A DNA stretch of 60,309 nt from Acidobacteriota bacterium. GTDB lineage: Bacteria; Acidobacteriota; Terriglobia; Versatilivoradales; Versatilivoraceae. The notes under the pieces are model-generated. The model had not been told where the DNA came from and did not search any database. It saw only the letters and a list, made by a program, of their open reading frames with translations. The position numbers and the translations under genes are program-made. This document shows, piece by piece, positions 1 through 60,309 of this stretch. How positions within the stretch are numbered: the first letter of the stretch is position 1; every line of letters starts with the position of its first letter. The stretch covers positions 1 to 60,309 of the forward strand of contig JAJECY010000307.1 of assembly GCA_022821775.1 (NCBI GenBank). Direction: 5' to 3'.

Positions 1-222
1 GTAACCATGGCGGAGGAAGACAAGCTGGTGGTCCCGGCCAAGGGCTTCAAGCAGATCAACCAGGTCCTGAAGCACGCCCCGGGAATCACCCAGGGCTACA
101 TCCGGATCCGCAAGGCAATGGGAACCAGCCCCAACCCCTACCTGGCCTACGGGGTGGTCAACGACGGCGGGGCCCCCGGTGAGAGGACCGGCGACGGCGC
201 TTATATCCCGGCCAGGCATTAG
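1..222 (+). CDS. 3' end of a large secreted protein carrying the shared C-terminal module (gene truncated by window edge)
   Basis: Tail QGYIRIRKAMGTSPNPYLAYGVVNDGGAPGERTGDGAYIP closely matches the tail of the LRR protein ending at 47234 (QGFVQVRKVSGNNPFVAYGVINDGGGPGERSGDGAYLP). Confidence 0.8.
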   Translation, partial: VTMAEEDKLVVPAKGFKQINQVLKHAPGITQGYIRIRKAMGTSPNPYLAYGVVNDGGAPGERTGDGAYIPARH

Positions 223-314
223 GACCCGGCAGCTCTCCGCGCTGCGACGGGCAAAGGAAGCATCATCGAGAACCGCTCAGTGCGCTTCTTCTGGGGCAGT
301 AGGGGAAGCAGGGG

Positions 315-1412
315 ATGTTGGCGTACGTAACTATAATGAATTCAATGCTGCCAGCCGATTGGGAGCCATGCTCACAAAGCGGCAGCTTTGAGAGAAGAGC
401 CTCACCAGGTATCGGGCCCGGCTTGTCCCGCATCGCCGCGACCACGGCCACCGTCGTTCTGGCGACCCTTGTTGCCCCCTTCGTATCCTTCGGGCAAGGC
501 GAGTGGCCGCCGGACCGCCATGTCCTGCGCACGTTCCACGAAGAGCACTGGCCAACCGGCCAGCAGTTCCTGGGCAGCCGGATCTGCCAGGACTGCCATC
601 CGGCCGTGTGGGAAAACTTTCCCCGCGATCCGCACTTCAGGTCGGTGGCCCTGGCGAACCGGCCCGCAGGGAGGACCGGCTGCGAGGGATGCCATGGCCC
701 GGCCGGCCTCCACGTCATTGACCCTGATAACGGGAAGATCGTGAAGTTTCCCGAAATCGAACCCAGCCAGGCCCAGGATGTTTGCCTTCGCTGCCACAGC
801 GAGGACATCGGCAAGATGCATATTCGCCGGTCGGCTCACCTGACCGGGGAAATCGGTTGCACGAGCTGCCATTCGATCCACAGCCCCCACGAGGCGGGTG
901 CGCTGCTTTTGGCCGAGCAGCGAAACGTCTGCTACGGCTGCCATCGGGAGATAGAAGCGCGCTTCAACATGCCGTTCAAGCACCGTGTCAACGAGGGGGC
1001 CATGGACTGCTCGGATTGCCACAATCCACACGGAGCCGCGCTCGCTACCTGGCGCACGGCGCACTTTCCGCGCATGGTTTCGCACGGTCTCGGGAATGAC
1101 ATTGCCTGCACCAAGTGCCATTCCGACAAGCGCGGTCCCTTTGTGCACGAGCACCCGCCCGTCCGAGTCGAGGGCTGCCAGGCATGCCACGATCCGCACG
1201 GCAGCACGAATCCACGCCTGCTGAACCGTCCTTCGGCCTTTACTCTGTGCCTGGAATGCCACAACGACGTTGGCGGGTTCGGCTTGCGCGCCGAAGGCAT
1301 CCGTTCGCCGAATCCGTGGTTCCACAACCTGGCGGACCCTGCGTTCCGGGACTGCGTCCTCTGTCACTCGCGGATCCACGGCTCGAACGCCGATCCGAAG
1401 TTTCGACGATGA
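315..1412 (+). CDS. DmsE/MtrA/PioA-family decaheme c-type cytochrome (true start probably downstream of 315)
   Basis: Ten CxxCH motifs (CQDCH, CEGCH, CLRCH, CTSCH, CYGCH, CSDCH, CTKCH, CQACH, CLECH, CVLCH), family-typical KRGPFVHEHPPV and CHSRIHGSN, and a hydrophobic signal-like segment. Confidence 0.92.
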   Translation: MLAYVTIMNSMLPADWEPCSQSGSFERRASPGIGPGLSRIAATTATVVLATLVAPFVSFGQGEWPPDRHVLRTFHEEHWPTGQQFLGSRICQDCHPAVWENFPRDPHFRSVALANRPAGRTGCEGCHGPAGLHVIDPDNGKIVKFPEIEPSQAQDVCLRCHSEDIGKMHIRRSAHLTGEIGCTSCHSIHSPHEAGALLLAEQRNVCYGCHREIEARFNMPFKHRVNEGAMDCSDCHNPHGAALATWRTAHFPRMVSHGLGNDIACTKCHSDKRGPFVHEHPPVRVEGCQACHDPHGSTNPRLLNRPSAFTLCLECHNDVGGFGLRAEGIRSPNPWFHNLADPAFRDCVLCHSRIHGSNADPKFRR

Positions 1413-3412
1413 GAAGGCACTGCCTCCCATTGCTGCTCCTCTGCCTCCCGGCGGCTGCCCAACAGCCGGTCGCCTATTGGGCCCAGGTTCCAGCTAGCAC
1501 CCGCGAGTTCAGCGGCTACAGCATCTTGAATTCCTTCGAATTCGGGTATCGATTCGCCAACGTCGGCGGGGACCATGACCTGTACCGGGCGAGCGTGAAT
1601 CTGGGCGATGGCTTGCGCTTGTTCCGCGGCAGGCTTCGCGTCAATTCCCTCGATGGCAAGGGAGGCGCATTGGACGAGTTCCGGCTGCGCTCGTCGGGAG
1701 CGGCGGGAGACCCGTACCAGGCACAGGTCATGCGGGTCGAGAAGAATGGCCTGTATCGGTACGACCTGCAGTACCGGCAAGTGAGGTACCACAATCGGTT
1801 GCCGTCGCTGTGGCGAGGCGAGCACGGCCTGACCGTGGAGCGCGCGATGCAAACTCATGACATCACGATCTTCCCCGGGTCGAACTTCGAGCTTCTGCTG
1901 GGCTACGACCGAAACGGACGGTCCGGGCCGGGCTTCGCGTCCGTGGGAACAACCGACAGTTTCGGCCTGCTCGAAGCGCGCAACTACCTTCGCTATCAAG
2001 CCGACCTGCGGCAATCCAACCAGCAGTACAGGGCCGGATTTACGGCGAACTTCCTGGGACTGGCCTTGACCGCGACGCACGCCGTCGACCATTACGAGGA
2101 GGAGGGGAGCCAGACCGACGCCTCCGCGCTTCCCTCCGCCACGTCGAACATCCAGCTTGTCGAGGACTTCACCCGCTCTCAGCCGTTTCGCGGGCGGACT
2201 CCGATCACGACGCTGGCTCTGCGGACCAGGAAGGACCGCGTCATTGGATTCAACTCCCGGTTTGTCTACGCCGGCGGCACGCGAAACTCCGCTCTGAAGG
2301 ACCACATCTCGGTGCCGGGTTCGGCAACGACGAAAGCCGGTTTCCGGGAGTCGTTCATCGTTGGCGATGCCAGCCGGAAGCAGAGTTCGGGCGAGGCCAC
2401 CATCGTGCTGCTGCCAACCCCGCGTTGGACAATCACCAACACCACGGCATTTCACAACACCCGCATCGATGGCGACGCGTCACTTGTAGAGATCGGCTTC
2501 TTCCGGAACGAATACCTGCGATTCAGCCACCTCGGAATTCGTCGCATTTCCAATGCAAGCGAGGCCAACTACAGAGCGCTGAAAGAAGTCAGCCTTTACG
2601 GCGCATACAGGTTCTCAACGAGAAGGGCAAGGTCTTCGGACGCCTTGCGATACCCGGATTTCGGATTCGGCCGGGAGTTGGCGCCCGTCGACAACAAGTT
2701 CCATTCCGGCGGGGCCGGCGTGCGCTGGCTGCCCGGGCGTAACCTTCGGGCTTCGTTCGACTTCGAGGTCGGCAGGGCTGACCGCCCCCTGACCCCGACG
2801 AACGAGCGGCGTTTACACAACCAGTCGGCTCGATTGCACTGGCGCGCGCGGGATTTCAGCGTCAGCGCCTATTTCAAGAATCGAGCTAACGACAACCCAA
2901 CCGAATTGCTGGCCTATAGCTCGAAGAGTCGCAGCCAGGGCGTTCATGCCTCATGGCTGCATCCGAAAACGGGCATGGTCCTGGACGCGGGCTACAGCTT
3001 GCTGAACATGGACGTCTCGACGGGAATCCTGGACCTGTTCGAATTCTCCGGCGAGCCCGAACGCTTGCGCAGCATCTACGCCAGCAGCATTCACAATTTG
3101 AACTTCGCGATTCGCGCGACTCCGGCGCAACGGGTGACACTAAACCTTGCCTACAACCTGACGAAGGACACGGGCGGCGGCGACTTCGACTCGGCATTCG
3201 CCGAGCGATCGGCGTTCTCGCTCGAAGGTGCGTACCTCATGACCAGCCTGCCGATGTCGTACCATTCGCCTCAGGTTCGTCTCTCGGTTGCGATGAAGGC
3301 GAACCTCGCGTGGAACTTCGGCTGGCAGTACTACGGCTATTCGGAGCGGATCGCCGGCATTCGCGGCTTTCGCTCGCATATCGGCTACACGAGCCTGACA
3401 GTCGGCTTTTGA
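1409..3412 (+). CDS. MtrB/PioB-like outer-membrane beta-barrel porin partner of the decaheme cytochrome
   Basis: ATGA overlap with the cytochrome stop; signal peptide MRRHCLPLLLLCLPAAA; amphipathic beta-strand pattern; C-terminal beta-signal YTSLTVGF. Confidence 0.8.
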   Translation: MRRHCLPLLLLCLPAAAQQPVAYWAQVPASTREFSGYSILNSFEFGYRFANVGGDHDLYRASVNLGDGLRLFRGRLRVNSLDGKGGALDEFRLRSSGAAGDPYQAQVMRVEKNGLYRYDLQYRQVRYHNRLPSLWRGEHGLTVERAMQTHDITIFPGSNFELLLGYDRNGRSGPGFASVGTTDSFGLLEARNYLRYQADLRQSNQQYRAGFTANFLGLALTATHAVDHYEEEGSQTDASALPSATSNIQLVEDFTRSQPFRGRTPITTLALRTRKDRVIGFNSRFVYAGGTRNSALKDHISVPGSATTKAGFRESFIVGDASRKQSSGEATIVLLPTPRWTITNTTAFHNTRIDGDASLVEIGFFRNEYLRFSHLGIRRISNASEANYRALKEVSLYGAYRFSTRRARSSDALRYPDFGFGRELAPVDNKFHSGGAGVRWLPGRNLRASFDFEVGRADRPLTPTNERRLHNQSARLHWRARDFSVSAYFKNRANDNPTELLAYSSKSRSQGVHASWLHPKTGMVLDAGYSLLNMDVSTGILDLFEFSGEPERLRSIYASSIHNLNFAIRATPAQRVTLNLAYNLTKDTGGGDFDSAFAERSAFSLEGAYLMTSLPMSYHSPQVRLSVAMKANLAWNFGWQYYGYSERIAGIRGFRSHIGYTSLTVGF

Positions 3413-3684
3413 CCCATGTCCGGGCTGAACGAGCCCGGGCGCTCCACTGGCCGGCTTGTTGACCTTGTTTCATGGGCCGGATTTCTCAATTTGTGGCTTA
3501 ATCCGATCTGTCCAGTTCCCCCATCGGGTCTATTCACGTCGTTGCGCGACCGTGGAAAATTCTTCGAAATTCCCACTTCCCCACGGCCTCGACGACGCCG
3601 ATTGTTTTCCGGCAGCAGACCACGACTCCGGCGTCCCTCAGGCTCTGGCCGGGTTCGATCGCCAGTCACTCCCTGATGAAGAGG

Positions 3685-3756
3685 TCCACCACGGGGAATG
3701 GCCCACTTCATCACCCTGCCGAGCCGTTGCCGCACTCGCCGGGCCGTCGCCGAGTC
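3685..3756 (-). pseudogene. Short relic of a P4-like tyrosine integrase central domain
   Basis: Minus-strand peptide ATARRVRQRLGRVMKWAI resembles the ETARRVRQRIGAVMKWA-type motif of phage integrases; no other integrase sequence nearby. Confidence 0.5.
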
Positions 3757-3829
3757 GCCGCTCAGGGGGCTTGGCTGCCTTGCCCGGAGATTTTTTCGTG
3801 TGCTAGCATCTTTTGTTCCGGAGTTGACC

Positions 3830-4693
3830 TTGACTGGCAAATTCACAGTAGCTTTGGCCCAGGTGTCACCCAAGTTGGGGCTGTTAAGCGAGAACCTGCA
3901 ACTTCATCTGGACACTATCCGCCGGGCACAATCGGAAGGGGCGGATCTGGTTGTTTTTCCGGAACTTTCCCTGACCGGGTATATTCTGCAGGACCTGGTG
4001 CCGGACGTCGCCATCGACCCGCTGAACGCTCCAAGTCTCCAGCCGCTGCTGCAGGGCTGCAAGGATATCGCCTGTGTTTTCGGCTTCGTGGAAGTCTCGG
4101 ATCGCTACAACTACTACAACGCCGCTGCATACGTATCCGAGGGCAGGATTCGACATGTGCACCGGAAGCTGTATCTGCCCACTTACGGCATGTTCGACGA
4201 GATGCGCTTTTTCGCCATGGGCGAGAGTTTGCGGACGGTGCCGACTCCCTTCGGGCCGTTGGGCTTGCTGATCTGTGAAGACCTCTGGCATCCCTCCACT
4301 CTTTACCTGCATGTCCAGGATGGAGCCCGGGTGGTGGTGACGCTCTCCTCCAGTCCCGGAAGGGGCGTGAGGACCAACGAAGGGTTCCAGACGTCTCAGG
4401 GATGGGAAACTCTGTTGAAGGCCTTGTCGCAGTTTTACACCGTTTACAACCTTTACGCCAATCGGGCCGGGATCGAGGATGGGGCCTACTTTCCAGGAGG
4501 ATCGATGGTTGTCAGTCCTGTTGGAGAGGTGGTAGCCCGGAGCCAAACCTCCGGAGAGGACCTGGTGCTGGCCGAACTGGACCTGGACGAGATCCGGCGG
4601 GCACGGCTATTCACCCCGGTCTTGAGGGATGAGCGCCTGGATCTGACCCTGAGGGAACTGACTCGAATTGTCCATCAGCGCTCCCAATCCTAG
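3830..4693 (+). CDS. Nitrilase-superfamily carbon-nitrogen hydrolase, likely glutaminase subunit of a two-subunit NAD synthetase
   Basis: E-K-C triad in FPELSLTGY, HRKLYLP and LICEDLW; directly upstream of nadE; GGAG precedes a TTG start at 3830. Confidence 0.85.
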   Translation: MTGKFTVALAQVSPKLGLLSENLQLHLDTIRRAQSEGADLVVFPELSLTGYILQDLVPDVAIDPLNAPSLQPLLQGCKDIACVFGFVEVSDRYNYYNAAAYVSEGRIRHVHRKLYLPTYGMFDEMRFFAMGESLRTVPTPFGPLGLLICEDLWHPSTLYLHVQDGARVVVTLSSSPGRGVRTNEGFQTSQGWETLLKALSQFYTVYNLYANRAGIEDGAYFPGGSMVVSPVGEVVARSQTSGEDLVLAELDLDEIRRARLFTPVLRDERLDLTLRELTRIVHQRSQS

Positions 4694-4724
4694 TCACGCG
4701 ATCACCGGATAGATCACGAAGGGA

Positions 4725-4853
4725 ATAGTGGCCAGTGGTTAGTTATTTTACCGACACGTTATGCAACTGAAACAAGCCTGTTTCACTCTCGTATGATCCG
4801 CCCGCCAGGGCGGGGGCACGGCTATCCACCAGCCACTATCCACTGACCACTGA
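4725..4853. repeat. Intergenic palindromic element with heptamer-repeat arms and internal hairpins
   Basis: Left arm atagtggccagtggttagt and right arm ccaccagccactatccactgaccactga are loosely inverted heptamer arrays; the interior has the hairpin tgaaaca-agcc-tgtttca and a 26-nt motif also found at 11795. Confidence 0.6.
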
Positions 4854-4863
4854 ATAAACGTCC

Positions 4864-5676
4864 ATGCAATTGAACTGCCCGCTGGTAAACCAGGTCCTGA
4901 AGGGCTTTATTCGAGACGAGCTGAGCAAGGCGGGATTTCACCGAGTGGTGGTCGGTCTGTCAGGCGGCATCGACTCGGCGGTCTCCTGCTTTCTGGCGGC
5001 CCGCGCCCTGGGTCCTGAAAATGTTCTGGCCGTCATGATGCCCTACAGGACCAGCAGTCCGGAGAGCCTCTCCGACGCTAGGGCGGTGGTCGAGGCGCTT
5101 GGAGTCAAGAGCGAGATCGTCGAGATCACGTCCATCGTGGACGGCTACTTCGAGGCGCAATCGCGGGCCAACTCCCTGCGCCGCGGCAATGCCATGGCCC
5201 GTGCCCGCATGATCGTCCTCTTCGACAAATCGATGGAGTTCAACGCCCTGGTGCTCGGCACCTCCAACAAGACGGAGCTGCTGCTCGGATACGGTACGCT
5301 TTTCGGAGACATGGCCTCCTCGATCAATCCGATCGGTGACCTTTACAAGGCCGATATCTTCAAGTTGGCCCGTTACCTGCAAGTCCCGCAGTCCATTCTC
5401 GACAAGAAGCCCACGGCCGATCTCTGGGCGGGACAGTCGGACGAAGATGAGCTGGGTTTCACCTATGCCGAAGTGGATGAACTCCTGCACGAGCTCATCG
5501 ACCGCCGCGTCTCCCGGCGAGAGTTGTTGGAAAAGGGCTTCAAAAGGGACTTTGTCCAACTGGTCGTCAACAAGATCCGAGGCTCCCAGTTCAAGCGGCG
5601 CGGGCCAGTGGTATGCAAGCTGTCACCCCGATCCGTCAGTCACGACTTTCACTATCTCCGAGACTGGGGGATGTAA
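4864..5676 (+). CDS. nadE: NAD+ synthetase (synthetase domain only)
   Basis: GLSGGIDSAV ATP-binding loop, NAMARARM, GTSNKTE, GYGTLFGD, PIGDLYK, PTADLW. Confidence 0.95.
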   Translation: MQLNCPLVNQVLKGFIRDELSKAGFHRVVVGLSGGIDSAVSCFLAARALGPENVLAVMMPYRTSSPESLSDARAVVEALGVKSEIVEITSIVDGYFEAQSRANSLRRGNAMARARMIVLFDKSMEFNALVLGTSNKTELLLGYGTLFGDMASSINPIGDLYKADIFKLARYLQVPQSILDKKPTADLWAGQSDEDELGFTYAEVDELLHELIDRRVSRRELLEKGFKRDFVQLVVNKIRGSQFKRRGPVVCKLSPRSVSHDFHYLRDWGM

Positions 5677-5690
5677 CCTCCCGGCGACTT

Positions 5691-6545
5691 ATGGCAGGAA
5701 CACTCTTCGTGGTAGCCACACCGATCGGGAACCTGGAAGATATTACCTTGCGCGCACTGCGCATCCTTCGTGAAGCTGACCTCATCGCCTGCGAGGACAC
5801 CCGCCACACCAGAAAACTGCTGGCCCACTACCAGATCACGACTCCGACCTCCAGCTACCACGAACACAATGAGCAACAGCGAACCGGTTGGTTGCTGGAA
5901 CGGCTGGAATCGGGAACGGACATCGCCCTGGTCAGCGACGCGGGAACGCCATCCATCTCCGATCCGGGATATCGCCTGGTTCGGGCCGCCCTGGAGCACG
6001 GCGTCCGCGTTTCTCCAATCCCCGGAGCCTGCGCGATCATTTCCGCCCTGAGCATCTCGGGGAGACCCACCGATTCCTTTGCGTTTCTGGGATTTCTTCC
6101 CGGCAGGAAAGTGGCGCGGCGCAATCGGCTGCGAGCCTTGCGGTCGGAATCCCGGACGCTGCTCTTCTTCGAATCTCCACTGAGGCTGGCATCCACCCTG
6201 AGCGACATCGACGAGATTCTGGATTCACGTGAGGTAACCGTCGCCCGGGAGATGACCAAGGTTCACGAGCAACTGGTCACGGGAACGGCGGCCGAGCTGG
6301 CCTCCCTCTTCCGAAGCCGACGCCCAAAGGGAGAGGCGGTGGTGGTCGTGGAAAAGGCATCGCCAGAGGCAGCCGCCGAGGCGGTCAGCGACCGGGAACT
6401 GGATCTTCGTTTCGAGGGACTGGTGGACCGGGGTCTTTCCAGGAAGGATGCCATCAAGCAGTTGGCCAAGGAGTTGGCTTCTCCGAAGCGGGAGCTCTAC
6501 CTTCGCCTGCTCCGGGAGAAAGAGCCTGTGGATGGGAAACGGTAA
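5691..6545 (+). CDS. rsmI: 16S rRNA (cytidine1402-2'-O)-methyltransferase
   Basis: LFVVATPIGNLEDITLRA, ACEDTR, LVSDAGTPSISDPG, FFESP, AREMTKVHE. Confidence 0.95.
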   Translation: MAGTLFVVATPIGNLEDITLRALRILREADLIACEDTRHTRKLLAHYQITTPTSSYHEHNEQQRTGWLLERLESGTDIALVSDAGTPSISDPGYRLVRAALEHGVRVSPIPGACAIISALSISGRPTDSFAFLGFLPGRKVARRNRLRALRSESRTLLFFESPLRLASTLSDIDEILDSREVTVAREMTKVHEQLVTGTAAELASLFRSRRPKGEAVVVVEKASPEAAAEAVSDRELDLRFEGLVDRGLSRKDAIKQLAKELASPKRELYLRLLREKEPVDGKR

Positions 6546-6583
6546 CAACCACACAGTTGGACGAAGGAAGAAAGGAAAGAGAG

Positions 6584-7753
6584 ATGATGGAAAAACTGGC
6601 TAGCCGCATGGGGAGGCTGGGAACGGAAACGGCTTTCGACGTCCTGGTAAAGGCCAAGGCGCTGGAAGCGAAGGGACGCAGCGTGGTTCACCTGGAACTG
6701 GGTGAACCGGACTTCGATACCCCCTCGAACGTGATCCGGGCCGCCAGTACCGCCATGGAGGAAGGATACACCCATTACTGCGCTTCGGCGGGCCTGGTGG
6801 AACTGCGGGAAGCCATTGCCGACCACGTGGGGCAAACTCGCTCGGTAAGCATCGATCCGGACTGGGTCGTCGTCACGCCGGGAGCCAAGCCCATCATGTT
6901 CTTTCTGATCCTGGCCCTGGTGGAGGAAGGCGACGAAGTCATCTACCCGAACCCGGGCTTTCCCATCTACGAGTCCATGATCCGCTTTTGCGGGGGAACC
7001 CCGGTCCCCTTGCCCTTGCTGGAGGAGTTCGAGTTCCGTTTCGACCCCGAGCAACTCGAGTCCAAAGTCTCGTCCAGAACCAAGTTGATCATTATCAACT
7101 CCCCGCAAAACCCGACCGGAGGACTGCTGACGGAGAACGACCTGGCAACCGTCGCGGATCTGGCCACCCGGCATGACATCACCGTTCTATCGGATGAAAT
7201 CTACTCCTGCATCATCTACGAAGGAGAGCATCACAGTATCACCTCGATTCCGGGGATGATGGACCGCACCGTCATCCTGGACGGGTTCTCCAAGACCTTC
7301 GCCATGACCGGGTGGCGGCTCGGATACGGCATCATGAGGCCGGAACTGCAGACCCATATCTCAAAGCTGGCGACCAACAGCGTTTCCTGCACGGCGCCTT
7401 TTGCCCAGCGGGCGGGGCTGGAAGCATTGGCCAACGCCGAGGGCGCCACGGCTTCGATGGTGGCGGAATTTCGCAAGCGCAGGGACTTTCTGGTCGAGGC
7501 GCTGAATCGAATACCGGGAATGAGCTGCCTGAACCCTCCTGGAGCCTTCTACGTATTCCCCAACGTTCGCTCCTTCGGCAAAAGCAGCGACGAAATTGCC
7601 GACTATCTGTTGCAGGAAGCCGGTGTGGCCCTGCTCTCGGGAACAGCCTTCGGAGCCTTTGGAGAAGGCTACCTCAGACTCTCCTACGCAACATCCATGG
7701 AAAACCTTGCCGAGGGTAGCCAACGGATAGCAGAGGGTCTGGCGGGATTCTGA
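6584..7753 (+). CDS. PLP-dependent aminotransferase class I/II (aspartate aminotransferase-like)
   Basis: GEPDFDTP, NSPQNPTG, SDEIY, and PLP-lysine motif GFSKTFAMTGWRLG. Confidence 0.92.
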   Translation: MMEKLASRMGRLGTETAFDVLVKAKALEAKGRSVVHLELGEPDFDTPSNVIRAASTAMEEGYTHYCASAGLVELREAIADHVGQTRSVSIDPDWVVVTPGAKPIMFFLILALVEEGDEVIYPNPGFPIYESMIRFCGGTPVPLPLLEEFEFRFDPEQLESKVSSRTKLIIINSPQNPTGGLLTENDLATVADLATRHDITVLSDEIYSCIIYEGEHHSITSIPGMMDRTVILDGFSKTFAMTGWRLGYGIMRPELQTHISKLATNSVSCTAPFAQRAGLEALANAEGATASMVAEFRKRRDFLVEALNRIPGMSCLNPPGAFYVFPNVRSFGKSSDEIADYLLQEAGVALLSGTAFGAFGEGYLRLSYATSMENLAEGSQRIAEGLAGF

Positions 7754-10700
7754 TCAGGGAACGCCGTAAATGAAGAACGCGTCCCCGGAGGACTGACTGT
7801 CCTGGAATCCGTCGGAAACGACGGCAAAGGTCACGAACGGGTTGGACCCGGAAATTCGGGAGACGCGAACATAGCCCTGGCTGGTTTCCGGAGCATTCTG
7901 CTCGAGAATCGACGCCAACCGGATCGACTTCCGGGCCTCGAGTTCCACTTCCTCGATCGTATGGGCCAGCATCCCGGTTTCTCCGTCGTAGATCTTGACG
8001 CTGAAGAGGCTGGTCTCGTCGCTCAACTCTCCCGTATTGACGATTCCCAGATCGGTTTGGTTCTCCTGGTCCCGGCGCAACCCGTACACCCAGGCCGAGG
8101 TATGGTGGGAGTCTCCATAAGGTACGGCCGCGTGGACAAATCCGTTGCGGCGGCCGCCCATGAGAGTTGAATTCCTCGCACCCACGTAATAACCGCTATC
8201 CTCGCCGGCTCCATCAACGGTGACAAAGATGGAACCGGAGAAATCCTCACCGGCAGCACCCAACCCCGGGAAGAATGACCCCGGCAGGCTCCCCTGTTGC
8301 CGCAGCCAGCTTACGAATCCCGGCATGATGATCTGCTCGCCAGGTCTCACGGAGACGAATCGAGCACCCTGCGGATTCTGAATGCCGTCAGACAGAACCG
8401 AAAAGCCCACCACCTTCCAGGACTTCGACCAGTTTGTCACCACCAGCTCGCTGTTGAACCGGGCGGTTTTCTCCACGGCGAGCAGTGTCTGTCCCTTTCT
8501 GCCGACGGTCGCTCTTTCCGAAACAGGCGCAATAAAGGAACCATCGGAACCGCCCTTGCCAGAGAGGAGGGCATAGGCATAGAAGGGCGCTTGCCCTTCA
8601 ATCTTCTCGACGCGCACATAGCCATTTTCCAGCGAAAGACCGCTGGACCGGAGAACATCTTCGATCTCACTGAATGAACCCGGCTCCAACGTCTGATCTT
8701 CCAGAACCAGAAAATCCGGCTCCAGCGTCTGATCCTCAAGAACCAGGGAATCCGGCTGTCGAGGATCGCCGGAGACGATGGTCAGCCTCAAGGTGATTTC
8801 GCCGCTCTCCTGTGCCCCCAGGTTGTGAATCACAAGGCTGCTGCGATCCGCGTCGTTGTGGCGGAGTCCGCAGAGATACACCGGCTGGTGAAATCCGGTT
8901 GAAACGCCCGGATGGGCCCAACCGCTTCGGCCGCCATCGACCGTCCTGATGGTTCGCACGGCCACCGCCCCTTCCAATTCGGAGTTCAGTCCGGAAAAAC
9001 GAACCGACAGACTGCCTTCCCGGTCTCCCGAATCCGGAATGGGAACCCCCAATTCTCTCAGGTATTCAATAGCATCGGGCACGATGCGCTGCCGGCCCGC
9101 CGGCAGGTTGTCCGTGGCGGCGCCGCTTCCCCCGCCAATGGCCGCCGTGTAGGTGAATTCCAGCGTGGCCGGCCGAGTGCCCCGATTGCTGAGGGTCAGC
9201 TCCGAATTGACCGTAGCGCCATCGGACTCGGTGGTTGCGAGCACAATGGGCACAAAGACTTCAGCATCGCCAATGAGCCTCGCCACAAAGGCTCCATTTC
9301 CTTCCGAAGCCTGATAGGCCCCGGTGGTCAAGGTAACGTCGGAGCCCGCCTGCCCCGTGATGGTGGCGCTTCCCCGAGGGCTGACCCAAAGACCACTGCC
9401 TCCCTCGACGCTCTCGCCGCTTCCCGCCCTGACCGAGTAGACAATCTCCTCTCCCTCCGGGTCCAGTTTGCTTACAAAAATCTGTCCATCGGAAGACCCC
9501 GGGCCTTGTACCTCCGGGAAGTCGGAGGAAAGCGTCACACCCGTGACATAGGCGTTTCCTTGCAGATCCACACCCACGCCATTGGCGTAGTCGATGGAGC
9601 TGCCTCCCAGGTAAGTGGAGTAGACCAGCTCCGTCCCCTCCCGGTTCAGCTTGGAGACGAAGGCATCCAGGCACAGGGAGCTTCCGCAGATTCCGGCTCC
9701 GGGAGCCGTTTCGGAAAAAGCGCCGGCAGTCGTGGGAAAGTCCTGATAGGCCGTGTAACCGGTCACGTAGGCGTAGCCCTGGGCGTCGACAGCGATTCCC
9801 GTGATCGCCTCCAGTTCCTGGGGGGACGCATCGAAGGGGACGGAGGTCCCTCCCAGGCGGAAGCTGTAAAGGATCTCGGCCCCCTCGGAATCCAGCTTGG
9901 TCACGTAGGACTCGTTCCCGTTCCTGCCGGAGAGATAGGCATTGTTATGGGAATCCAGGGACACACCGGTGCCCCCCACGCCCTGGACCGAATAGATCAG
10001 CGATGTCCCCTCCGAGTGGAGCTTGGCCACAAACCCGCCGTCGGCGCCGTCCCCCGTGACGTAGGCGGATCCGTGGGCGTCGACGGCAACTCCGTTTCCG
10101 CCCAGTCCGCCTTCGTTGCCACCGAGATAAGTCGAGTAGAGCAGAGCCGTCCCGGTGGCATTGACCTTGGTGACAAAGGCACTGGTGCAGAACTGGCCCG
10201 CAAGGTCGGCAGGGCACTGCTCGCTTGACAGGGCCGACTGCCAGGCATCGGATGACACGGGGAAGTCGGAAGAGTTGGTGGTGCCGGTGAGAAAGGCATT
10301 GCCCTGAAAATCCACGGCAACTCCATACCCGTAATCGAATCCCGAACCGCCCAAGAAGGTGGAATAGATCAATTCCGTTCCCTCGGGGTTCAGTTTGGCC
10401 AAGAGAACGTCGGGACAGCGAACCAGGTTCGGCCCGTCATAACACTCCCCTTCGCTATGAAGACCTTGAAGGGCTCCGGCGGAGGTGAGAAAGGCGGGGT
10501 TGGCAATCCCCGTCACGTAGGCGCTCCCCTCCCGATCGACAGCGACGGCAAGCCCCCCGATCCCGCCGGCAGAATAGGTCAGCACGGGATCGATCACCAG
10601 AGGCCTGGCCGGATCATGGGCGCCCAATCGGAATCCTACCTCGCCGTTGCCACCGAGCTCGTACTGCACGCGGACCTCCTGGCGAACGCCACCCTCTTCC

Positions 10701-11461
10701 TGAAACGCCAGGGGACGCATCAGCCGGAGACCACCCGGGAGAATGAGGTTCCCCTGTTCATCCAGCGACACCCCGAGATGGGCCGGAATGCCCCTCATCC
10801 CCTCAAAGCGGAGGCGGATCGCGCCGGGATCGACACCCGAATCGAGCCGGAAATCGAACTCCAAACGCCGGCCGTTGCCGTAAAAGATCAAGTCGATCCC
10901 CGGATAGACCTGCTGGTAGCGGACCTTGGAAAAGGTCGGAACGTCCAATCGCCACTGCCCTGGGTCCGTGCCGCGCAAGTAGTGACTCTTGCTTCGGAGC
11001 CGGTTTTCGCCACGGATCCCGGGCCGAGGCTTGCCGTTGACGAGCCGCATCCGCAACGCCGATATCCCCCCAGCCGCCCCCTGCAGCCTGGACCCTCCCG
11101 GGGACCCGCCGGACTGAAATTGAAAGACCAGCTCGCGGTCGAGCAGCAGGTAGCTGTAGCCGGGTCCCCGGGAAAGGAAACGAACCTGCTTCCCTGCCTG
11201 GCCCCGATTCGGTTCGAAGCCAAGTGGCAATTCGGCATAGGTCTGCCGCACCTCGGCCTTGCGGAAAGTTTGCAGCCCATCCGGAAGAATCTCGGGTGCA
11301 GCAATGGCCGGCCGGCCTTGGGTTCGGGCCAAAGGCCGCGGACCCGCACCCCCCGGCGCAAGCTCTCCGGCCGCAAGCGGAGACATGCCACCGCCGGCTC
11401 CAATAAGTGCAGCCAAACCGAGAACAGCTTTCGGAACTAATACCCGGCAACACAATGACAT
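7754..11461 (-). CDS. Secreted SBBP beta-propeller-repeat protein with the shared C-terminal module
   Basis: N-terminal LPLGFEPNRGQ...LVIDPVL domain; repeated LxYSTYLGG...GVAVDxxGNAYVTG...SDFP (SBBP-like) units; C-terminal ~500 aa homologous to that of the LRR protein. Start set at MSLCC because the upstream ORF extension runs through a repeat element. Confidence 0.82.
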   Translation of the reverse strand: MSLCCRVLVPKAVLGLAALIGAGGGMSPLAAGELAPGGAGPRPLARTQGRPAIAAPEILPDGLQTFRKAEVRQTYAELPLGFEPNRGQAGKQVRFLSRGPGYSYLLLDRELVFQFQSGGSPGGSRLQGAAGGISALRMRLVNGKPRPGIRGENRLRSKSHYLRGTDPGQWRLDVPTFSKVRYQQVYPGIDLIFYGNGRRLEFDFRLDSGVDPGAIRLRFEGMRGIPAHLGVSLDEQGNLILPGGLRLMRPLAFQEEGGVRQEVRVQYELGGNGEVGFRLGAHDPARPLVIDPVLTYSAGGIGGLAVAVDREGSAYVTGIANPAFLTSAGALQGLHSEGECYDGPNLVRCPDVLLAKLNPEGTELIYSTFLGGSGFDYGYGVAVDFQGNAFLTGTTNSSDFPVSSDAWQSALSSEQCPADLAGQFCTSAFVTKVNATGTALLYSTYLGGNEGGLGGNGVAVDAHGSAYVTGDGADGGFVAKLHSEGTSLIYSVQGVGGTGVSLDSHNNAYLSGRNGNESYVTKLDSEGAEILYSFRLGGTSVPFDASPQELEAITGIAVDAQGYAYVTGYTAYQDFPTTAGAFSETAPGAGICGSSLCLDAFVSKLNREGTELVYSTYLGGSSIDYANGVGVDLQGNAYVTGVTLSSDFPEVQGPGSSDGQIFVSKLDPEGEEIVYSVRAGSGESVEGGSGLWVSPRGSATITGQAGSDVTLTTGAYQASEGNGAFVARLIGDAEVFVPIVLATTESDGATVNSELTLSNRGTRPATLEFTYTAAIGGGSGAATDNLPAGRQRIVPDAIEYLRELGVPIPDSGDREGSLSVRFSGLNSELEGAVAVRTIRTVDGGRSGWAHPGVSTGFHQPVYLCGLRHNDADRSSLVIHNLGAQESGEITLRLTIVSGDPRQPDSLVLEDQTLEPDFLVLEDQTLEPGSFSEIEDVLRSSGLSLENGYVRVEKIEGQAPFYAYALLSGKGGSDGSFIAPVSERATVGRKGQTLLAVEKTARFNSELVVTNWSKSWKVVGFSVLSDGIQNPQGARFVSVRPGEQIIMPGFVSWLRQQGSLPGSFFPGLGAAGEDFSGSIFVTVDGAGEDSGYYVGARNSTLMGGRRNGFVHAAVPYGDSHHTSAWVYGLRRDQENQTDLGIVNTGELSDETSLFSVKIYDGETGMLAHTIEEVELEARKSIRLASILEQNAPETSQGYVRVSRISGSNPFVTFAVVSDGFQDSQSSGDAFFIYGVP
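8680..8757. repeat. In-frame 36-bp tandem duplication
   Basis: ccggctccaacgtctgatcttccagaaccagaaaat / ccggctccagcgtctgatcctcaagaaccagggaat; encodes LVLEDQTLEP twice. Confidence 0.85.
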
Positions 11462-11470
11462 CAGGCTGGT

Positions 11471-11840
11471 CTGAAACAACAGAAAAAAAGAGTTATCCAC
11501 GAAGACACACGAAGGACGACGAAGGGCCACTAAGAAAGACCATGTTCTTGACCCACTCAAAGGGAACGCCCCTTGGGTTCGCGTGAGGGGAAACGCAGCC
11601 AATCGGCTTCCCCTGCGACAGCCTCTCGTCCTGTTAATCCTGTGCATCCTGTGCATCGATGTTCAATAGGTAGATAACCGGATCAACGGGACAGGGTCCT
11701 TGTTGCCGATAGGCCACGAAGAAAAACCGAAAGAGATCCATTCGTATTCGTGTCAATTCGTGTTCATTCGTGGTTCGTCTTTATTAACGCCCCTCTGTTT
11801 CAATCTCGAATGATCCGCCCATCGTGGGAGGCGGGGGCGA
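11471..11840. repeat. Composite intergenic repeat element (CACGAA/TTCGTG arrays, ATCCTGT repeats, shared 26-nt motif)
   Basis: gagttatccacgaagacacacgaaggacgacgaagggccac is nearly identical to 52378-52418; atcctgtgcatcgatgttcaat is shared with 52589; array attcgtgtcaattcgtgttcattcgtgg; bounded by tgaaaca...tgtttca. Confidence 0.75.
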
Positions 11841-12043
11841 AACTTGTCTCAATCATTCCCGTTTGACCCTGTATCAACCACCCAGCCGTCTGTGACGCCG
11901 GCGCGGCCAGGTGAAAAGCGGATAGTCATTCGATCGACAGGTTGAGCATCTTGCCGGTCTCGGTGTAACCGTTCAAGCGCATCCACGTCACAGGGCGCTT
12001 GCCTGTTCCGAAAACCCCCGGCTGACCCCTCCCCACTCTCCAC

Positions 12044-12086
12044 CCTTCACACTTCAAACTTCAAACTTCCCACTTCAAACTTCAAA
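12044..12086. repeat. Heptamer tandem repeat (ACTTCAA-type) at the TonB receptor stop
   Basis: cttcacacttcaaacttcaaacttcccacttcaaacttcaaa. Confidence 0.75.
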
Positions 12087-15000
12087 AGATCAATTTAACG
12101 GCCAGGACGATCTGGCGGGCTTCCTGGGGAAAACCCGCGGGCGTCCCGAAGGAGGCCACCACTCCCGGCACTCGAGACCCCAGGTCCGTGTTGAAGGACG
12201 AGGCCGCCACGTTGGTCGTCGCCGGCTTCACATACAGGTTGGAGTGGTTGAAGAGATTGTAGAACTCCGCCCGGAGTTGAAGCTGCGATCCTTCCACCCC
12301 GCCCATCTCGGGTAGATCGATATTTTTCGCCAGCGCAACGTTCTGGAAGTGGGTACCCGGGCGCCGGAAGGTGTTGCGACCCAGAGACCCGTCAAACGGC
12401 CCATTGACGGAGAGTTGACAGCCAAAGGGCTCGGCATCGGCAATACAGCTCCCATTGGAGTTGCGGACCCGGTTGACGGGCAGGACCAGAAAGGCGTTCG
12501 GCGTCCGGACATCGACCTGACGTTCCCCGGCACCCAGCATTTCCGGCGCCTGTCCCATGAGTCGCGGCCGGGTGTTGTCGGACAACTCTCGATCGAAGAC
12601 CCGGCCATCCCGAAGACTGAAAGGCTGGCCGCTCTGAAAGGAAACGATCCCGCTGAACTGCCAGCCTGCCAACAAAAGGCGCGTCAATCCCCGGGTTCGA
12701 GCCGCACCCGGAATCTGCCAGACGAAGTGGCCGACCATGCGGTGGCGAACGTCGTGATCGGAGGGGCCCTTGTCCAGATCGGGATCAAAGGCATCCAGCG
12801 GCAACCCGGCGCCGCCGCTCACGCTGTCGTCACCCACCAGCGAGCTCACGTTGTCCAGGGAGTGGCTCCAGGTGTAATTCAGGCCGTACTGCAACCCGAA
12901 CCTGCGCAGGCGCAGGCTGTCAATTCTGAGCTGCATCCCGTGGTAGGAAGACCGGGCCTGATTCCCTACCGTTATCAACGCGGCGACGTGGCTGACCAGC
13001 CTTTCCTCCGGGCGCCCCAGAAACCGGCCGCTGCCCACGCGATTGGCGTTGATGGGCCGGTAGAGATCCTGGCCCCTGGAGCCCACGTAGGAGGCGGCCA
13101 GCAACAGCTTGCTGTCCCAGTCCTGTTGCAGGGTGGCGTTCCAGGCCCAGCTCGAGGCGGTTGCCAGATCCTGGTCCAGGTGGCTGACGGCACTGGGGGG
13201 CATCGACAAGGGACGGGAGGACAACAGGGAGTAGGGATCTTCAAACAGGGCCGGCGCCAACGGGATTCCGGAAATACGGACAACGCTGAAGGCCGGAGGA
13301 TTCAGGTTTTCGTAGACAAAGCCGGGCAATCGCTCGTAGAAGCGTCCAATCCCGGCCCGAAAGACCAGCCGGCCTCTTCCGGTCAAATCATAGGCAAGAC
13401 CCATTCTGGGGGAGATGTTGGTCTTGCCGGGCGGAAAGAAGTGGTTGCGATACCGGCCGGGTGCGTCGACGGTGCGGAGCAATCGTCCGTTGGCCACCTG
13501 CTCCAGGGGAGTGGTCCCGTCCCCTCGATAGAAGCTGGCTTCCAGCAGTTTTTCCTGGCCGATGCGGTGGCCGGAACCAAAATATTCATACCGCACACCC
13601 GGCGACAGGGTCAGCCGGGGCGTTACCTTCCAGGAGTCCTGCATAAAACCGGCCAGGTCGTTAAAGCGATAGTGGCGCCGTGGATTGAAGGGCCCGAAGG
13701 GAGGAGCCAACAGCTCCCCGGGAACCTTGCCTCTCGGATCGAGGTGAATTTGAAAGGAGGATGCCCGGCCGTTCACGAATCGCTGCAGGTCCTTGAACTC
13801 CAGGTGATTGTGACGAGTCAGGACGGACTCGGCAGGGGTCTGGTTGTCCCGGAGATGGACCAGGCTGGCGCCGAACTTGAGGTTGTGCCGACCTCTCACC
13901 CAGTTCGCCATCTGTTGAAACTGGTATTCGTTCTGGGCGCCGCCGTCCCCGTTTCGTCCGGAGGGCAATGCCAGAGATCCCACGGCGCCGCTGATTTCAT
14001 CGCCGGTTATGACGAAAGAGGGGAAGCCTCCAGCAAGCTGGATCGCCCTCCGCCGAAAGAGACGGTTGAAGACCAGGCGGGATTCCGTCAGGAAATTGCC
14101 CGACCAGAACCGCGTCAGGTTGACCGTCATGGTCTGGTTTCTCAAATGAAAGGACCGGTCCAGCAGGGGGGAATAGGGCTGATCGACGGTTGCCAGCCTC
14201 ACATGGTCCTGATAGGCGTAACGGGTGTTCAGCACCGTGCGGGGACCGATGCTGGTGTCAACCCGCGCCGTCCAGAGGTAGGTGTCCTGGGGCGGACCGG
14301 CGCCGGCATCCACCGGTCCGGTTCGAGAGGTCGAAGCCAATGCCGGCAACGTGACAAAGCCCGCCCCGAACCTGGACCCGCAGGCTCTTCCGAAGGGACA
14401 GACGGTCCGGGTGCTGATGTCTGTGTCGGAGAGGTTGGTGGGCAAGGGAAAGCGCTCGAAGATGGCATTGGTTCCGGGTGAACTGGCCGAGAGCAGTTGC
14501 GGGGTTGGGACATAGTAGCTGAGAGGGGCGGAACTCCGTACCAGGATGGGTTCGAACGCCGCAAAGAAGAAGACCTTGTCCCGGTAGACGGGCCCGCCCA
14601 GCGTGCCCCCGAGCTGCCGCCGGTTGAAAACCGGCCGGGGCAGACCCCTGGAGTTGTTCTCGAACGTATTGGCCGCCAGCCCGGAGTGGCGCAGAAAATA
14701 GTAGGCGTTCCCGTGAAACTCGTTCACGCCGCTCTTGGTGATGGCGTTGGCGATGAAGCCCGCGTTGCGGCCATACTCGGCGGTGAAGTTGTTGGTGAGC
14801 AACCGGTACTCCTGCACGGCATCCAGGGGAACGATCTGGCTCGGACCGGAGTTGTAGGGATCGTTGTTGGCGCTTCCGTCCAGCAGGAAGCCCCCGCTCT
14901 CGGCCCGCTGCCCGTTCAAGGCAAAGCCGATGCCCCGCCTCACGCTGGCCTGAGTGGCCCCGGAGCTGACCCCTACAAAATCGTAGGGATTGCGGGTCAA

Positions 15001-15513
15001 CGAGGGCAGCTCCGTCATGACCTGCGGCTTGATGTTGGTGCCCAATGTGGCGGACTCGGTGCGGATGAGCGGGATCCCCCCCAGTTCGGTGACGCTGGCG
15101 ATGACCGATCCCACCTGCATCGAGAAGTTCAGAACCACGGCATCCTGGACGTGGAGCTCCAGGTCGGGCTTCACGATCGTGCGGTACCCCAGCAGGCGGA
15201 TAATCACCCGGTAGTGTCCCGGCGGCAGGTTCGAGAGCCGATAGAGCCCCAGCCGATTGGTCCTGGCCCGAAACCTCTGGTTGGTTTCGATCTGGGTAGC
15301 GGTCACCTGGACCTCGGACAGAACCTGTCCCTGCCTGTCGGTCACCCGGCCGCTGAGCGTTGCCGTGGGATTTGCCAGCAGCGAGCCGGCCAATGCCACC
15401 CACAAGATTGGGACTGGAATCAGACGCACGGTGCGGATCAACCTCCCGTGTGGAGCAAGGATGCAAGCCGGCTCACACCCGAGTATGCCACCCTCGGTTT
15501 CCAACTGCGTCAC
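12082..15513 (-). CDS. TonB-dependent receptor, Oar-like with N-terminal carboxypeptidase-regulatory-like domain
   Basis: ATLSGRVTD N-domain; plug motif DAVQEYRLLTNNFTAEYGRNAG; TKSGVNEFHGNAY; QDSWKVTPRLTL; LRAEFYNLFNH; C-terminal RQIVLAVKLIF. Confidence 0.93.
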   Translation of the reverse strand: MTQLETEGGILGCEPACILAPHGRLIRTVRLIPVPILWVALAGSLLANPTATLSGRVTDRQGQVLSEVQVTATQIETNQRFRARTNRLGLYRLSNLPPGHYRVIIRLLGYRTIVKPDLELHVQDAVVLNFSMQVGSVIASVTELGGIPLIRTESATLGTNIKPQVMTELPSLTRNPYDFVGVSSGATQASVRRGIGFALNGQRAESGGFLLDGSANNDPYNSGPSQIVPLDAVQEYRLLTNNFTAEYGRNAGFIANAITKSGVNEFHGNAYYFLRHSGLAANTFENNSRGLPRPVFNRRQLGGTLGGPVYRDKVFFFAAFEPILVRSSAPLSYYVPTPQLLSASSPGTNAIFERFPLPTNLSDTDISTRTVCPFGRACGSRFGAGFVTLPALASTSRTGPVDAGAGPPQDTYLWTARVDTSIGPRTVLNTRYAYQDHVRLATVDQPYSPLLDRSFHLRNQTMTVNLTRFWSGNFLTESRLVFNRLFRRRAIQLAGGFPSFVITGDEISGAVGSLALPSGRNGDGGAQNEYQFQQMANWVRGRHNLKFGASLVHLRDNQTPAESVLTRHNHLEFKDLQRFVNGRASSFQIHLDPRGKVPGELLAPPFGPFNPRRHYRFNDLAGFMQDSWKVTPRLTLSPGVRYEYFGSGHRIGQEKLLEASFYRGDGTTPLEQVANGRLLRTVDAPGRYRNHFFPPGKTNISPRMGLAYDLTGRGRLVFRAGIGRFYERLPGFVYENLNPPAFSVVRISGIPLAPALFEDPYSLLSSRPLSMPPSAVSHLDQDLATASSWAWNATLQQDWDSKLLLAASYVGSRGQDLYRPINANRVGSGRFLGRPEERLVSHVAALITVGNQARSSYHGMQLRIDSLRLRRFGLQYGLNYTWSHSLDNVSSLVGDDSVSGGAGLPLDAFDPDLDKGPSDHDVRHRMVGHFVWQIPGAARTRGLTRLLLAGWQFSGIVSFQSGQPFSLRDGRVFDRELSDNTRPRLMGQAPEMLGAGERQVDVRTPNAFLVLPVNRVRNSNGSCIADAEPFGCQLSVNGPFDGSLGRNTFRRPGTHFQNVALAKNIDLPEMGGVEGSQLQLRAEFYNLFNHSNLYVKPATTNVAASSFNTDLGSRVPGVVASFGTPAGFPQEARQIVLAVKLIF

Positions 15514-15603
15514 TGGGATCTGGCGCTGTGGGCGAACGGAACCACCGGTACCAGGCAGGGTGGGTCCTGGGGTTCGGATCTGCGGATTGGGGAAGTGACC
15601 GGG

Positions 15604-16941
15604 TCAAGGAAGATCGTCATCTGTGGTCAGATAGGAGTACAGCAGCGGTGTGTCTCCCGGCTTCAGGCTGCCTTCCTTGGGCTCCAGCGTAACGAAGACG
15701 GAATCGATCTGGGAAAGAACCTCGGGATCGTCGAACTCGAGAATCCAGCCTTCATCGTTCCTGGCGTCTGCATAGAAGATACCCAGACTCTTGGGTGACC
15801 CCGTCAGCGAGGAACTGCGTTCCCCCCAGGCTTGCAGCGAGAAATTTTCCAGCGATTTCCGCCCCCTTGGCGTCTCGTGGGCATAGACGAGCAGTCGCCT
15901 GCCCTCGGCGTAAAATACGTGCGCATCCACGATTCGCTCTCCGGCCGGATCGAGGTCCTTGACGTAACTCACACGCAGGTTACGGTCCGTCAACAGGTCC
16001 CGAATGTCCCGATCTGCGGCCAGCAACTCCTGATCCCGCCGGATGGTCTCTGCCTGCTCGTTCACCTTACGAGCCAACTCGTCGATCTGCTTTTCCTGTA
16101 GCGCCAGGGTCACTTCCCGGGTGGTCCCCTGTTTCCGCAGAGCTTCCAATTCGCCGGTTCGAGTCTGAAGAGCCCTCTCCACCCCTGCCAACTGCTCCGA
16201 CAACTGCGCTTCCGAATGCCTGGCCGCCTCCAGAGCCCGATTCAAGGCATCGGCATCCGCTTGGGTCTCCACCAGCTTGCGGCTCTGACTCCGCAACCTG
16301 GCCAGGGCCCTGCGCCGCTGGCTTTGCGCCCGAGACAGTTCCTCAACCAGCCGATCCATTTCCGCCCCCGACGGATCGGGGACTGCGACAGTGACGGGAG
16401 CCGGTGACAGACCGGCCAGGGACTGGTCGGAAATTTGACGATTGAGCCGGCTGATTTCCTCGCGGAGTTGGCTCACCCTGGTCGTGGCGCTGGACAAGCG
16501 CTCTCCACCCCGGTACCACTGGAACCCGTTCAGCCCCAGCGCCGCCACCAGGAGACCGGCCGCCGCCGGCAGGGCGTATCGGGCCATTCGGGTCGGCCGA
16601 TACCATGGCCCCGCCCCAACCCCTGAGCGGGTTGCGTTTCCGGCTCTGGCGGGAGTAGTGGGAGAACTGCTCTGATCCTCGGTGCGCTGCAGAAATCGCT
16701 GCCTGTAGCTGGATTCATGCAGGGCAACCTTCGAGGAGGAATCGGCAGGCTCCCCCGCGGCAACCAGCGGCAGGTGCTCGTGAAGGATCTCCAGGTAATC
16801 CTGATGACTTCTCCGACAATCCTCGCACGCGATCAGATGGGAGCGAAGTTCGACGTACTCCGCTGCAGAGATCTGGCCTAGTGCCGCCAGGGCACACAAC
16901 TGTTCGATTCGTTCACAGTGCGATTCATCAAACTTGGACAT
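15604..16941 (-). CDS. Membrane-bound anti-sigma factor (zinc-binding HxxxCxxC, TM helix, long coiled coil, RskA-like C-terminus)
   Basis: HLIACEDC motif; TM ALPAAAGLLVAALGL; heptad-rich middle; QAWG...SLGIF...VFVTLEPKEGS C-domain; directly downstream of the ECF sigma. Confidence 0.82.
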   Translation of the reverse strand: MSKFDESHCERIEQLCALAALGQISAAEYVELRSHLIACEDCRRSHQDYLEILHEHLPLVAAGEPADSSSKVALHESSYRQRFLQRTEDQSSSPTTPARAGNATRSGVGAGPWYRPTRMARYALPAAAGLLVAALGLNGFQWYRGGERLSSATTRVSQLREEISRLNRQISDQSLAGLSPAPVTVAVPDPSGAEMDRLVEELSRAQSQRRRALARLRSQSRKLVETQADADALNRALEAARHSEAQLSEQLAGVERALQTRTGELEALRKQGTTREVTLALQEKQIDELARKVNEQAETIRRDQELLAADRDIRDLLTDRNLRVSYVKDLDPAGERIVDAHVFYAEGRRLLVYAHETPRGRKSLENFSLQAWGERSSSLTGSPKSLGIFYADARNDEGWILEFDDPEVLSQIDSVFVTLEPKEGSLKPGDTPLLYSYLTTDDDLP

Positions 16942-16959
16942 GGTGACATCCCCTGAGCA

Positions 16960-17559
16960 TCAACCCGTGGTCCTGTTCATGCAGCCGTGGGCCTGCAAGA
17001 AGGACCGCAACTTTTTGAGACCCCGGTAGTAGTGGTTCCTTATGTTGGACAAGGGCTCCTTCATTTGGACGGCAATTTCTTTCAGGAGCAACCCCTGAAA
17101 ATAGGCCAGGTCCAATGTCCGGCGTTCCCTTTCCGTCAACGTCTGCAATCCTTTTTCGATCATCTGACCCCAATCCTGATAGGTGAGGCCGTTCCACCCC
17201 TTCATGGAGTGGGCGAATTCATGGCTTTCCAGGTCCGATTCTTCCGACTGATCATAGAAGTTGCGCAGGGCCAGGTACTTCCGCCGGTTGAGACTCCTGT
17301 GATAGGCATACTGAAGAATCCAGGTCTTGGCGCTCCCCTTGTCGGGATTGAAGACTTCAATCCGCCGGTAAATCTCAATGAATACCTCCTGCATGAGATC
17401 TTCCGCTTCGCCCCGATCACGAAGAATCTTGAGAGCCACACTGAAGACCAGGCGGTAATAGCGGTCAAACAGAAAGCCCAGAGCTTCCTGACGACCCCGC
17501 TTGAGCTCTTCCATCAACTCTTCGTCGGTCCTGGTATGGAGCTGTTTGTCTGTCAACAT
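16960..17559 (-). CDS. ECF RNA polymerase sigma-70 factor
   Basis: DEELM...ALGFLFDRYYRLVF, AEDLMQEVF, region 4 LAYFQGLLLKEIA...YRGLKKLR. Confidence 0.92.
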   Translation of the reverse strand: MLTDKQLHTRTDEELMEELKRGRQEALGFLFDRYYRLVFSVALKILRDRGEAEDLMQEVFIEIYRRIEVFNPDKGSAKTWILQYAYHRSLNRRKYLALRNFYDQSEESDLESHEFAHSMKGWNGLTYQDWGQMIEKGLQTLTERERRTLDLAYFQGLLLKEIAVQMKEPLSNIRNHYYRGLKKLRSFLQAHGCMNRTTG

Positions 17560-17719
17560 GAACCCGAAACCTGGACCGGACCGGCAGGGCCCGGGGCGCG
17601 GCTGAAGAAGAAACCAACCCTTTAAAGTATGCCGCCTGTGCCAGGGGTTTGTATCAACCGGCGGGACTCTGCATTGATCCGCCTTCCGTGGAATCCGCCG
17701 CGGTCCAGATATTTTATTG

Positions 17720-19189
17720 TCACTCGGAACGTATTGGAAGGGCAACCACTTCAGCGGTACCGAACCGGTCCCACCCGGAACGGCCCGTCGGATTCGATCC
17801 CGTCACTACCGCGACCGCCCTGGTCGTACTGAGGTGGGCCTTGGCGGCTCCCTGAATGTCTTCCGGGGTCAATCTCCGGACATGGTCGCCGAACCGGTGC
17901 AAGAAATCCTTGGAAAGAGAAAACAGCTCCATCTGCGTCAACTCATCGGCAACGGCTTCGGGGGATCGCATTCTTTCCCCATGACTGGCGATGAGTCGTG
18001 TCTTTGCCGACTCCAGCTCAGCCTCCGAAACCGGAGTTTGCTTGAGGCTTTCAACAGCCTCCAGGATGGCCGTCAGTGCACCCGGGGCAGCCTGCTCGGG
18101 AACCTTGGCCAATACCTGCAACATGCCCCCGATACGGAAAAACCGAATCCGACTGTCGAGAAACAGATAGTTGATCCGGTGAGCCAGAAACACGCGGCTG
18201 AGGCGGGACCCGGTACCCAGCCCTCCCAACAGCAAGTTCAGAACCTCCAGGCTGTAGAAGTCGCTGCTCGATCGTCGTGGAGTCCTGTGGCCGAAGACGA
18301 TTCCCGCTTCCGAGCCGTCCTCTTCTTCACCCACAAGCTGGATAGACAGACGATCCAATCGCGGGAACTCGGGATAACCGGGTTCCTGAGAGACCCCCTT
18401 GGTCCAGGGTCCCAGCTTTTCCCGGGCTGCATCCAACAGCTCCCGCCCGGGAATGGGGCCGACCACAATCAGGGAGGCATCGTTGGGAATGTAGTGGCGC
18501 CGCCGGAAGTCGTCCAGGTCACCGTACAGGATGGCCTCCGCGCCTTTCCTCCTTCCGGAACCGCTTCCATAGGGATGATCTCCGAAGATCGCTCTTCTGA
18601 AACGCCCGTGGTCCAGACCATCCGGAGTATTTCCGGGAGGATCTTCCTTCACCGGTGCGGCGGCCTGCGTGACCTTGTCCTCAAACGGCGGCGGAGCCAA
18701 GGCAGCTCCCAGCAGGTCAAGGAAGGTGCGCAAGCGGCGGGGAGGCATGTCGGCTCGGAGAATGGTGGCATCGGGCTGGACGTCCACCCGCAGCTCGATA
18801 CCCAGCACCTGGAGCTCTTTGGTGTCATCGGGAGATTGGACGAGCAGCCGGCGGGCCGACAGACGCGCCAACCCGGGCTTATGGGACGGCTCAAGGGTCG
18901 ACCCCGACCTGACCAGGAGATTGACAACCAACCGGTCGTCGCCCTGCCGATGCAGGAGCAGGATTCGCAAACCGTTGAGTAGTTGGAACCGCTGAACAGT
19001 TGGGTTTCCTCCGGCGTCGCGCTCCGCGGCCTCCCCGAAACCGGATTCCGGCAGGGCGCCCAGGAGCAGGCCGCTTGCCAATGCCGACCCCAGCCAGACC
19101 AGCCTGCCGACGGCCGCAAGCCCCCTTCGATCGGACCCGATCCACCGGGTGATCGGTCCCCGGAACAACCCCCCAGAGTAACCTTGCAA
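17720..19189 (-). CDS. M16 (pitrilysin/insulinase) family protein, probably a non-catalytic subunit
   Basis: LLNGLRILL, FGDHPYG, HYIPNDASLIVVG, LLGGLGTGSRL, ELESAK; the HxxEH site is replaced by GLARLSARR. Confidence 0.82.
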   Translation of the reverse strand: MQGYSGGLFRGPITRWIGSDRRGLAAVGRLVWLGSALASGLLLGALPESGFGEAAERDAGGNPTVQRFQLLNGLRILLLHRQGDDRLVVNLLVRSGSTLEPSHKPGLARLSARRLLVQSPDDTKELQVLGIELRVDVQPDATILRADMPPRRLRTFLDLLGAALAPPPFEDKVTQAAAPVKEDPPGNTPDGLDHGRFRRAIFGDHPYGSGSGRRKGAEAILYGDLDDFRRRHYIPNDASLIVVGPIPGRELLDAAREKLGPWTKGVSQEPGYPEFPRLDRLSIQLVGEEEDGSEAGIVFGHRTPRRSSSDFYSLEVLNLLLGGLGTGSRLSRVFLAHRINYLFLDSRIRFFRIGGMLQVLAKVPEQAAPGALTAILEAVESLKQTPVSEAELESAKTRLIASHGERMRSPEAVADELTQMELFSLSKDFLHRFGDHVRRLTPEDIQGAAKAHLSTTRAVAVVTGSNPTGRSGWDRFGTAEVVALPIRSE

Positions 19190-19612
19190 CGCCTGACCTC
19201 CTGAAATACGGGTCGGCCCGGAGGCGACATCCGGCCCGATTGGAATAGCCGCGGGCCTGTTCGAGCGTTCCCCGAACCCGGGTCAACCTGCCTGTTTCCA
19301 GTGTATCAGACCGATTGCCTGGCTGAAACACATCAGGCGGAGCCCCGGTTGACGGGCCGGGATGGTTTCTGATATGAGTATTGCCCACTTCACGTTATGT
19401 CAGCTCACCCTCATTGCTGCTTGCCTGGAATCGTTCATCCTGCCGCATGTGACGAATCAAAACCTTTGGGCGCCCGGCCGGGCTGGCGACATCCCTGTGG
19501 CCCCAGGTTTCGGAAGGAGAGGTGAGGGCGCTGGCTGCAAGGACAACCTTCCGGGGAAGCGGCTTTCCAGTTGCGACCGGCCAGCGCCGCTGACCTGCCA
19601 ACCAAGGGAGAC

Positions 19613-20320
19613 ATGCCCAGAACTCAGCCCAAAGCCAAGGTGAGGACTTCGTCGAAAACAGCGTCGCCCGAACTCAACCCGATCACTGGATCAAAGGCCG
19701 CCGGGTCCACCGGGGACGCGACCGCCAAGCAGACCGCTTCCCCCAAAGCCGTGGGTCCCCGGTCTTCACGGCGTTCCGGCAGAAAAACAGCCCAGCCGCG
19801 AGCCGGCTCGGCCCACCCGGGCCGAAGCTCCCTGATCAAGCAGTACGAGAGGGCGGTTCGTCTGCTTTATCGTCAACAATTCGAGCAGGCGAGAGAAGCG
19901 TTCGAGAAAGTGATCTCCGCCGACGGTGGGGACAAAGAGATAAACGAGCGGGCTCTGACCCACATCAGACTGTGCCAAAACAAGATGGCCCGCCGCCAAC
20001 CTGTCCTCAAGACCACGGAGGAACTTTACAATGTCGCCATTACCCTGATAAACGACGGCCGGATCCAGGAGTCGATCAAGCACCTCAATCGGGCGCAGAA
20101 GCGGAGCCCCAAGTGTGACTACGTGATCTACGCCCTCGCGGTATGCTACTGTCGACTGGGAAACAGGGACCGCGCCCTGAAACATCTCAAGCTTGCTATC
20201 GACCTGAAGGTGGAGAACCGCTTCCTGGCCCAACGAGATACGGACTTCGAGCCGTTCATGAGAGACTCCCGGTTTGCCTCGCTGGTCTTTCCGGAGGAAC
20301 CCCCAGAAGCAACATCGTAG
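19613..20320 (+). CDS. Tetratricopeptide-repeat protein with basic low-complexity N-terminus
   Basis: TPR-like helices (YALAVCYCRLGNRDRALKHLKLAI) and C-terminal AQRDTDFEPFMRDSRF; RBS AGGGAG. Confidence 0.8.
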   Translation: MPRTQPKAKVRTSSKTASPELNPITGSKAAGSTGDATAKQTASPKAVGPRSSRRSGRKTAQPRAGSAHPGRSSLIKQYERAVRLLYRQQFEQAREAFEKVISADGGDKEINERALTHIRLCQNKMARRQPVLKTTEELYNVAITLINDGRIQESIKHLNRAQKRSPKCDYVIYALAVCYCRLGNRDRALKHLKLAIDLKVENRFLAQRDTDFEPFMRDSRFASLVFPEEPPEATS

Positions 20321-20334
20321 GCGGTTCGCACTCA

Positions 20335-20511
20335 GTGCTTTCCAAGATCAGCCCATTCTCCCCAGCCATCAGAATCGTCTCCATCGGAGGAGGAACGAGT
20401 CTCTCCCGCCTCCTTTCGGGGCTCAAGCATTTTGTGGCGATATTCGATGCCCGTATGGCCCTCGATCGCCTCCAGCCGCCACTGCCCGCGTCGGCCTCCG
20501 CTCAGACATGA
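20335..20511 (+). pseudogene. N-terminal remnant of YvcK/GlmR (CofD-like) protein
   Basis: IRIVSIGGGTSLSRLLSGLK matches the YvcK N-terminal IVxIGGGTGLSxLLxGLK; only ~58 codons, with its stop overlapping the glmU start. Confidence 0.65.
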
Positions 20512-21296
20512 ATCCAACCCGCGTCCTGATCATGGCGGCCGGAAAGGGCACGCGCCTCAAGTCGTCCCTGCCGAAAGTGCTGCAGCCATTGGCGGGACGG
20601 CCGCTGATGGAACACCTTCTGCAGACCGTCGAGGCCTTGAACCCCCGGCACACTCTGGTGGTCGTGGGGCATCAGGCCGCCTTGGTGAAGTCGAGGCTGA
20701 GGCACCGGGCCGTTGAATTCGCCGAGCAGGTTCCCCAACTGGGAACCGGACATGCCGTGCAGGTTGCCAGAGACTGGTGGTCCGGCAAGCCCGGCAACCT
20801 TCTGATCCTGTCGGGCGACGTGCCGTTGATTTCAGCCGGGACCCTCCGGAAAATGATCCAGCTGCACGATCGAACCCGCGCCGGCCTCACGCTGCTTTCG
20901 ACCCGGCTGGACGACCCCACCGGCTATGGCCGGGTGATCCGGGCGGAAGACGGGGGGGTTCGGGGTATCGTCGAACAGAAAGAGGCCGGCCCTTCCGAGC
21001 TGCAGGTCAAGGAGGTCAACACCGGGCTCTATTGCTTTCGAATTCCGGACCTGTCCGAAGTCATCGACCGATTGACCGCCGACAATCGCCAGAAGGAGTA
21101 CTATCTTACCGATTGCGTGGGCCTCTTGAGCCGCCAGGGGAAAGCGGTGGAGGCCGTGGTCTGCGACGATTGGCTGGAGGTCATGGGAGTCAACAGCCCG
21201 ATCGATCTGGCTCGCATGGAAAAAGTCCTCCGGGAACGCCGCTCGGAACATCGGAAATCCCACGCACCCGCCGTCATAGAACCTGGATCCGTTTGA
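20508..21296 (+). CDS. glmU: GlmU-like UDP-GlcNAc pyrophosphorylase, uridyltransferase domain only
   Basis: AAGKGTRLKS, PKVLQP, QLGTGHAV, SGDVPLI, PTGYGRVIR, EVNTG, EYYLTD, GVNS; ends at 262 aa with no hexapeptide acetyltransferase domain. Confidence 0.85.
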   Translation: MNPTRVLIMAAGKGTRLKSSLPKVLQPLAGRPLMEHLLQTVEALNPRHTLVVVGHQAALVKSRLRHRAVEFAEQVPQLGTGHAVQVARDWWSGKPGNLLILSGDVPLISAGTLRKMIQLHDRTRAGLTLLSTRLDDPTGYGRVIRAEDGGVRGIVEQKEAGPSELQVKEVNTGLYCFRIPDLSEVIDRLTADNRQKEYYLTDCVGLLSRQGKAVEAVVCDDWLEVMGVNSPIDLARMEKVLRERRSEHRKSHAPAVIEPGSV

Positions 21297-21308
21297 GGCA
21301 ACCGCTCC

Positions 21309-23159
21309 ATGTGCGGAATCATTGGATACGCAGGAAGCGAGCCGGCTGCCCCCGTGCTGTTGGATGGGCTGAAACGCCTGGAGTACCGGGGATACGATTC
21401 AGCCGGAATCGCGGTCATCGGGGACCATGGCCTCCACATCCGCAGGGCGTCGGGCAAGGTCGGAAACCTTGAAGAGGCGGTCAGGGACAACCCCTGTGAG
21501 GGGACTATCGGCATAGGCCACACCCGCTGGGCAACCCACGGCAGACCGACGGAAGAAAACGCCCACCCCCACCGCGACTGCCGGGGGGAATTCGTGGTGG
21601 TCCACAACGGAATCATCGAAAACTACCTGCCCCTCAAGAAAGCCCTGGCGGCCGATGGACATCGCTTCGTCACCGAAACCGACACCGAGGTCATCGCCCA
21701 CCTGGTCGAAAAACACTATGAGGGCTGCCTGGAGGAAGCGGTCCGCAAGGCCGTCGGGAAAATGACCGGCCTCTACGCTCTGGTGGTGCTCTCCCTGCAT
21801 GACCCCGGCAGGCTGGTCGCGGCCCGCCAGGGCCCGCCGGTCGTCATCGGCCTCGGCAACGGGGAGTCCTTTGTCGCCTCGGACATCCCGGCGATCCTGA
21901 GACATACGCGGGACATCGTTTATCTGGGCGACGGCGATCTGGCCGCTATCGGCCCTACCGTGCTCAAGGTGACCGATTCCCGGGGCCGCTCGGTGACACC
22001 CAGAGTGCAGCGCATCACTTGGGACCCCGTCATGACCGAAAAGGGTGGATTCAAGCATTTCATGCTGAAGGAAATTCACGAACAGCCCCAAGCCGTTCGG
22101 GAGGCCACCATGGGGCGTATCTCACGAGATACCGGGAAGATCATCCTCGACGAAATGAAGTTGACGGAGGAGGATTTCCGGCGAGTGGAGCAGATTCGCC
22201 TGATCGGTTGCGGAACCAGCTGGCACGCCGCCCTGGCCGGAAAGTTCATGATCGAGGGCTTGGCCCGGGTGCCGGTCGAGGTGGAGTACGCCTCCGAGTA
22301 CCGCTACCGGGACCCCATCGTTCCTCCCCACACCCTGGGAGTCCTGATCACCCAGTCGGGAGAAACAGCCGACACCTTGGCGGCCCAACGGGAAATCCGG
22401 AGACTGGGAGCCCCCAACATCGCCATCTGCAACGGCGTGGGAAGCATGATCACCCGGGAGGCCGACGGCGTTCTCTACACCCATGCCGGGCCGGAGATCG
22501 GCGTGGCCGCGACCAAGACCTTCACCACCCAGTTGACCTCTCTCTTCCTGTTTGCGCTGTATCTGGCCGGTGTAAGGAAAACCGTCAGTCAGCAGCAGAC
22601 CCAGGCCCTGATCGAAGAACTGGCCCGGGTGCCGCACTTGATGGAGTCGTGCATCGGACAGGCATCCCGTCTGGAGGCCCTTGCCAGGCGTCTGTTTCGA
22701 AGCGTGCACCTCCTGTTCCTGGGACGCGGCATCCACTTTCCCATCGCTTTGGAAGGCGCGCTCAAGTTGAAGGAAGTCTCCTACATTCACGCCTCGGGCT
22801 ACCCGGCAGGCGAAATGAAACATGGCCCCAACGCCCTGATCGACGAAGACCTGCCGGTAGTCGTGATCGCGACCAGCGAAGCCGGCAATCCCCGATCCAC
22901 GATTCTCTACGAAAAGACCCTCAGCAACATCAAGGAGGTCAAGGCCAGAGACGGGCAGGTCGTCTCTCTGGTGACTCCTTCCAACACCGAAGCCAGGGAT
23001 GCCTCCGACTTTCACATTGAAGTCCCCTCGAGCAAGGACCTCCTGCTTCCCATCCTGGAGGCCGTTCCACTCCAGCTCCTGGCCTATTTCATCGCGGTCC
23101 GCCGCGGCTGCGACGTGGATCAACCGCGAAACCTGGCCAAGAGCGTTACCGTGGAATAG
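21309..23159 (+). CDS. glmS: Glutamine--fructose-6-phosphate transaminase (isomerizing)
   Basis: MCGI N-terminal Cys, LEYRGYDSAG, GHTRWATHG, QSGETADT, GALKLKE, PRNLAKSVTVE. Confidence 0.98.
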   Translation: MCGIIGYAGSEPAAPVLLDGLKRLEYRGYDSAGIAVIGDHGLHIRRASGKVGNLEEAVRDNPCEGTIGIGHTRWATHGRPTEENAHPHRDCRGEFVVVHNGIIENYLPLKKALAADGHRFVTETDTEVIAHLVEKHYEGCLEEAVRKAVGKMTGLYALVVLSLHDPGRLVAARQGPPVVIGLGNGESFVASDIPAILRHTRDIVYLGDGDLAAIGPTVLKVTDSRGRSVTPRVQRITWDPVMTEKGGFKHFMLKEIHEQPQAVREATMGRISRDTGKIILDEMKLTEEDFRRVEQIRLIGCGTSWHAALAGKFMIEGLARVPVEVEYASEYRYRDPIVPPHTLGVLITQSGETADTLAAQREIRRLGAPNIAICNGVGSMITREADGVLYTHAGPEIGVAATKTFTTQLTSLFLFALYLAGVRKTVSQQQTQALIEELARVPHLMESCIGQASRLEALARRLFRSVHLLFLGRGIHFPIALEGALKLKEVSYIHASGYPAGEMKHGPNALIDEDLPVVVIATSEAGNPRSTILYEKTLSNIKEVKARDGQVVSLVTPSNTEARDASDFHIEVPSSKDLLLPILEAVPLQLLAYFIAVRRGCDVDQPRNLAKSVTVE

Positions 23160-23292
23160 CCCATCGGAGGCCGGGATTCTCCCCCCGACAATGCGGTTGT
23201 CAGCCCCCGGGATGGCGCTATAATCAATACCATCGATCGGAAAAAGCGGAATCCGGATGGCATGGACGAAGCCTTCCCGGCAGGACACTTCC

Positions 23293-24780
23293 ATGAGTCG
23301 ACCCAAGACCCTGGGTGAGTTGAAAAGAACCGGATGGGCAGCTCCCGGAATGCGGCGCCGCACGGTGAAGGAGGAAATGCGGGCCAATGCCATCTCTCAG
23401 TTGCAGGCAGGGACCCGACTGTTTCCGGGAATCGTGGGGTATGACGATTCGGTGGTTCCCCAGGTGGTCAACGCCATTCTGTCCCGTCACAACCTGATCC
23501 TGCTGGGGCTGCGCGGTCAGGCCAAGTCCAGGATTCTGCGAGGGCTCACCCAGTTCCTGGACGAGGAAATTCCGGTCATGGCCGGCTGCGAGATCAACTG
23601 CAACCCCTTCTGCCCCCACTGCCGGGCCTGCCGCAACAGGTTGAAAGAGATGGGAGACGAGGCGCCCGTATCCTTTTTGCCCAGGGAAGCCCGCTACGTG
23701 GAGAAGCTGGCCACGCCCGACGTGACCATCGCCGACATGATCGGGGACGTCGACCCCATCCGGGCCGCTCGCAGCGGGCTCAACCTCGCCGACGAGTTGA
23801 CCATCCACTACGGACTGCTTCCACGAGCCAACCGGGGCCTGTTCGCCATCAATGAGCTCCCCGACCTGGCCGGGAAGATCCAGGTGGGACTCTTCAACAT
23901 TCTGCAGGAGGGGGACGTCCAGATCAAAGGTTACCCCGTGCGTTTCGAGTTGGACGTGGTGATGGTCTTTACGGCCAATCCCGAGGACTACACCGCCCGC
24001 GGAAAAATCATTACTCCCTTGAAAGACCGCATTGGGGCCGAAGTGAGGACCCACTATCCGGCCGCCCTCAAGGAGGGCATCCGGATCACCGAGCAGGAAG
24101 CCTGGCTGAACCGGCCGGGGAGTGCAAACCGATTGCGGATTCCCCGCTTTATCCAGGAAGTGGTCGAGACCATCGCCTTTATGGCCCGCCGGGACAAGAA
24201 GGTGGACAAGCGCTCCGGAGTGAGTCAGCGGCTGCCCATCACCGTCCTGGAGAACGTGGTCTCCAATGCCGAGCGCCGCTGCATAGCCAGCGGAGAAAAG
24301 AAAGTGGTTCCTCGCATCAGCGACGTTTACGCCGCCCTGCCCTCCATGACCGGCAAGCTGGAACTGGAATATGAGGGGGAGTTGCGGGGGGCCGAAAAGG
24401 TGGCCCAGGACCTGATTCGCGGCGCCGTGGGAAAGGTTTTTTCCCGCTACTACGACCCGGCGAAGCTCAAGCACATCGTGGACTGGTTCGATCTGGGCGG
24501 AGCCCTGAAGCTTTCCGACACCGCCCCGACCGCCGAAACCTTTGAGCAGATGAACCAGATTCAGGGACTGGTGGAAAAGACAGCCTCTCTGGAACCGCGC
24601 CGGAAGGGACGCAAAGACCCGGCATTCCTGGTTTCCGGCTGCGAATTCATCCTGGACGGGCTTCACGCCTTGCGCAAGATCGATCGCAGCGAGGACAAGG
24701 GTTACTTCGCTTCGGAAAAAAAGAGGCCGCAGGCCTTCATCGACGACCAGCCCGCCCGGCGGCGGCGATCCTTCAACTGA
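23293..24780 (+). CDS. Magnesium-chelatase-like AAA+ ATPase
   Basis: Walker A variant GLRGQAKS, Walker B variant FAINELPDL, TANPEDYT, RGKIITPLKDR; followed by a vWA gene. Confidence 0.85.
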   Translation: MSRPKTLGELKRTGWAAPGMRRRTVKEEMRANAISQLQAGTRLFPGIVGYDDSVVPQVVNAILSRHNLILLGLRGQAKSRILRGLTQFLDEEIPVMAGCEINCNPFCPHCRACRNRLKEMGDEAPVSFLPREARYVEKLATPDVTIADMIGDVDPIRAARSGLNLADELTIHYGLLPRANRGLFAINELPDLAGKIQVGLFNILQEGDVQIKGYPVRFELDVVMVFTANPEDYTARGKIITPLKDRIGAEVRTHYPAALKEGIRITEQEAWLNRPGSANRLRIPRFIQEVVETIAFMARRDKKVDKRSGVSQRLPITVLENVVSNAERRCIASGEKKVVPRISDVYAALPSMTGKLELEYEGELRGAEKVAQDLIRGAVGKVFSRYYDPAKLKHIVDWFDLGGALKLSDTAPTAETFEQMNQIQGLVEKTASLEPRRKGRKDPAFLVSGCEFILDGLHALRKIDRSEDKGYFASEKKRPQAFIDDQPARRRRSFN

Positions 24781-24782
24781 CT

Positions 24783-26039
24783 GTGAAGAACGTCAAATAC
24801 TCCAAGTACACGGGCCTGGATTGGGACTCCCTGAGTCTGGAGGAGCTGCTCAACCACCTCTCCGACTTCCTGCTGCAGAGTGGCTTCTTCCAGAACCCCT
24901 ACGGCCGGCATCCCTTCGACCAGGACCACAACCTGCAGAACCTCCACGACGCCATCCTGGACGCTCTGCTCAACCAGGACATGCTGTCCGAGGAAATGCT
25001 GGAGAAGCTTATGGAGGGCTCCGGCGAGGACCTGGAAGCCAGGCTATCCGAGTTGGTGCAGAAACTGATCGAACGCCTGGAGGAAGAGGGGTACCTTTCC
25101 TACCCCGAGAACCTGCCGGCCGAGGGCGAACCCTCACAGCCGGGGCCGGGCCACGAGAACAGTCAAGCCGGCCAGGTGCGCTTCGAAATGACCAACAAGA
25201 GCCTCGACTTTCTGGGGTACAGGACCCTGAAGGACCTGCTGGGTTCCCTGGGCCGAAGCCAGTTCGGACGGCACGACACCCGGGAGATGTCCTCGGGAAT
25301 CGAAGCCAGCGGAGCCTCCCGACACTATGAATTCGGGGACACCCTGAACCTGGACGTCAGCGGCACGCTGCTGCAGGCCGTCCGGCGCGAAGGACTGGGG
25401 ATGCCCCTGAAGCTGGACTATCCCGACCTCCTGATCCATCAATCGGAGTACCAGAGCTCATGCGCCACCGTTCTGATGCTGGACTGCAGCCACAGCATGA
25501 TTCTCTACGGGGAAGACCGCTTCACCCCGGCCAAGCGCGTGGCCATGGCCCTGGCCCACCTGATTCGGACCCAATACCCCGGGGACTCGCTGAACCTGGT
25601 CCTGTTCCACGACTCGGCGGAAGAGCTTCCCCTGAGCCAACTGGCCCGGGTCCAGGTGGGCCCCTACTACACCAACACCTGCGAGGGGCTGCGCCTGTCC
25701 CAACGCATCCTGGCCCGACAGCGCAAGGACATGAAGCAGATCGTCATGATCACCGACGGCAAGCCTTCGGCTCTCACCCGGGAAGACGGCAGGATCTACA
25801 AGAATTCCTTCGGGCTGGACCCGGAGGTGGTGCGTGAGACCATCCGAGAGGTGGCCGCCTGCCGCAGGTCCGGCATCATGATCAACACCTTCATGCTGGC
25901 CAGGGATTACGAACTGGTCAGCTTCGTCAAGAAGGTCACCGAGATCTGCCGGGGCAAGGCCTACTTCACCACTCCCTACACCCTGGGCCAGTACCTGCTG
26001 CTGGACTACATGCAGAACAAGGTGAAGACCATCCACTGA
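24783..26039 (+). CDS. von Willebrand factor A domain protein (partner of the AAA+ ATPase)
   Basis: MIDAS motif [23 protein letters not shown]. Confidence 0.88.
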
Positions 26040-26148
26040 CCACCGGCCGGCGGTCAGCCGCAATCATCCGTCCCATCGCTCTCCTGCATTCAACTGGATT
26101 TCGCCGAAACGAACGTGCTATAAGGTCGGTCCAAAGTCCCACCCCCTC

Positions 26149-26238
<90 letters not shown>

Positions 26239-26265
26239 CGATATTCCACAAGAAATTCAATTCCG

Positions 26266-26643
26266 CTACTTCAATCGGCGGTTGAGACGGACGGCCTTGA
26301 GATGGGGTGAGCGGGCGATGACGGACAACTGGGCGCCGGTGGCTTCGGCGGCAAAGGCTCTTGAAGCTCGCAGCCAGCGCGGGGGCGAATCGAGAACCGT
26401 CTCGAGGAATGCACGGGTCTGGGCGGCCTTCTCTTCGAGATCCGAGAGGTTCCGGGGGGCTTCGGGCATGACCCTGTCGGGCGCGAGACCTCCGGCGCCC
26501 CCCGCGGTCGACTCTCTCAATCCGACTTTTTGGGGAGGAACGTCGAGCTCAATGATGACGCTGGCCTTTTGCTCCAGTCCTTTGCTGGCCATGCGTTGCA
26601 GCTCTTCACCCTGAAGCTTGTCCAGGCGATTGGTCTTGCTCAC
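26266..26643 (-). CDS. Small protein resembling a stand-alone subtilase propeptide (I9-like inhibitor)
   Basis: GAGGA precedes a GTG start; SVIIEL...SRAFAAEATGAQL...SPHLKAVRLNRRLK parallels the upstream protease prodomain SVIVRM...SRCVVLQTTKDDL...EPLIGDIYPNRVLR. Confidence 0.65.
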   Translation of the reverse strand: MSKTNRLDKLQGEELQRMASKGLEQKASVIIELDVPPQKVGLRESTAGGAGGLAPDRVMPEAPRNLSDLEEKAAQTRAFLETVLDSPPRWLRASRAFAAEATGAQLSVIARSPHLKAVRLNRRLK

Positions 26644-26683
26644 CAATGTCCTCGCTGGGCTATTCCCCTCATTATACTGCGCC

Positions 26684-28195
26684 TCAGAACCCCTTTTCCC
26701 TGGCGAAACCGATCGCCTGCAGGATGTCGAGTCGTCCGAACCCGAAGCGGTGATCCTGTCCGGTTTCTCCCAACTCTTCAACCGATCCGGTCAGCAGGTC
26801 CTGAATCAGGAATGCACGGTTGGTGGGCGCCACCCGCTTCTTGATGGAAGTCGCGCTCAGCAGCAGCGCCATGGCGCCGGCCACATGAGGGGTGGCCATG
26901 GAGGTTCCGTTGAATGCGGCCCACTTGCCGCCCGGCACCGACGAGTAGACTGCCACCCCTGGAGCGCAGATTTCCGGCTTGGAATAGACAAGAGGCAGGT
27001 TTTCCCGGGAAACGAAGTTGGACTCCCGGATGATGTGGGTTCGACCTCCGCTGAAAGCGGCCGCGCAGTCCCGGTAGTCGGTCGCCCCCACCGAAAACGA
27101 AAGAAGATCGTTGCCGGGTGACCCGGTGATCTGCTGGCCGTCGTTTCCTATGGCGGTCACCACGGGGATTCCGGCTCTCAGCGATGTCAGAATGGCTTCC
27201 GTATAGGTGCTCGGCACTTCAGGCCCCAGGGTCAGTCCGCCCAATGACATGTTCAACACATCGACCCCGCGGTCAACGGCCCAGTCGATTGCGGCCAGAA
27301 CCTGAGCATCCGCCCCTCCCCTGGCTCCGTCCAAGGCCATGGCGACCGCCAGCTTGGCGTCCGGGGCCATGCCGATCCAGCGGCCGCTGGCCTTCCCGCC
27401 GGCAATGGTGCCGGCGACGTGGGTTCCGTGCTGAGCCGTGTCATGCGGTTGTGAATCGGGGACCTCCTCTCCGTTGGCATCGAATTCCGCCCAGTCCGCC
27501 ACCCTCCCCTGAAGGTCGGGGTGACTTGCTTCCACACCGGTGTCCAGAACCGCCACCTTGACTCCTCTTCCGCTGGCCCCGTAAGCCCCCCGGGCGGCCA
27601 GCCCTCCGACCGCATGAATCCCCCAGGCGCTGGCCTTGTTCTCCCGCACTCTCTCAGGGAGCGCTTTCAATTCCACCATGCGGGGGACACGCAGCACTCG
27701 GTTGGGATAGATATCTCCGATCAGCGGCTCCTCCACCAATCGATTCAACCGTGCCAGGTCATCCTTGGTCGTTTGCAGCACCACACATCTCGAAGTCCAG
27801 AATGACCGGACGCCGCGAGCTTTCTGCCCCAGCCCGGGCAAGCTCGAGACCAGGGGATTCACTGACCTCAGGCCCCTGGTCCGAAGAACCCTCTTGCTCA
27901 CCGGCCGGATGGCGGTGGCGGCCACTTGAGCCGCCAGACCGCCTTCGTCCCTGAGCGCTTCCCTGGCTCGATCGGAAGGGGTCTCTCGATCGGGTGGAGC
28001 CAACCGGCCCAAGTCGGCCGGCAAGACGTCCCTGGCCGTCAGCAGCAGCGCACGCCGCTGAATGGCGTTGGCAACCACCCCCAGGAGCGTCTCCTCGTCT
28101 CTGTCAGCGAGCTTCATTCGCACAATGACGCTACGGTGATTGCCGGATCCCTCGTCCAGAATCCTTTCCACCTGCCTGGCCAGTCGCTTGGGCAT
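26684..28195 (-). CDS. S8 subtilisin-like serine protease without signal peptide
   Basis: Catalytic triad VAVLDTG, HGTHVAGTIAG, NGTSMATPHVAG; oxyanion AIGND; charged N-terminus. Confidence 0.93.
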   Translation of the reverse strand: MPKRLARQVERILDEGSGNHRSVIVRMKLADRDEETLLGVVANAIQRRALLLTARDVLPADLGRLAPPDRETPSDRAREALRDEGGLAAQVAATAIRPVSKRVLRTRGLRSVNPLVSSLPGLGQKARGVRSFWTSRCVVLQTTKDDLARLNRLVEEPLIGDIYPNRVLRVPRMVELKALPERVRENKASAWGIHAVGGLAARGAYGASGRGVKVAVLDTGVEASHPDLQGRVADWAEFDANGEEVPDSQPHDTAQHGTHVAGTIAGGKASGRWIGMAPDAKLAVAMALDGARGGADAQVLAAIDWAVDRGVDVLNMSLGGLTLGPEVPSTYTEAILTSLRAGIPVVTAIGNDGQQITGSPGNDLLSFSVGATDYRDCAAAFSGGRTHIIRESNFVSRENLPLVYSKPEICAPGVAVYSSVPGGKWAAFNGTSMATPHVAGAMALLLSATSIKKRVAPTNRAFLIQDLLTGSVEELGETGQDHRFGFGRLDILQAIGFAREKGF

Positions 28196-28366
28196 TTCCC
28201 GATTCCCCCGATAGTTCTACCACGATTGCACGGACCTCACCGCACCCCTGATCCGCAATCAAATCCCGTTCGCCTGCAACTCGGCCAGCATTTTCTTTGC
28301 TCAGAGCGACGCGGCAGTCATATGGGATTGGTCTGCAAAACGGCTCGGCCTCCCTCTGCCTGCATC

Positions 28367-28880
28367 TTATCCGAGAGTCGTGCGTCCTCGGCGGCGGGCC
28401 AGCAACCGCGACAACTCCGCCATGGCCGGATGCCTGGTCGATGCGGCAGGAGGCATATTCTCAATCCGTTCCAACAATTCCGACTCCGAAAATTGCTGCG
28501 GCCAGTCCAGGTTGACCGAAATGCGTCGATCATCCATCGCGATGGCTCGAAGCGCATACAGGGCACCCACGGCAGGTGGTGTTAGCGGACCGCAACTGCC
28601 TCTGGGAACGGGTGAAATCGGAACGCGCTGAAGCACCGGAGGCCAGAGCTTCTTCCTGTTCGCGTTGGGTGAACTCGGCCCCTTCGATACGGGAAGTGCC
28701 GGCTGCTTCCAACCGCAACTGTTCCTCGTGGACCTGCTCGATCCATTGAGGCAGGTATGGCATCCGATTCAGAACGCCGGCGGCGGTTTTGGCCTGGACC
28801 AGCAGGTCCAGAAGCGTCACGGCATCGTAACGAATCCACTGTTGCGGGAGGACATAGCGGCTGACACTATCTGGGGTCAT
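28367..28880 (-). pseudogene. Broken Fic-family gene (N-terminus plus a possible out-of-frame C-terminal piece)
   Basis: LEAAGTSRIEGAEFT matches the Fic N-terminal E-A-x-x-(S/T)-S-x-I-E-G motif; no HPFxDGNGR core; the ORF ends after 116 aa and a second frame continues to 28367. Confidence 0.6.
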
Positions 28881-29189
28881 TTGGAACTCATTTTAGTCTC
28901 ATTTATGGTTTAGTTCCAGTTCTGTTCTCTCTATCCCATTGTATTTAAAACTCTTATATCGTTAATGTGCTGCTTCAGTTGTATGTCATTTTCAGTTCAT
29001 TTTGAGAACGTGTCGAGTCCGTTCACAGATCGGGTCCGTCCGGCAGCCATAATGGCGGAGCTACCACACATTTGGAATTGGGAAGTGAAAAGCTTGAGGT
29101 CCGGCGTCACACCGCATGATGCCGAAGGAAACTGAGAACCGGCTAATCGAAGGCAGGGAGACTTGCGGAACCGGCAGCCCTCATAGTAC

Positions 29190-30110
29190 TCAGCAGGCCG
29201 TCAACCAGTGGCGGTACTCGGGCAACTCCCCCCGGGTGGCTTGCAGGTAGGTATTGCGTATGGCCAGGGTCAGCTCGCCGGCCTTCCCTTTGCCTAAAGG
29301 AAAGCGGTCAATCGACAGGATGGGGGCAACCTCCAGGCCGCTGCCGCAGACGAAGGCCTCGTCGGCCACGTAGAACTCGGTGCGGTCGACCTCCCGCTCG
29401 ATCACCTTCACCCCGTGCACCTCGCGAAACAGTTGCATCAGGGTGGCCCGGGTGATGCTCTCCAGGATGTCGCTGGAGACGGTGGGCGTCACCACCTGTC
29501 CCCCGCGGCAGAGGAAGACGCACCCCCTGGGCTCCTCGGCGACCTTGCCGGCCGCGTTGAGCAGCAGGGCGCTGTCATAGCCGTCCAGGCGGGCTTGCAG
29601 CAGCGAGAGGCGGGCGTTCTGGTAGTTGGCCGCGCACTTGACTCTCGGGGGAATGGAGTTGTCCGAGATCCGCTGCCAGGCGCTGATGCAGGCGTGAATT
29701 CCCAACTCCTTTCCCTCGAACCATCCCCCCTTGGGGGTCACGATGACGGCGTGGCTGACCGGTCCGGTCACGAAGGCCTCGCCCGGTCCGTCCACGTAGA
29801 CGATCTGCCGAATGTGGGCAGTGGCCTGCACCCGGTTGGATCGCAGCGCGCGCACCACGGCGGCGCTGTAGTCGCCGGCGGCCAGGGTCGTATCCATCCG
29901 CATGACCCGGACCGATTGTTCCAGGCGCCTGGAGTGGTCATCCAGCCGGAAGACGCTCAGTTGCCGGGTCTGCTCGTTCCAGTAGGCGCGCAGTCCTTCA
30001 AAAACCATGGCCCCATACTTGAAGGCCACGGTGTCCAGCGGAATCACCGCCTCGCTCTTCTCCACCAGGCGGTCGTTCAGCAGCACTTTGGGAACGGAAG
30101 ATTCGTCCAT
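29190..30110 (-). CDS. Class IV PLP aminotransferase (branched-chain amino acid transaminase-like)
   Basis: YGAMVFEGLRAY, FRLDDHSRRL, PRVKCAANY, ILESITR, ADEAFVCGS. Confidence 0.9.
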   Translation of the reverse strand: MDESSVPKVLLNDRLVEKSEAVIPLDTVAFKYGAMVFEGLRAYWNEQTRQLSVFRLDDHSRRLEQSVRVMRMDTTLAAGDYSAAVVRALRSNRVQATAHIRQIVYVDGPGEAFVTGPVSHAVIVTPKGGWFEGKELGIHACISAWQRISDNSIPPRVKCAANYQNARLSLLQARLDGYDSALLLNAAGKVAEEPRGCVFLCRGGQVVTPTVSSDILESITRATLMQLFREVHGVKVIEREVDRTEFYVADEAFVCGSGLEVAPILSIDRFPLGKGKAGELTLAIRNTYLQATRGELPEYRHWLTAC

Positions 30111-30183
30111 CGTTGCAGAAGAATGCTTTGGGGATTGCCGATCTTTGGTCGGCGTCCGGTGGCGCCCTCGCCCTCTGGCGCCT

Positions 30184-31521
30184 TCAGATCAGCTCTTTGA
30201 TGGGAACCCCGGTGGCGTCGCCGATGGAGTTGGCGATCTTGATCGGCCGGCCGATGGGGGTCATGTAGGTCTTTTCCCAGTCGATGCCCAGGGCCTTGTA
30301 AAGGGTGGCGAACAGGTCCCCGATGGTGACCTGCCGATCGGCCACGTAGCCTCCCTGCTCGTCGCTGGCGCCCACCGCCTGGCCTCCGGCAATGCCGCCG
30401 CCGCCCAGCACCACCGACCAGCACTGGGGCCAGTGATCGCGCCCGTTGCCCGGGTTCACCTGCGGGCCCCGGCCGAACTCTCCCATGGCGATCACCAGGG
30501 TGGTCGGGAGCAGCCCTCGCTGGTCCAGGTCCTCCAGCAGGGCCGAGAAAGTCTGATCGAAGGGCGGAACCAGGATGTCCCGGTGCCGCCGGTCGTTGTC
30601 ACTGTGAGTGTCCCACTCGTTGTACTTGTATCCGGCAGCCGTCACGAAGCGGCTCCCCGCCTCCACCAGCCGCCGGGCCAGCAGGGCACTCTGGCCGAAT
30701 CCGTGCAGCCCGTAGGTCTCCCTGGTCCTGGTGGACTCCCTGGAGAGATCGAATGCGTCCTTGACCGCGGGGTTCAACACCATCTTGAGGGCCTGTTGGG
30801 TGAAAGTGTCCATGCGCCCCGATTCGGCCTTCTGCACCTTGTCCCGGTAGACCTTCTCCACAACCTTGCGAAAGGCGAGCCGATCCTGCAGGCGCTCCGG
30901 AGTGATCGATTTGGGCAGCCGCAGGTCGGGAACCTCGAAGTCGGGTTGGCTGGGGTCGGGAAGCACCATGGGGTCGTACTGGTTGCCCACAAAGGCGGCC
31001 CCGAAATGGTCGATGAAAAAGGTGTCGTTGCCGGTGTCCGGCTGCAGCACGTAGGGCGGCAAATTGTTCCTCGGACCCAATTCCTTGGCCACGATCGAGC
31101 CCAGGCTGGGAAACCGCATGGCCGGGTTGGGCAGGTGGCCGGTGGCCGCGTAGTGGGTGGCCTGGGGGTGGTTGTTCTCCAGTGTGTGGAGGGAACGGAT
31201 GATGGCCAGCTTGTCCATGTGCCCGGCGGTCTTGGGCAGCAGCTCGGAAACCTGGATTCCGGCCACGTTGGTGGCGATGGGCCTGAATGAGCTGTTGGGC
31301 TTGGGGTCCCACATGTCGATTTGGCTGGGCCCCCCTTCCAGCCACAACAGGATGCAGGCCTGGGCCTTGCCCCCGGCCGTTGCCGGCGTGCCGCCCAAGG
31401 CCTGCTGAAGCCTAAGGAACTGGCTCAGGCTCACGCCCAGCAGGCTCAGCGACCCCACTCGCAGGAAGTCCCGCCGCCGCAGAATCGGGTCGTCACTTGC
31501 CAAACACCCTATGTTTCGCAT
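30184..31521 (-). CDS. DUF1501 family protein (Tat-exported)
   Basis: RRRDFLRVG Tat motif, WLEGGPSQIDMWDPKP, ARRLVEAGSRFV, WDTH, MGEFGR, GRDHWP. Confidence 0.92.
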   Translation of the reverse strand: MRNIGCLASDDPILRRRDFLRVGSLSLLGVSLSQFLRLQQALGGTPATAGGKAQACILLWLEGGPSQIDMWDPKPNSSFRPIATNVAGIQVSELLPKTAGHMDKLAIIRSLHTLENNHPQATHYAATGHLPNPAMRFPSLGSIVAKELGPRNNLPPYVLQPDTGNDTFFIDHFGAAFVGNQYDPMVLPDPSQPDFEVPDLRLPKSITPERLQDRLAFRKVVEKVYRDKVQKAESGRMDTFTQQALKMVLNPAVKDAFDLSRESTRTRETYGLHGFGQSALLARRLVEAGSRFVTAAGYKYNEWDTHSDNDRRHRDILVPPFDQTFSALLEDLDQRGLLPTTLVIAMGEFGRGPQVNPGNGRDHWPQCWSVVLGGGGIAGGQAVGASDEQGGYVADRQVTIGDLFATLYKALGIDWEKTYMTPIGRPIKIANSIGDATGVPIKELI

Positions 31522-31605
31522 GGGTGCAACCTCCTCCCGTTTCCGGCCGCTCCACCCCGGCTTCCGGCGCCGGGGCAGCCACCAATGAAAGTCTACCGGA
31601 AACCC

Positions 31606-34149
31606 TCAATGGTTATGGTAAAACTCCGGGGAATTCAACAACCCCCACAACAGATCCTCCAGGGCCTGGCGGCGCGAGGGGTGCCGTTCGACCATCGCTT
31701 CCAGTTGTTCCCGTTCCTCCTCCCCGGGAAAGCGCACCAGCGCTCTCAGGTAGAGTTCCTCGATGATCTCCCGGTCCGAGCCACCCCCGCCGATCAAGCG
31801 ATCGATGATGCCCCCCTCCCGGGCCAGGTGTTCGGTAAAGGTCGTCCCGGCCAGGCTGTGCAGGGCCCTGCTCAGGTTGGGACGCGGCCGCTTCTCCGGA
31901 AGCATGGAGCGGGGGGCCTTGCCGTAGTTGTCCAGAATCCGGGAGCGGAAGACGTCGGGCAGCTTGACGTTGATGGCCCGGGTGCCTGGGGGCAGCCTGC
32001 CCTCTCCGTCGCCGTAGCTCTCCTGCTCCAGGATCAGGGGAACCCCCGTCACCGAGGCGATGGCATCGAACAGCACCTCGGCATCCAGGGCCCGCGGCAG
32101 CGCATGAGAGTAGTGGGTGCGGTCCTCCCGGTTGGTCCGGTTGGGCCGGCTGCTGAGCTGGTAGGTCCTGGAGGCGACGATGGTCCGGATCATGCGGCGA
32201 AGGTCATGGTCGTGTTCCCGGAAGTCCTTCGCCAGGGCCGCCAGCAGCCTGGGATGGGTCGGGGGATTGGCCGCGCGGAAATCGTCGACCGGCTCCACGA
32301 TGCCTCGCCCGAAAAAGTAGCTCCATATCCGATTGACCGCTGCCTCGGCGAAATAGGGATGCTCGGTGATCCACTCGGCCAGCTCGACCCGCGGGTCGGC
32401 GCGGTCCGTCTCCGGAAGAAGGGAGCCGTTCAGGAAGGCCGGGAACACCTCCTTCCGGGTGCGTGGGTGGAGCACTTTCCGGCTCCTGCCCTTGACGAAC
32501 AGGTCCACCTCCTGGCCGGTCGGGTCCTCGAAGATGACCGTGCCGACCTCCTCCCCCCGGCCTCCCACCAGGTTCATGCGCCCGAAGAATGCGGCCAGCC
32601 CCCAGAACTGATCCTGGCTCCAGGCCTCGAAGGGGTGGTTGTGGCACTCGGCGCAGTCCAGCCGGCGCCCCAGGAAGACCCTGACCTCTTCGGCCATCTT
32701 GTTTTGCGGATAGCGCACCTCCCCATTGGGCAGGAAGTGCCTGGAAGGCGCGCTGTAGCCGATGGCGGCAATGCGTTCGCGGGCCACCCGGTCGTAGGGG
32801 GTGTTGCCGGCGACATGGCCGCGAATCCACTCCCAGTAGGCCTCGGTCCACTGCAGGTTGATCCCGTTCTCGAAGAGAGCCACCCGGAACAACTGGGACA
32901 ACCGATAGGTCCAATAGTCCGTGAACTCGGGGGTCTGCAGGAGCGTATCGACCAGCTTCTCCCTCTTGGCCGGGTCGCTGCTGGTCAAAAACTCCCGGGT
33001 CCTTCGGGGCGGCGGCAGCGTGCCGGTCAAGTCCAGGCAAACCCGACGCACGAATTCGGCGTCGCCGGAAAGCTCGGAGGGAATCCGATGCAGCCGGCTC
33101 AGCTTGTCGAACACCAGGCGGTCGACGAAGTTGTGGGAGGGAACGCGGGGATATCGGGCCAGGGTCTCCTCGATGACGCTGACCCGGGCGGTGGCGGAAT
33201 GGCCTGCCGTGCGAACGGTTACGAAGGTTTCTCCGGGACGCAATCCCCGCAGCCGGCCTTCCGGTTCGACCTCGGCCACGTCGCTGTTGTCGGACAGGTA
33301 GCGCACCTGGCTGGTGAGGTCCCGGCGGGTCCCGTTCTCGAGCAGCGCGCTGACCAGCAACTGCTGCCCGCCTCCCACCTCCAGCACCGCCTCGGCCGGG
33401 TAGACCTCGATGGTCCTGACCCCGGGGCTGGAGGCCGGGGCCGGCTGAAAAGGCGCTCCCTCCTTCACCCACCGCAGCAGCGTGCGGTAGTCTTCCGATT
33501 CCGGCGGCAACCGCAGCCCACCCTGATGGGGCTCGGCCAGGGCCGGCTTTCTCAGCAGCAGGCTCTTTTCGGGTTCTTCCCGATCGATCCGAGGAATCTC
33601 GGTCCCGGGATCGGGCGACAGGACCTGGTAGGTCCCCCCCTTGACGATCCAGCGGTAGTCCTCCTCCGGGTAGATGCCATAGAGCGACAGCTTGAATCCG
33701 CCTCTTCCCTTCACCCCTCCATGGCAATGGGTGTCGTTGCAGCCCCGACGGGTCAATATCCTTTCGACATCCCAGGCAAAGCTCAGGGGAGGCCTGTCAG
33801 CCGTGCCATTCACCCGGAGCCGCACCGTGGCCGACCGAGCTCCCAAGCGAGCCGTCACGTCGGTGACACCCTCGGCCAGGGCCTCGACACTCCCCCCGGG
33901 AGAGACTGCCGCCACACCGGCATCGGAGAATTCCCACCGGATGAGCGAGGTCACATCCCGCTCCAACCGGTCGCTATAGCTGCCCATCACCAGGAGCTGG
34001 CGGGTTGCCCCCGCTCCCTCCAACTCCACCGCCTCGGGCACGATCCGGACCGACAGCAACTCCGGTTGGGCAGTGTCGGCCCCGAGCGCAATGGATCCGG
34101 CGGCGACCAGGGTCCCCAACCACAGGACAGAACTGTAGATTGGCTTCAT
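31606..34149 (-). CDS. DUF1549/DUF1553 (Planctomycete-type cytochrome-like) protein with two Ig-like domains
   Basis: Signal peptide; two ERDVT/RRDLT Ig-like units; GCNDTHCHG; FVRRVCLDLTG; CAECHNHPF; VNRIW...GRGIVEPVDD; THPRLL; SPEFYHNH. Confidence 0.88.
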   Translation of the reverse strand: MKPIYSSVLWLGTLVAAGSIALGADTAQPELLSVRIVPEAVELEGAGATRQLLVMGSYSDRLERDVTSLIRWEFSDAGVAAVSPGGSVEALAEGVTDVTARLGARSATVRLRVNGTADRPPLSFAWDVERILTRRGCNDTHCHGGVKGRGGFKLSLYGIYPEEDYRWIVKGGTYQVLSPDPGTEIPRIDREEPEKSLLLRKPALAEPHQGGLRLPPESEDYRTLLRWVKEGAPFQPAPASSPGVRTIEVYPAEAVLEVGGGQQLLVSALLENGTRRDLTSQVRYLSDNSDVAEVEPEGRLRGLRPGETFVTVRTAGHSATARVSVIEETLARYPRVPSHNFVDRLVFDKLSRLHRIPSELSGDAEFVRRVCLDLTGTLPPPRRTREFLTSSDPAKREKLVDTLLQTPEFTDYWTYRLSQLFRVALFENGINLQWTEAYWEWIRGHVAGNTPYDRVARERIAAIGYSAPSRHFLPNGEVRYPQNKMAEEVRVFLGRRLDCAECHNHPFEAWSQDQFWGLAAFFGRMNLVGGRGEEVGTVIFEDPTGQEVDLFVKGRSRKVLHPRTRKEVFPAFLNGSLLPETDRADPRVELAEWITEHPYFAEAAVNRIWSYFFGRGIVEPVDDFRAANPPTHPRLLAALAKDFREHDHDLRRMIRTIVASRTYQLSSRPNRTNREDRTHYSHALPRALDAEVLFDAIASVTGVPLILEQESYGDGEGRLPPGTRAINVKLPDVFRSRILDNYGKAPRSMLPEKRPRPNLSRALHSLAGTTFTEHLAREGGIIDRLIGGGGSDREIIEELYLRALVRFPGEEEREQLEAMVERHPSRRQALEDLLWGLLNSPEFYHNH

Positions 34150-34156
34150 TTGAAGG

Positions 34157-36049
34157 TCACTCTCCCAACACCATCACCAACAGTTCGCCGGCTGCGATCG
34201 CCTCACCCACTTTGCCTCCGACCACGGGACGGGCGCTGAGTCGGACCCGCGCCGGCATCCGGGTGGAGGGCGCCCCGGGGGCCGCCACCAGCAGCACGGT
34301 GGTCGTCTGGTTCCTAGGCACGAACCGCTCCTTGTGAATTTCCGGAAGAGGGGGCTCCTTGTGGGGCTCGACCTCGGCGCCCGGCAAAAACCGCACCCGG
34401 CTGGGCAGGCCGGCGGCGCTGAAGAGGATGTCGCCGCCGAAACCTTCCTCCTGATCGGAGAGAATGGTGACTTTTTTGGCCTGCCCCGGGCGCAGGTTCA
34501 CCACCTCCGGCGTGGCCTCGATCCGGCCCACGTGGGGAACCTGGGGTCGCAGCAGCAGGCGGTAGCGGAAAGCCGGCTCCCCCAATCTCGGGGTGATGTC
34601 GCGCACCTGCAGCTTGTAGAGGCCGGCCCTGTCGAAGGTATAGAGGGTCTTGGCCTGGATGAGCCGCACCCAGTCGTCGCCGTCACCCGCGATCTTTCTG
34701 AAATAGTTGGTCAACACTTCCCGGCCGTCCCCATCCAGCACGGCCACCCGGGGATTGAATCGGGGCGGGGCGGCCTCGGGCGTCTCCAGCTCCAGGGCCA
34801 GAGAGGTGCCGGACTTCACTTCGAACCGGAACCAGTCCACGTCTCCGGGACTCTGGATGGCTCCTTCCAGAAGCTGAGGCGGAAGAATCGGGGCGGCCTG
34901 CTCCGCCAGGTCGTTGGGCTCCGCTTCGCTCAACAATCCGCTCGCGGCGCCTTTGGCAGACGCCGCTCTCTCGGGCGAAGCGCCCGAGCCGGAGGATGGG
35001 CCGGTCGAGCCTGCGCCGGCCGCGGCTTGCGGGCTTCCGTTCTCGCGGGCCTTCCCGGCCGGGACGGCTCGCGATTCCAGCCAGTCCAGCCGGGATAGGT
35101 CCAGCTTTCGACGAAACGGCTGCTCGATTTCCGCCAGGGCCGATGGAGGGATGAGAGCAACCTCCGGCGCCCCGGGGCCTGCCGGCTCGGAAGTCGCCAC
35201 CCGGAGCTGGTAGAAGAAATCGGGTCCTCCCACGCCCAGGTTGGAACTGACCTCGACCAGGTAACGCCCGGAGTCCCGGCACTGGTGGGTGATTCGGGAC
35301 CGCGGAGAAAACAATAGCCGCTCGGGCCGCTCCGGGTCGAACCAACTGCCGCCTTCCTTGTAGAGCGTCAGGCGAACCCCGTCGAACTTGGTGACGGTGG
35401 TGTTGGAGAGGGCCTGGATAACCAGCCTGTCGCCGCTTGAAGCCTCGAAGGAGTAGAAGTCGACCTCGCCGTGCCGGCTCAGCCTGCCGTTGAGCAGGGT
35501 CGGGATCTCAAGGGACTGGGCTTGGGCCGGACGACCATGCGGCCCGGGAGCCTCCAGGCTGACCGGCTCGTCCACCACCACCATCCCCAGGGCGTTGGAA
35601 ACCCCGGCCGGAGTGACCAACCGGAGTTCGTGCTTCCCCAGCGGCGCTTCCGATGCCACCTGAACCCGCAATGACACCCTCTGCCCCTGAACCCACAGCT
35701 TCCGCGCCCGCAGGTTTTTCTTCTCCCGGAACTGCATGCCCTCGATCCGGGCGACCTGGCCGCTCAGACCCCCGGTCGCGAACCACACTGCATAGCATTT
35801 TTCGAGGTCCTTGCCCCGGACCTCCAACTCGAGTACCCTTCCCCGCTGTACACTGACCGGAAACAGGGAGCGCAACTCCGGCGCCCCGGGCTCGGCGGGC
35901 GGCGCCTCGGCGGCCCGCGTGCCTCGATCGGGCGCCAAAGCGAAACACAGCACCCACCCCGCCAGAGCCACCACCCGTTTTCGGGTACCCCAAGAGCACT
36001 TGGAATGGGTGGGATCGGCGAAGGATTGGCGGCGGGGGAGTACGAGCAC
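34157..36049 (-). CDS. Secreted PPC (pre-peptidase C-terminal)-domain protein of the DUF1501/DUF1553 cluster (start uncertain)
   Basis: SLFPVSVQRG, LRLVTPAGVSN, GEVDFYSF, EAEPND, GDVDWFRF, YRLLL. Confidence 0.72.
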   Translation of the reverse strand: MLVLPRRQSFADPTHSKCSWGTRKRVVALAGWVLCFALAPDRGTRAAEAPPAEPGAPELRSLFPVSVQRGRVLELEVRGKDLEKCYAVWFATGGLSGQVARIEGMQFREKKNLRARKLWVQGQRVSLRVQVASEAPLGKHELRLVTPAGVSNALGMVVVDEPVSLEAPGPHGRPAQAQSLEIPTLLNGRLSRHGEVDFYSFEASSGDRLVIQALSNTTVTKFDGVRLTLYKEGGSWFDPERPERLLFSPRSRITHQCRDSGRYLVEVSSNLGVGGPDFFYQLRVATSEPAGPGAPEVALIPPSALAEIEQPFRRKLDLSRLDWLESRAVPAGKARENGSPQAAAGAGSTGPSSGSGASPERAASAKGAASGLLSEAEPNDLAEQAAPILPPQLLEGAIQSPGDVDWFRFEVKSGTSLALELETPEAAPPRFNPRVAVLDGDGREVLTNYFRKIAGDGDDWVRLIQAKTLYTFDRAGLYKLQVRDITPRLGEPAFRYRLLLRPQVPHVGRIEATPEVVNLRPGQAKKVTILSDQEEGFGGDILFSAAGLPSRVRFLPGAEVEPHKEPPLPEIHKERFVPRNQTTTVLLVAAPGAPSTRMPARVRLSARPVVGGKVGEAIAAGELLVMVLGE

Positions 36050-36133
36050 CGGCAGCTCCCAGTCAGCGCATTGGGCGGGAAACGCAACCTATAATCTACC
36101 TTGAGGCTCCGCCGGGGGTCAAGGAGAGTGCCC

Positions 36134-37495
36134 GTGCACCTGCAAGAGTTTCTGGAAACGCTGGCCAACCTGGTCTGGGGCCCCCCGATGCTGGCCCTGA
36201 CCGTGGGCACGGGCCTGTTCCTGACCGTCCGCTTGCGGGGACTTCAGTTCCGGAGGCTCTGGTCCTCCCTCTACCTGGCCCTGGTAACGCGCAGGGAGAG
36301 CGGAGCCCGGGGCGACGTCACCCACTTCCAGGCCCTGATGACCGCCCTGTCGGCAACGGTGGGCACCGGAAACATTGCCGGGGTGGCCACCGCCATCGTC
36401 TCCGGAGGCCCCGGGGCCCTGTTCTGGATGTGGGTGACCGGACTGGTGGGCATGGCCACCAAGTTCGCCGAAGCCCTGCTGGGGGTCAAGTACCGCATCC
36501 TGGGACCGCGCGGCGAAATGTCGGGCGGACCCATGCACTACCTGAGCCGGGGCTTCAATCAGCCGGTGCTGGCCGCCCTCTATGCCTTTCTGGCAGCCTT
36601 CACCCTCACCGTCGGCGGCAACATGACGCAGGCCCACTCCATCGCCGACGCCATGCAGGCCGGACTGGGAGTACCCACCCTCTGGACCGGCGCCGTTACG
36701 GCCGGCGCCACCGCGGTGGTCATCCTGGGCGGCATCCGCAGCATCGCCCGGGCAGCCAGCGCCTTGGTGCCCACCATGATCGTCATCTATTGCGCGGCCG
36801 GCCTGCTGGCCCTGGCGCTGCATTGGCAGGCGATTCCCTCGGTGCTGGCGGAGGTCTTCCGGGGAGCCTTCACGCCCGCCGCGGCCGTGGGGGGATTTGC
36901 CGGCGCCACCGTCCTGAGGGCCGTCCGCTATGGCGTGGCCCGCGGCGTCAACAGCAACGAGAGCGGCATGGGCACGGCCGGAATCGCCGCCGCTGCCGCC
37001 CAGACCCGCCATCCGGTGACCCAGGCCCTGGTTTCCATGACCCAGACCTTCATCGATACGCTGGTGGTGTGTTCGGTCACCGGCTTCATCATCCTGGGAA
37101 CCGGGGCCTGGAAAGGCGGAGCCAGCGGCGCAGCCCTGACAACGGCCGCCTTCCGGGAGGGCCTTCCCTCGTGGCTGCACGGGGACGTGATTGTCGCCTT
37201 GACGCTGCCCCTCTTCGCCTTTACCACCATCCTGGGCAACAACTACTATTCGGAGAAGGCCCTGGAATACCTCTTTGGCCACGGTCGCTTCGTGCCCTGG
37301 TACCGCTTGATCTGGGTCTGCCTGACCTTTCTGGGACCCATGCTTTCCCTGGAGACCCTGTGGACGTTTCTGGACGTGACCATCGGCAGCATGGTCCTGC
37401 CCAATCTGATCGGCCTGCTGGGCCTGAGCGGGATCGTGGCGGCCGAGACCCGAGGCTATTTTGCCGCGCGGCCGCAGACTTCCCGGGAGCGCTGA
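36134..37495 (+). CDS. Alanine/glycine:cation symporter (AGCS/AlsT family)
   Basis: [52 protein letters not shown]. Confidence 0.93.
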
Positions 37496-37640
37496 AGTCG
37501 TTCTTCTACAGGGCCTGGCCCGGCTACGCCGCTCTCCCCTGCTTCGATCAACCGGGAACGCCGCCGGTCCCGGTTGTTTGTGTAAAGGACTCAAGAAGGA
37601 CTGGAGGAATTGTGCTATTCTACAGGCGAGAGAACACGCC

Positions 37641-37973
37641 ATGGTCACCGCCGTCTTCGATACGCTGAAAGCCAGCCGTACCCTGAAGGCCGCCGGGGTC
37701 GCCGACGCCCAGGCCGAAGCTATTGTCACCACGATGGCTGGGGCCTTCGACGATGCCGTTGCCACCAAGGCCGACATCGCCGGAGTCAAGGTAGACATTT
37801 CCGAAGTCAAGGCCGACATCGCCGGAGTCAGGACGGAGCTGAAGTCCATGGCCACCAAGACCGAAATCGCTGAACTCAAGGCGGACATGCTCAAGGTAGC
37901 TATGGGTGTGGCGATCGCCGTCATCCTGGCCAACGCCACCATGACGATTGCCTTGATACGTTTCCTGCCTTAG
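37641..37973 (+). CDS. Small coiled-coil protein with C-terminal TM anchor (DUF1640/CCDC90-like)
   Basis: FDTLKASRTLKAAGV.DAQAEAI head, ATKADI heptads with a 42-bp-period nucleotide repeat (37766/37808), hydrophobic tail. Confidence 0.75.
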   Translation: MVTAVFDTLKASRTLKAAGVADAQAEAIVTTMAGAFDDAVATKADIAGVKVDISEVKADIAGVRTELKSMATKTEIAELKADMLKVAMGVAIAVILANATMTIALIRFLP

Positions 37974-38001
37974 CCATCTTCTCCAAATACAGCCCCGTTT
38001 A

Positions 38002-38910
38002 GTGACGGCCAGCGGTTTGAGCAGCCAGCGGACGTTATGGCAGTTCCAGGAGGTTGCCGGCCCCTTCGGTCTGACCGAGGGGCCCGCCTGGGACGGCGAG
38101 GCCCTGCTGTTCAGCAACCTCCCCCACAGCCGCATCCTGCGATACCACCCTCAAACGCAAAGGACGGAAATCTACCGGCAGGGCACCCGCATGGCCAACG
38201 GCCTGATGCTGGACAGGCGCGGCCGCATCCATGCCTGCGAAGCCGCCGGAAGATGCATCGCCTGCTACCACCCGGACGGGAGCCGGACGGTCATCGCCGG
38301 CGCCTTCCAGGGCAGCAGGCTCAACAGCCCCAACGACCTGGCCATCGACCCCAAGGGCCGCATCTGGTTCTCCGACCCCGACTACAGCAGCCACTGGGCC
38401 GAAGCCATCGGTCCGCCGGAGCTGGAACACAAGTCGATCTACCGGCTGGATCCCAGAACCGACGGAAGCTGGTCCATTCAACGCATGACCCACGACACCG
38501 CCCGTCCCAACGGCCTGCTGGTCACGCCGGATCTCCGGACACTCTACGTGGCCGAGAGCGACTTCCGGGGAGACCGCCAACTGCGAGCCTATCCCATCCT
38601 GGAAGACAGCGCCCTGGGCCCCTGCGAGGTCCTGTACGATTTCGCCCCCCACCGCGGGATCGACGGCATGTGTCTGGACGCCGAAGGCAACCTGGTGGCC
38701 GCGGCCGGCTGGGAGAAGAGCGGCCCGGGCGGCATGATCTACGTCTTCGACCCTGGGGGGCGCGTCCTGGAACGCCATCCGACCCCCTGCCAGCGGCCCA
38801 CCAACTGCAGTTGGGGCGGCCATGATCTGCGGACGCTCTACCTCACTTCCGTCTGCGGCCGACTGTACCGAATCGAGACCGGGCGGAAAGGCTGGCTGCT
38901 CTACCCCTGA
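38002..38910 (+). CDS. SMP-30/gluconolactonase family protein
   Basis: TEGPAW, ANGL, LNSPNDL, IWFSDP, PNGL, DGMCLD, PTNCSWGG. Confidence 0.9.
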   Translation: MTASGLSSQRTLWQFQEVAGPFGLTEGPAWDGEALLFSNLPHSRILRYHPQTQRTEIYRQGTRMANGLMLDRRGRIHACEAAGRCIACYHPDGSRTVIAGAFQGSRLNSPNDLAIDPKGRIWFSDPDYSSHWAEAIGPPELEHKSIYRLDPRTDGSWSIQRMTHDTARPNGLLVTPDLRTLYVAESDFRGDRQLRAYPILEDSALGPCEVLYDFAPHRGIDGMCLDAEGNLVAAAGWEKSGPGGMIYVFDPGGRVLERHPTPCQRPTNCSWGGHDLRTLYLTSVCGRLYRIETGRKGWLLYP

Positions 38911-38924
38911 AGAAGGATCTCGAC

Positions 38925-39686
38925 GTGCGCTCCAACAAGACCAAGGCCAAGCTCAAACGAGGAGAGTCGGTCTACGGCTGCTTCGTGCGCTATCCCGACC
39001 CCGCCCTGGTGGAGTTGCTGGCCCGCTTCGGGTGGGACTTCATGGTCTTCGAAAGCGAGCACGGCCGGCTGGACCCGCGCACCTGCGAGGAGATGGTGAG
39101 GGCGGCCGAGGTCAACGGCATCACCCCCATCGTGCGGGTGACCACCAATTCCCCCTCGATCATACTCAGATTTCTGGACACGGGCGCCCAGGGCATCATC
39201 GTTCCCCAGGTCAACTCGGCCGAAGAAGCCGAACGGGCGGTAGCGGCCGTCAAGTTCCAGCCTCGGGGCAATCGGGGACTGTCGGGATCTCGAGCCGCCG
39301 ATTACGGGCAGAGGCTCTCCCTTGGTGACCACGTCCTCCAGTCCAACCGGGAGATCCTGGTGGTCCTCTACGTGGAGACGGCGGAAGCGGTGCGGGAACT
39401 GCCGCGAATTCTGGCGGTGGAGGGCGTCGACGTGGTCAACGTGGGCCGCACCGATCTCTCCCAGTCGCTGGGCGTGCCCGGACAGCCCGAGCACCCCCGC
39501 ATGCGGCAATGCCTCCAGGAAATCCTGGCCGGCCTGCGCAACTCGCCGGTGGCCCTGGGGATCATGGCGGCCAACCCCGCGGCGGCCCGCCAGTGGCGCG
39601 CTCGGGGAGCACGCTACATCAGCATCAATCTGGAATCGCTACTGAAACAATCGGTGCAAGAGTTCCTGAGCGGTGCCCGCGGGTAA
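38925..39686 (+). CDS. HpcH/HpaI aldolase family protein
   Basis: DFMVFESEHG, LDTGAQGIIVPQV, KFQPRGNRG, VETAEAV, GRTDLS. Confidence 0.9.
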   Translation: MRSNKTKAKLKRGESVYGCFVRYPDPALVELLARFGWDFMVFESEHGRLDPRTCEEMVRAAEVNGITPIVRVTTNSPSIILRFLDTGAQGIIVPQVNSAEEAERAVAAVKFQPRGNRGLSGSRAADYGQRLSLGDHVLQSNREILVVLYVETAEAVRELPRILAVEGVDVVNVGRTDLSQSLGVPGQPEHPRMRQCLQEILAGLRNSPVALGIMAANPAAARQWRARGARYISINLESLLKQSVQEFLSGARG

Positions 39687-39741
39687 AGGGTGTTGACCCG
39701 CCCTCTTCGGGGCCGGATTCGCAGCCTGGGGCGTTGCGAGA

Positions 39742-40047
39742 GTCACCCCCGTCCCAAACCGATCGACGAGTGGCGACGACTGGAGAAGAGAGCCAGACCG
39801 GACCTCAAGGAACTCCTTCTCACGCCGGAGGCACGCACCGACGCACTGACGCCGCCCCGGCCGCAGCATCGCCACCGCAGGTCTCCCAGCTTCGAGTAAG
39901 TCCGTGTATCTGCTCGACACCAATGTTGTATCGGAACTGCGCCGTTTTCATCCGCATCCAAGCGTCGTCCGGCGGATTGAAGACGTATCCGCAGATGAAC
40001 TCTTTCTCCTGAATCCCTTCGACCGCGAATCCGAAATGCAGCGGTAG
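39742..40047 (+). pseudogene. Internally deleted copy of the Phd-VapC module at 41127-41993
   Basis: 39742-39758 matches 41127-41143; 39758-40009 is nearly identical to 41422-~41670; it then jumps to an NPF C-terminus. Confidence 0.88.
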
Positions 40048-40101
40048 GCTGGAGCAACCACCATCCACGGCGCGGGAACTCCCCGAGCTCTCCCTGTGGG
40101 G

Positions 40102-40232
40102 CGTGAATAGGGACGTTGTTGAATTACTGGAATTACTTGTAAAGAGCAGATAGGAGACCTCATTGAATCAAGGCCATTCGCCAGCGGCTGATCAAAGTTA
40201 TTCCAGTAGTTCAACAACGTCCCCGGCGCTCG
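40102..40232. mobile_element. MITE-like element, copy 1
   Basis: Terminal inverted repeats gggacgttgttgaattactggaat...attccagtagttcaacaacgtccc; near-identical to 40993-41124. Confidence 0.8.
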
Positions 40233-40234
40233 CA

Positions 40235-40612
40235 CTAAGGTATTCGCTTCCGATACCGAACCCCTTCGATCCCTTCGAAGTCTGAGTCCTGTGTCCAAAG
40301 TTCCGCGCCGTATTGGCGGGCGGTGGCGAGAATGACGCTGTCAGCCAGCGGTAGTCCCAGCTCTGCACTGAGACGGGCCGCGTTCAAAGCAATTGTTGCT
40401 TCCAGATTCACGATGGTCCCTTGCTGCATGACCGCTGCCGCCTCGAGCGCAGTGCTCTCGTCTCGTTGCTGGAGTACCCGTTTGAACACTTCGAAGAGAC
40501 TTAACGTAGGGACCACAAGCGCCTCTACGTCTTCGATAGGCTCCGCGAAGTAGGACGCGTTGGGTCCATCGGCGAAATACTCAAGCCACGCGCTGGAATC
40601 GACGACGTTCAT
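40235..40612 (-). CDS. vapC: VapC/PIN-domain toxin
   Basis: NVVDSSAWLE, LFEV, LADSVILATA, LWTQDSDF. Confidence 0.92.
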   Translation of the reverse strand: MNVVDSSAWLEYFADGPNASYFAEPIEDVEALVVPTLSLFEVFKRVLQQRDESTALEAAAVMQQGTIVNLEATIALNAARLSAELGLPLADSVILATARQYGAELWTQDSDFEGIEGVRYRKRIP

Positions 40613-40815
40613 TCCCGATCTCCCTCGCGTTCGACCTTCGTATCGATGCCTTTCAGAAAACCCCTCATCTCCAGGGCCGAGCGCACAGGAATGAGCTCAA
40701 TACGGCCGCCATAGGCAATCGCCTGGACCTTTTGGCCCGGCAGGAGGCCGAGCCGATCACGGATCTCCTTCGGAATGACTACCTGATACTTGGGCGAAAT
40801 GGTTACTGTTTGCAC
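40609..40815 (-). CDS. AbrB/MazE-fold antitoxin
   Basis: GGAGG precedes a GTG start; VTISPKYQVVIPKEIRDRLGL; 4-bp overlap with vapC; upstream palindrome cgatag-ag-ctatcg. Confidence 0.9.
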   Translation of the reverse strand: MQTVTISPKYQVVIPKEIRDRLGLLPGQKVQAIAYGGRIELIPVRSALEMRGFLKGIDTKVEREGDRE

Positions 40816-40992
40816 GGGTCCTCCATCGATAGAGCTATCGTAATACTGATATTGTATCAAACTCTCTCATGTAGGGTCGACTGAAAGGCTTCAGCGGGAG
40901 GGTGGTACGGATAAGTGTATTGGGGGAAACCAGGGAACGTTGTTGAATCAAAGGAAATCCTGGTTGGTATAGTAGGGCGAGAAGTACAGACA

Positions 40993-41124
40993 CGTGAATA
41001 GGGGACGTTGTTGAATTACTGGAATTAGTTGTAAAGAGCAGATAGGAGACGTCATTGAATCAAGGCCATTCACCAGCGGCTGATCGAAGTTATTCCAGTA
41101 ATTCAACAACGTCCCCGGCGCTCG
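40993..41124. mobile_element. MITE-like element, copy 2 (TIR-bounded core 41001-41116)
   Basis: Perfect 25-bp inverted repeats ggggacgttgttgaattactggaat (41001-41025) and attccagtaattcaacaacgtcccc (41092-41116). Confidence 0.85.
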
Positions 41125-41260
41125 GGGTCACCCCCGTCCCAAAAATCCCTGCATTTGGGCTCGAATTAATGCGACGGATAGACGTGCCATCGCGCCGGCG
41201 TGCGGCCTTGTGAATTGGCGTCACTCGGTCGGATCCGGGTTGCATTTTCAAGACAGGCAA

Positions 41261-41278
41261 ACTAGTCTTATGTCTAGT
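41261..41278. promoter_or_regulatory. Putative TA autoregulatory operator
   Basis: Inverted repeat ACTAG-n8-CTAGT just upstream of the antitoxin RBS (GGAGG). Confidence 0.4.
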
Positions 41279-41302
41279 CATTTTTGACGGAGGTAACGTC
41301 GC

Positions 41303-41563
41303 ATGAGCAGGACTTGGCAGGTGCAGGATGCCAAGGCGCGTTTCAGTGAGTTGCTTGAGAGAAGCTTGGCCGAAGGCCCCCAGATCGTGACCAAACGGGG
41401 TGTCGAGACAGCCGTGCTGGTACCGATCGACGAGTGGCGACGACTGGAGAAGAGAGCCAGACCGGACCTCAAGGAACTCCTTCTCACGCCGGAGGCACGC
41501 ACCGACGCACTGACGCCACCCCGGCCGCAGCATCGCCACCGCAGGTCTCCCAGCTTAGAGTAA
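41303..41563 (+). CDS. Phd/YefM family antitoxin
   Basis: WQVQDAKARFSELL...GPQIVTKRGVETAVLV. Confidence 0.92.
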   Translation: MSRTWQVQDAKARFSELLERSLAEGPQIVTKRGVETAVLVPIDEWRRLEKRARPDLKELLLTPEARTDALTPPRPQHRHRRSPSLE

Positions 41564-41567
41564 GTCC

Positions 41568-41993
41568 GTGTATCTGCTCGACACCAATGTTGTTTCGGAA
41601 CTGCGCCGTTTTCATCCGCATCCAAGCGTCGTCCGTTGGATTGAAGACGTATCCGCTGAAGAACTCTTCCTGTCCGCGGTAACTATCGGCGAAATCCAGG
41701 CGGGCATCGAACTCACGCGCGAGCAGGATGTCGCCAAGGCAGAAGAACTGGAAGCGTGGCTCAGCGCGGTGTTGGTCTCCTATAACGTCCTGCCAATGGA
41801 CGCAGACATATTCCGGGAATGGGCGCGACTCAAGCATCGCCGTTCCGACACGCTGCTGGAAGACGCCATGATCGCGGCGACGGCCATAGTACATAGGATG
41901 ACGATCGTGACCCGCAACGTGCGCGATTTTGACAAACTCGGGGCAGAACTCGTGAACCCCTTCGAACGTCCCTTTCGAAAGGATCAGCCGTGA
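41568..41993 (+). CDS. vapC: VapC/PIN-domain toxin
   Basis: YLLDTNVVSELR, SAVTIGEI, DAMIAATA, VTRNVRDF, NPF. Confidence 0.93.
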   Translation: MYLLDTNVVSELRRFHPHPSVVRWIEDVSAEELFLSAVTIGEIQAGIELTREQDVAKAEELEAWLSAVLVSYNVLPMDADIFREWARLKHRRSDTLLEDAMIAATAIVHRMTIVTRNVRDFDKLGAELVNPFERPFRKDQP

Positions 41994-42137
41994 AACTTTA
42001 CTACTGTCCCGAGACGGACAGTCTCTATGTTCGATCTCCATCCGACCTCTTTCAACTTTTGGTGTGAGCAAAGTTTCTCCAGCAACTCAACAACGTCCCC
42101 TTTTCCTTCGCCCGCGTGGAGAACTCCGGGCATACAT

Positions 42138-44093
42138 ATGATTCGACTTTCCGCGGCCAGAAAACACTTCGGCTCCAAGAGCCTATTCGAAGATCTCGAC
42201 TGGCTCATCACGCCGACGGATCGCATTGGACTGGTGGGCGGGAACGGGACAGGCAAGACAACACTGCTGAAGATCCTGGGGGGGATGGAGCCCCTGGATG
42301 GCGGTCTGTTTTCTGCGCCGAAAGATATTACCGCCGGATACCTTCCTCAGGATGGCCTGTCACTGTCAGGGCGCACGGTTCTGGAAGAATGCCTCTCTGT
42401 CTTTGGCGATCTGCTCGAACTCGAGGAAGAAATGAAAGCCCTGACTCACCAGATGGCGGAAGTCGATCCGCGCAGCGATGAGTACGGCCGGATCACGGAG
42501 CGTTATCACCGGATCGAGACCGAATTCCAGGGTCGGGACGGCTACTCATTGGAGGCGCAGGCCGGCACGGTACTGAATGGCCTGGGCTTTGCGCCCGCAG
42601 ATTTGAACCGTCCGACGGAATCACTCTCCGGCGGCTGGCAAATGCGCGTGGCGCTGGCCAAGCTCTTGCTGGTCAAGCCCAAGCTCCTCTTGCTGGACGA
42701 GCCGACCAATCACCTCGATCTCGAGGCCCGCAACTGGTTGCAACAGTATCTGAATGAGTATCCGCACGCCTTCGTGCTGGTCTCCCACGACCGTTACATG
42801 CTGGATGCCACGGTGAACAAGATTCTCGAGTTGTGGAATCGTCGCGCCTACTCTTACAGCGGCAACTACGAACGCTACCTGGCACAGAAGTCCGCGCGCC
42901 AAGCGCAACTTCAGGCGGCCTATCGCAACCAGCGGGAAAAGATCGAACGCCTTGAACTCTTCATCAATCGCTTCCGCTACCAGGCCACCAGGGCGAAGCA
43001 GGTACAGAGCCGAATCAAGGAGCTCGAGAAGATCAAACGGATCGAATTACCCGCCCGGGAAAAGACGATCCGATTCGAGTTTCCTCAGCCGCCCAGGAGC
43101 GGACGCATGGTGGCCGAGTTTCGCGGGGTCGCCAAGAGCTATGAAGGCAAACAAGTTTTCCACGGCATGAGCTTCGTCATCAACCGCGGGGATCGCATAG
43201 GCCTGGTGGGGGTGAATGGAGCGGGGAAGTCCACGCTGATCAAGATACTGGCGGGAAGCGAACCCGTGACGGCAGGTGAATTTCGGCTGGGACACAACGT
43301 GAAGGTCGACCATTTCGCACAGGACCAGTACAAGGAGCTCGACCCTGGCGCCCGCCTGATCGACGATGTCTCCAGCATCGCACCCAGTGCCCTGAGCGAC
43401 CGGACGCAACTGCGCACGCTGCTCGGCTGCTTCCTGTTTTCCAGTGACGAGGTCTTCAAACAGATCCGCGTTCTTTCGGGTGGCGAGCGCAACCGCTATG
43501 CGCTCCTCCGCATGTTGCTGCGGCCTCGAAATTTTCTGTTGCTCGACGAGCCCACCAACCACCTCGACCTGCGAGCCAAGGACGTACTGCTCGAAGCCCT
43601 GCAAGAGTTCAGTGGGACGGTAGTCTTTGTTTCCCACGATCGTTACTTCATCGACAAGCTGGCAACGCGGATCTTTGAGATCGATGGCGGCAGGTTCCAG
43701 GACTATTCCGGCAATTATGAAGACTACTTGCGGCAAAAGGACCAGGTCACGCTCCAACAGGACGATCGAGAGGAGCCGCCGGGCGCAGAGAATTCAGGGA
43801 GATCCGGCGACCGGAATGGAACACCGTTGCGACGGAACAAGATAAATCCTGTTCTGGTGCGGAGAATGAAGGAGCGGCACCAGGGGTTGGAGGAAGAAAT
43901 CACCCGGTGTGAAGTGGAAATTGCCACGCAGGAGTCGGATTTGGGCACTTTCAAGAGTGCAACGGAATCCATCCGCCTCGTCAAACTGGTGGAGCGCAAT
44001 CGCAAGCGGTTGGATGAAATGATCAGAGAGTGGGAGGAACTTTCGAGAACTCTGGAAGAATCGGACAGGAAGTCTTCCGTATTACGGAGTTAA
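42138..44093 (+). CDS. ABC-F family ATPase
   Basis: Two ABC cassettes (GGNGTGKT/LSGGW/LLLDEPTNHLD and GVNGAGKS/LSGGE/LLLDEPTNHLD), no TM domain, C-terminal coiled coil. Confidence 0.94.
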   Translation: MIRLSAARKHFGSKSLFEDLDWLITPTDRIGLVGGNGTGKTTLLKILGGMEPLDGGLFSAPKDITAGYLPQDGLSLSGRTVLEECLSVFGDLLELEEEMKALTHQMAEVDPRSDEYGRITERYHRIETEFQGRDGYSLEAQAGTVLNGLGFAPADLNRPTESLSGGWQMRVALAKLLLVKPKLLLLDEPTNHLDLEARNWLQQYLNEYPHAFVLVSHDRYMLDATVNKILELWNRRAYSYSGNYERYLAQKSARQAQLQAAYRNQREKIERLELFINRFRYQATRAKQVQSRIKELEKIKRIELPAREKTIRFEFPQPPRSGRMVAEFRGVAKSYEGKQVFHGMSFVINRGDRIGLVGVNGAGKSTLIKILAGSEPVTAGEFRLGHNVKVDHFAQDQYKELDPGARLIDDVSSIAPSALSDRTQLRTLLGCFLFSSDEVFKQIRVLSGGERNRYALLRMLLRPRNFLLLDEPTNHLDLRAKDVLLEALQEFSGTVVFVSHDRYFIDKLATRIFEIDGGRFQDYSGNYEDYLRQKDQVTLQQDDREEPPGAENSGRSGDRNGTPLRRNKINPVLVRRMKERHQGLEEEITRCEVEIATQESDLGTFKSATESIRLVKLVERNRKRLDEMIREWEELSRTLEESDRKSSVLRS

Positions 44094-44148
44094 GCGGTCT
44101 CCATGTCGTGTTGTTGTACCCCATATCCCTCGAGGACGGCACGCCCCC

Positions 44149-45156
44149 TCACCTCACCAACCACCGGATCGGGTAGTGCCCCTGGCTCCGTTCGAACTTC
44201 AGGGTGTAGGGGTTGAGCAGCAGGCGGGCTACGTATCCGTCGGTGCGGGCCATCAGCCATCCGAAGTCCCACCCCCGACTCTCGTACTGCAACGGCACCC
44301 CAGGCTTGACCCGGACCAGGGGATGGCTTCCGGCGATGAACAGCCGCTGCTCCGTATAGTAGTAGTTGGACCCGGTCTTGACGAAGACCTCGTGGTCGAC
44401 GGTCTCCTCGTCCCGGCCCGCCAGGTCGGCGCAGAGCCCCCGGACGGCCACCTTGACTTCTTTCCCGTCCGCCACCTGCCGGCCCAGCTCCACGGCTGAG
44501 CCCGAGAGCACCTTCCCCTCGGCGGTGTGGGCCAGCACCTCCTCCCAATCGTCCCTCACCAGGTAGTCGAAGAGATCGAAATCGTAGATGAAGTTGCTGC
44601 TGGGGGCATTGGTTCCCTGGTCCCAGCCGTCCAGTTGGTGGTACTTGGGCATGCTGCCATGGTCGGCCGGTTCCGACGGACCCGGCTGGGCCGTGATCTC
44701 TCCCCCGTCCAGATAGGGGCGGGCGATGGCCTGGCGGCCGTCCTGGTTGTAGAGGAAGAAGGACATGGAGGGCCGGGACCCGAAGCCGTCCGGCAGGCTG
44801 ATGGGCTGGCGCAGGGTCATGATTCCCGCCACCCACCGGTCCTCGAGCAGATAGGTGCCGGCAAACTCCGCCACTTCCTCGATCAACTCGGCGCTGTCGG
44901 AGCCGGTATCGATGTGTTCGTTGTTCTTGAATTCAGTCTTGATGCGCAAGTCCGCCCCCCGGCGGATGGCCGCCGCCAGCGCCTCCCCGCTTCCCGAGAC
45001 CGGCTTTCTGGAGGCATCCAGCCGGAGGGCGGACTTCCAGGGGTTTTCTTTCTCCCGCGGCTTGGCGCAGCCGGCCAGGCTCGCCAGGGCCGACCCCGCC
45101 AAACTCCCCAAACCGGCTCCCAGCAACCGCCTGCGGCCTTGTCCCTTGAATGTCAT
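44149..45156 (-). CDS. Hypothetical Tat-exported lipoprotein with internal duplication
   Basis: GRRRLL twin-arginine motif plus LAGC lipobox; two similar units (WKSALRLD...VSGSGEALAAAIRRGADLRI and WEEVLAHT...LSGSAVELGRQVADGKEVKV). Confidence 0.7.
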   Translation of the reverse strand: MTFKGQGRRRLLGAGLGSLAGSALASLAGCAKPREKENPWKSALRLDASRKPVSGSGEALAAAIRRGADLRIKTEFKNNEHIDTGSDSAELIEEVAEFAGTYLLEDRWVAGIMTLRQPISLPDGFGSRPSMSFFLYNQDGRQAIARPYLDGGEITAQPGPSEPADHGSMPKYHQLDGWDQGTNAPSSNFIYDFDLFDYLVRDDWEEVLAHTAEGKVLSGSAVELGRQVADGKEVKVAVRGLCADLAGRDEETVDHEVFVKTGSNYYYTEQRLFIAGSHPLVRVKPGVPLQYESRGWDFGWLMARTDGYVARLLLNPYTLKFERSQGHYPIRWLVR

Positions 45157-45230
45157 CGGCAGACCCTCCCTTTCTTACGGTTTCACTCGACTCCCACGTC
45201 TCAGCGGGCCGCACTCGGCGCCATGAAGAC

Positions 45231-47117
45231 TCAAATCTGCCCCAGTTCCCTCAAGGTCGCCGCCAGCCCCAACAGGAAAAAGAAGAGGCCTCCCAGCATC
45301 ATGGCGATCCGGACGAACCAGCCCGGCCTCAGTTCCCGCGGAAGCAGGACCGTGTTGAGAATCAGGGTATGGCAGCAACTGATGCCCAGCGCGAAATTGT
45401 AGCTGATGGTGGCGAACTTGATCAGCGCCGTCGGCGCGTTCAGCCAGAGCATGGCCAGGCCCAGAACGGAGTAGCCCATGATCAGCCCGAAGTAGATCCT
45501 GCCGATCCTGGCCGGGTCCACCTTCCGGAGCGTGGAACTGGAGGTCCAGATGGTATCCAGCCAGCGGCGGACCACCCCGTCGATGTGTCCGACCATGGTG
45601 GGGGCCAACACCAGGAACCCGCAAAAGAGGGTGGAGGCCCAGAAAAGATTCCCCCAGGCAGTACCTCCCAGGATCTCGGAGAGCCCCGTCATGGAGGCCA
45701 GCACGCCCTCGGGAGGGTTGGCGGCCTGCCTGCCCACCCCCTCGGCCGTCAGCGCCGCCGCGTTCCAGCGGTCGGCCTCGGTGCCGCGCCGGAGAAATTC
45801 CACCGACAGCATGCTGGGCAGGGCCAGGCCAACGAAACAGGCGGGAATCCAGATGGCGCACTGGTCGCGCACCACGTGCCGGTACCAGCGCCGCCAGCGC
45901 GGCAGGGATTCCCGGCTCACCTCGAACACCGACCCTACGTGGGAGAGGGTGATCCCCTGGCCTCCCACCATGCTGGGGATGGCGCCCACATGGTGTCCCA
46001 TGCCCCAACCCTGGTCGCGGGTGAAGTTGCTGATGGGAGTGTTGCTCAGCCCTCCGTTGCCCGCGATGGCGGCCATGGCGGCGATGAAGGCGATCAGTGT
46101 GAAATCGATGGTGGGAAGAACACCCTTGCCGAACCAGGACGCGAACACGTTTTCCACGTTGGGGCCGTCCAGAAATCCATCCCCGTCCAGGTCCTCGTGT
46201 TTCAGCAGTTGCCCCCGAGGGCCCCGCTCCCAGGTGTCGGGCCGGCCGTCGCCGTCGGAGTCGACGGTAGGCTCCAGCCTGCGTTCCACCACGTCCAGGT
46301 GGCCGTCCCCATCCCAGTCCTCGCCGGGGTCCAGCCTTCCGTTGCCGTTGCGGTCCTCGCCGCTGAGCACGGGAACGGTTCCCAACTTGAAGAACCCGCT
46401 CCCGATGTCGACCCAGGTCGAGGGGCTGGAGTAGAGCAGCGCCACAATCAGAAGGAATCCGAAGACCGTGACCAGCTTGACCGACATCACCGCCTTCAGC
46501 GAGTTGTAGACCTTGCCTCCGAAGATCAGCGGAATCACCGAGGCCACGAATATGCCGGTGGCGGTGAGCTTGTGCATCCACCAGTGCAGCGGCACCGCGT
46601 CCGGATCGGGCATCTGACCGCCGAGCAGGAGAATCATCACCGGCGTGGCCGCGGTGGCGGCCAGGTAGGGAAAGACCGACCCGAAATCCAGGATCAGGTA
46701 GACGACCAGCCAGAATCGCGGCCCCGGCGCCGTCCGGAACTTTCCGGTGAAGATGGGCTCGCCGGTGTAGAGGGTGTAGCGGCTGATCTCGATGTTGTAG
46801 AGCCCCTGGGCCAGGATGCTGAGGGTGGCCAGCCACAGCAGCGCGCCCCCGTAGCGGGCCGTCACCAGCGGACCCAGCAGCCACTCGCCCCCGCCGATGG
46901 CCCCCGCCCCCGCCACCAGGCCGGGGCCCAGGAAAGCATACCAGTGCTTCCGCACGAACCTGGGGGCGTCGATCAGCTCGCCGGAATTCCAGCGCGGCAT
47001 CTTCCTGGACCCGGGATGGGGAGGAACGAAACCGGTCGGGCCCGGGGCGGCCCCGCCGCCGGCGAAACTCTCCGGCGCCGGAGGATCATCGCGTCTCAGT
47101 TTGCTTTCATCGGTCAT
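45231..47117 (-). CDS. Nramp-like (APC-fold) membrane transporter with inserted DxDxDG loops
   Basis: LGPGLVAGAGAIGGGEW N-terminal motif, many TM helices, four Ca-binding-like DxDxDG motifs in one loop. Confidence 0.78.
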   Translation of the reverse strand: MTDESKLRRDDPPAPESFAGGGAAPGPTGFVPPHPGSRKMPRWNSGELIDAPRFVRKHWYAFLGPGLVAGAGAIGGGEWLLGPLVTARYGGALLWLATLSILAQGLYNIEISRYTLYTGEPIFTGKFRTAPGPRFWLVVYLILDFGSVFPYLAATAATPVMILLLGGQMPDPDAVPLHWWMHKLTATGIFVASVIPLIFGGKVYNSLKAVMSVKLVTVFGFLLIVALLYSSPSTWVDIGSGFFKLGTVPVLSGEDRNGNGRLDPGEDWDGDGHLDVVERRLEPTVDSDGDGRPDTWERGPRGQLLKHEDLDGDGFLDGPNVENVFASWFGKGVLPTIDFTLIAFIAAMAAIAGNGGLSNTPISNFTRDQGWGMGHHVGAIPSMVGGQGITLSHVGSVFEVSRESLPRWRRWYRHVVRDQCAIWIPACFVGLALPSMLSVEFLRRGTEADRWNAAALTAEGVGRQAANPPEGVLASMTGLSEILGGTAWGNLFWASTLFCGFLVLAPTMVGHIDGVVRRWLDTIWTSSSTLRKVDPARIGRIYFGLIMGYSVLGLAMLWLNAPTALIKFATISYNFALGISCCHTLILNTVLLPRELRPGWFVRIAMMLGGLFFFLLGLAATLRELGQI

Positions 47118-47233
47118 CGTATCTCTTCAGCCCCGCAATGGGGCGCGCAAGGACTTCCGATACTGGCGAGTTCAAGCCCGCCAGGCACTCCTTCCGGATT
47201 GGGACTCGATCGTCCCACTCTCTATCCCTAAGC

Positions 47234-50200
47234 CTATTCCCTGCCCGGCAGGTAGGCGCCGTCGCCGCTGCGCTCTCCGGGCCCGCCACCGTCGTTGATC
47301 ACACCATAGGCAACGAACGGATTATTGCCCGAGACCTTCCTCACCTGAACGAAACCTTGCCTGGTTCTCCCCAGAATCCCGTTGACCTGATGCCAACCGC
47401 GGGCGGTGACGATTCGGGTGATAGTTCTCGGTTGAGCACTGCCGCTGCCGTCGTAAATGGTGATCTCGAAGGTGCTGGAACTGTCGTCGATTTCGCCCGT
47501 GTTGACCAGGGCCAGGTTGCTGCGGTTCTCTTCGTTCTGCTGCAGCCCGTAGACCCAGGCGCTTTCAAGCGAAGCTGCCCCGTAGGGCACCGCATTATAG
47601 AAGAGGCTGTATTGCCCGCCTCGATTGTCCGGAGATCCCGTGCGGGCTCCGATCACAATCCCGCTCAGGTCGCCCTCGGCTGGCGTGGCGAACAGGGCTC
47701 CCACGTAGGTGCGACCCGCCGGACCGATGCCGTCCACCTTCCCCTCGCGTAGCCAACTGACGAGGTTAGGCAGGATACGCTGTTCCCCGGCCTTAATCTC
47801 CAGGCTGAAGCTGGCCGTGTCATCTGAGGTCGCAACGCCGCCCGCCGCGAAACTGAAATCGATGGTTTTGTCCGAGGTCGAGAAGTTGGTGACGGTCAGC
47901 TCGCTTTGGAAGTTTCCGGTTTCGACGACGACCGGCAGCGTCTGTCCCCTGGCTCCCACCAGGGAGGATTCGGTCACCGGAAAAACGAAGGAGCCATCGG
48001 AGTTAAAGTTGTCGTTGATGACCCCGTAAGCGTAGAAAGGGGCATCTCCCTCGATCTTTTCCACCTTGACGTAGCCCTGCGCCGGAGTGCCCAGCCTTGC
48101 CAGCAGTCCCGAGTACTGGTGGAAGCCGCCCGGCGGGAGCGTCTCTTCATTCACGAGATGAAAGGTGGTGTCGTCCGCCTCTCCAGAGAAGACGATGGTT
48201 CTCAGGGTGATGGGGCCGTCTCCGGGAGTCCCCATGTTCTGCAGGGCCACGTTGGAGCGGTCCTGGGTGTTCTGGCGCAGCCCGCACAGGTAGACGGGTT
48301 CCTGGAAACCCTCTGCTTCGGGGATGCCGGGATAGGCCAGGCCGGCGCGGCCTTCGGGGACGCCGGTGGTGGTGCGCGCCACCACGCTCATTGATGAAGA
48401 CCCTGAAACTTCCACCCTCAGAGTCCCGATCCGGTTCCCCGTCTCCGGAATCGGCACGCCCAAGCCCATCAGGTATCCCAGGGTATCGGACTGGATTCTC
48501 TGGCGCCAGGGGGCCAGCCTGTCGGTAACCGTTCCGCTTCCACCTCCCGCGTGGGCGGTGTAGGTGTAGTGAAGGACCGCCTCCTCGGCGCCCCGGTTGG
48601 CGAGGGTCAGCTCCGAGGTGAAGAAGGAGCTTTTGCGTCCGGCCGAGGTCAGAAGGACAGGGACGAAGACGGAAGAGCAATCCGGACCTCGAACATCCCC
48701 GATGCCATTGAGCCAGGTCCGGATGGAGGTGTCCGCCTGAGCGCAGAGACCGGAGTTCCGGTGGAACCGGAAGTGTTGCAATGCTACGAGGTTGGTGAAC
48801 GATGGGGGAACCATCCCGGCCAGTCGATTGCCCCGAAGATCCAGTCCTTCGAGATGGATCAGGTTGCCCAACTGGGAAGGGAGGGTCCCAGTCAGATGGT
48901 TGTTGGAGAGGTCCAAATGCGTCACACATCCGTTGAAGTCGACAGTGACCCCGTACCACTCGGACAGAGGCCTGACACTCAACCAGTTCATGCCGTTGGT
49001 CCATTCGGTCCCGCCGGTCGAGTCGTAGAGAGCCTTCAGTGCCGCCCGGTCCCTGGCTGCGCACGACACCCGGTCGTTCAGGTCAAGGAAGGCCGAACCT
49101 CCGATTTTTGCTCCCTGGAGGTCTCGCAGCCTGCCCCCGACAAAGGCTTGGAGCAGGATGTATTCCGTGCCCTCGATCAGGCTGTCGGACCGCGGGACAA
49201 AAGTCAGGGTCGCGGTTCCGCTGGAGCTATTGGCCGGAATGGTCAGAATGTTGAGCATAGTGTCGAATGACCCGGAGAAACCGACAAGCGTGTAGTCGTG
49301 GCTCTCTCCCAGCGTCGCCGTGCCGCCGATGAGCAGATGAACCCTGGTCAACCTGCTCACCGGTGTGTGCTTGGCCGTTACCATTACGCGGGTGGCGCCG
49401 CCACCCTCGACCAGACCGGATGGAGTGACCGACAGAGTGAGCGAAGGGGAGCAGTCCGGACCCAGAGACTCTCCAATATCATCAAGCCAGTTCCGGATGA
49501 CTCTGTCCGCCCCGGCACACAGACCGGGGTTCAAAAAGAACCGGAACAGGCGCAACGCTTCCAGGTTGGCGAAAGAAAGGGGAATGGGCTCTGTCAGCAG
49601 GTTGGTGTCGAGAATCAGTGCCCGAAGGTTGCCGAGTTTGCCCAGCTCCGCCGGCAGAGATCCCGTCAGTCGATTGTCACCCAGATACAGCGTCTCGAGG
49701 TTGACGAGATCGCCCAGCTCCGGCGGAATCGGCCCCGTCAATCGGTTGGTGTCGACAGACAGCACCTGAAGGTTGCCGAGATTGCCCAACTCCGGCGGTA
49801 TAGACCCCGTCAGTCGGTTGTCAACCATAGTCAGCGTCTCAAGGTTGGCGAGATCGCCCAGTTCCGGCGGTATGGACCCCGTTAGCTGGTTGGTGCCGAG
49901 AGACAACTGCCGAAGCTTGGTGAGATTGCTAAACTCCGGCGGGATGGGCCCGGTCAGCTGATTGTCGGACAACCAAAGCAGCTCAAGGTCGGTGAGATTA
50001 CCCAGTTGCGGTGGTATGGAACCCGTTAGTTGGTTATCTGACACGAAAAGATTCTGAAGGTTGGCCAGATTGCCCAGTTCCCGCGGTAGGTGGCCTGACA
50101 GCCGGTTCTTGTTGAACCACAGCAGCTCGAGGCTGGCGAGATTGCCCAACTCCGGCGGCAGGGGTCCGGTCAGTTGGTTGCCGACGAGAAAGAAATGCCG

Positions 50201-51244
50201 CAGGTTGGAAAGGTTGCCCAACTCCGGCGGCAGGTGCCCCGTCAGTTCGTTGCCTATGAGAGCCAACGTCTCAAGTTTTGCCAGACTGCCGAGCTCCGGC
50301 GGTATCGACCCCGTCAGTTGGCTGGAGGTGAGACCCAAAGTCAGCAGGCTGGCGAGACTGCCCAACTCGGGCGGTATGGGCCCGCTCAGTGGGTTGTTGC
50401 TGAGAGCCAACCTCTGCAGGTTGGCCAGATTTCCCAACTCCGGTGGTATGGGTCCCGCCAGTTGGTTTTGTTCGAGACTGAGCTCCCGCAGACCGGCGAG
50501 ATTGTCCAGCTCCGGCGGTATAGCCCCTGTCAATTGGTTGGCAGCCAGAATGAGCAGCTCAAGGCCGGCCAGACGGCTCAACTCGGACGGCACCGAACCC
50601 GTCAGTCTGTTGAAGCCGAGATCCAGTTCCCGTAGATTGCCGAGATTGCCCAGTTCCGGCGGTACGGATCCCGTCAGTTGGTTGCTGCCCAGAATCAGCC
50701 TTTCAAGTTGGGCAAGACGGCTCAGCGCCGACGGTATCGACCCCGTCAGCCGGTTGCTGGAGAGAATCAGCCACTTGATGTTGGCGAGATTCCCCAGTTG
50801 GGACGGTATGGACCCCCTCAGTTGATTGCCGGAGAAAGACAGTCGCTCGAGCTCGGAGAGATTGCCCAGCTCCGGCGGAATGCGCCCCTTCAGGCGATTG
50901 CCGAGAAGAAGCAACCCCGTGACCCTCCCATTGCGGACGGCTACGCCATTCCACTGGTCCAGCGGCAGGTTGCTCAACCAGTTTCTCCTATTGCGCCAAT
51001 TGGGACCATCGGTGGCGTTGTAGAGCGCCACCAGAGCCGCCCTGTCGGATGCAAGACCTTGAGCTCGGGCCTCGGCGGCCAGCAACAGGCTCCCCAGCAG
51101 CGCCACAAGGCCGATCAGCACTGTCGGAGGCACGGTATGGAGGCGCCAACGACACTGCCGTCCACCCGAACGGGAGGTGCACTCAGGACGAGATTCAGTA
51201 GCGACTACATCACATCCTTGTGAAATCAGCACCTCGCCTCCCAT
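47234..51244 (-). CDS. Secreted plant-type leucine-rich-repeat protein with the shared C-terminal module (start uncertain)
   Basis: Signal-like VLIGLVALLGSLLLAAEARA; cap DRAALVALYNAT.G.NW; about 19 24-aa LxxLxLxxNxLTGxIPPELG repeats; beta-rich spacer; second cap with a short LRR block; ~480-aa C-terminal module. Confidence 0.88.
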   Translation of the reverse strand: MGGEVLISQGCDVVATESRPECTSRSGGRQCRWRLHTVPPTVLIGLVALLGSLLLAAEARAQGLASDRAALVALYNATDGPNWRNRRNWLSNLPLDQWNGVAVRNGRVTGLLLLGNRLKGRIPPELGNLSELERLSFSGNQLRGSIPSQLGNLANIKWLILSSNRLTGSIPSALSRLAQLERLILGSNQLTGSVPPELGNLGNLRELDLGFNRLTGSVPSELSRLAGLELLILAANQLTGAIPPELDNLAGLRELSLEQNQLAGPIPPELGNLANLQRLALSNNPLSGPIPPELGSLASLLTLGLTSSQLTGSIPPELGSLAKLETLALIGNELTGHLPPELGNLSNLRHFFLVGNQLTGPLPPELGNLASLELLWFNKNRLSGHLPRELGNLANLQNLFVSDNQLTGSIPPQLGNLTDLELLWLSDNQLTGPIPPEFSNLTKLRQLSLGTNQLTGSIPPELGDLANLETLTMVDNRLTGSIPPELGNLGNLQVLSVDTNRLTGPIPPELGDLVNLETLYLGDNRLTGSLPAELGKLGNLRALILDTNLLTEPIPLSFANLEALRLFRFFLNPGLCAGADRVIRNWLDDIGESLGPDCSPSLTLSVTPSGLVEGGGATRVMVTAKHTPVSRLTRVHLLIGGTATLGESHDYTLVGFSGSFDTMLNILTIPANSSSGTATLTFVPRSDSLIEGTEYILLQAFVGGRLRDLQGAKIGGSAFLDLNDRVSCAARDRAALKALYDSTGGTEWTNGMNWLSVRPLSEWYGVTVDFNGCVTHLDLSNNHLTGTLPSQLGNLIHLEGLDLRGNRLAGMVPPSFTNLVALQHFRFHRNSGLCAQADTSIRTWLNGIGDVRGPDCSSVFVPVLLTSAGRKSSFFTSELTLANRGAEEAVLHYTYTAHAGGGSGTVTDRLAPWRQRIQSDTLGYLMGLGVPIPETGNRIGTLRVEVSGSSSMSVVARTTTGVPEGRAGLAYPGIPEAEGFQEPVYLCGLRQNTQDRSNVALQNMGTPGDGPITLRTIVFSGEADDTTFHLVNEETLPPGGFHQYSGLLARLGTPAQGYVKVEKIEGDAPFYAYGVINDNFNSDGSFVFPVTESSLVGARGQTLPVVVETGNFQSELTVTNFSTSDKTIDFSFAAGGVATSDDTASFSLEIKAGEQRILPNLVSWLREGKVDGIGPAGRTYVGALFATPAEGDLSGIVIGARTGSPDNRGGQYSLFYNAVPYGAASLESAWVYGLQQNEENRSNLALVNTGEIDDSSSTFEITIYDGSGSAQPRTITRIVTARGWHQVNGILGRTRQGFVQVRKVSGNNPFVAYGVINDGGGPGERSGDGAYLPGRE

Positions 51245-51285
51245 AAATCGTGAGGTTGACCAATAACCATCAGCCCTCGGGCACG

Positions 51286-52242
51286 TCAGAATCCGGCCCG
51301 CTTGTCGCAGATGTTCAGCAGGGGCTCTCCCTTGAGGTAGCGGGCCAGGTTGTCCTTGAAGATCCGGTAGCGGCGCTCCCAGGTCTGGGGGGAGTCGCCC
51401 GAGACGTGGGGGGAGATGAGGACGTTGGGCATGTCCCAGAGCGGGCTGTCGTCGGCCGGGGGTTCGGGCCTGGTGGCGTCGAAGCCGGCCCCGGCGATGC
51501 GTCCCGACCTCAGCCCGTCCGCCACCGCCGCCTCGTCCACGATGCCGCCCCGGGAGATGACGATCAGGCGGCTGCCCTGCTTGAGCCGGCCGATCCTCTC
51601 CCGGTTCAGCAGGCCTTCGGTGCCGTCGGTGAGGGGGGCCGTCACCACGAACCAGTCGGAGATCTGGAGCAACCGCTCCAGGTCCTCCAGGGTCCAGGCC
51701 TCGGCCACTCCCGGCGGCGGCTCCATGGGCTTCACGTCCACGCCATAGACCCGCATGCCGAAGGCCTGGGCCCGCACGGCCACCGCCCGGCCTATGGCGC
51801 CCAGGGCCAGAATCCCCATGGTGGCGCCGTCGAGCTCGGTGATCTGTGCCCGGTACTTGTCGACGTCCCAGCGGTGGGCCCGCTGATCGTCCAGCATGTC
51901 CACCATCCGGTGGGCGAGCATCAGAATGATGCCCATGACGTGGTCGGCCATGGCGATGGCATGGGTGGCGGGCGCGTTGGTCAGGACCACGTCGCTGGCC
52001 ACGAAGGCGGGATTGCCTCGCACCAGCGGGTCGAACCCCGCCCCCACGAAGTGGCACCAGCGCAACTTGCCGGCCGCCTCGAAGACGGCCGGGGTGATGG
52101 CCCCGAACAAGACCTCGGCGTCGGGGATCTCCCGGATCTGATCGGCCTGGGTGGGCGCCTCGCAAAATTCGACTGATGGGAAAGAGTTCCTGAGATCCGC
52201 GACAAACTCGCGGTCGGCTTCGCTGTCGAGGACGACTTTCAT
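51286..52242 (-). CDS. D-2-hydroxyacid dehydrogenase family protein
   Basis: GILALGAIG Rossmann motif, APLTDGT, ISRGGIVDE, AGFDATRPEP, LISPHVSG. Confidence 0.92.
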   Translation of the reverse strand: MKVVLDSEADREFVADLRNSFPSVEFCEAPTQADQIREIPDAEVLFGAITPAVFEAAGKLRWCHFVGAGFDPLVRGNPAFVASDVVLTNAPATHAIAMADHVMGIILMLAHRMVDMLDDQRAHRWDVDKYRAQITELDGATMGILALGAIGRAVAVRAQAFGMRVYGVDVKPMEPPPGVAEAWTLEDLERLLQISDWFVVTAPLTDGTEGLLNRERIGRLKQGSRLIVISRGGIVDEAAVADGLRSGRIAGAGFDATRPEPPADDSPLWDMPNVLISPHVSGDSPQTWERRYRIFKDNLARYLKGEPLLNICDKRAGF

Positions 52243-52359
52243 GGATTTGAGCCCCCATGGTTGTTTGGATCGGCAAGAAAATTTGACCGAAGTTACCGCA
52301 CCGCCGGGCGACCGTCAAGCCTGGCGTCGGTTCAGCCCCGGAAGATCCCACCCTTGCCC

Positions 52360-52610
52360 GAAACAACGATAAGAACAGAGTTATCCACGAAGATACACGA
52401 AGAAAGACGAAGGGCCACGAAGCGGGACGGATCTGCGTCAACGGCCCGCACCGCCACGAAACGGATTATCAACATCGATGCACAGGATTTTTTCAGGAAA
52501 CGACCGGCATCTGTTCCGGGGCATCCGCAATCCCGAACCGCATCATCGCCGAAGTCGGCTTTTCGTGCAGAAGCATTCCGTCCTGCTTATCCTGTGCATC
52601 GATGTTCAAT
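52360..52610. repeat. Second copy of the composite intergenic repeat, with an 18-bp inverted repeat pair
   Basis: gaaacaac...gagttatccacgaagatacacgaagaaagacgaagggccac; aacatcgatgcacaggat (52471-52488) is the reverse complement of atcctgtgcatcgatgtt (52589-52606). Confidence 0.78.
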
Positions 52611-52787
52611 GCTTGGTCCTCCTCGATTGAACTGGCCCGTCCGAGATGCCCGCTACGCCCAACACTCCGTTGCGGCGCTTGGTTTCAGCAAGGTTCGGTA
52701 ACCGAACCTTCGAAACAGGGTGTACAATGCCGTTCCTGCTTTCCGTGATCGACGGTCGGGTGACGACCACCCCAGGGAGCCTCGCCC

Positions 52788-54392
52788 TTGGCTTTGCTCT
52801 GCCAGATTCAACTGCAGGGGATGGACTACGGGTTGATCCTGGTCTATGCGCTGCTGGTGATGGCGATCGGCTTCGGATTTTCGCGCCAGCAGGGAAGCTC
52901 GGCCAACTACCTGCTGGCGGGACGATCCATGGGCTGGGCGGCCGTGGGCATCTCCCAACTGGCCAGCCTGCTGTCGGCCATCAGCTACCTGGGCACCCCG
53001 GGCGAGGCCTACGGCTACGACCTGCAGTATCTCCTCTTCAGCATCTGCGGCTTTCTGTGCGTGCCCCTGGCAATCTATTTCTTCCTGGACTTCTTCTATC
53101 GACTGAACCTGACCTCCATCTACGAGTACCTGGAACGGAGGTTCAATTATCCCACCCGGCTCCTGGCCAGCGCGGTCTTCATCATCTCCCGGCTGGCCTG
53201 GATGGCCACCATCGTGGTGGCCGTCTCCCTGGCCATCGAGGAACTCACCGGGATCGAGCCGGCGGTCTCCATCGTCCTGACCACGGCGGTGGCCACCGCC
53301 TATACCCTGGTGGGCGGCATGAAGGCCATCATCTGGACCGACGTGCTGCAGTTTTTCCTCTTCACCCTGGGCCTGGCCGCGGCGGTCGCCCTGATCTTCT
53401 GGAAGGACCCGGCCTCCGAGCTGCTGGCCGTGATGGTCCGCGACGACAAGCTGAGGATGTTCAACTTCAGCCTGGATCCCACAACCCGCATCACCGTCTG
53501 GATGGCCGTGACCGCGGGAGCCGTCAACGGCGTCGCCAACCTGACCGACCAGGTCAGCATGCAGCGCTACCTCTCCTGCGGGTCGCTGCGGGAGGCCCGG
53601 CGGGCGGTGTGGTTCAAGCCCTTCCTGTCGATACCGGTCACCGTGCTGATCTACGGCCTGGGGCTGGCTCTCTACGCCCACCACCAGTTGAACCCGGAAC
53701 TGGCCGTGGGGATCGGGAGCGCCGACCGGGCCTTTCCCCACTTTGTCCTGAACGAAATGCGGGGCGGCCTGGCGGGCCTCATCCTGGCCGCCATATTCGC
53801 GGCCGCCATGTCGAGCATCGATTCGGGGACCCACACCATCAGCACGGTCTGCGTGGAAGACTACTACAAGCGGCTGATTCGTCCCGATGCTCCCGACGGA
53901 CTCTGCCTGCGGCTGGCCCGCGGGCTGACATTGGTCTGGGCCGTCGTCATCGCGGTGCTGGCCCAGACCCTGACCGGGCAGGACACCATCGTGGGGACCA
54001 TGGCCACGGTGGCGGCCCCGTTTTTCGGGTGCGCGGTGGGCATGTTCGTGCTGGGAACCGCCACCCGTCGGGCCACGGGTTGGGGGACCTCATTGGGAGC
54101 CCTGGTCGGCTACGGACTGGTGCTGGTGACCAGGTACTGGCTGTTCAAGATCGACGGGCAGTGGCTCCTGCTGCCGGGAGGGCCGGACCCCTACACGGCC
54201 GGCACCGTCGAGCAGGTCTCCAAGTTCTGGCTGACCTTCATCAGCTTCGCGGGCACGGTCATTCCGGGCTACCTGATCAGCCTGGCTTCTCCCGCTCCCT
54301 CCAGGGACCGGCTGCGCGGCCTGACCCTGTGGGACGGGAAAGGGGAGGCTCGAGCCGAGGCCGGGCCAGGCAGCGAGCCAAAGCAGGACTGA
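52788..54392 (+). CDS. Sodium:solute symporter (SSS family)
   Basis: YLLAGRSM, SAISYLGTPG, SIYEYLERRF, GGMKAIIWTDVLQ, QRYL, AAAMSSIDS. Confidence 0.93.
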   Translation: MALLCQIQLQGMDYGLILVYALLVMAIGFGFSRQQGSSANYLLAGRSMGWAAVGISQLASLLSAISYLGTPGEAYGYDLQYLLFSICGFLCVPLAIYFFLDFFYRLNLTSIYEYLERRFNYPTRLLASAVFIISRLAWMATIVVAVSLAIEELTGIEPAVSIVLTTAVATAYTLVGGMKAIIWTDVLQFFLFTLGLAAAVALIFWKDPASELLAVMVRDDKLRMFNFSLDPTTRITVWMAVTAGAVNGVANLTDQVSMQRYLSCGSLREARRAVWFKPFLSIPVTVLIYGLGLALYAHHQLNPELAVGIGSADRAFPHFVLNEMRGGLAGLILAAIFAAAMSSIDSGTHTISTVCVEDYYKRLIRPDAPDGLCLRLARGLTLVWAVVIAVLAQTLTGQDTIVGTMATVAAPFFGCAVGMFVLGTATRRATGWGTSLGALVGYGLVLVTRYWLFKIDGQWLLLPGGPDPYTAGTVEQVSKFWLTFISFAGTVIPGYLISLASPAPSRDRLRGLTLWDGKGEARAEAGPGSEPKQD

Positions 54393-54393
54393 C

Positions 54394-55959
54394 ATGCCTC
54401 AGCCGGAATCGGAAGCAGCCGTCCCCGGCCCGCCCGCGGACCAGGCGGCCCGGCAAGAGCCGCGCATCGACGATCCCCCGGCGGCGCTGTGGTCGCGCAA
54501 CCCGCTGGCCTGGTTTCGCTTCTTCGGCCCCGGCGCCATCGTGGCCTCGGTGACGGTGGGCAGCGGAGAGATCGTCTTCCCCTCCCGGGGCGGCGCCCTC
54601 TTCGGCTACCAGCTTCTGTGGATCTACCCGGCGGTGGCCCTGCTGAAGTGGGGCATGGCCTATGCCAGCATGCGCCACATGATCCTCAGCGGCGCCCATC
54701 CCTTCCAGCGTTGGACCCACCTGCCCGGCCCCCGCGGATGGCTCCCCCTGTCCATCGTGACGGTGTCCGTCCTCTGCCTGCCGCTCTGGTACTCCTGGCT
54801 GTCCGGCATCCTGGGAACCCACTGCGCCCAGGTCTCGGGCTTTGCCGACCACTGCTTCTGGGCCACCGCCTGGGCGCTGGTGGCCATGGCCCTGCTGTGG
54901 CGGGGCGGCTACCGTTTTCTGGAGAAGGCCCAGCTCCTCATCCTGGCCATCATGCTGCTGGCGGTCTTCGTGGCCGTCTTCTTCGTTCGGCCCGACTGGC
55001 TGGAGGCCCTCGAGGGGTTCCTGGTTCCCCATGCCCTGCAGTACCCCGACTGGGCCTTCCAGGTGGTCCCCAAGCTGAGCCGGCGCTCCGAGTGGGTGGA
55101 AGTGCTGGTCTACGTGGCCGTCATCGGCGGGGGTACCGAAGACTACCTCGCCTACGTGGCCTTCCTGCGGGAAAAACGCTGGGGGCGCAGCCACCTGCCG
55201 CCCGTGGCCGGCAGTCGACTGCAGGAGGTGGCCGCCCGCGGGAACCACCCTGGACGGATCTGGATTCGGGCGGCGCTGATCGACACGGTCACCAGCTTCG
55301 TCTGCGTGGTCCTGATCGCGGTGGCCTTCACCCTCATGGGAACGCTCATCCTGCAGCCCCAGCGGCTGGTCCCGGACGGACTGGAGCTGGTCAGCTACCA
55401 GGCGGCCTTCCTGACCGGCCTGGCCGCCTGGCTCAAGCCGCTCTACGACCTGGCCATCTTCCTGGCCTTCTTCGGCATCCTGCTGGGCGGGCCCGAGATG
55501 GCCTACCGGCTCTGGTCCGCCTACCTGGAAAGCGTTCCCGCGCTGGCCCGCCGGGTGAAACCCCGGCTGGTTCGGGCCGCCGCCATCGGCTGGACGCTCC
55601 TCCCGGCCCTGATCATTCTCTGGACCCTCCGTTGGCTGCAGCAAACCGGGGCGGTGGAGCCGGGGTTCGACCTGCTCGACCTGGTCACCCCGGCCGGCAT
55701 CTTCACCAGCTTCGTGGCCAGCTTCTTCTGTTTCGCCAACCTCTGGGCCGACCGAAGGTTCCTTCCGCCGCCACTGCGGGCTCCCCTGTTCCTCCAGGCC
55801 GTCAACCTGGCGGCCGGAAGCGCCTTCCTGTTCACCGCCGTCCGGGCCATGGCAAGCTACCAGGGGGTGCTGGGCTACGGATTCCTCCTCCTGCTGCTGG
55901 CCGGCTGCATGCTGGCGGCCTGGAGAATGCAGTCCCTGCACGAGGAAAGCCCGGCTTGA
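54394..55959 (+). CDS. Nramp-like (APC-fold) membrane transporter
   Basis: FGPGAIVASVTVGSGE, GALFGYQLLW, multiple TM helices; starts 1 nt after the SSS stop. Confidence 0.75.
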   Translation: MPQPESEAAVPGPPADQAARQEPRIDDPPAALWSRNPLAWFRFFGPGAIVASVTVGSGEIVFPSRGGALFGYQLLWIYPAVALLKWGMAYASMRHMILSGAHPFQRWTHLPGPRGWLPLSIVTVSVLCLPLWYSWLSGILGTHCAQVSGFADHCFWATAWALVAMALLWRGGYRFLEKAQLLILAIMLLAVFVAVFFVRPDWLEALEGFLVPHALQYPDWAFQVVPKLSRRSEWVEVLVYVAVIGGGTEDYLAYVAFLREKRWGRSHLPPVAGSRLQEVAARGNHPGRIWIRAALIDTVTSFVCVVLIAVAFTLMGTLILQPQRLVPDGLELVSYQAAFLTGLAAWLKPLYDLAIFLAFFGILLGGPEMAYRLWSAYLESVPALARRVKPRLVRAAAIGWTLLPALIILWTLRWLQQTGAVEPGFDLLDLVTPAGIFTSFVASFFCFANLWADRRFLPPPLRAPLFLQAVNLAAGSAFLFTAVRAMASYQGVLGYGFLLLLLAGCMLAAWRMQSLHEESPA

Positions 55960-56042
55960 GGGGCCGCTGCTGCCAACGGACCGGGTCGCAGCGGGCAGCC
56001 GGGGCTGCGGCAACGGGATGCCCAGGCGGGTGGGGATCAGGC

Positions 56043-59000
56043 TCAGAACGGAATGGACATGCGGAAGCGCACCCCCATGTCCGCGCCCCGGCTGCTCTTC
56101 GCTCGAGTACCCTCCAGCTCCAGGTTCAATGGGTTGGTGTCGGAATCGGTGGGTTGAAGGCCGAACTCGCTCCCGACACTCCATTGCTTCCCGTGGCCGG
56201 TCCAGCGGAGGCGGCTGAAGGGGGTCAACATTCCTCGTCCCTGCAACACCTCCAAACCGTAGGCGGCTTCGCTGTCGATCCGGCTCACGGGAACAAGGCT
56301 CGACGGCAGTCCCCGACCCTGGCCACGGGAATCAGCATAGGAGTGATCCCACAAAGCCGCCCCGCCCCGGCCATTTTGCCCATGAGAGGCGAGGGCTGAC
56401 ATCCGCAGACCCCTCCGCTTGTTCCCCGGATCCCAACTCGCCTGCAGGCCGGCTCCCCAGTCCTGGTAGCCGCCATCGTGAAACAGCAACATTCGCCCCT
56501 GCAGGGCCAGACCCAGGCCTGTCGGGCTATCGATGAACCCCAGGCGCAAACCGCTTTCCACAGACGTGCCGTGCACCGCTTCCCCTCGATCCAGTCGGCC
56601 GCCGATTTCGCTTTTCAGGCTGAAGGAACGCTTCCTGCCGCCGCGTTGGTGAATGACCTCCAGCATGGCCCGCGCTCGCGATGCTTTCCCGTATACCTCA
56701 CCAATCCGCTCAAACGGGTCGATCCCGATGTTGGACATGAATCCATCCACGCGAAGGCCCAACTCATTGTTGCCGGGCCTGGTCAAAAGCGAACGCAGCC
56801 CCCCGGCCCACATCCGAAATTCGGCGTTGAAGATGTGCGCCAGCCGGGGGTCCCGTATGTCGACAGAACCGCGTCCCACACCCCCGATGCCCCAGAGGCT
56901 GAGGCGGCGGTGGGGCTGCCAGTGCAGGTAGGGATGAAACGTGTTGAAACTGGCCGCCAACCGCCCCTCTCGACTGTCGCTATATTTCATCGAGCCCCAG
57001 CTTCGAGCAAAGGACAGTCCGGTCAGTAACTGCCGGTTGGAAAGAAGGTCCATCCCGACGTGGGTCGCCCCAAGTCCTCCACGGAATTCGATCTGGGAGC
57101 TGTTTCCGTCGAAGTGCTGGAAATCGCCGTGGCCCCACAACACGGGTCGCCGATAGCTACCGGCAAAGGCATTGCCTGCAAGAGGGAAGCCGAATGATGT
57201 GCCAGAAAGGATCGGTCCCGTTTCAGGTCCTCCGGAAGCATCCAGTCCCGGCGAATGCCGGGATCGATCCTGATGGTAGGTGGGCATCCACCAGCCCTGT
57301 TCCTGCTTCATGCGTTGCAACTGGCGCCAGCGTTCGAAACGGGATTCAATGGCAGTCTGAGCGCTCTCCGCCAGCGCCCCCGACATGGCCGACATGAGCA
57401 CTGGAAGTGCACGGGTGAGTTCTTCGGCGGTGAGATCGGTAATGGTAACCCTGAGCGGTGTGACAGAAATGCTCTCATAGTGTGGATCGTAACTATTGGC
57501 GCTATGGCTGAACACTTCGTTTTCATCCAGGGTGTTTTCGTCGTAGAAGGTATCGAATCCCACGGCTTGAGCGATGTTCCAGTTGTCCTGGGTAAAGGTT
57601 ACCTGATCGATGATGGCGGTCAGCATCTTGGGGTTGGAGCTCAAGATGGAAACAGTCACGGTGGCCATTGGTTGAGAGAGCAGAACGACGGTATAGGTCG
57701 CGGATTCGCCCTCGGGAACGCTCATGTGCGGGTTGGGAACGACTTTGACCCCGGCGTTGTCGTCGTCGTTAATGTCGACCGAAACTGTGGGGACGGGAAT
57801 CCCGTGATAGGTGGGATCGGAACTGGTGGCCGAAAAGGTCAACGTGCCGACCTCGTGGGTAGCATCATCATCCTTGGAAACCGGAACCGACACCTGTTGA
57901 GTGGTGGACCAGGTTGCCGGGCTGAAGGTCAACGAGACCGGCAAGGTGGAGATGTCGCTGTTGTTGCTTCTCAGGGAGAGACGAACCTCTTCCGAGGGCT
58001 TGCTTGTCAGCACTACCGTGACGGTCCCGGAGTCTCCCTCCGATAGGGTGAGTTCTCGGGGAGAGACGCTCACCCCGACCGCGTCATCATCGATGACCGA
58101 TACCGAAACATCCGGGACCGCCATACCGCCATACGCGCTGTCCGAGCTGGTGGTCGAGTGGCCCAGGATAGCGATGTCGTCCACGGCGTCCGGATCCTGC
58201 AGGGCTTGAACGGTGACTGTCTGGGGCTCATCCCAGTTTGAAACGTCAAAGGTCAAGGAGTCGGGCCGTGGAACAACGTCCTCGTCTCCTCGCCGTTCAA
58301 CCTCAACCACGACGTCCCGAGACGGCTTCGAGGTCAGTACCACGGTGTAGGTCCGGGAACCTCCCTCGTCAATGGTGAGATTCAGGGGAGAGACAGCCAC
58401 CCCCGCAGAATCAAGGTCGCCGACCGTGATCCGCACCGGGTCAACCGGCGCACCGTCATAGGTCGAATCGGCACTGGTCGCCGAGTGACTCAAGGTAGCG
58501 ACGTCGTCGACCGCATCCGAATCCGGGGAGGCCCGTACGGTTACGGTCCCCGGGTTATCCCATTCCGAAGGCTCAAAGGAAACCTGGTCCACATTCGCGG
58601 ATATGTCCGGGTCACCGTTATGGCTAAGCACGACGACAACCGGCTGGGACGGCCTCGACGTCAGCGCCACCGTATAGGTTGTGGAGGCGTCCTCGGGCAT
58701 TTCCAATCGGGTTGGTGTGACCTTCACACGGGCGGAGTCATTGTCGCTGACCCTGATCACTACCTCCTCCACGGGAGTTCCCTGGTAGGTTGGGTCCGCA
58801 CTGGTGGCGGCATGGCTGAACCGGGCTTTTTCGTCAAGGGCATCATCGTCTTGAGCCGCCTGTGCCCGCACTGTCTGCGGAGCGTTCCAATCATTCGGGG
58901 CAAAGGTCAGCGAGGCCGGCGAAGGAGTCAGATCTCGGTTATCACTACTTACTGCGAGATAGACGGTGTTTGCGGGCCTGCTCTTCAGCACAACGGTGTA

Positions 59001-60309
59001 GGTTCCCGACGCGCCTTCAGGAACTGACAAGGTGGTGGGAGTTATACTGACACCAGCCAGGTCATCATCACCTACAGAGATCCGCACATCGCTCAAAACC
59101 AAGCCATCATAGGCCCCATCGGAGCTGGTGGATGAGTGGACCAACGTTGCGGTGTCATTGACCGCGTCGTCGTCGGGCAGGGCCTCGACCCTTACAGCCT
59201 GAGGTTCGTTCCAATTAGTTGCCGCAAAGGTCAGGGAGCCTGCATCGATGCCGACGTCAGGGTCCCCGCTGTGGGTGATGACGACGGTCACGTCGTGGGT
59301 GGGTTGCGAAGTCAGGACCATCTGGTAGTGGTCACTTCCTCCTTCGGAGATGGTCAGTAGTGTTGGCGTAATCGACACATTGGTCGTCTCGTCGTCTGTG
59401 GCAGTGACGTTTACTTCCGGAACCTTGGTCCCGTCGTAGTCCGCATCGGTGCTGGCTGCCGTGTGGCTGAACGTCCCCGTGTCATTGATGGCGTCGTCAT
59501 CCTGCAAGGCCAAGACGGTCACCGTTTGAGCCGTGTCCCAATCGGAAGACGAAAATGTCAGCCTGTCCGTGTTGCTGTCTATTTCTGCATCCCCATTGTG
59601 ACTGATCATGACCTTTACGTCGTGGGCGGGTTGGGAGGTCAGGACTACCTGGTAGCCGCCACTGCCTCCTTCGGAGATGGTCAGCTCCGTCGGTGTAATT
59701 GAAACGCTGGCCGTGTCATCGTCGGCGACGGAGACGTCCACATCCAAAACCGTGGTTCCGTTGTAGTCCGCATCGGTGCTGACTGCCGCATGGCTGAATG
59801 TCCCCGTGTCATCGATGGCGTCGTGATCCTGCAAGGCCAAGACCGTCACCGTCTGCGCCGTGTCCCAGTCGGAGCCAGTGAAGATCAATTCTTGGTCATG
59901 GATGCTGATGTCCCCGTCGCCGCTGGGACTGATGGTGATGGCCACTTCATGGGTAGGTTGCGAGGTCAGGACCACCTCATAGCTGTCGCTGCCTCCTTCG
60001 GAGATGGTCAGCTCCGTTGGTGTGATTGACACGCCGGCCGTCTCATCGTCGGTGACGGAGACGTCCACATCCAAAACCGTAGTTCCGTTGTAGTCCGCAT
60101 CGGTGCTGACTGCCGTGTGGCTGAATGTCCCCGTGTCATCGATGGCGTCGTCATCCTGCAAAGCCAAGACCGTCACCGTCTGCGCCGTGTCCCAGTCGGA
60201 GTCAGTGAAGGTCAACTCCTGGTCATGGATGCTGATGTCCCCGTCGCCGCTGGGACTGATGGTGATGGCCACTTCATGGGTAGGTTGCGAGGTCAGGACC
60301 ACCTCATAG
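56043..60309 (-). CDS. Autotransporter-like adhesin with tandem ~106-aa Calx-beta/cadherin-like repeats (5' end beyond window)
   Basis: At least nine VxITPTxLxxxEGxSxxYxVVLTSxP...LTFxxxxW...QTVxV...DDDA repeats; helical linker; C-terminal barrel (WGHGD, FHPYLHW, ending in F). Confidence 0.85.
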   Translation of the reverse strand, partial: YEVVLTSQPTHEVAITISPSGDGDISIHDQELTFTDSDWDTAQTVTVLALQDDDAIDDTGTFSHTAVSTDADYNGTTVLDVDVSVTDDETAGVSITPTELTISEGGSDSYEVVLTSQPTHEVAITISPSGDGDISIHDQELIFTGSDWDTAQTVTVLALQDHDAIDDTGTFSHAAVSTDADYNGTTVLDVDVSVADDDTASVSITPTELTISEGGSGGYQVVLTSQPAHDVKVMISHNGDAEIDSNTDRLTFSSSDWDTAQTVTVLALQDDDAINDTGTFSHTAASTDADYDGTKVPEVNVTATDDETTNVSITPTLLTISEGGSDHYQMVLTSQPTHDVTVVITHSGDPDVGIDAGSLTFAATNWNEPQAVRVEALPDDDAVNDTATLVHSSTSSDGAYDGLVLSDVRISVGDDDLAGVSITPTTLSVPEGASGTYTVVLKSRPANTVYLAVSSDNRDLTPSPASLTFAPNDWNAPQTVRAQAAQDDDALDEKARFSHAATSADPTYQGTPVEEVVIRVSDNDSARVKVTPTRLEMPEDASTTYTVALTSRPSQPVVVVLSHNGDPDISANVDQVSFEPSEWDNPGTVTVRASPDSDAVDDVATLSHSATSADSTYDGAPVDPVRITVGDLDSAGVAVSPLNLTIDEGGSRTYTVVLTSKPSRDVVVEVERRGDEDVVPRPDSLTFDVSNWDEPQTVTVQALQDPDAVDDIAILGHSTTSSDSAYGGMAVPDVSVSVIDDDAVGVSVSPRELTLSEGDSGTVTVVLTSKPSEEVRLSLRSNNSDISTLPVSLTFSPATWSTTQQVSVPVSKDDDATHEVGTLTFSATSSDPTYHGIPVPTVSVDINDDDNAGVKVVPNPHMSVPEGESATYTVVLLSQPMATVTVSILSSNPKMLTAIIDQVTFTQDNWNIAQAVGFDTFYDENTLDENEVFSHSANSYDPHYESISVTPLRVTITDLTAEELTRALPVLMSAMSGALAESAQTAIESRFERWRQLQRMKQEQGWWMPTYHQDRSRHSPGLDASGGPETGPILSGTSFGFPLAGNAFAGSYRRPVLWGHGDFQHFDGNSSQIEFRGGLGATHVGMDLLSNRQLLTGLSFARSWGSMKYSDSREGRLAASFNTFHPYLHWQPHRRLSLWGIGGVGRGSVDIRDPRLAHIFNAEFRMWAGGLRSLLTRPGNNELGLRVDGFMSNIGIDPFERIGEVYGKASRARAMLEVIHQRGGRKRSFSLKSEIGGRLDRGEAVHGTSVESGLRLGFIDSPTGLGLALQGRMLLFHDGGYQDWGAGLQASWDPGNKRRGLRMSALASHGQNGRGGAALWDHSYADSRGQGRGLPSSLVPVSRIDSEAAYGLEVLQGRGMLTPFSRLRWTGHGKQWSVGSEFGLQPTDSDTNPLNLELEGTRAKSSRGADMGVRFRMSIPF

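Follow-up and report, generated by a model that had tools for sequence, protein, structure and literature searches.

A leaderless subtilase gene stands next to a small gene whose product looks like a copy of the protease's own prodomain, and the question that this locus raises is what such a pair does. The window, which is the whole stretch of DNA that we analysed, is 60,309 nucleotides long, and the pair lies next to a tRNA-Ser gene. The initial annotation proposed that the pair is a new protease/inhibitor toxin-antitoxin or defence module built on a cytoplasmic protease. The coordinates and distances that it gave for the protease, the small ORF and the tRNA-Ser are all borne out by the ORFs, by ARAGORN and by the sequence. 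The features of the locus are the following.

26149..26238, plus strand: tRNA-Ser (GCT), identified by ARAGORN; convergent with the small gene; an integration site in relatives
26266..26643, minus strand: small gene, candidate trans-acting inhibitor, 125 aa, GTG start, prodomain-like (I9-like)
26644..26683, minus strand: spacer of 40 bp between the protease stop and the small-gene start, with a GAGGA ribosome-binding motif
26684..28195, minus strand: protease ORF (P0002), S8 subtilase of 503 aa
26687..27646, minus strand: catalytic S8 domain, aa 184-503, with D218, H259, N351 and S432, from Pfam and invariant columns
27647..28195, minus strand: N-terminal ~183 aa of the protease, a probable prodomain, divergent and expanded, containing an insert of ~60 aa at low confidence; start not signal-peptide-like
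28231..28388, no strand: junction where an Oar-type gene is missing in the window; relatives have here a ~3-kb Oar-type TonB-dependent outer-membrane gene (blastn against L015, L018 and L013)
28367..28880, minus strand: SoFic-like Fic gene remnant, 723 bp deleted internally; a neighbour, outside the module

The small gene is separated by 40 bp from the protease stop and by 27 bp from the tRNA-Ser 3' end. The GAGGA motif, read from the sequence, is 6 nt 5' of its GTG. A promoter and terminator scan finds none near the pair, and no terminator-like site in the 40-bp spacer.

The protease matches Pfam Peptidase_S8 (PF00082) over aa 209-487, with an E-value of 7.6e-51 and 173.6 bits against a cut-off of 21.8. 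Residues D218, H259, N351 and S432 are invariant in all 24 sequences of the protease family alignment. From the DTG, HGTH and GTSMATP motifs, we take D218, H259 and S432 to be the catalytic triad and N351 the oxyanion Asn, an assignment under which the invariant columns agree with the intact D/H/S triad described earlier. The catalytic domain has a dN/dS of 0.07, and the N-terminal region one of 0.31. For the N-terminal ~183 aa we find no Pfam match, and I9 is matched by 0/24 relatives. The best Foldseek matches of this region are unprocessed pro-subtilisins, and the structure matches of the protease model include the complex of POIA1 with subtilisin BPN' (1v5i). The ESM Atlas gives the region a score of 0.91 for CspB_prodomain and 0.89 for I9, which we use as a lead. 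The AF2 model of the protease is poor (pLDDT 58.8), and the secondary structure supports an N-terminal region of the prodomain type. We infer that these ~183 aa are the protease's own I9-type prodomain, in a divergent and expanded form.

Neither protein begins with a signal-peptide-like segment. Using a Kyte-Doolittle hydropathy heuristic on the first 70 aa, the maximum 12-aa window in the protease family has a median of 1.2 and reaches at most 2.0, and the 19-aa windows of P0002 are all at or below 1.3. By the same heuristic, the N-termini of the homologues are not signal-peptide-like, in agreement with the leaderless protease of the initial annotation, and such a start is missing from the small protein too.

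The small gene is a real and conserved gene. Its GTG start is kept in 11/11 same-genus orthologues, the protein is 73-98% identical within the genus, and dN/dS is 0.26 (55 pairs). The family includes at least 175 cluster representatives at E <= 1e-3, and 145 of the 150 listed are shorter than 175 aa. The protein itself (P0001) has no Pfam match, and Inhibitor_I9 (PF05922) does not match it at E <= 1. Amongst its relatives, 26/96 touch Inhibitor_I9 at E <= 1, the best with an E-value of 7.5e-5; the one bit score seen, that of the relative P0108, is 19.8 and below the cut-off of 21.2. PF05922 has 0 matches anywhere in genome G000. The small-family profile (A3) has 0 matches to PDB sequences at E <= 10, and a protein homologue search with it adds almost nothing beyond the genus and 0 Pfam labels.

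The AF2 model of the small protein (pLDDT 81.1) is alpha/beta, and its predicted elements (E27-33, H63-83, E89-91, E96-101, H103-110 and E115-120) are those of the beta-alpha-beta-beta-alpha-beta propeptide fold. Conservation falls on the folded I9-like core and on the C-terminus, and a central loop (aa 41-57) is poorly conserved with pLDDT <50. In VIA-align, the best 14 rows are all subtilase propeptides with Z from 8.6 to 6.5. The top match is 3afg_A (Z 8.6, 84 aa, 2.2 A), and the prodomains of BPN', subtilisin E and PCSK9 are found with Z of 7.2-7.4, although a Z of 7-8 may reflect a common alpha/beta sandwich. The I9-like fold is thus favoured by AF2 and VIA-align, whereas all Foldseek E-values of the model are above 1e-3 and PF05922 leaves P0001 unmatched.

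The initial annotation aligned motifs of the small protein with the protease's own prodomain. By BLASTP between the two proteins that alignment is not significant (the best E is 0.71, on segments other than those motifs), but profile-profile comparison recovers it. In hhalign, residues 87-125 of the small protein align with 128-173 of the protease (probability 88%, E 3e-6). With looser settings the alignment covers 7-125 against 1-169 (88.5%, E 2.7e-6), and the N-terminal pieces taken alone align 8-44 with 2-38 (87%, E 4.1e-6). The small-family model A3 also matches the own prodomain of the protease in locus L127 with E 3.4e-5. The two families have an NR motif in common, which is invariant in the proteases (N165/R166, 24/24) and frequent in the small proteins (N in 87/96, R in 83/96). 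In 43/96 members of the small family, the protein ends at most one residue from this motif, like a cleaved propeptide. A helix before strand 1 and a loop of 21-37 residues are also common to the small protein and the protease prodomain. At the level of profiles and of the predicted fold, these results show the downstream gene to be a free-standing paralogue of the protease's prodomain; hhalign, the I9 touches in 26/96 relatives, AF2 and VIA-align all point to a prodomain relative that stands on its own. One protein, P0146 (508 aa, S8 plus small domain), was considered as a fusion of the two and rejected. Its identity to the protease ends 23 residues short of the protease end and gives way to ~40 unrelated residues, which makes a frameshifted read-through more likely.

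The two genes go together wherever we find them. The small gene is downstream of the protease in 12/12 loci of the genus, in 18/18 metagenome loci where 500 bp or more of sequence follows, and in 5/5 loci from another phylum (found in 5/401 genomes of the sample). As negative controls, we used generic S8 genes obtained by scanning genome contigs and viral contigs with the protease alignment (A5), and the small gene is near 0/80 and 0/80 of them, that is 0/160 loci. The A5 scans of genome and viral contigs give generic S8 genes alone, with no match that reaches the N-terminal domain, and none of the 80 viral S8 loci has a member of the small family. A tblastn search of the small protein against 72,556 plasmids gives no match. 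In 400 other genomes of the window's phylum there are only weak matches, and within the phylum the pair was found in this genus alone. Pairwise identities of the two proteins co-vary, with a Spearman correlation of 0.86 over 14 loci and of 0.81 without within-genus pairs, where related loci are not independent. The pair occupies one chromosomal site in 11/13 other genomes of the genus, with dS ~0.44, and the surrounding genes vary between loci with no constant third gene. The pairing is conserved in the homologues, and the two genes are a self-contained module, inherited both vertically and horizontally.

The pair had also been placed at a tRNA hotspot. The tRNA-Ser is indeed an insertion site in relatives: a 4.66-kb insert separates the pair from the tRNA in L015, and a 12-bp repeat of the tRNA 3' end bounds it. 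The pair, however, is the conserved flank of this site and not the inserted cargo. The broken Fic gene noted nearby is confirmed, as the 723-bp internal deletion removes the Fic domain from what is an intact 409-aa gene in relatives. The upstream MoxR/VWA genes of the window, considered as an IetA-like partner, were rejected; they are beyond the tRNA and in conserved synteny with glmS. On the other side, 5/7 complete loci of the genus have an Oar-type gene (CarboxypepD_reg, OMP_b-brl_4, TonB-barrel) ~140 bp 5' of the protease and on the same strand. In L015 this gene spans 11205-14171. A remnant of it is found in L013, and the gene is absent from the window. Judging by gene order, it was probably lost from the window by deletion. 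Genome G000 has no orthologue of the relatives' Oar-type gene at E <= 1e-20, and it has 23 PF25183 matches elsewhere in the genome. Outside the genus, an Oar-type gene is near the pair in L128 only, and it is not adjacent in any of the 5/5 other-phylum loci.

A precedent for a leaderless subtilase with a small partner and an Oar transporter exists in Myxococcus. In PMC6434023, PopC is described as a subtilisin-like protease that is leaderless yet exported; it crosses the outer membrane via the TonB-dependent Oar, which its secretion requires. The gene of PopD is just 3' of popC, and PopD joins PopC in a complex and blocks it, according to PMC6434023 and PMC4320627; the latter also describes popCD as an operon. 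Because PopC, which with PopD is the best-studied case of a leaderless subtilase followed by a small inhibitor gene, is exported, "cytoplasmic" in the initial annotation does not follow from a missing signal peptide; here an Oar-type gene is upstream of the protease in 5/7 loci. With moderate confidence, we propose that the pair consists of a trans-acting prodomain-like inhibitor and a leaderless, probably exported protease, working like PopC/PopD/Oar of Myxococcus.

The mechanism could be as follows. The protease would be made without a signal peptide, carrying its own I9-type prodomain in cis. The small protein would most likely dock on the catalytic domain at the site of the cleaved propeptide, its C-terminus, conserved as ...PNRxL(K/R) and reading ...NRRLK in the window, pointing to the active site. 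So docked, it would keep the protease inactive within the cell and perhaps also unfit for export. In Myxococcus, FtsH-dependent loss of PopD frees PopC. By analogy with PopC/PopD, the protease here may be freed by degradation of the small protein or by separation of the two during export. Gene order suggests that an Oar-type TonB-dependent transporter may carry the protease through the outer membrane.

We weigh this proposal against the toxin-antitoxin or anti-phage (abortive infection) module of the initial annotation, in which the protease would be cytoplasmic and loss of a labile prodomain mimic would unleash lethal proteolysis. Several properties of the pair would fit such a module, and some of its contexts have a defence-like look. 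It is a two-gene unit without a constant third gene, and its distribution is patchy (this genus only in its own phylum, and 5/401 genomes elsewhere). Its neighbourhoods include a NACHT gene 44 bp 5' of the pair on the same strand in L223, a NACHT-like gene adjoining the pair in L122, and in L112 a plasmid-like contig with ParA, MobA/MobL and a dCTP-deaminase-like gene. The genus locus itself has the SoFic-like Fic gene, to which L015 adds Ppl-like and Schlafen-type genes, and a PADLOC candidate 'subtilase' model matches the protease with E 5.8e-27. That match, however, covers the generic catalytic domain only. The IetS/IteS models match only the same generic core and weakly (PADLOC E 1.3e-8); NCBIfam NF042956 gives 18.3 bits, far below its cut-off of 900. 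We find no toxin-antitoxin or known defence signature. The single chromosomal site in most genomes of the genus, at that dS, looks like vertical inheritance rather than defence-gene turnover, and the pair is flank and not cargo of the tRNA insertion site. The neighbours in the other-phylum loci are mostly housekeeping genes, the 72,556 plasmids give no match to the small protein, the 80 viral S8 loci are without the family, and the known leaderless analogue, PopC, is exported (PMC6434023). We therefore consider a toxin-antitoxin or defence module unlikely. We see as rather improbable a broader version, in which the pair would be an autonomous intracellular addiction or immune effector with the small protein as a labile antitoxin copying the toxin's prodomain, and in which, in some lineages, a NACHT sensor encoded directly 5' of it (L223) or the backbone of a mobilisable plasmid (L112) would put it to use in abortive infection or in maintaining the plasmid. 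If true, it would be a hitherto undescribed toxin-antitoxin principle.

Two other roles for the small protein are compatible with its propeptide fold or its position. I9 propeptides are both foldases and inhibitors, so the small protein could be a trans-acting folding chaperone for the catalytic domain, for instance after unfolded transport, and not a standing inhibitor. The small protein and the cis prodomain share their predicted fold and docking motif, and according to PMC6434023 PopC passes Oar "most likely unfolded". Against a chaperone, the protease already has a full prodomain in cis, and the small protein would be absent where refolding happens, because it has no signal-peptide-like start; we give this role little probability. 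It is very improbable that the protease cleaves the small protein as its dedicated substrate or precursor, for example to release a signal or a peptide. The position of its gene 3' of the protease and the poorly conserved, low-pLDDT central loop would suit a substrate, but what is conserved is a folded core and a C-terminus rather than a releasable peptide, there is no leader/core organisation, and the homology is to a prodomain.

If the trans-acting inhibitor reading holds, it would give a simple structural logic for silencing leaderless subtilases of the PopC type, by means of a separate copy of their own prodomain. The small proteins are an uncharacterised bacterial family of stand-alone propeptide-like proteins with at least 175 sequence clusters; in our scans, none of them reached the threshold that a curated Pfam model sets for itself. 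PMC6434023 asks explicitly how widespread TonB-dependent protein secretion may be. The Oar-type gene directly upstream of the protease, in a genus that does not belong to Myxococcota, lends itself naturally to that question.

Stand-alone inhibitors resembling I9 propeptides exist in eukaryotes, such as yeast PBI2, Pleurotus POIA1 and Arabidopsis SPI-1. Like these, the small protein is predicted to be a small stand-alone subtilase-propeptide fold, and they inhibit in trans through the C-terminus. They are eukaryotic and not encoded beside their target, whereas the candidate inhibitor here is bacterial, operon-linked and a paralogue of its target's own unusual prodomain. Bacillus ISP1, an intracellular subtilisin that lacks a signal peptide, has a dedicated protein inhibitor, IPI (PMC3901451, PMC6220982). 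IPI is Ig-like and all-beta (PMC3901451). The small protein is instead predicted to be alpha/beta and I9-like, and ISPs have a short N-terminal propeptide, compared with the ~180-aa prodomain here. IetS is likewise an S8 protease, proposed as the intracellular effector in IetAS, where the partner is the AAA ATPase IetA. The partner here is a prodomain copy, and in the window the pair has no ATPase gene beside it.

The comparison with PopC/PopD is the closest, and it is a likeness by gene layout and published description. Both proteases are subtilisin-like, of ~50 kDa, without a signal peptide, and have an N-terminal part (~200 aa) without a recognised domain (PMC6434023). As with popD, the small gene is directly 3' of the protease and is co-inherited with it here; the PopD product restrains its protease (PMC4320627). 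The sole sequence-level link to PopD is a feature score from the ESM Atlas, where PopD (PF27478) clusters rank with the closest named neighbours that the small protein has (0.93, with 152/256 shared features). In the phylum where Atlas PopD clusters are commonest, the small-family model matches 0/401 genomes, so the small family is probably not PF27478 itself, and we found nothing in print that describes PopD as a prodomain copy, nor any paper joining PopD, subtilisin and prodomain. The link to Oar is functional in Myxococcus and one of gene order here (5/7 complete genus loci), the type being that of an N-terminal carboxypeptidase-regulatory-like extension plus a barrel; unlike in this genus, the Myxococcus oar (MXAN_1450) is not adjacent to popCD (MXAN_0206/0207). 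The window's organism is from a different phylum, the window has no adjacent transporter gene, and no substrate of the p25/CsgA type is known for this pair. In a 12-member cluster that contains P0044, an orthologue of the protease from the same genus, one member is labelled Acidobacteriota by its source. Given the missing toxin-antitoxin or defence signature, the flank position and the PopC/PopD parallel, "new" was too strong a word, though the family itself is uncharacterised. The pair is not a fundamentally new kind of system; by analogy, what it resembles most is PopC/PopD as a pair of protease and inhibitor, and not a new toxin-antitoxin system.

The subtilase and small prodomain-like gene that the initial annotation placed beside a tRNA-Ser are confirmed, with the following layout in the window.

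26149-26238, plus strand: tRNA-Ser(GCT)
26266-26643, minus strand: small gene, GTG start, encoding a 125-aa protein (P0001)
26684-28195 including the stop, minus strand: protease gene, encoding a 503-aa protein (P0002)
40-bp spacer from protease to small gene: carries a GAGGA motif

Both genes converge on the tRNA-Ser, and the stop of the small gene is 27 bp from the tRNA end. Pfam Peptidase_S8 matches protease residues 209-487 (E 7.6e-51), and D218, H259, N351 and S432 are invariant across the protease family, as seen in a 24-sequence alignment (A2) of P0002 with 23 of 25 protease matches, two fragments being left out. Neither residues 1-208 of the protease nor the small protein matches any model in Pfam, NCBIfam or PADLOC. 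The claim that the protease is leaderless agrees with a hydropathy heuristic, which finds no signal-peptide-like or membrane-spanning stretch in either protein, and with the conserved block ...QVERILDEG.G..RSVIVRM, which starts at most about 25 residues from the N-terminus in all relatives and thus leaves no space for a leader; no signal-peptide-like starts are found in the homologues. DNA near-identical to window 26100-28400 occurs in sponge, coral and marine metagenome contigs from nine studies, and no RNA run is among the metagenome runs listed with such DNA.

The motif alignment first proposed between the small protein and the protease prodomain is recovered exactly by profile-profile comparison (small-protein residues 87-125 with protease residues 128-173; probability 88%, E 3e-6), though not by BLASTP of one protein against the other (best E 0.71, not significant). 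Loosening the settings extends the alignment to the whole small protein (7-125) and protease residues 1-169 (88.5%, E 2.7e-6), and the N-terminal pieces also align on their own (8-44 with 2-38; 87%, E 4.1e-6). An exhaustive phmmer search with the small protein finds 175 cluster representatives at E <= 1e-3 and 46 at E <= 1e-10; 145 of the 150 representatives listed are under 175 aa and matched over nearly their full length, and therefore form a sizeable family of stand-alone proteins. The small-protein alignment A3 (96 sequences) combines P0001 and three orthologues from the genus with 92 of those 150 representatives, chosen for stand-alone size, and its model matches the protease's own prodomain at one locus, L127 (E 3.4e-5). 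Among these 96 small proteins, 26 have a Pfam Inhibitor_I9 match at E <= 1 (best 7.5e-5), P0001 not being one of them; none of the 24 proteases has such a match. An N-R motif before the end of the last strand is invariant in all 24 proteases (N165, R166) and frequent in the small proteins (N in 87/96, R in 83/96), which end at most one residue past the following L-column in 43/96 cases and at most three past it in 58/96.

The AlphaFold model of the small protein (pLDDT 81.1, pTM 0.72) is good except for loop 41-57, with elements in the order helix-strand-loop-helix-strand-strand-helix-strand. The I9-like fold expected of it is suggested by propeptides at the top of both structural searches. 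Foldseek ranks ProN-Tk-SP first (probability 0.97), with no E-value <= 1e-3, and the 14 best VIA-align rows are all subtilase propeptides, followed by generic ferredoxin-like folds. The top row is 3afg_A (Z 8.6, 84 residues, 2.2 A) and the prodomains of subtilisin E, BPN', PCSK9 and Aspergillus alkaline protease score Z 6.5-7.4, values (6.5-8.6) that alone are no proof. The protease model is poor overall (pLDDT 58.8), with N-terminal elements in an order matching the small protein; its best Foldseek matches are unprocessed pro-subtilisins, in longer alignments than with mature subtilisins. Together, the profile alignments, I9 matches, predicted structures and N-R motif identify the product of the small gene as a free-standing paralogue of the I9-type prodomain that the protease itself carries, which is unusually long.

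The pairing is strictly conserved. Of the 13 other genomes searched in the genus, 10 have a full-length protease orthologue (84-88% identity), G005 has a truncated one and two have none; among the 41 genomes searched, the best match outside the genus has 37% identity, in the catalytic part only. The small gene follows the protease in 12/12 genus loci, and its GTG start is retained in 11/11 sequences. Both genes evolve under purifying selection. Over 55 pairs from 11 sequences (dS about 0.44), the small gene has a median dN/dS of 0.26, and the two parts of the protease have 0.31 (prodomain) and 0.07 (catalytic domain). In 400 further genomes of the window's phylum, the prodomain and the small family each give only three weak matches. 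Metagenomes contain remote relatives of the protease, 31-47% identical to it across its N-terminal 205 aa, and a scan seeded with one of them gives 22 loci. Leaving aside L129, a generic S8 gene, and three loci that lack space downstream, each of the other 18 has a small-family gene as the next gene after the protease, in the same orientation (L111 repeats part of L112 exactly, and the match in L122 is partial). In the phylum of an Oceanospirillales record, five of 401 genomes sampled carry a small-family gene, in 5/5 cases with a same-family protease directly upstream (44-51% identity over aa 3-503). Around other S8 genes, none of 80 genome loci and none of 80 viral-contig loci has a small-family gene. 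Pairwise identities of the two proteins co-vary (Spearman 0.86 over 14 loci, 0.81 without within-genus pairs; related loci are not independent). With this pairing added to the profile comparison, I9 matches and predicted fold, the small protein is well supported as a prodomain-like partner of the protease.

Locus L019 of G005 (6170-11069) has two small-gene copies, one beside the truncated protease (aa 158-503) and the other beside a 42-aa protease fragment, and is duplicated and decaying. P0036, a 207-aa metagenome protein, is a chimera in which part of the protease prodomain runs, just past its ...YPNRMLHVPR motif, into the small protein's C-terminal half, as if a deletion between the two paralogous segments had taken out the catalytic domain. 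In P0085 (2465 aa, no Pfam family), 24 separate stretches match small-protein residues 42-110; copies of the domain in tandem would be one explanation, and a repeat or low-complexity artefact another.

The gene order in the genus is glmS, MoxR-type ATPase, VWA protein, tRNA-Ser, variable DNA, small gene, protease, variable DNA, Fic, class IV aminotransferase, DUF1501. At L015 (genome G013), a 4.66-kb insert (4436-9091) separates tRNA-Ser and pair. Twelve bp of the 3' end of the tRNA are repeated at its boundaries, and it encodes a 919-aa Ppl-like SMC/AAA ATPase (PADLOC E 9.7e-36) and a 407-aa Schlafen AlbA_2/HATPase_c_4 protein; it is probably a defence island. The tRNA-Ser is thus a hotspot, as the initial annotation held, and the pair is its stable flank. 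The broken Fic gene is borne out as well: in the window's copy (28367-28880) an internal deletion of 723 bp, whose two flanks overlap by 10 bp, has taken out the Fic domain, and relatives have an intact, SoFic-like 409-aa gene (E 2.7e-40). In L014 (genome G008), the variable DNA around the pair holds a 532-aa ankyrin-repeat protein and two DDE transposases (13850-15448, 3665-8202). In five of seven complete genus loci, the gene directly upstream of the protease, in the same orientation, is of Oar type and codes for 965-988 aa with CarboxypepD_reg, OMP_b-brl_4 and TonB-dependent barrel domains. Of this gene a remnant of 43 aa is left in a sixth locus, L013, and G001, where the pair is absent, also lacks this gene at the site. 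The window is without it, and its genome has no orthologue at E <= 1e-20, with 23 matches in all to the same barrel family (PF25183). A further Oar-type barrel gene of that family (E 2.3e-136) lies at window 12193-14742, 12 kb from the pair.

Beyond the genus, each locus has different neighbours, with no constant third gene. They include a second S8 gene, multihaem cytochromes, pyrimidine-synthesis genes, glutamate dehydrogenase, aconitase and, at one locus, a MacB-type permease with an Oar-type barrel 2.7 kb away. At L223, from another phylum, a 1128-aa NACHT protein gene (4927-8310) precedes the protease gene in the same orientation, 44 bp away, and in another lineage a NACHT-like 816-aa ORF (L122, 1441-3888) adjoins the pair. 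The metagenome contig L112 (8795 bp), which carries the pair, is plasmid-like, with ParA, a MobA/MobL relaxase and a dCTP-deaminase-like gene; its ends have no terminal overlap, hence circularity is only putative. Because of these NACHT and plasmid contexts, the patchy distribution of the pair and the defence-like genes nearby, a toxin-antitoxin or defence module keeps a small share of our belief; against it, the pair is vertically conserved at one site, no known defence signature is found, and the analogue PopC is exported. A small protein acting purely as a chaperone seems slightly less probable again, and one that is simply a substrate of the protease very improbable. We lean towards a mechanism like that of PopC/PopD, in which the small protein inhibits in trans, and possibly retains, a subtilase that is leaderless and probably exported; binding, inhibition and localisation of the pair are all things we infer.

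The nearest named ESM Atlas neighbours of the small protein include Inhibitor_I9 (0.94), 'PopD' PF27478 (0.93) and CspB_prodomain (0.90), and those of the protease N-terminus include CspB_prodomain (0.91) and I9 (0.89); the PopD match leads to the comparison with the Myxococcus xanthus system. The A3 model has no match among 401 genomes from the phylum in which PopD clusters of the Atlas are most frequent, so the small family probably stands beside PF27478 as a sister and does not belong to it. A full-text literature search returned no paper combining PopD, subtilisin and prodomain. According to passages of PMC6434023 and PMC4320627, PopC exits the cell full-length and crosses the outer membrane only with Oar, a TonB-dependent transporter with an N-terminal extension, plug and barrel. 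The module in the window is itself uncharacterised and of moderate interest, as a form of an already known kind of system. In layout, our protease and small gene share the architecture of PopC/PopD, and the Oar-type gene upstream of the protease in this genus fits the PopC/PopD/Oar arrangement.

Follow-up and report, generated by a model that had tools for sequence, protein, structure and literature searches.

Among the repeat families described so far, those closest to the elements studied here are the TIRtrons with their TIRYT repeats (Di Nocera et al. 2013, PMC3733652), whose enzymes correspond to subclass 2.1 in the division of TnpA_REP proteins into subclasses (Quentin et al. 2018, PMC6006769). 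This subclass is characterized by the motifs NHVH/NH[YF]H, W[EQ]/FQ and Y[IV]HLNP (Table 1 of PMC6006769). In the available portions of the two papers, movement of the repeats by TIRYT is put forward as a hypothesis; an Acidobacteria group is described in the TIRtron paper, and the word "toxin" has 0 occurrences in its main text as available.

The window analysed here is the whole stretch of 60,309 nucleotides presented above, from an Acidobacteriota genome. This genome is of sponge-metagenome origin. Between its aldolase and ABC-F genes, the window holds two copies of a 116-bp element, two solo ends, and two intact and one decayed VapBC-type pairs, arranged as follows.

38925..39686, plus strand: HpcH/HpaI-family aldolase, the conserved left anchor of the variable locus (Pfam PF03328, E 2.7e-32)
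39742..40047, plus strand: decayed Phd-VapC pair (repeats D1 and D10)
40102..40232, plus strand: 116-bp element copy 1, core 40109-40224, with the conserved family flanks GTGAATA / GGCGCTCG
40235..40612, minus strand: VapC-type PIN toxin (PF01850, E 1.6e-17; NCBIfam VapC family)
40609..40860, minus strand: AbrB/MazE-type antitoxin, partner of this PIN toxin (PF04014, E 3.8e-10; TIGR01439 AbrB)
40933..40995, plus strand: left part of an older ~160-170-bp element of subfamily B (the solo left end, 40933-40956, 4 mismatches in 24)
40993..41124, plus strand: 116-bp element copy 2, core 41001-41116, with the conserved flanks
41303..41563, plus strand: Phd/YefM-type antitoxin (PF02604, E 1.7e-15; TIGR01552)
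41568..41993, plus strand: VapC-type PIN toxin (PF01850, E 1.1e-18)
42027..42100, plus strand: right part of the same older subfamily-B element (the solo right end, 42077-42100, 3 mismatches in 24)
42138..44093, plus strand: ABC-F ATPase, the conserved right anchor of the locus (PF00005 and PF12848)

Our analysis shows that the window contains a variable locus between two conserved genes, at which VapBC-type cassettes are gained, lost and rearranged between species. An aldolase ortholog is present in all 13 congeners searched, with the ABC-F gene at most 7 kb downstream of it in 9 of the 11 congener regions examined, and cassette content and order at this locus differ among nine congeners, the rearrangement breakpoints lying inside elements. 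The Phd gene directly precedes its PIN gene, and the AbrB gene overlaps its own by 4 nt; both intact pairs are predicted from sequence to be type II toxin-antitoxin (TA) modules of the VapBC type. Counterparts of the PIN toxin at 40235-40612 occur at the same locus in G013, G002 and G008 (tblastn), and also in G003 when the coordinates of the DNA match are set beside those of the aldolase match. As for the decayed pair, positions 39742-39758 are equal to 41127-41143 (D10) and 39758-40007 match 41422-41671 at 97% (D1), which makes it a deletion derivative of the intact Phd-VapC unit. Its two ORFs have no Pfam match, and comparison with relatives shows its VapC tail to resemble the allele of G011, G005 and G013. 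An Rfam search of 39600-42300 at relaxed threshold gave a single chance-level match (E 0.38, far under gathering). The layout read in the original prediction, namely two copies of an element with 25-bp TIRs, two solo ends, the intact pairs and a decayed Phd-VapC, is confirmed, and the extents it gave to the two copies are the cores plus the flanks they share.

The two 116-bp copies are 96% identical across 123 nt (repeat D2), and their arms of 30 nt are 93% complementary (inverted repeats I2 and I3). Folded as single-stranded DNA, copy 2 forms the perfect 25-bp stem with -29.9 kcal/mol (z -6.2), which none of 200 shuffles equals, and the 22-mer end has 5 matches with at most 3 mismatches in the window versus 0 in 100 shuffles. 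No family is assigned to the ORFs overlapping the two copies. As in MITEs, the units of the family are short, non-coding and multi-copy, being 116-259 bp long with terminal inverted repeats (TIRs) of 25-30 nt. Both copies have the flanks CGTGAATA / GGCGCTCG in common, from which the original prediction had argued against independent transposition. The flanks are there as it described them, but most 116-bp copies, across this genome as well as in congeners, have flanks of the GAATA and RGCGCT types. These therefore do not prove local duplication: common flanks may belong to the repeat unit itself or reflect a preferred target. This asymmetric GAATA / RGCGCT pattern is that of the 116-bp class, while the long classes are flanked by ..TA[ ]TA.., for which extended TIRs are an equally good reading. 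The longer right-hand flank is closed by the 14-mer TTTTGCAAAAGGCT, which has 169 matches genome-wide and terminates many different repeat bodies. Mapping of empty sites at the dispersed copies C25 and C233 gave no clean insertion boundary and defined no cleavage site or target: in G013 the C25 copy is missing along with an unrelated repeat beside it and C233 retains a collapsed "TGAATAGGGGACGCTGCAC", and in G005 the whole spacer is missing.

In this genome the family has 96 end-matches at 45 loci, with size classes that include 72, 85, 116, 150, 160-170, ~205 and 259 bp. Of 13 congeners, 12 carry it, as against 0 of 27 genomes from other genera, and the closed congener genomes have 46 to 141 end-matches each, versus 0 for a reversed control pattern. 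Most copies are single and sited between housekeeping genes. At 30 of the 34 loci whose ORFs were scanned, no TA gene lies within 500 bp, and the neighbours are housekeeping or unannotated, those with a Pfam match being mostly housekeeping. Taking dnaA as a proxy for the origin, we found no replichore bias of the 116-bp copies in G002 (5+/2- vs 3+/5-), G005 (2+/4- vs 4+/3-) and G008 (2+/2- vs 2+/3-); since the core runs in either direction relative to its flanks, these counts say nothing either way. We regard the element as a commonplace miniature mobile repeat, probably derived from a small tyrosine-transposase element, with a tendency to accumulate in variable islands that hold many TA pairs. 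Genome-wide scatter, which the original prediction regarded as the mark of an ordinary MITE, is largely what we see, with the exception that TA genes are enriched near the family.

The array had also been described as transposase-free, a description that fails for the family as a whole, the same ends bounding a transposase gene in congeners. The autonomous partner envisaged for it was found there as a 1.34-kb element that carries a RAYT-like Y1/HUH transposase gene with a C-terminal HTH. In G002 (C1:2501342-2502681) it has ends on both sides and encodes P0001, a protein of 321 aa. Full-length copies with ends on both sides are also present in G010 and G012, and G004 has a full-length gene with just one end found beside it. 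Among the 13 P0001 matches in G012, 3 are full length, 2 of these with stop codons. P0001 has no match in G006, G009 and G011 despite many repeats, and only weak partial matches in G001, which is without the repeats. The ends are identical in the element with the gene, in its 259-bp derivatives and in the shorter subfamilies, and the 259-bp class is an internal-deletion derivative retaining both subterminal regions of the 1.34-kb element; as is typical of MITEs, the ends are thus common with those of an autonomous Y1/HUH element in G002, G010 and G012. What this genome retains of the gene is a relic of residues 271-321 (51 codons, 82% identity) on another contig, abutting a solo end at C8:37585-37608. 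An orphan repeat family of this genome is hereby linked to a probable transposase in congeners.

P0001 matches Pfam Y1_Tnp with E 1.6e-7 (31.9 bits, cut-off 23). Its residues 255-317 resemble Bac_DnaA_C (E 6.8e-5), though with 23.3 bits this match is under the cut-off of 31.5, and HTH_3 and HTH_23 match the same stretch, indicating a C-terminal domain like Bac_DnaA_C or HTH_23. The motifs NHAH, FQ and YIHLNP supply the HUH and Y..NP signatures of class 2 Y1 proteins. The best NCBIfam match is the REP-associated tyrosine transposase NF047646 (E 9.6e-17, profile positions 3-145 of 146), with 61.2 bits versus a cut-off of 80; as this model is an equivalog for RAYTs proper, the shortfall counts against the name RAYT and not against TIRYT. 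With regard to other candidates, the only strong Y1_Tnp gene of this genome, an IS200-like gene at C304:4948-5292, is flanked by a different palindromic repeat and was rejected as partner. Pfam searches of the ORFs around C292, C282, C253, C78, C158, C307, C16 and C216 gave no transposase beside the solo ends. An IS630-type origin of the TA flanks was also rejected, as no DDE_3 gene occurs at the scanned G000 element loci; DDE_3 fragments are present in the G002 stretches L055 and L056 (in L056 about 20 bp from an element), none of them inside one.

From these results we consider it probable that the palindromic element derives from a TIRtron (TIRYT, TnpA_REP subclass 2.1) as a miniature, non-coding form that folds into a hairpin; the TIRtron is here a ~1.34-kb unit with 30-nt TIRs around the RAYT-like Y1/HUH gene with its C-terminal HTH. 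The copies may have been spread in trans by the TIRYT enzyme via single-stranded hairpin intermediates. Their true ends may lie slightly beyond the inverted repeats, by a few bases, and this would account for the recurrence of the flanks from copy to copy.

The history of the locus bears on another proposal, that 40933-42100 is a non-autonomous transposon carrying cargo, in which diverged ends surround Phd-VapC and a nested 116-bp copy and move with them as one unit. The part of it that stands is that the 116-bp copies are non-autonomous and would need a transposase in trans. It is true that a left-type and a right-type end enclose the module in the correct relative orientation, and that G005 and G010 have a paralogous Phd-VapC cassette elsewhere, at a second locus, which in the case of G005 has a 116-bp element just upstream. 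However, both ends match halves of one short element: 40933-40995 is homologous to the left part of the element adjoining AbrB in G013 and of the element intact in G003 (1508-1665) between AbrB and Phd, while 42027-42096 aligns to G003 positions 1592-1661 and is positioned with respect to ABC-F just as it is in G009, where it abuts that gene. The solo ends are thus the two halves of one older ~160-170-bp element, which G003 still has whole at the corresponding locus. At the second locus, moreover, no right-type end follows VapC and the junction of element and cassette is at a different point; the copy on C1 of G005 belongs to a 3.5-kb segmental duplicate (96.9% identity), not a transposition, and the G010 copy is without any end. 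We therefore regard the cargo unit as very improbable. A composite of 116-bp element and Phd-VapC as the moving unit was likewise dropped, the two G005 copies being this one segmental duplicate. Contigs of a closely related strain in runs X2 and X3 carry PIN-AbrB and Phd-VapC, ordered as here, and lack both 116-bp copies, their homology resuming at 40239 past copy 1 and at 41125 past copy 2. The ~160-bp element was at the locus first, and the two 116-bp copies were added later, since both cassettes occur without them in that strain.

Part of the pattern could in principle be an assembly artefact, with repeats wrongly joined, given that the genome is a fragmented metagenome-derived assembly of 312 contigs in which many copies lie at contig ends. 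The best-holding public run, X1, which is probably the source sample, offers short unitigs with none across the whole stretch, and its depth at 39782-40054 is 0.6-4.1 versus about 9-10 on the flanks; owing to this low depth, the decayed copy may belong to a minority strain. Holes in the cover of contigs from older runs prove nothing. Against the artefact, X1 unitigs join the decayed VapC to copy 1 (39942-40212), copy 1 via PIN-AbrB to copy 2 (40204-41021), and copy 2 to Phd (41088-41451), with 0-1 differences each, and the same kinds of arrays are present in closed congener genomes, so that such an origin is quite unlikely.

The adjacent genes, to which the original prediction had drawn attention, are enriched for toxins: of 45 toxin genes, 6 are within 500 bp of an end, versus 0.7 expected (~8-fold). 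In several islands, elements of the same subfamily and orientation alternate with TA, defence or other accessory genes, four arrays having the following units.

Array C20: MazEF, HigBA, AbiV
Array C8: HicAB, an unknown gene, TacAT
Array G002 L053: YafQ-RelB, a hydrolase, BrnTA, MazF-RHH
Array G002 L056: ParE-Phd, GmrSD, Unstab_antitox, a PIN fragment

Each array has one subfamily in one orientation (4/4, 5/5, 6/6, 4/4 and three pairs), and identity between elements within an array is 66-96%, mostly 69-87%. C20 and G002 L056 have elements in common and no cassette in common, and a single hydrolase cassette occurs in both C144 and L053, next to other genes in each. In an array of G009, the ends of five plus-strand genes range from 24 bp within an element to 28 bp short of one.

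Such arrays are a ground for the view that the elements are recombination sites of an integron-like cassette platform, genes or pairs being captured, excised and exchanged at the hairpins. It would account for the gathering of TA and defence genes in arrays of cassette plus element, where elements alternate with one- or two-gene units (C20, C8, L053, L056), for the single subfamily and orientation within each array, for the gene ends at element edges in G009, and for the turnover of cassettes between species (C20/L056, C144/L053), along with the breakpoints inside elements at the window's locus. The attC sites of integrons have the architecture 5'-RYYYAAC ... GTTRRRY-3'. Our element reads 5'-GTTGAAT ... 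ATTCAAC-3' on both strands, so its R-box-like heptamers stand in reverse order to attC R''/R'. None of the genome's eight PF00589 tyrosine recombinase matches is on the array contigs C187, C20, C8 and C144, the C20 array running off a contig end past which an integrase is possible. Cassette orientation is mixed in the TA arrays, TA cassettes at this locus are element-free in the X2/X3 strain and have no end-match in G008 and G002, and most copies sit singly between housekeeping genes. The G009 array has 4-5 FGE-sulfatase paralogs, and therefore tandem duplication explains part of it. REP-type repeats are, moreover, already known to cluster and to sit just downstream of ORFs, as stated in the available text of PMC3733652. 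Thus the integron-like site of the original prediction seems unlikely to us. Somewhat less likely still is that hairpins of the TIRYT family go beyond selfish repeats and are junction sites of a HUH- or hairpin-based platform exchanging accessory genes unit-wise; if true, this would be an integron analogue without integron integrase, whose arrays of one subfamily and one orientation persist across species while their content of TA pairs, defence genes and eukaryote-like repeat proteins turns over.

The derivation from a TIRtron, which we prefer, accounts for a striking local pattern by ordinary mobile-repeat biology. TA genes may co-occur with the repeats for the reason that variable islands tolerate insertions, and repeated elements might also render the arrays prone to deletion, in which case addiction modules would help to keep them. 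Neither the uniform orientation and single subfamily of each array nor the ~8-fold TA enrichment is accounted for by chance insertion. What goes beyond ordinary repeat biology is this modest but real excess of toxin genes, together with the fact that in at least three genomes arrays keep element orientation and subfamily while cassette content changes. In the available portions of the TIRYT and REPIN/RAYT toxin-antitoxin literature, we found no account of arrays in which elements of one orientation alternate with TA or defence genes.

Compared with known systems, the family is like Correia/NEMIS-type MITEs and BIME mosaics in having short TIR elements in intergenic DNA, which nest with other repeat families and in the long classes have TA-type flanks, but unlike them it has a candidate Y1/HUH mobilising gene, identifiable in congeners. 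With REPIN-RAYT systems it shares non-coding units of ~100 bp with one long hairpin, related to the ends flanking a RAYT-like gene and present in dozens of copies, here within one genus. It differs in that the arms pair with each other and are not two short REP hairpins with a GTAG tag, and in that the gene is multi-copy and decaying in G012, not a single, vertically kept RAYT. The arrays resemble integron arrays and CALINs, being TA-rich with content varying between species, and made of one- or two-gene units between same-orientation imperfect palindromes of one type; they differ from them in the array contigs without integrase, the mixed gene orientation and the mostly single, dispersed elements. 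As far as the available text of the TIRtron papers goes, the published GGGG[AT][CG]A[CG] is matched by the element end GGGGACGT at just 6 of its 8 positions, and further differences are the reduction of the gene to 51 codons in this genome and the several length subfamilies. The likeness to TIRtrons, in that same text, lies in the RAYT-like Y1/HUH gene with a C-terminal DnaA_C/HTH-like domain, in long TIRs that start with GGGG and are found on both sides in G002, G010 and G012, and in a moderately abundant dispersed family occurring as single units, dimers and clusters. The element probably belongs to the published TIRtron/TIRYT type; if the regularity of the arrays reflected a mechanism rather than tolerance and selection, TIRYT repeats would take a place beside integrons and pdif modules among the organisers of accessory genes.

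The repeats between the aldolase and ABC-F genes of the window are best read as an ordinary non-autonomous family derived from a TIRtron (an element whose terminal inverted repeats flank a RAYT-like gene, the TIRYT), which probably colonised a variable toxin-antitoxin (TA) locus. The layout of repeats and genes in the original prediction agrees with what we find in the sequence, and the window genes are confirmed by Pfam and NCBIfam profiles.

Genes and repeats of the window's locus
Left border: HpcH/HpaI aldolase
39742-40047: decayed Phd-VapC pair
40109-40224: element copy 1, core, 116 bp
40235-40612, minus strand: PIN toxin paired with the AbrB-type antitoxin
40609-40860, minus strand: AbrB-type antitoxin
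40933-40956: solo left-type end, 4 mismatches in 24
41001-41116: element copy 2, core, 116 bp
41303-41563: Phd antitoxin
41568-41993: PIN/VapC toxin paired with Phd
42077-42100: solo right-type end, 3 mismatches in 24
42138-44093: ABC-F ATPase, right border

The two copies are 96% identical over 123 nt, each with arms of 30 nt that are 93% complementary, and copy 2, folded as single-stranded DNA, has a perfect 25-bp stem (-29.9 kcal/mol, z -6.2). A 22-mer of the end (at most 3 mismatches) has 5 matches in the window versus 0 in 100 shuffles. Because 39742-58 equals 41127-43 and 39758-40007 matches 41422-41671 at 97%, the decayed pair derives from the intact Phd-VapC unit by deletion.

On the whole, the family is dispersed in the window's own genome, G000 (4.40 Mb in 312 contigs, of which the window is C187), where the 24-nt end (at most 5 mismatches) has 96 matches at 45 loci. 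The size classes given by paired ends include 116 bp (the majority), 72, 85, 150, 160-170, about 205 and 259 bp. The family is present in 12 of the 13 other species of the genus, and in none of 27 genomes from other genera of the same family and class; five closed congener genomes have 46-141 end-matches each versus 0 for a reversed control pattern. The runs holding the sequence are labelled as sponge and marine metagenomes. As for the assembly, full-scoring DnaA-domain matches number two in G000 (C60:25778-26260 and C224:801-1283; 230.8 and 229 bits) versus one in each of the 13 congeners, and the second may be strain heterogeneity of the assembly or a genuine second copy.

The flanks CGTGAATA / GGCGCTCG shared by both window copies had been taken to speak against independent transposition, a claim that does not hold, since the same flanks recur family-wide. 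Most 116-bp copies in G000 carry ..(G/A)ATA at one flank and (A/G)GCGCT.. at the opposite one, and BLAST matches in G000 and the congeners often extend 5-8 nt beyond the inverted repeats. The core is found in both directions relative to the flanks (C25 versus C85; a G005 copy versus the window's). The flanks are thus either true element ends, in the style of Y1 elements cleaved outside the hairpins, or a preferred target, and under both readings they are no evidence of local duplication. In many copies the right flank runs on as AGCGCTCGACGACGAATTTTGCAAAAGGCT, whose last 14 nt have 169 matches in G000 and terminate many different repeat bodies; therefore the repeats form mosaics. This 14-mer, TTTTGCAAAAGGCT (at most 2 mismatches; for example C26:11400-11466, C46:10482-10548 and C198:17997-18183), also occurs in short forms that hold just GGGGACGTCCCC in place of the 116-bp element and may be collapsed palindromes or target sites. 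At G013:C1:603148-603198, orthologous to G000:C233:4255-4370, just TGAATAGGGGACGCTGCAC is retained, namely both flanks together with the outermost bases of a single arm, which looks like a deletion of the palindrome at its stem base.

All 13 congeners have a conserved aldolase, with ABC-F at most 7 kb after it in 9 of the 11 regions examined, and the content between the two genes varies.

Content from aldolase to ABC-F in congeners
G006: about 150 bp, only a decayed element
G009, G010, G004: one element of about 170 bp
G008: AbrB-PIN and a Phd-VapC remnant, no end-match
G002: AbrB-PIN and Phd alone, no end-match
G011, G005: element, then Phd-VapC
G013: Phd-VapC, about 1 kb, PIN-AbrB, then a left-type end
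G003: PIN-AbrB, an intact 158-bp element, then Phd-VapC

In the G003 element, the left part corresponds to the window's 40933 end and the right part aligns to window 42027-42096; in G009 the same right part adjoins ABC-F, with the same spacer downstream. From these correspondences, the two solo ends of the window are the halves of one older element, with copy 2 and the Phd-VapC cassette now lying between them. Contigs from two other samples (runs X2 and X3) represent a close relative whose identity is 99% over 41125-42300 and about 92% over PIN-AbrB, with the order aldolase end, 113 nt, PIN-AbrB, about 109 nt, Phd-VapC and ABC-F. They hold neither the decayed pair, nor either 116-bp copy, nor the left-type end; since this relative has the cassettes without the copies, the 116-bp copies are younger than the cassette arrangement. 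In the same relative, a stretch of about 60 nt similar to the 3' end of the aldolase (window 39630-39689) recurs beyond PIN-AbrB ('goes back 1301'), and the cassette looks as if inserted with duplication of the aldolase end. G005 and G010 have a paralogous Phd-VapC cassette at a second locus; in G005 a 116-bp element lies upstream of it with a junction point unlike the window's, and the extra G005 copy is a 3.5-kb segmental duplicate.

TA enrichment near the elements is real, but a minority matter. Around 34 loci, the window included, ORFs no shorter than 55-60 aa were scanned against Pfam (33 of the 45 loci plus one copy cut by a contig end). TA genes directly adjoin elements at four of them (the window, C20, C8 and C27), and none lies within 500 bp at the other 30, where neighbours with a Pfam match are mostly housekeeping (MiaA, glutamate synthase, RuvX, FolD/DAHP synthase, GltX/IspD, enolase, DUF1501/PSD1). 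A BrnT toxin lies about 1.1 kb from an element in C144, and a 338-aa PIN-domain protein about 0.8 kb from one in C78. A census of five toxin families in G000 gives 45 genes (PIN 31, PemK 6, ParE 4, HigB-like 1, HicA 3), of which 6, two of them the window's own, are at most 500 bp from an end versus a mean of 0.71 expected when the 45 loci are relocated randomly anywhere rather than in intergenic sequence only (none of 2000 permutations gives as many as 6); on a per-contig count, 4 are found versus 0.69 (P = 0.005). The other 39 toxin genes are not close to any element, and the majority of element loci are free of toxin genes.

Element arrays in G000 and congeners
G000, C20: MazEF, element, HigBA, element, AbiV...
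G000, C8: transposase relic, end, HicAB, element, unknown, element, TacAT
G000, C27: HigB beside an element
G002, L053: element, YafQ-RelB, element, alpha/beta hydrolase, element, BrnTA, element, two unknowns, end, MazF-RHH, element, Sel1 protein
G002, L056: ParE-Phd pair, GmrSD, Unstab_antitox gene and PIN fragment among four elements
G009:C1:1106000-1131000 (L057, L058): same-orientation elements of about 211-221 bp

Defence-type genes share arrays with TA pairs in C20 (C20:11363-11911, AbiV-type HEPN protein, E 2e-33) and L056 (G002:C1 L056 9234-10718, GmrSD-type endonuclease). At C8:37642-38193 (L032 2143-2694, minus strand), a single 184-aa ORF with partial HicA (5-43) and full HicB (51-173) may represent a HicAB pair joined by fusion or by a frameshift.

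Internal sequences split the elements into subfamilies that track arrays across species (about 205 bp in C20 and L056, about 168 bp in C144 and L053, about 211-221 bp in G009), and orientation is uniform within every array (4/4, 5/5, 6/6, 4/4 and three pairs). C20 and L056 have the elements alone in common; one hydrolase cassette, set among different neighbours, is common to C144 and L053. The G009 array has six paired elements in about 12 kb, which solo ends widen to about 22.5 kb, and no TA genes; it holds 4-5 FGE-sulfatase paralogs, an ankyrin-repeat protein, a pentapeptide-repeat protein, a DDE transposase and several genes without a Pfam match, and each of five plus-strand genes stops near an element, at a point from 24 bp within it to 28 bp short of it. 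Simple random insertion does not account for the array regularity. Tandem duplication partly accounts for the G009 array, and the remaining regularity is partly covered by the habit of REP-type repeats, described by Di Nocera et al. 2013 (PMC3733652), to cluster and sit downstream of ORFs. Two patterns that the TIRtron reading does not account for, namely the enrichment of TA genes and the arrays that are uniform and of a single subfamily while their content changes, keep alive another in which the elements are junctions of a cassette platform. We consider the latter quite unlikely; no tyrosine recombinase is found on C187, C20, C8 or C144.

For the TIRtron-derived family, an autonomous partner of the kind that the original prediction suggested looking for is found in the closed genome of G002, where a 1340-bp segment (G002:C1:2501342-2502681) has the element's ends on both sides, flanked by ..TA and TA.., and encodes a 321-aa transposase, P0001. 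It matches Pfam Y1_Tnp above the cut-off (E 1.6e-7), with a C-terminal Bac_DnaA_C/HTH-like stretch scoring below it; the best NCBIfam model, over the whole profile, is REP-associated tyrosine transposase (E 9.6e-17; 61 bits versus a cut-off of 80). Full-length copies with ends on both sides are also present in G010 and G012, the latter having 13 P0001 matches (3 full length, 2 of these with a stop codon), and G004 has a full-length gene with just one end within the locus. Copies are truncated in G005, G007, G008, G003 and G013, no match is found in G006, G009 and G011, and G001 has no repeats and only weak, partial matches. G000 keeps only residues 271-321 (82% identity, C8:37429-37581), directly abutting the solo end C8:37585-37608. 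The 259-bp class is an internal-deletion derivative of the full-length element, since it keeps both different subterminal regions. The only strong Y1_Tnp match in G000 (C304:4948-5292; L051 1390-1854, minus strand), which NCBIfam assigns to the IS200/IS605 family (82.6 bits versus a cut-off of 55), is not the partner: another GC-rich palindromic repeat (..CCATGGGCTGACGCCCACGGCTAAGCGCTGACGCC..) borders it left and right, in a REPtron-like arrangement unrelated to the element.

We infer that a TIRYT mobilises the repeats, which, judging from homology and anatomy, would be spread by the Y1/HUH enzyme via single-stranded hairpins. Neither PMC3733652 nor Quentin et al. 2018 (PMC6006769) demonstrates transposition by experiment. 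The former reports RAYT-like genes that have long terminal inverted repeats, rather than REPs, at their flanks; many of these repeats contain the motif GGGGWSAS, and some make up moderately abundant repeat families as single units, dimers or clusters. Its most sharply defined group is that of Acidobacteria. The latter assigns most TIRYTs to TnpA_REP subclass 2.1, characterised at the C-terminus by a Bac_DnaA_C/HTH_23/HTH_28 domain and, as motifs, by NHVH or NH[YF]H, W[EQ] or FQ, and YIELNP or Y[IV]HLNP. The repeats share their mosaic build with BIMEs, the element end GGGGACGT fits the TIR motif at 6 of 8 positions, and P0001, with NHAH, FQ and YIHLNP, fits subclass 2.1, as there described, in its C-terminal domain and motifs.
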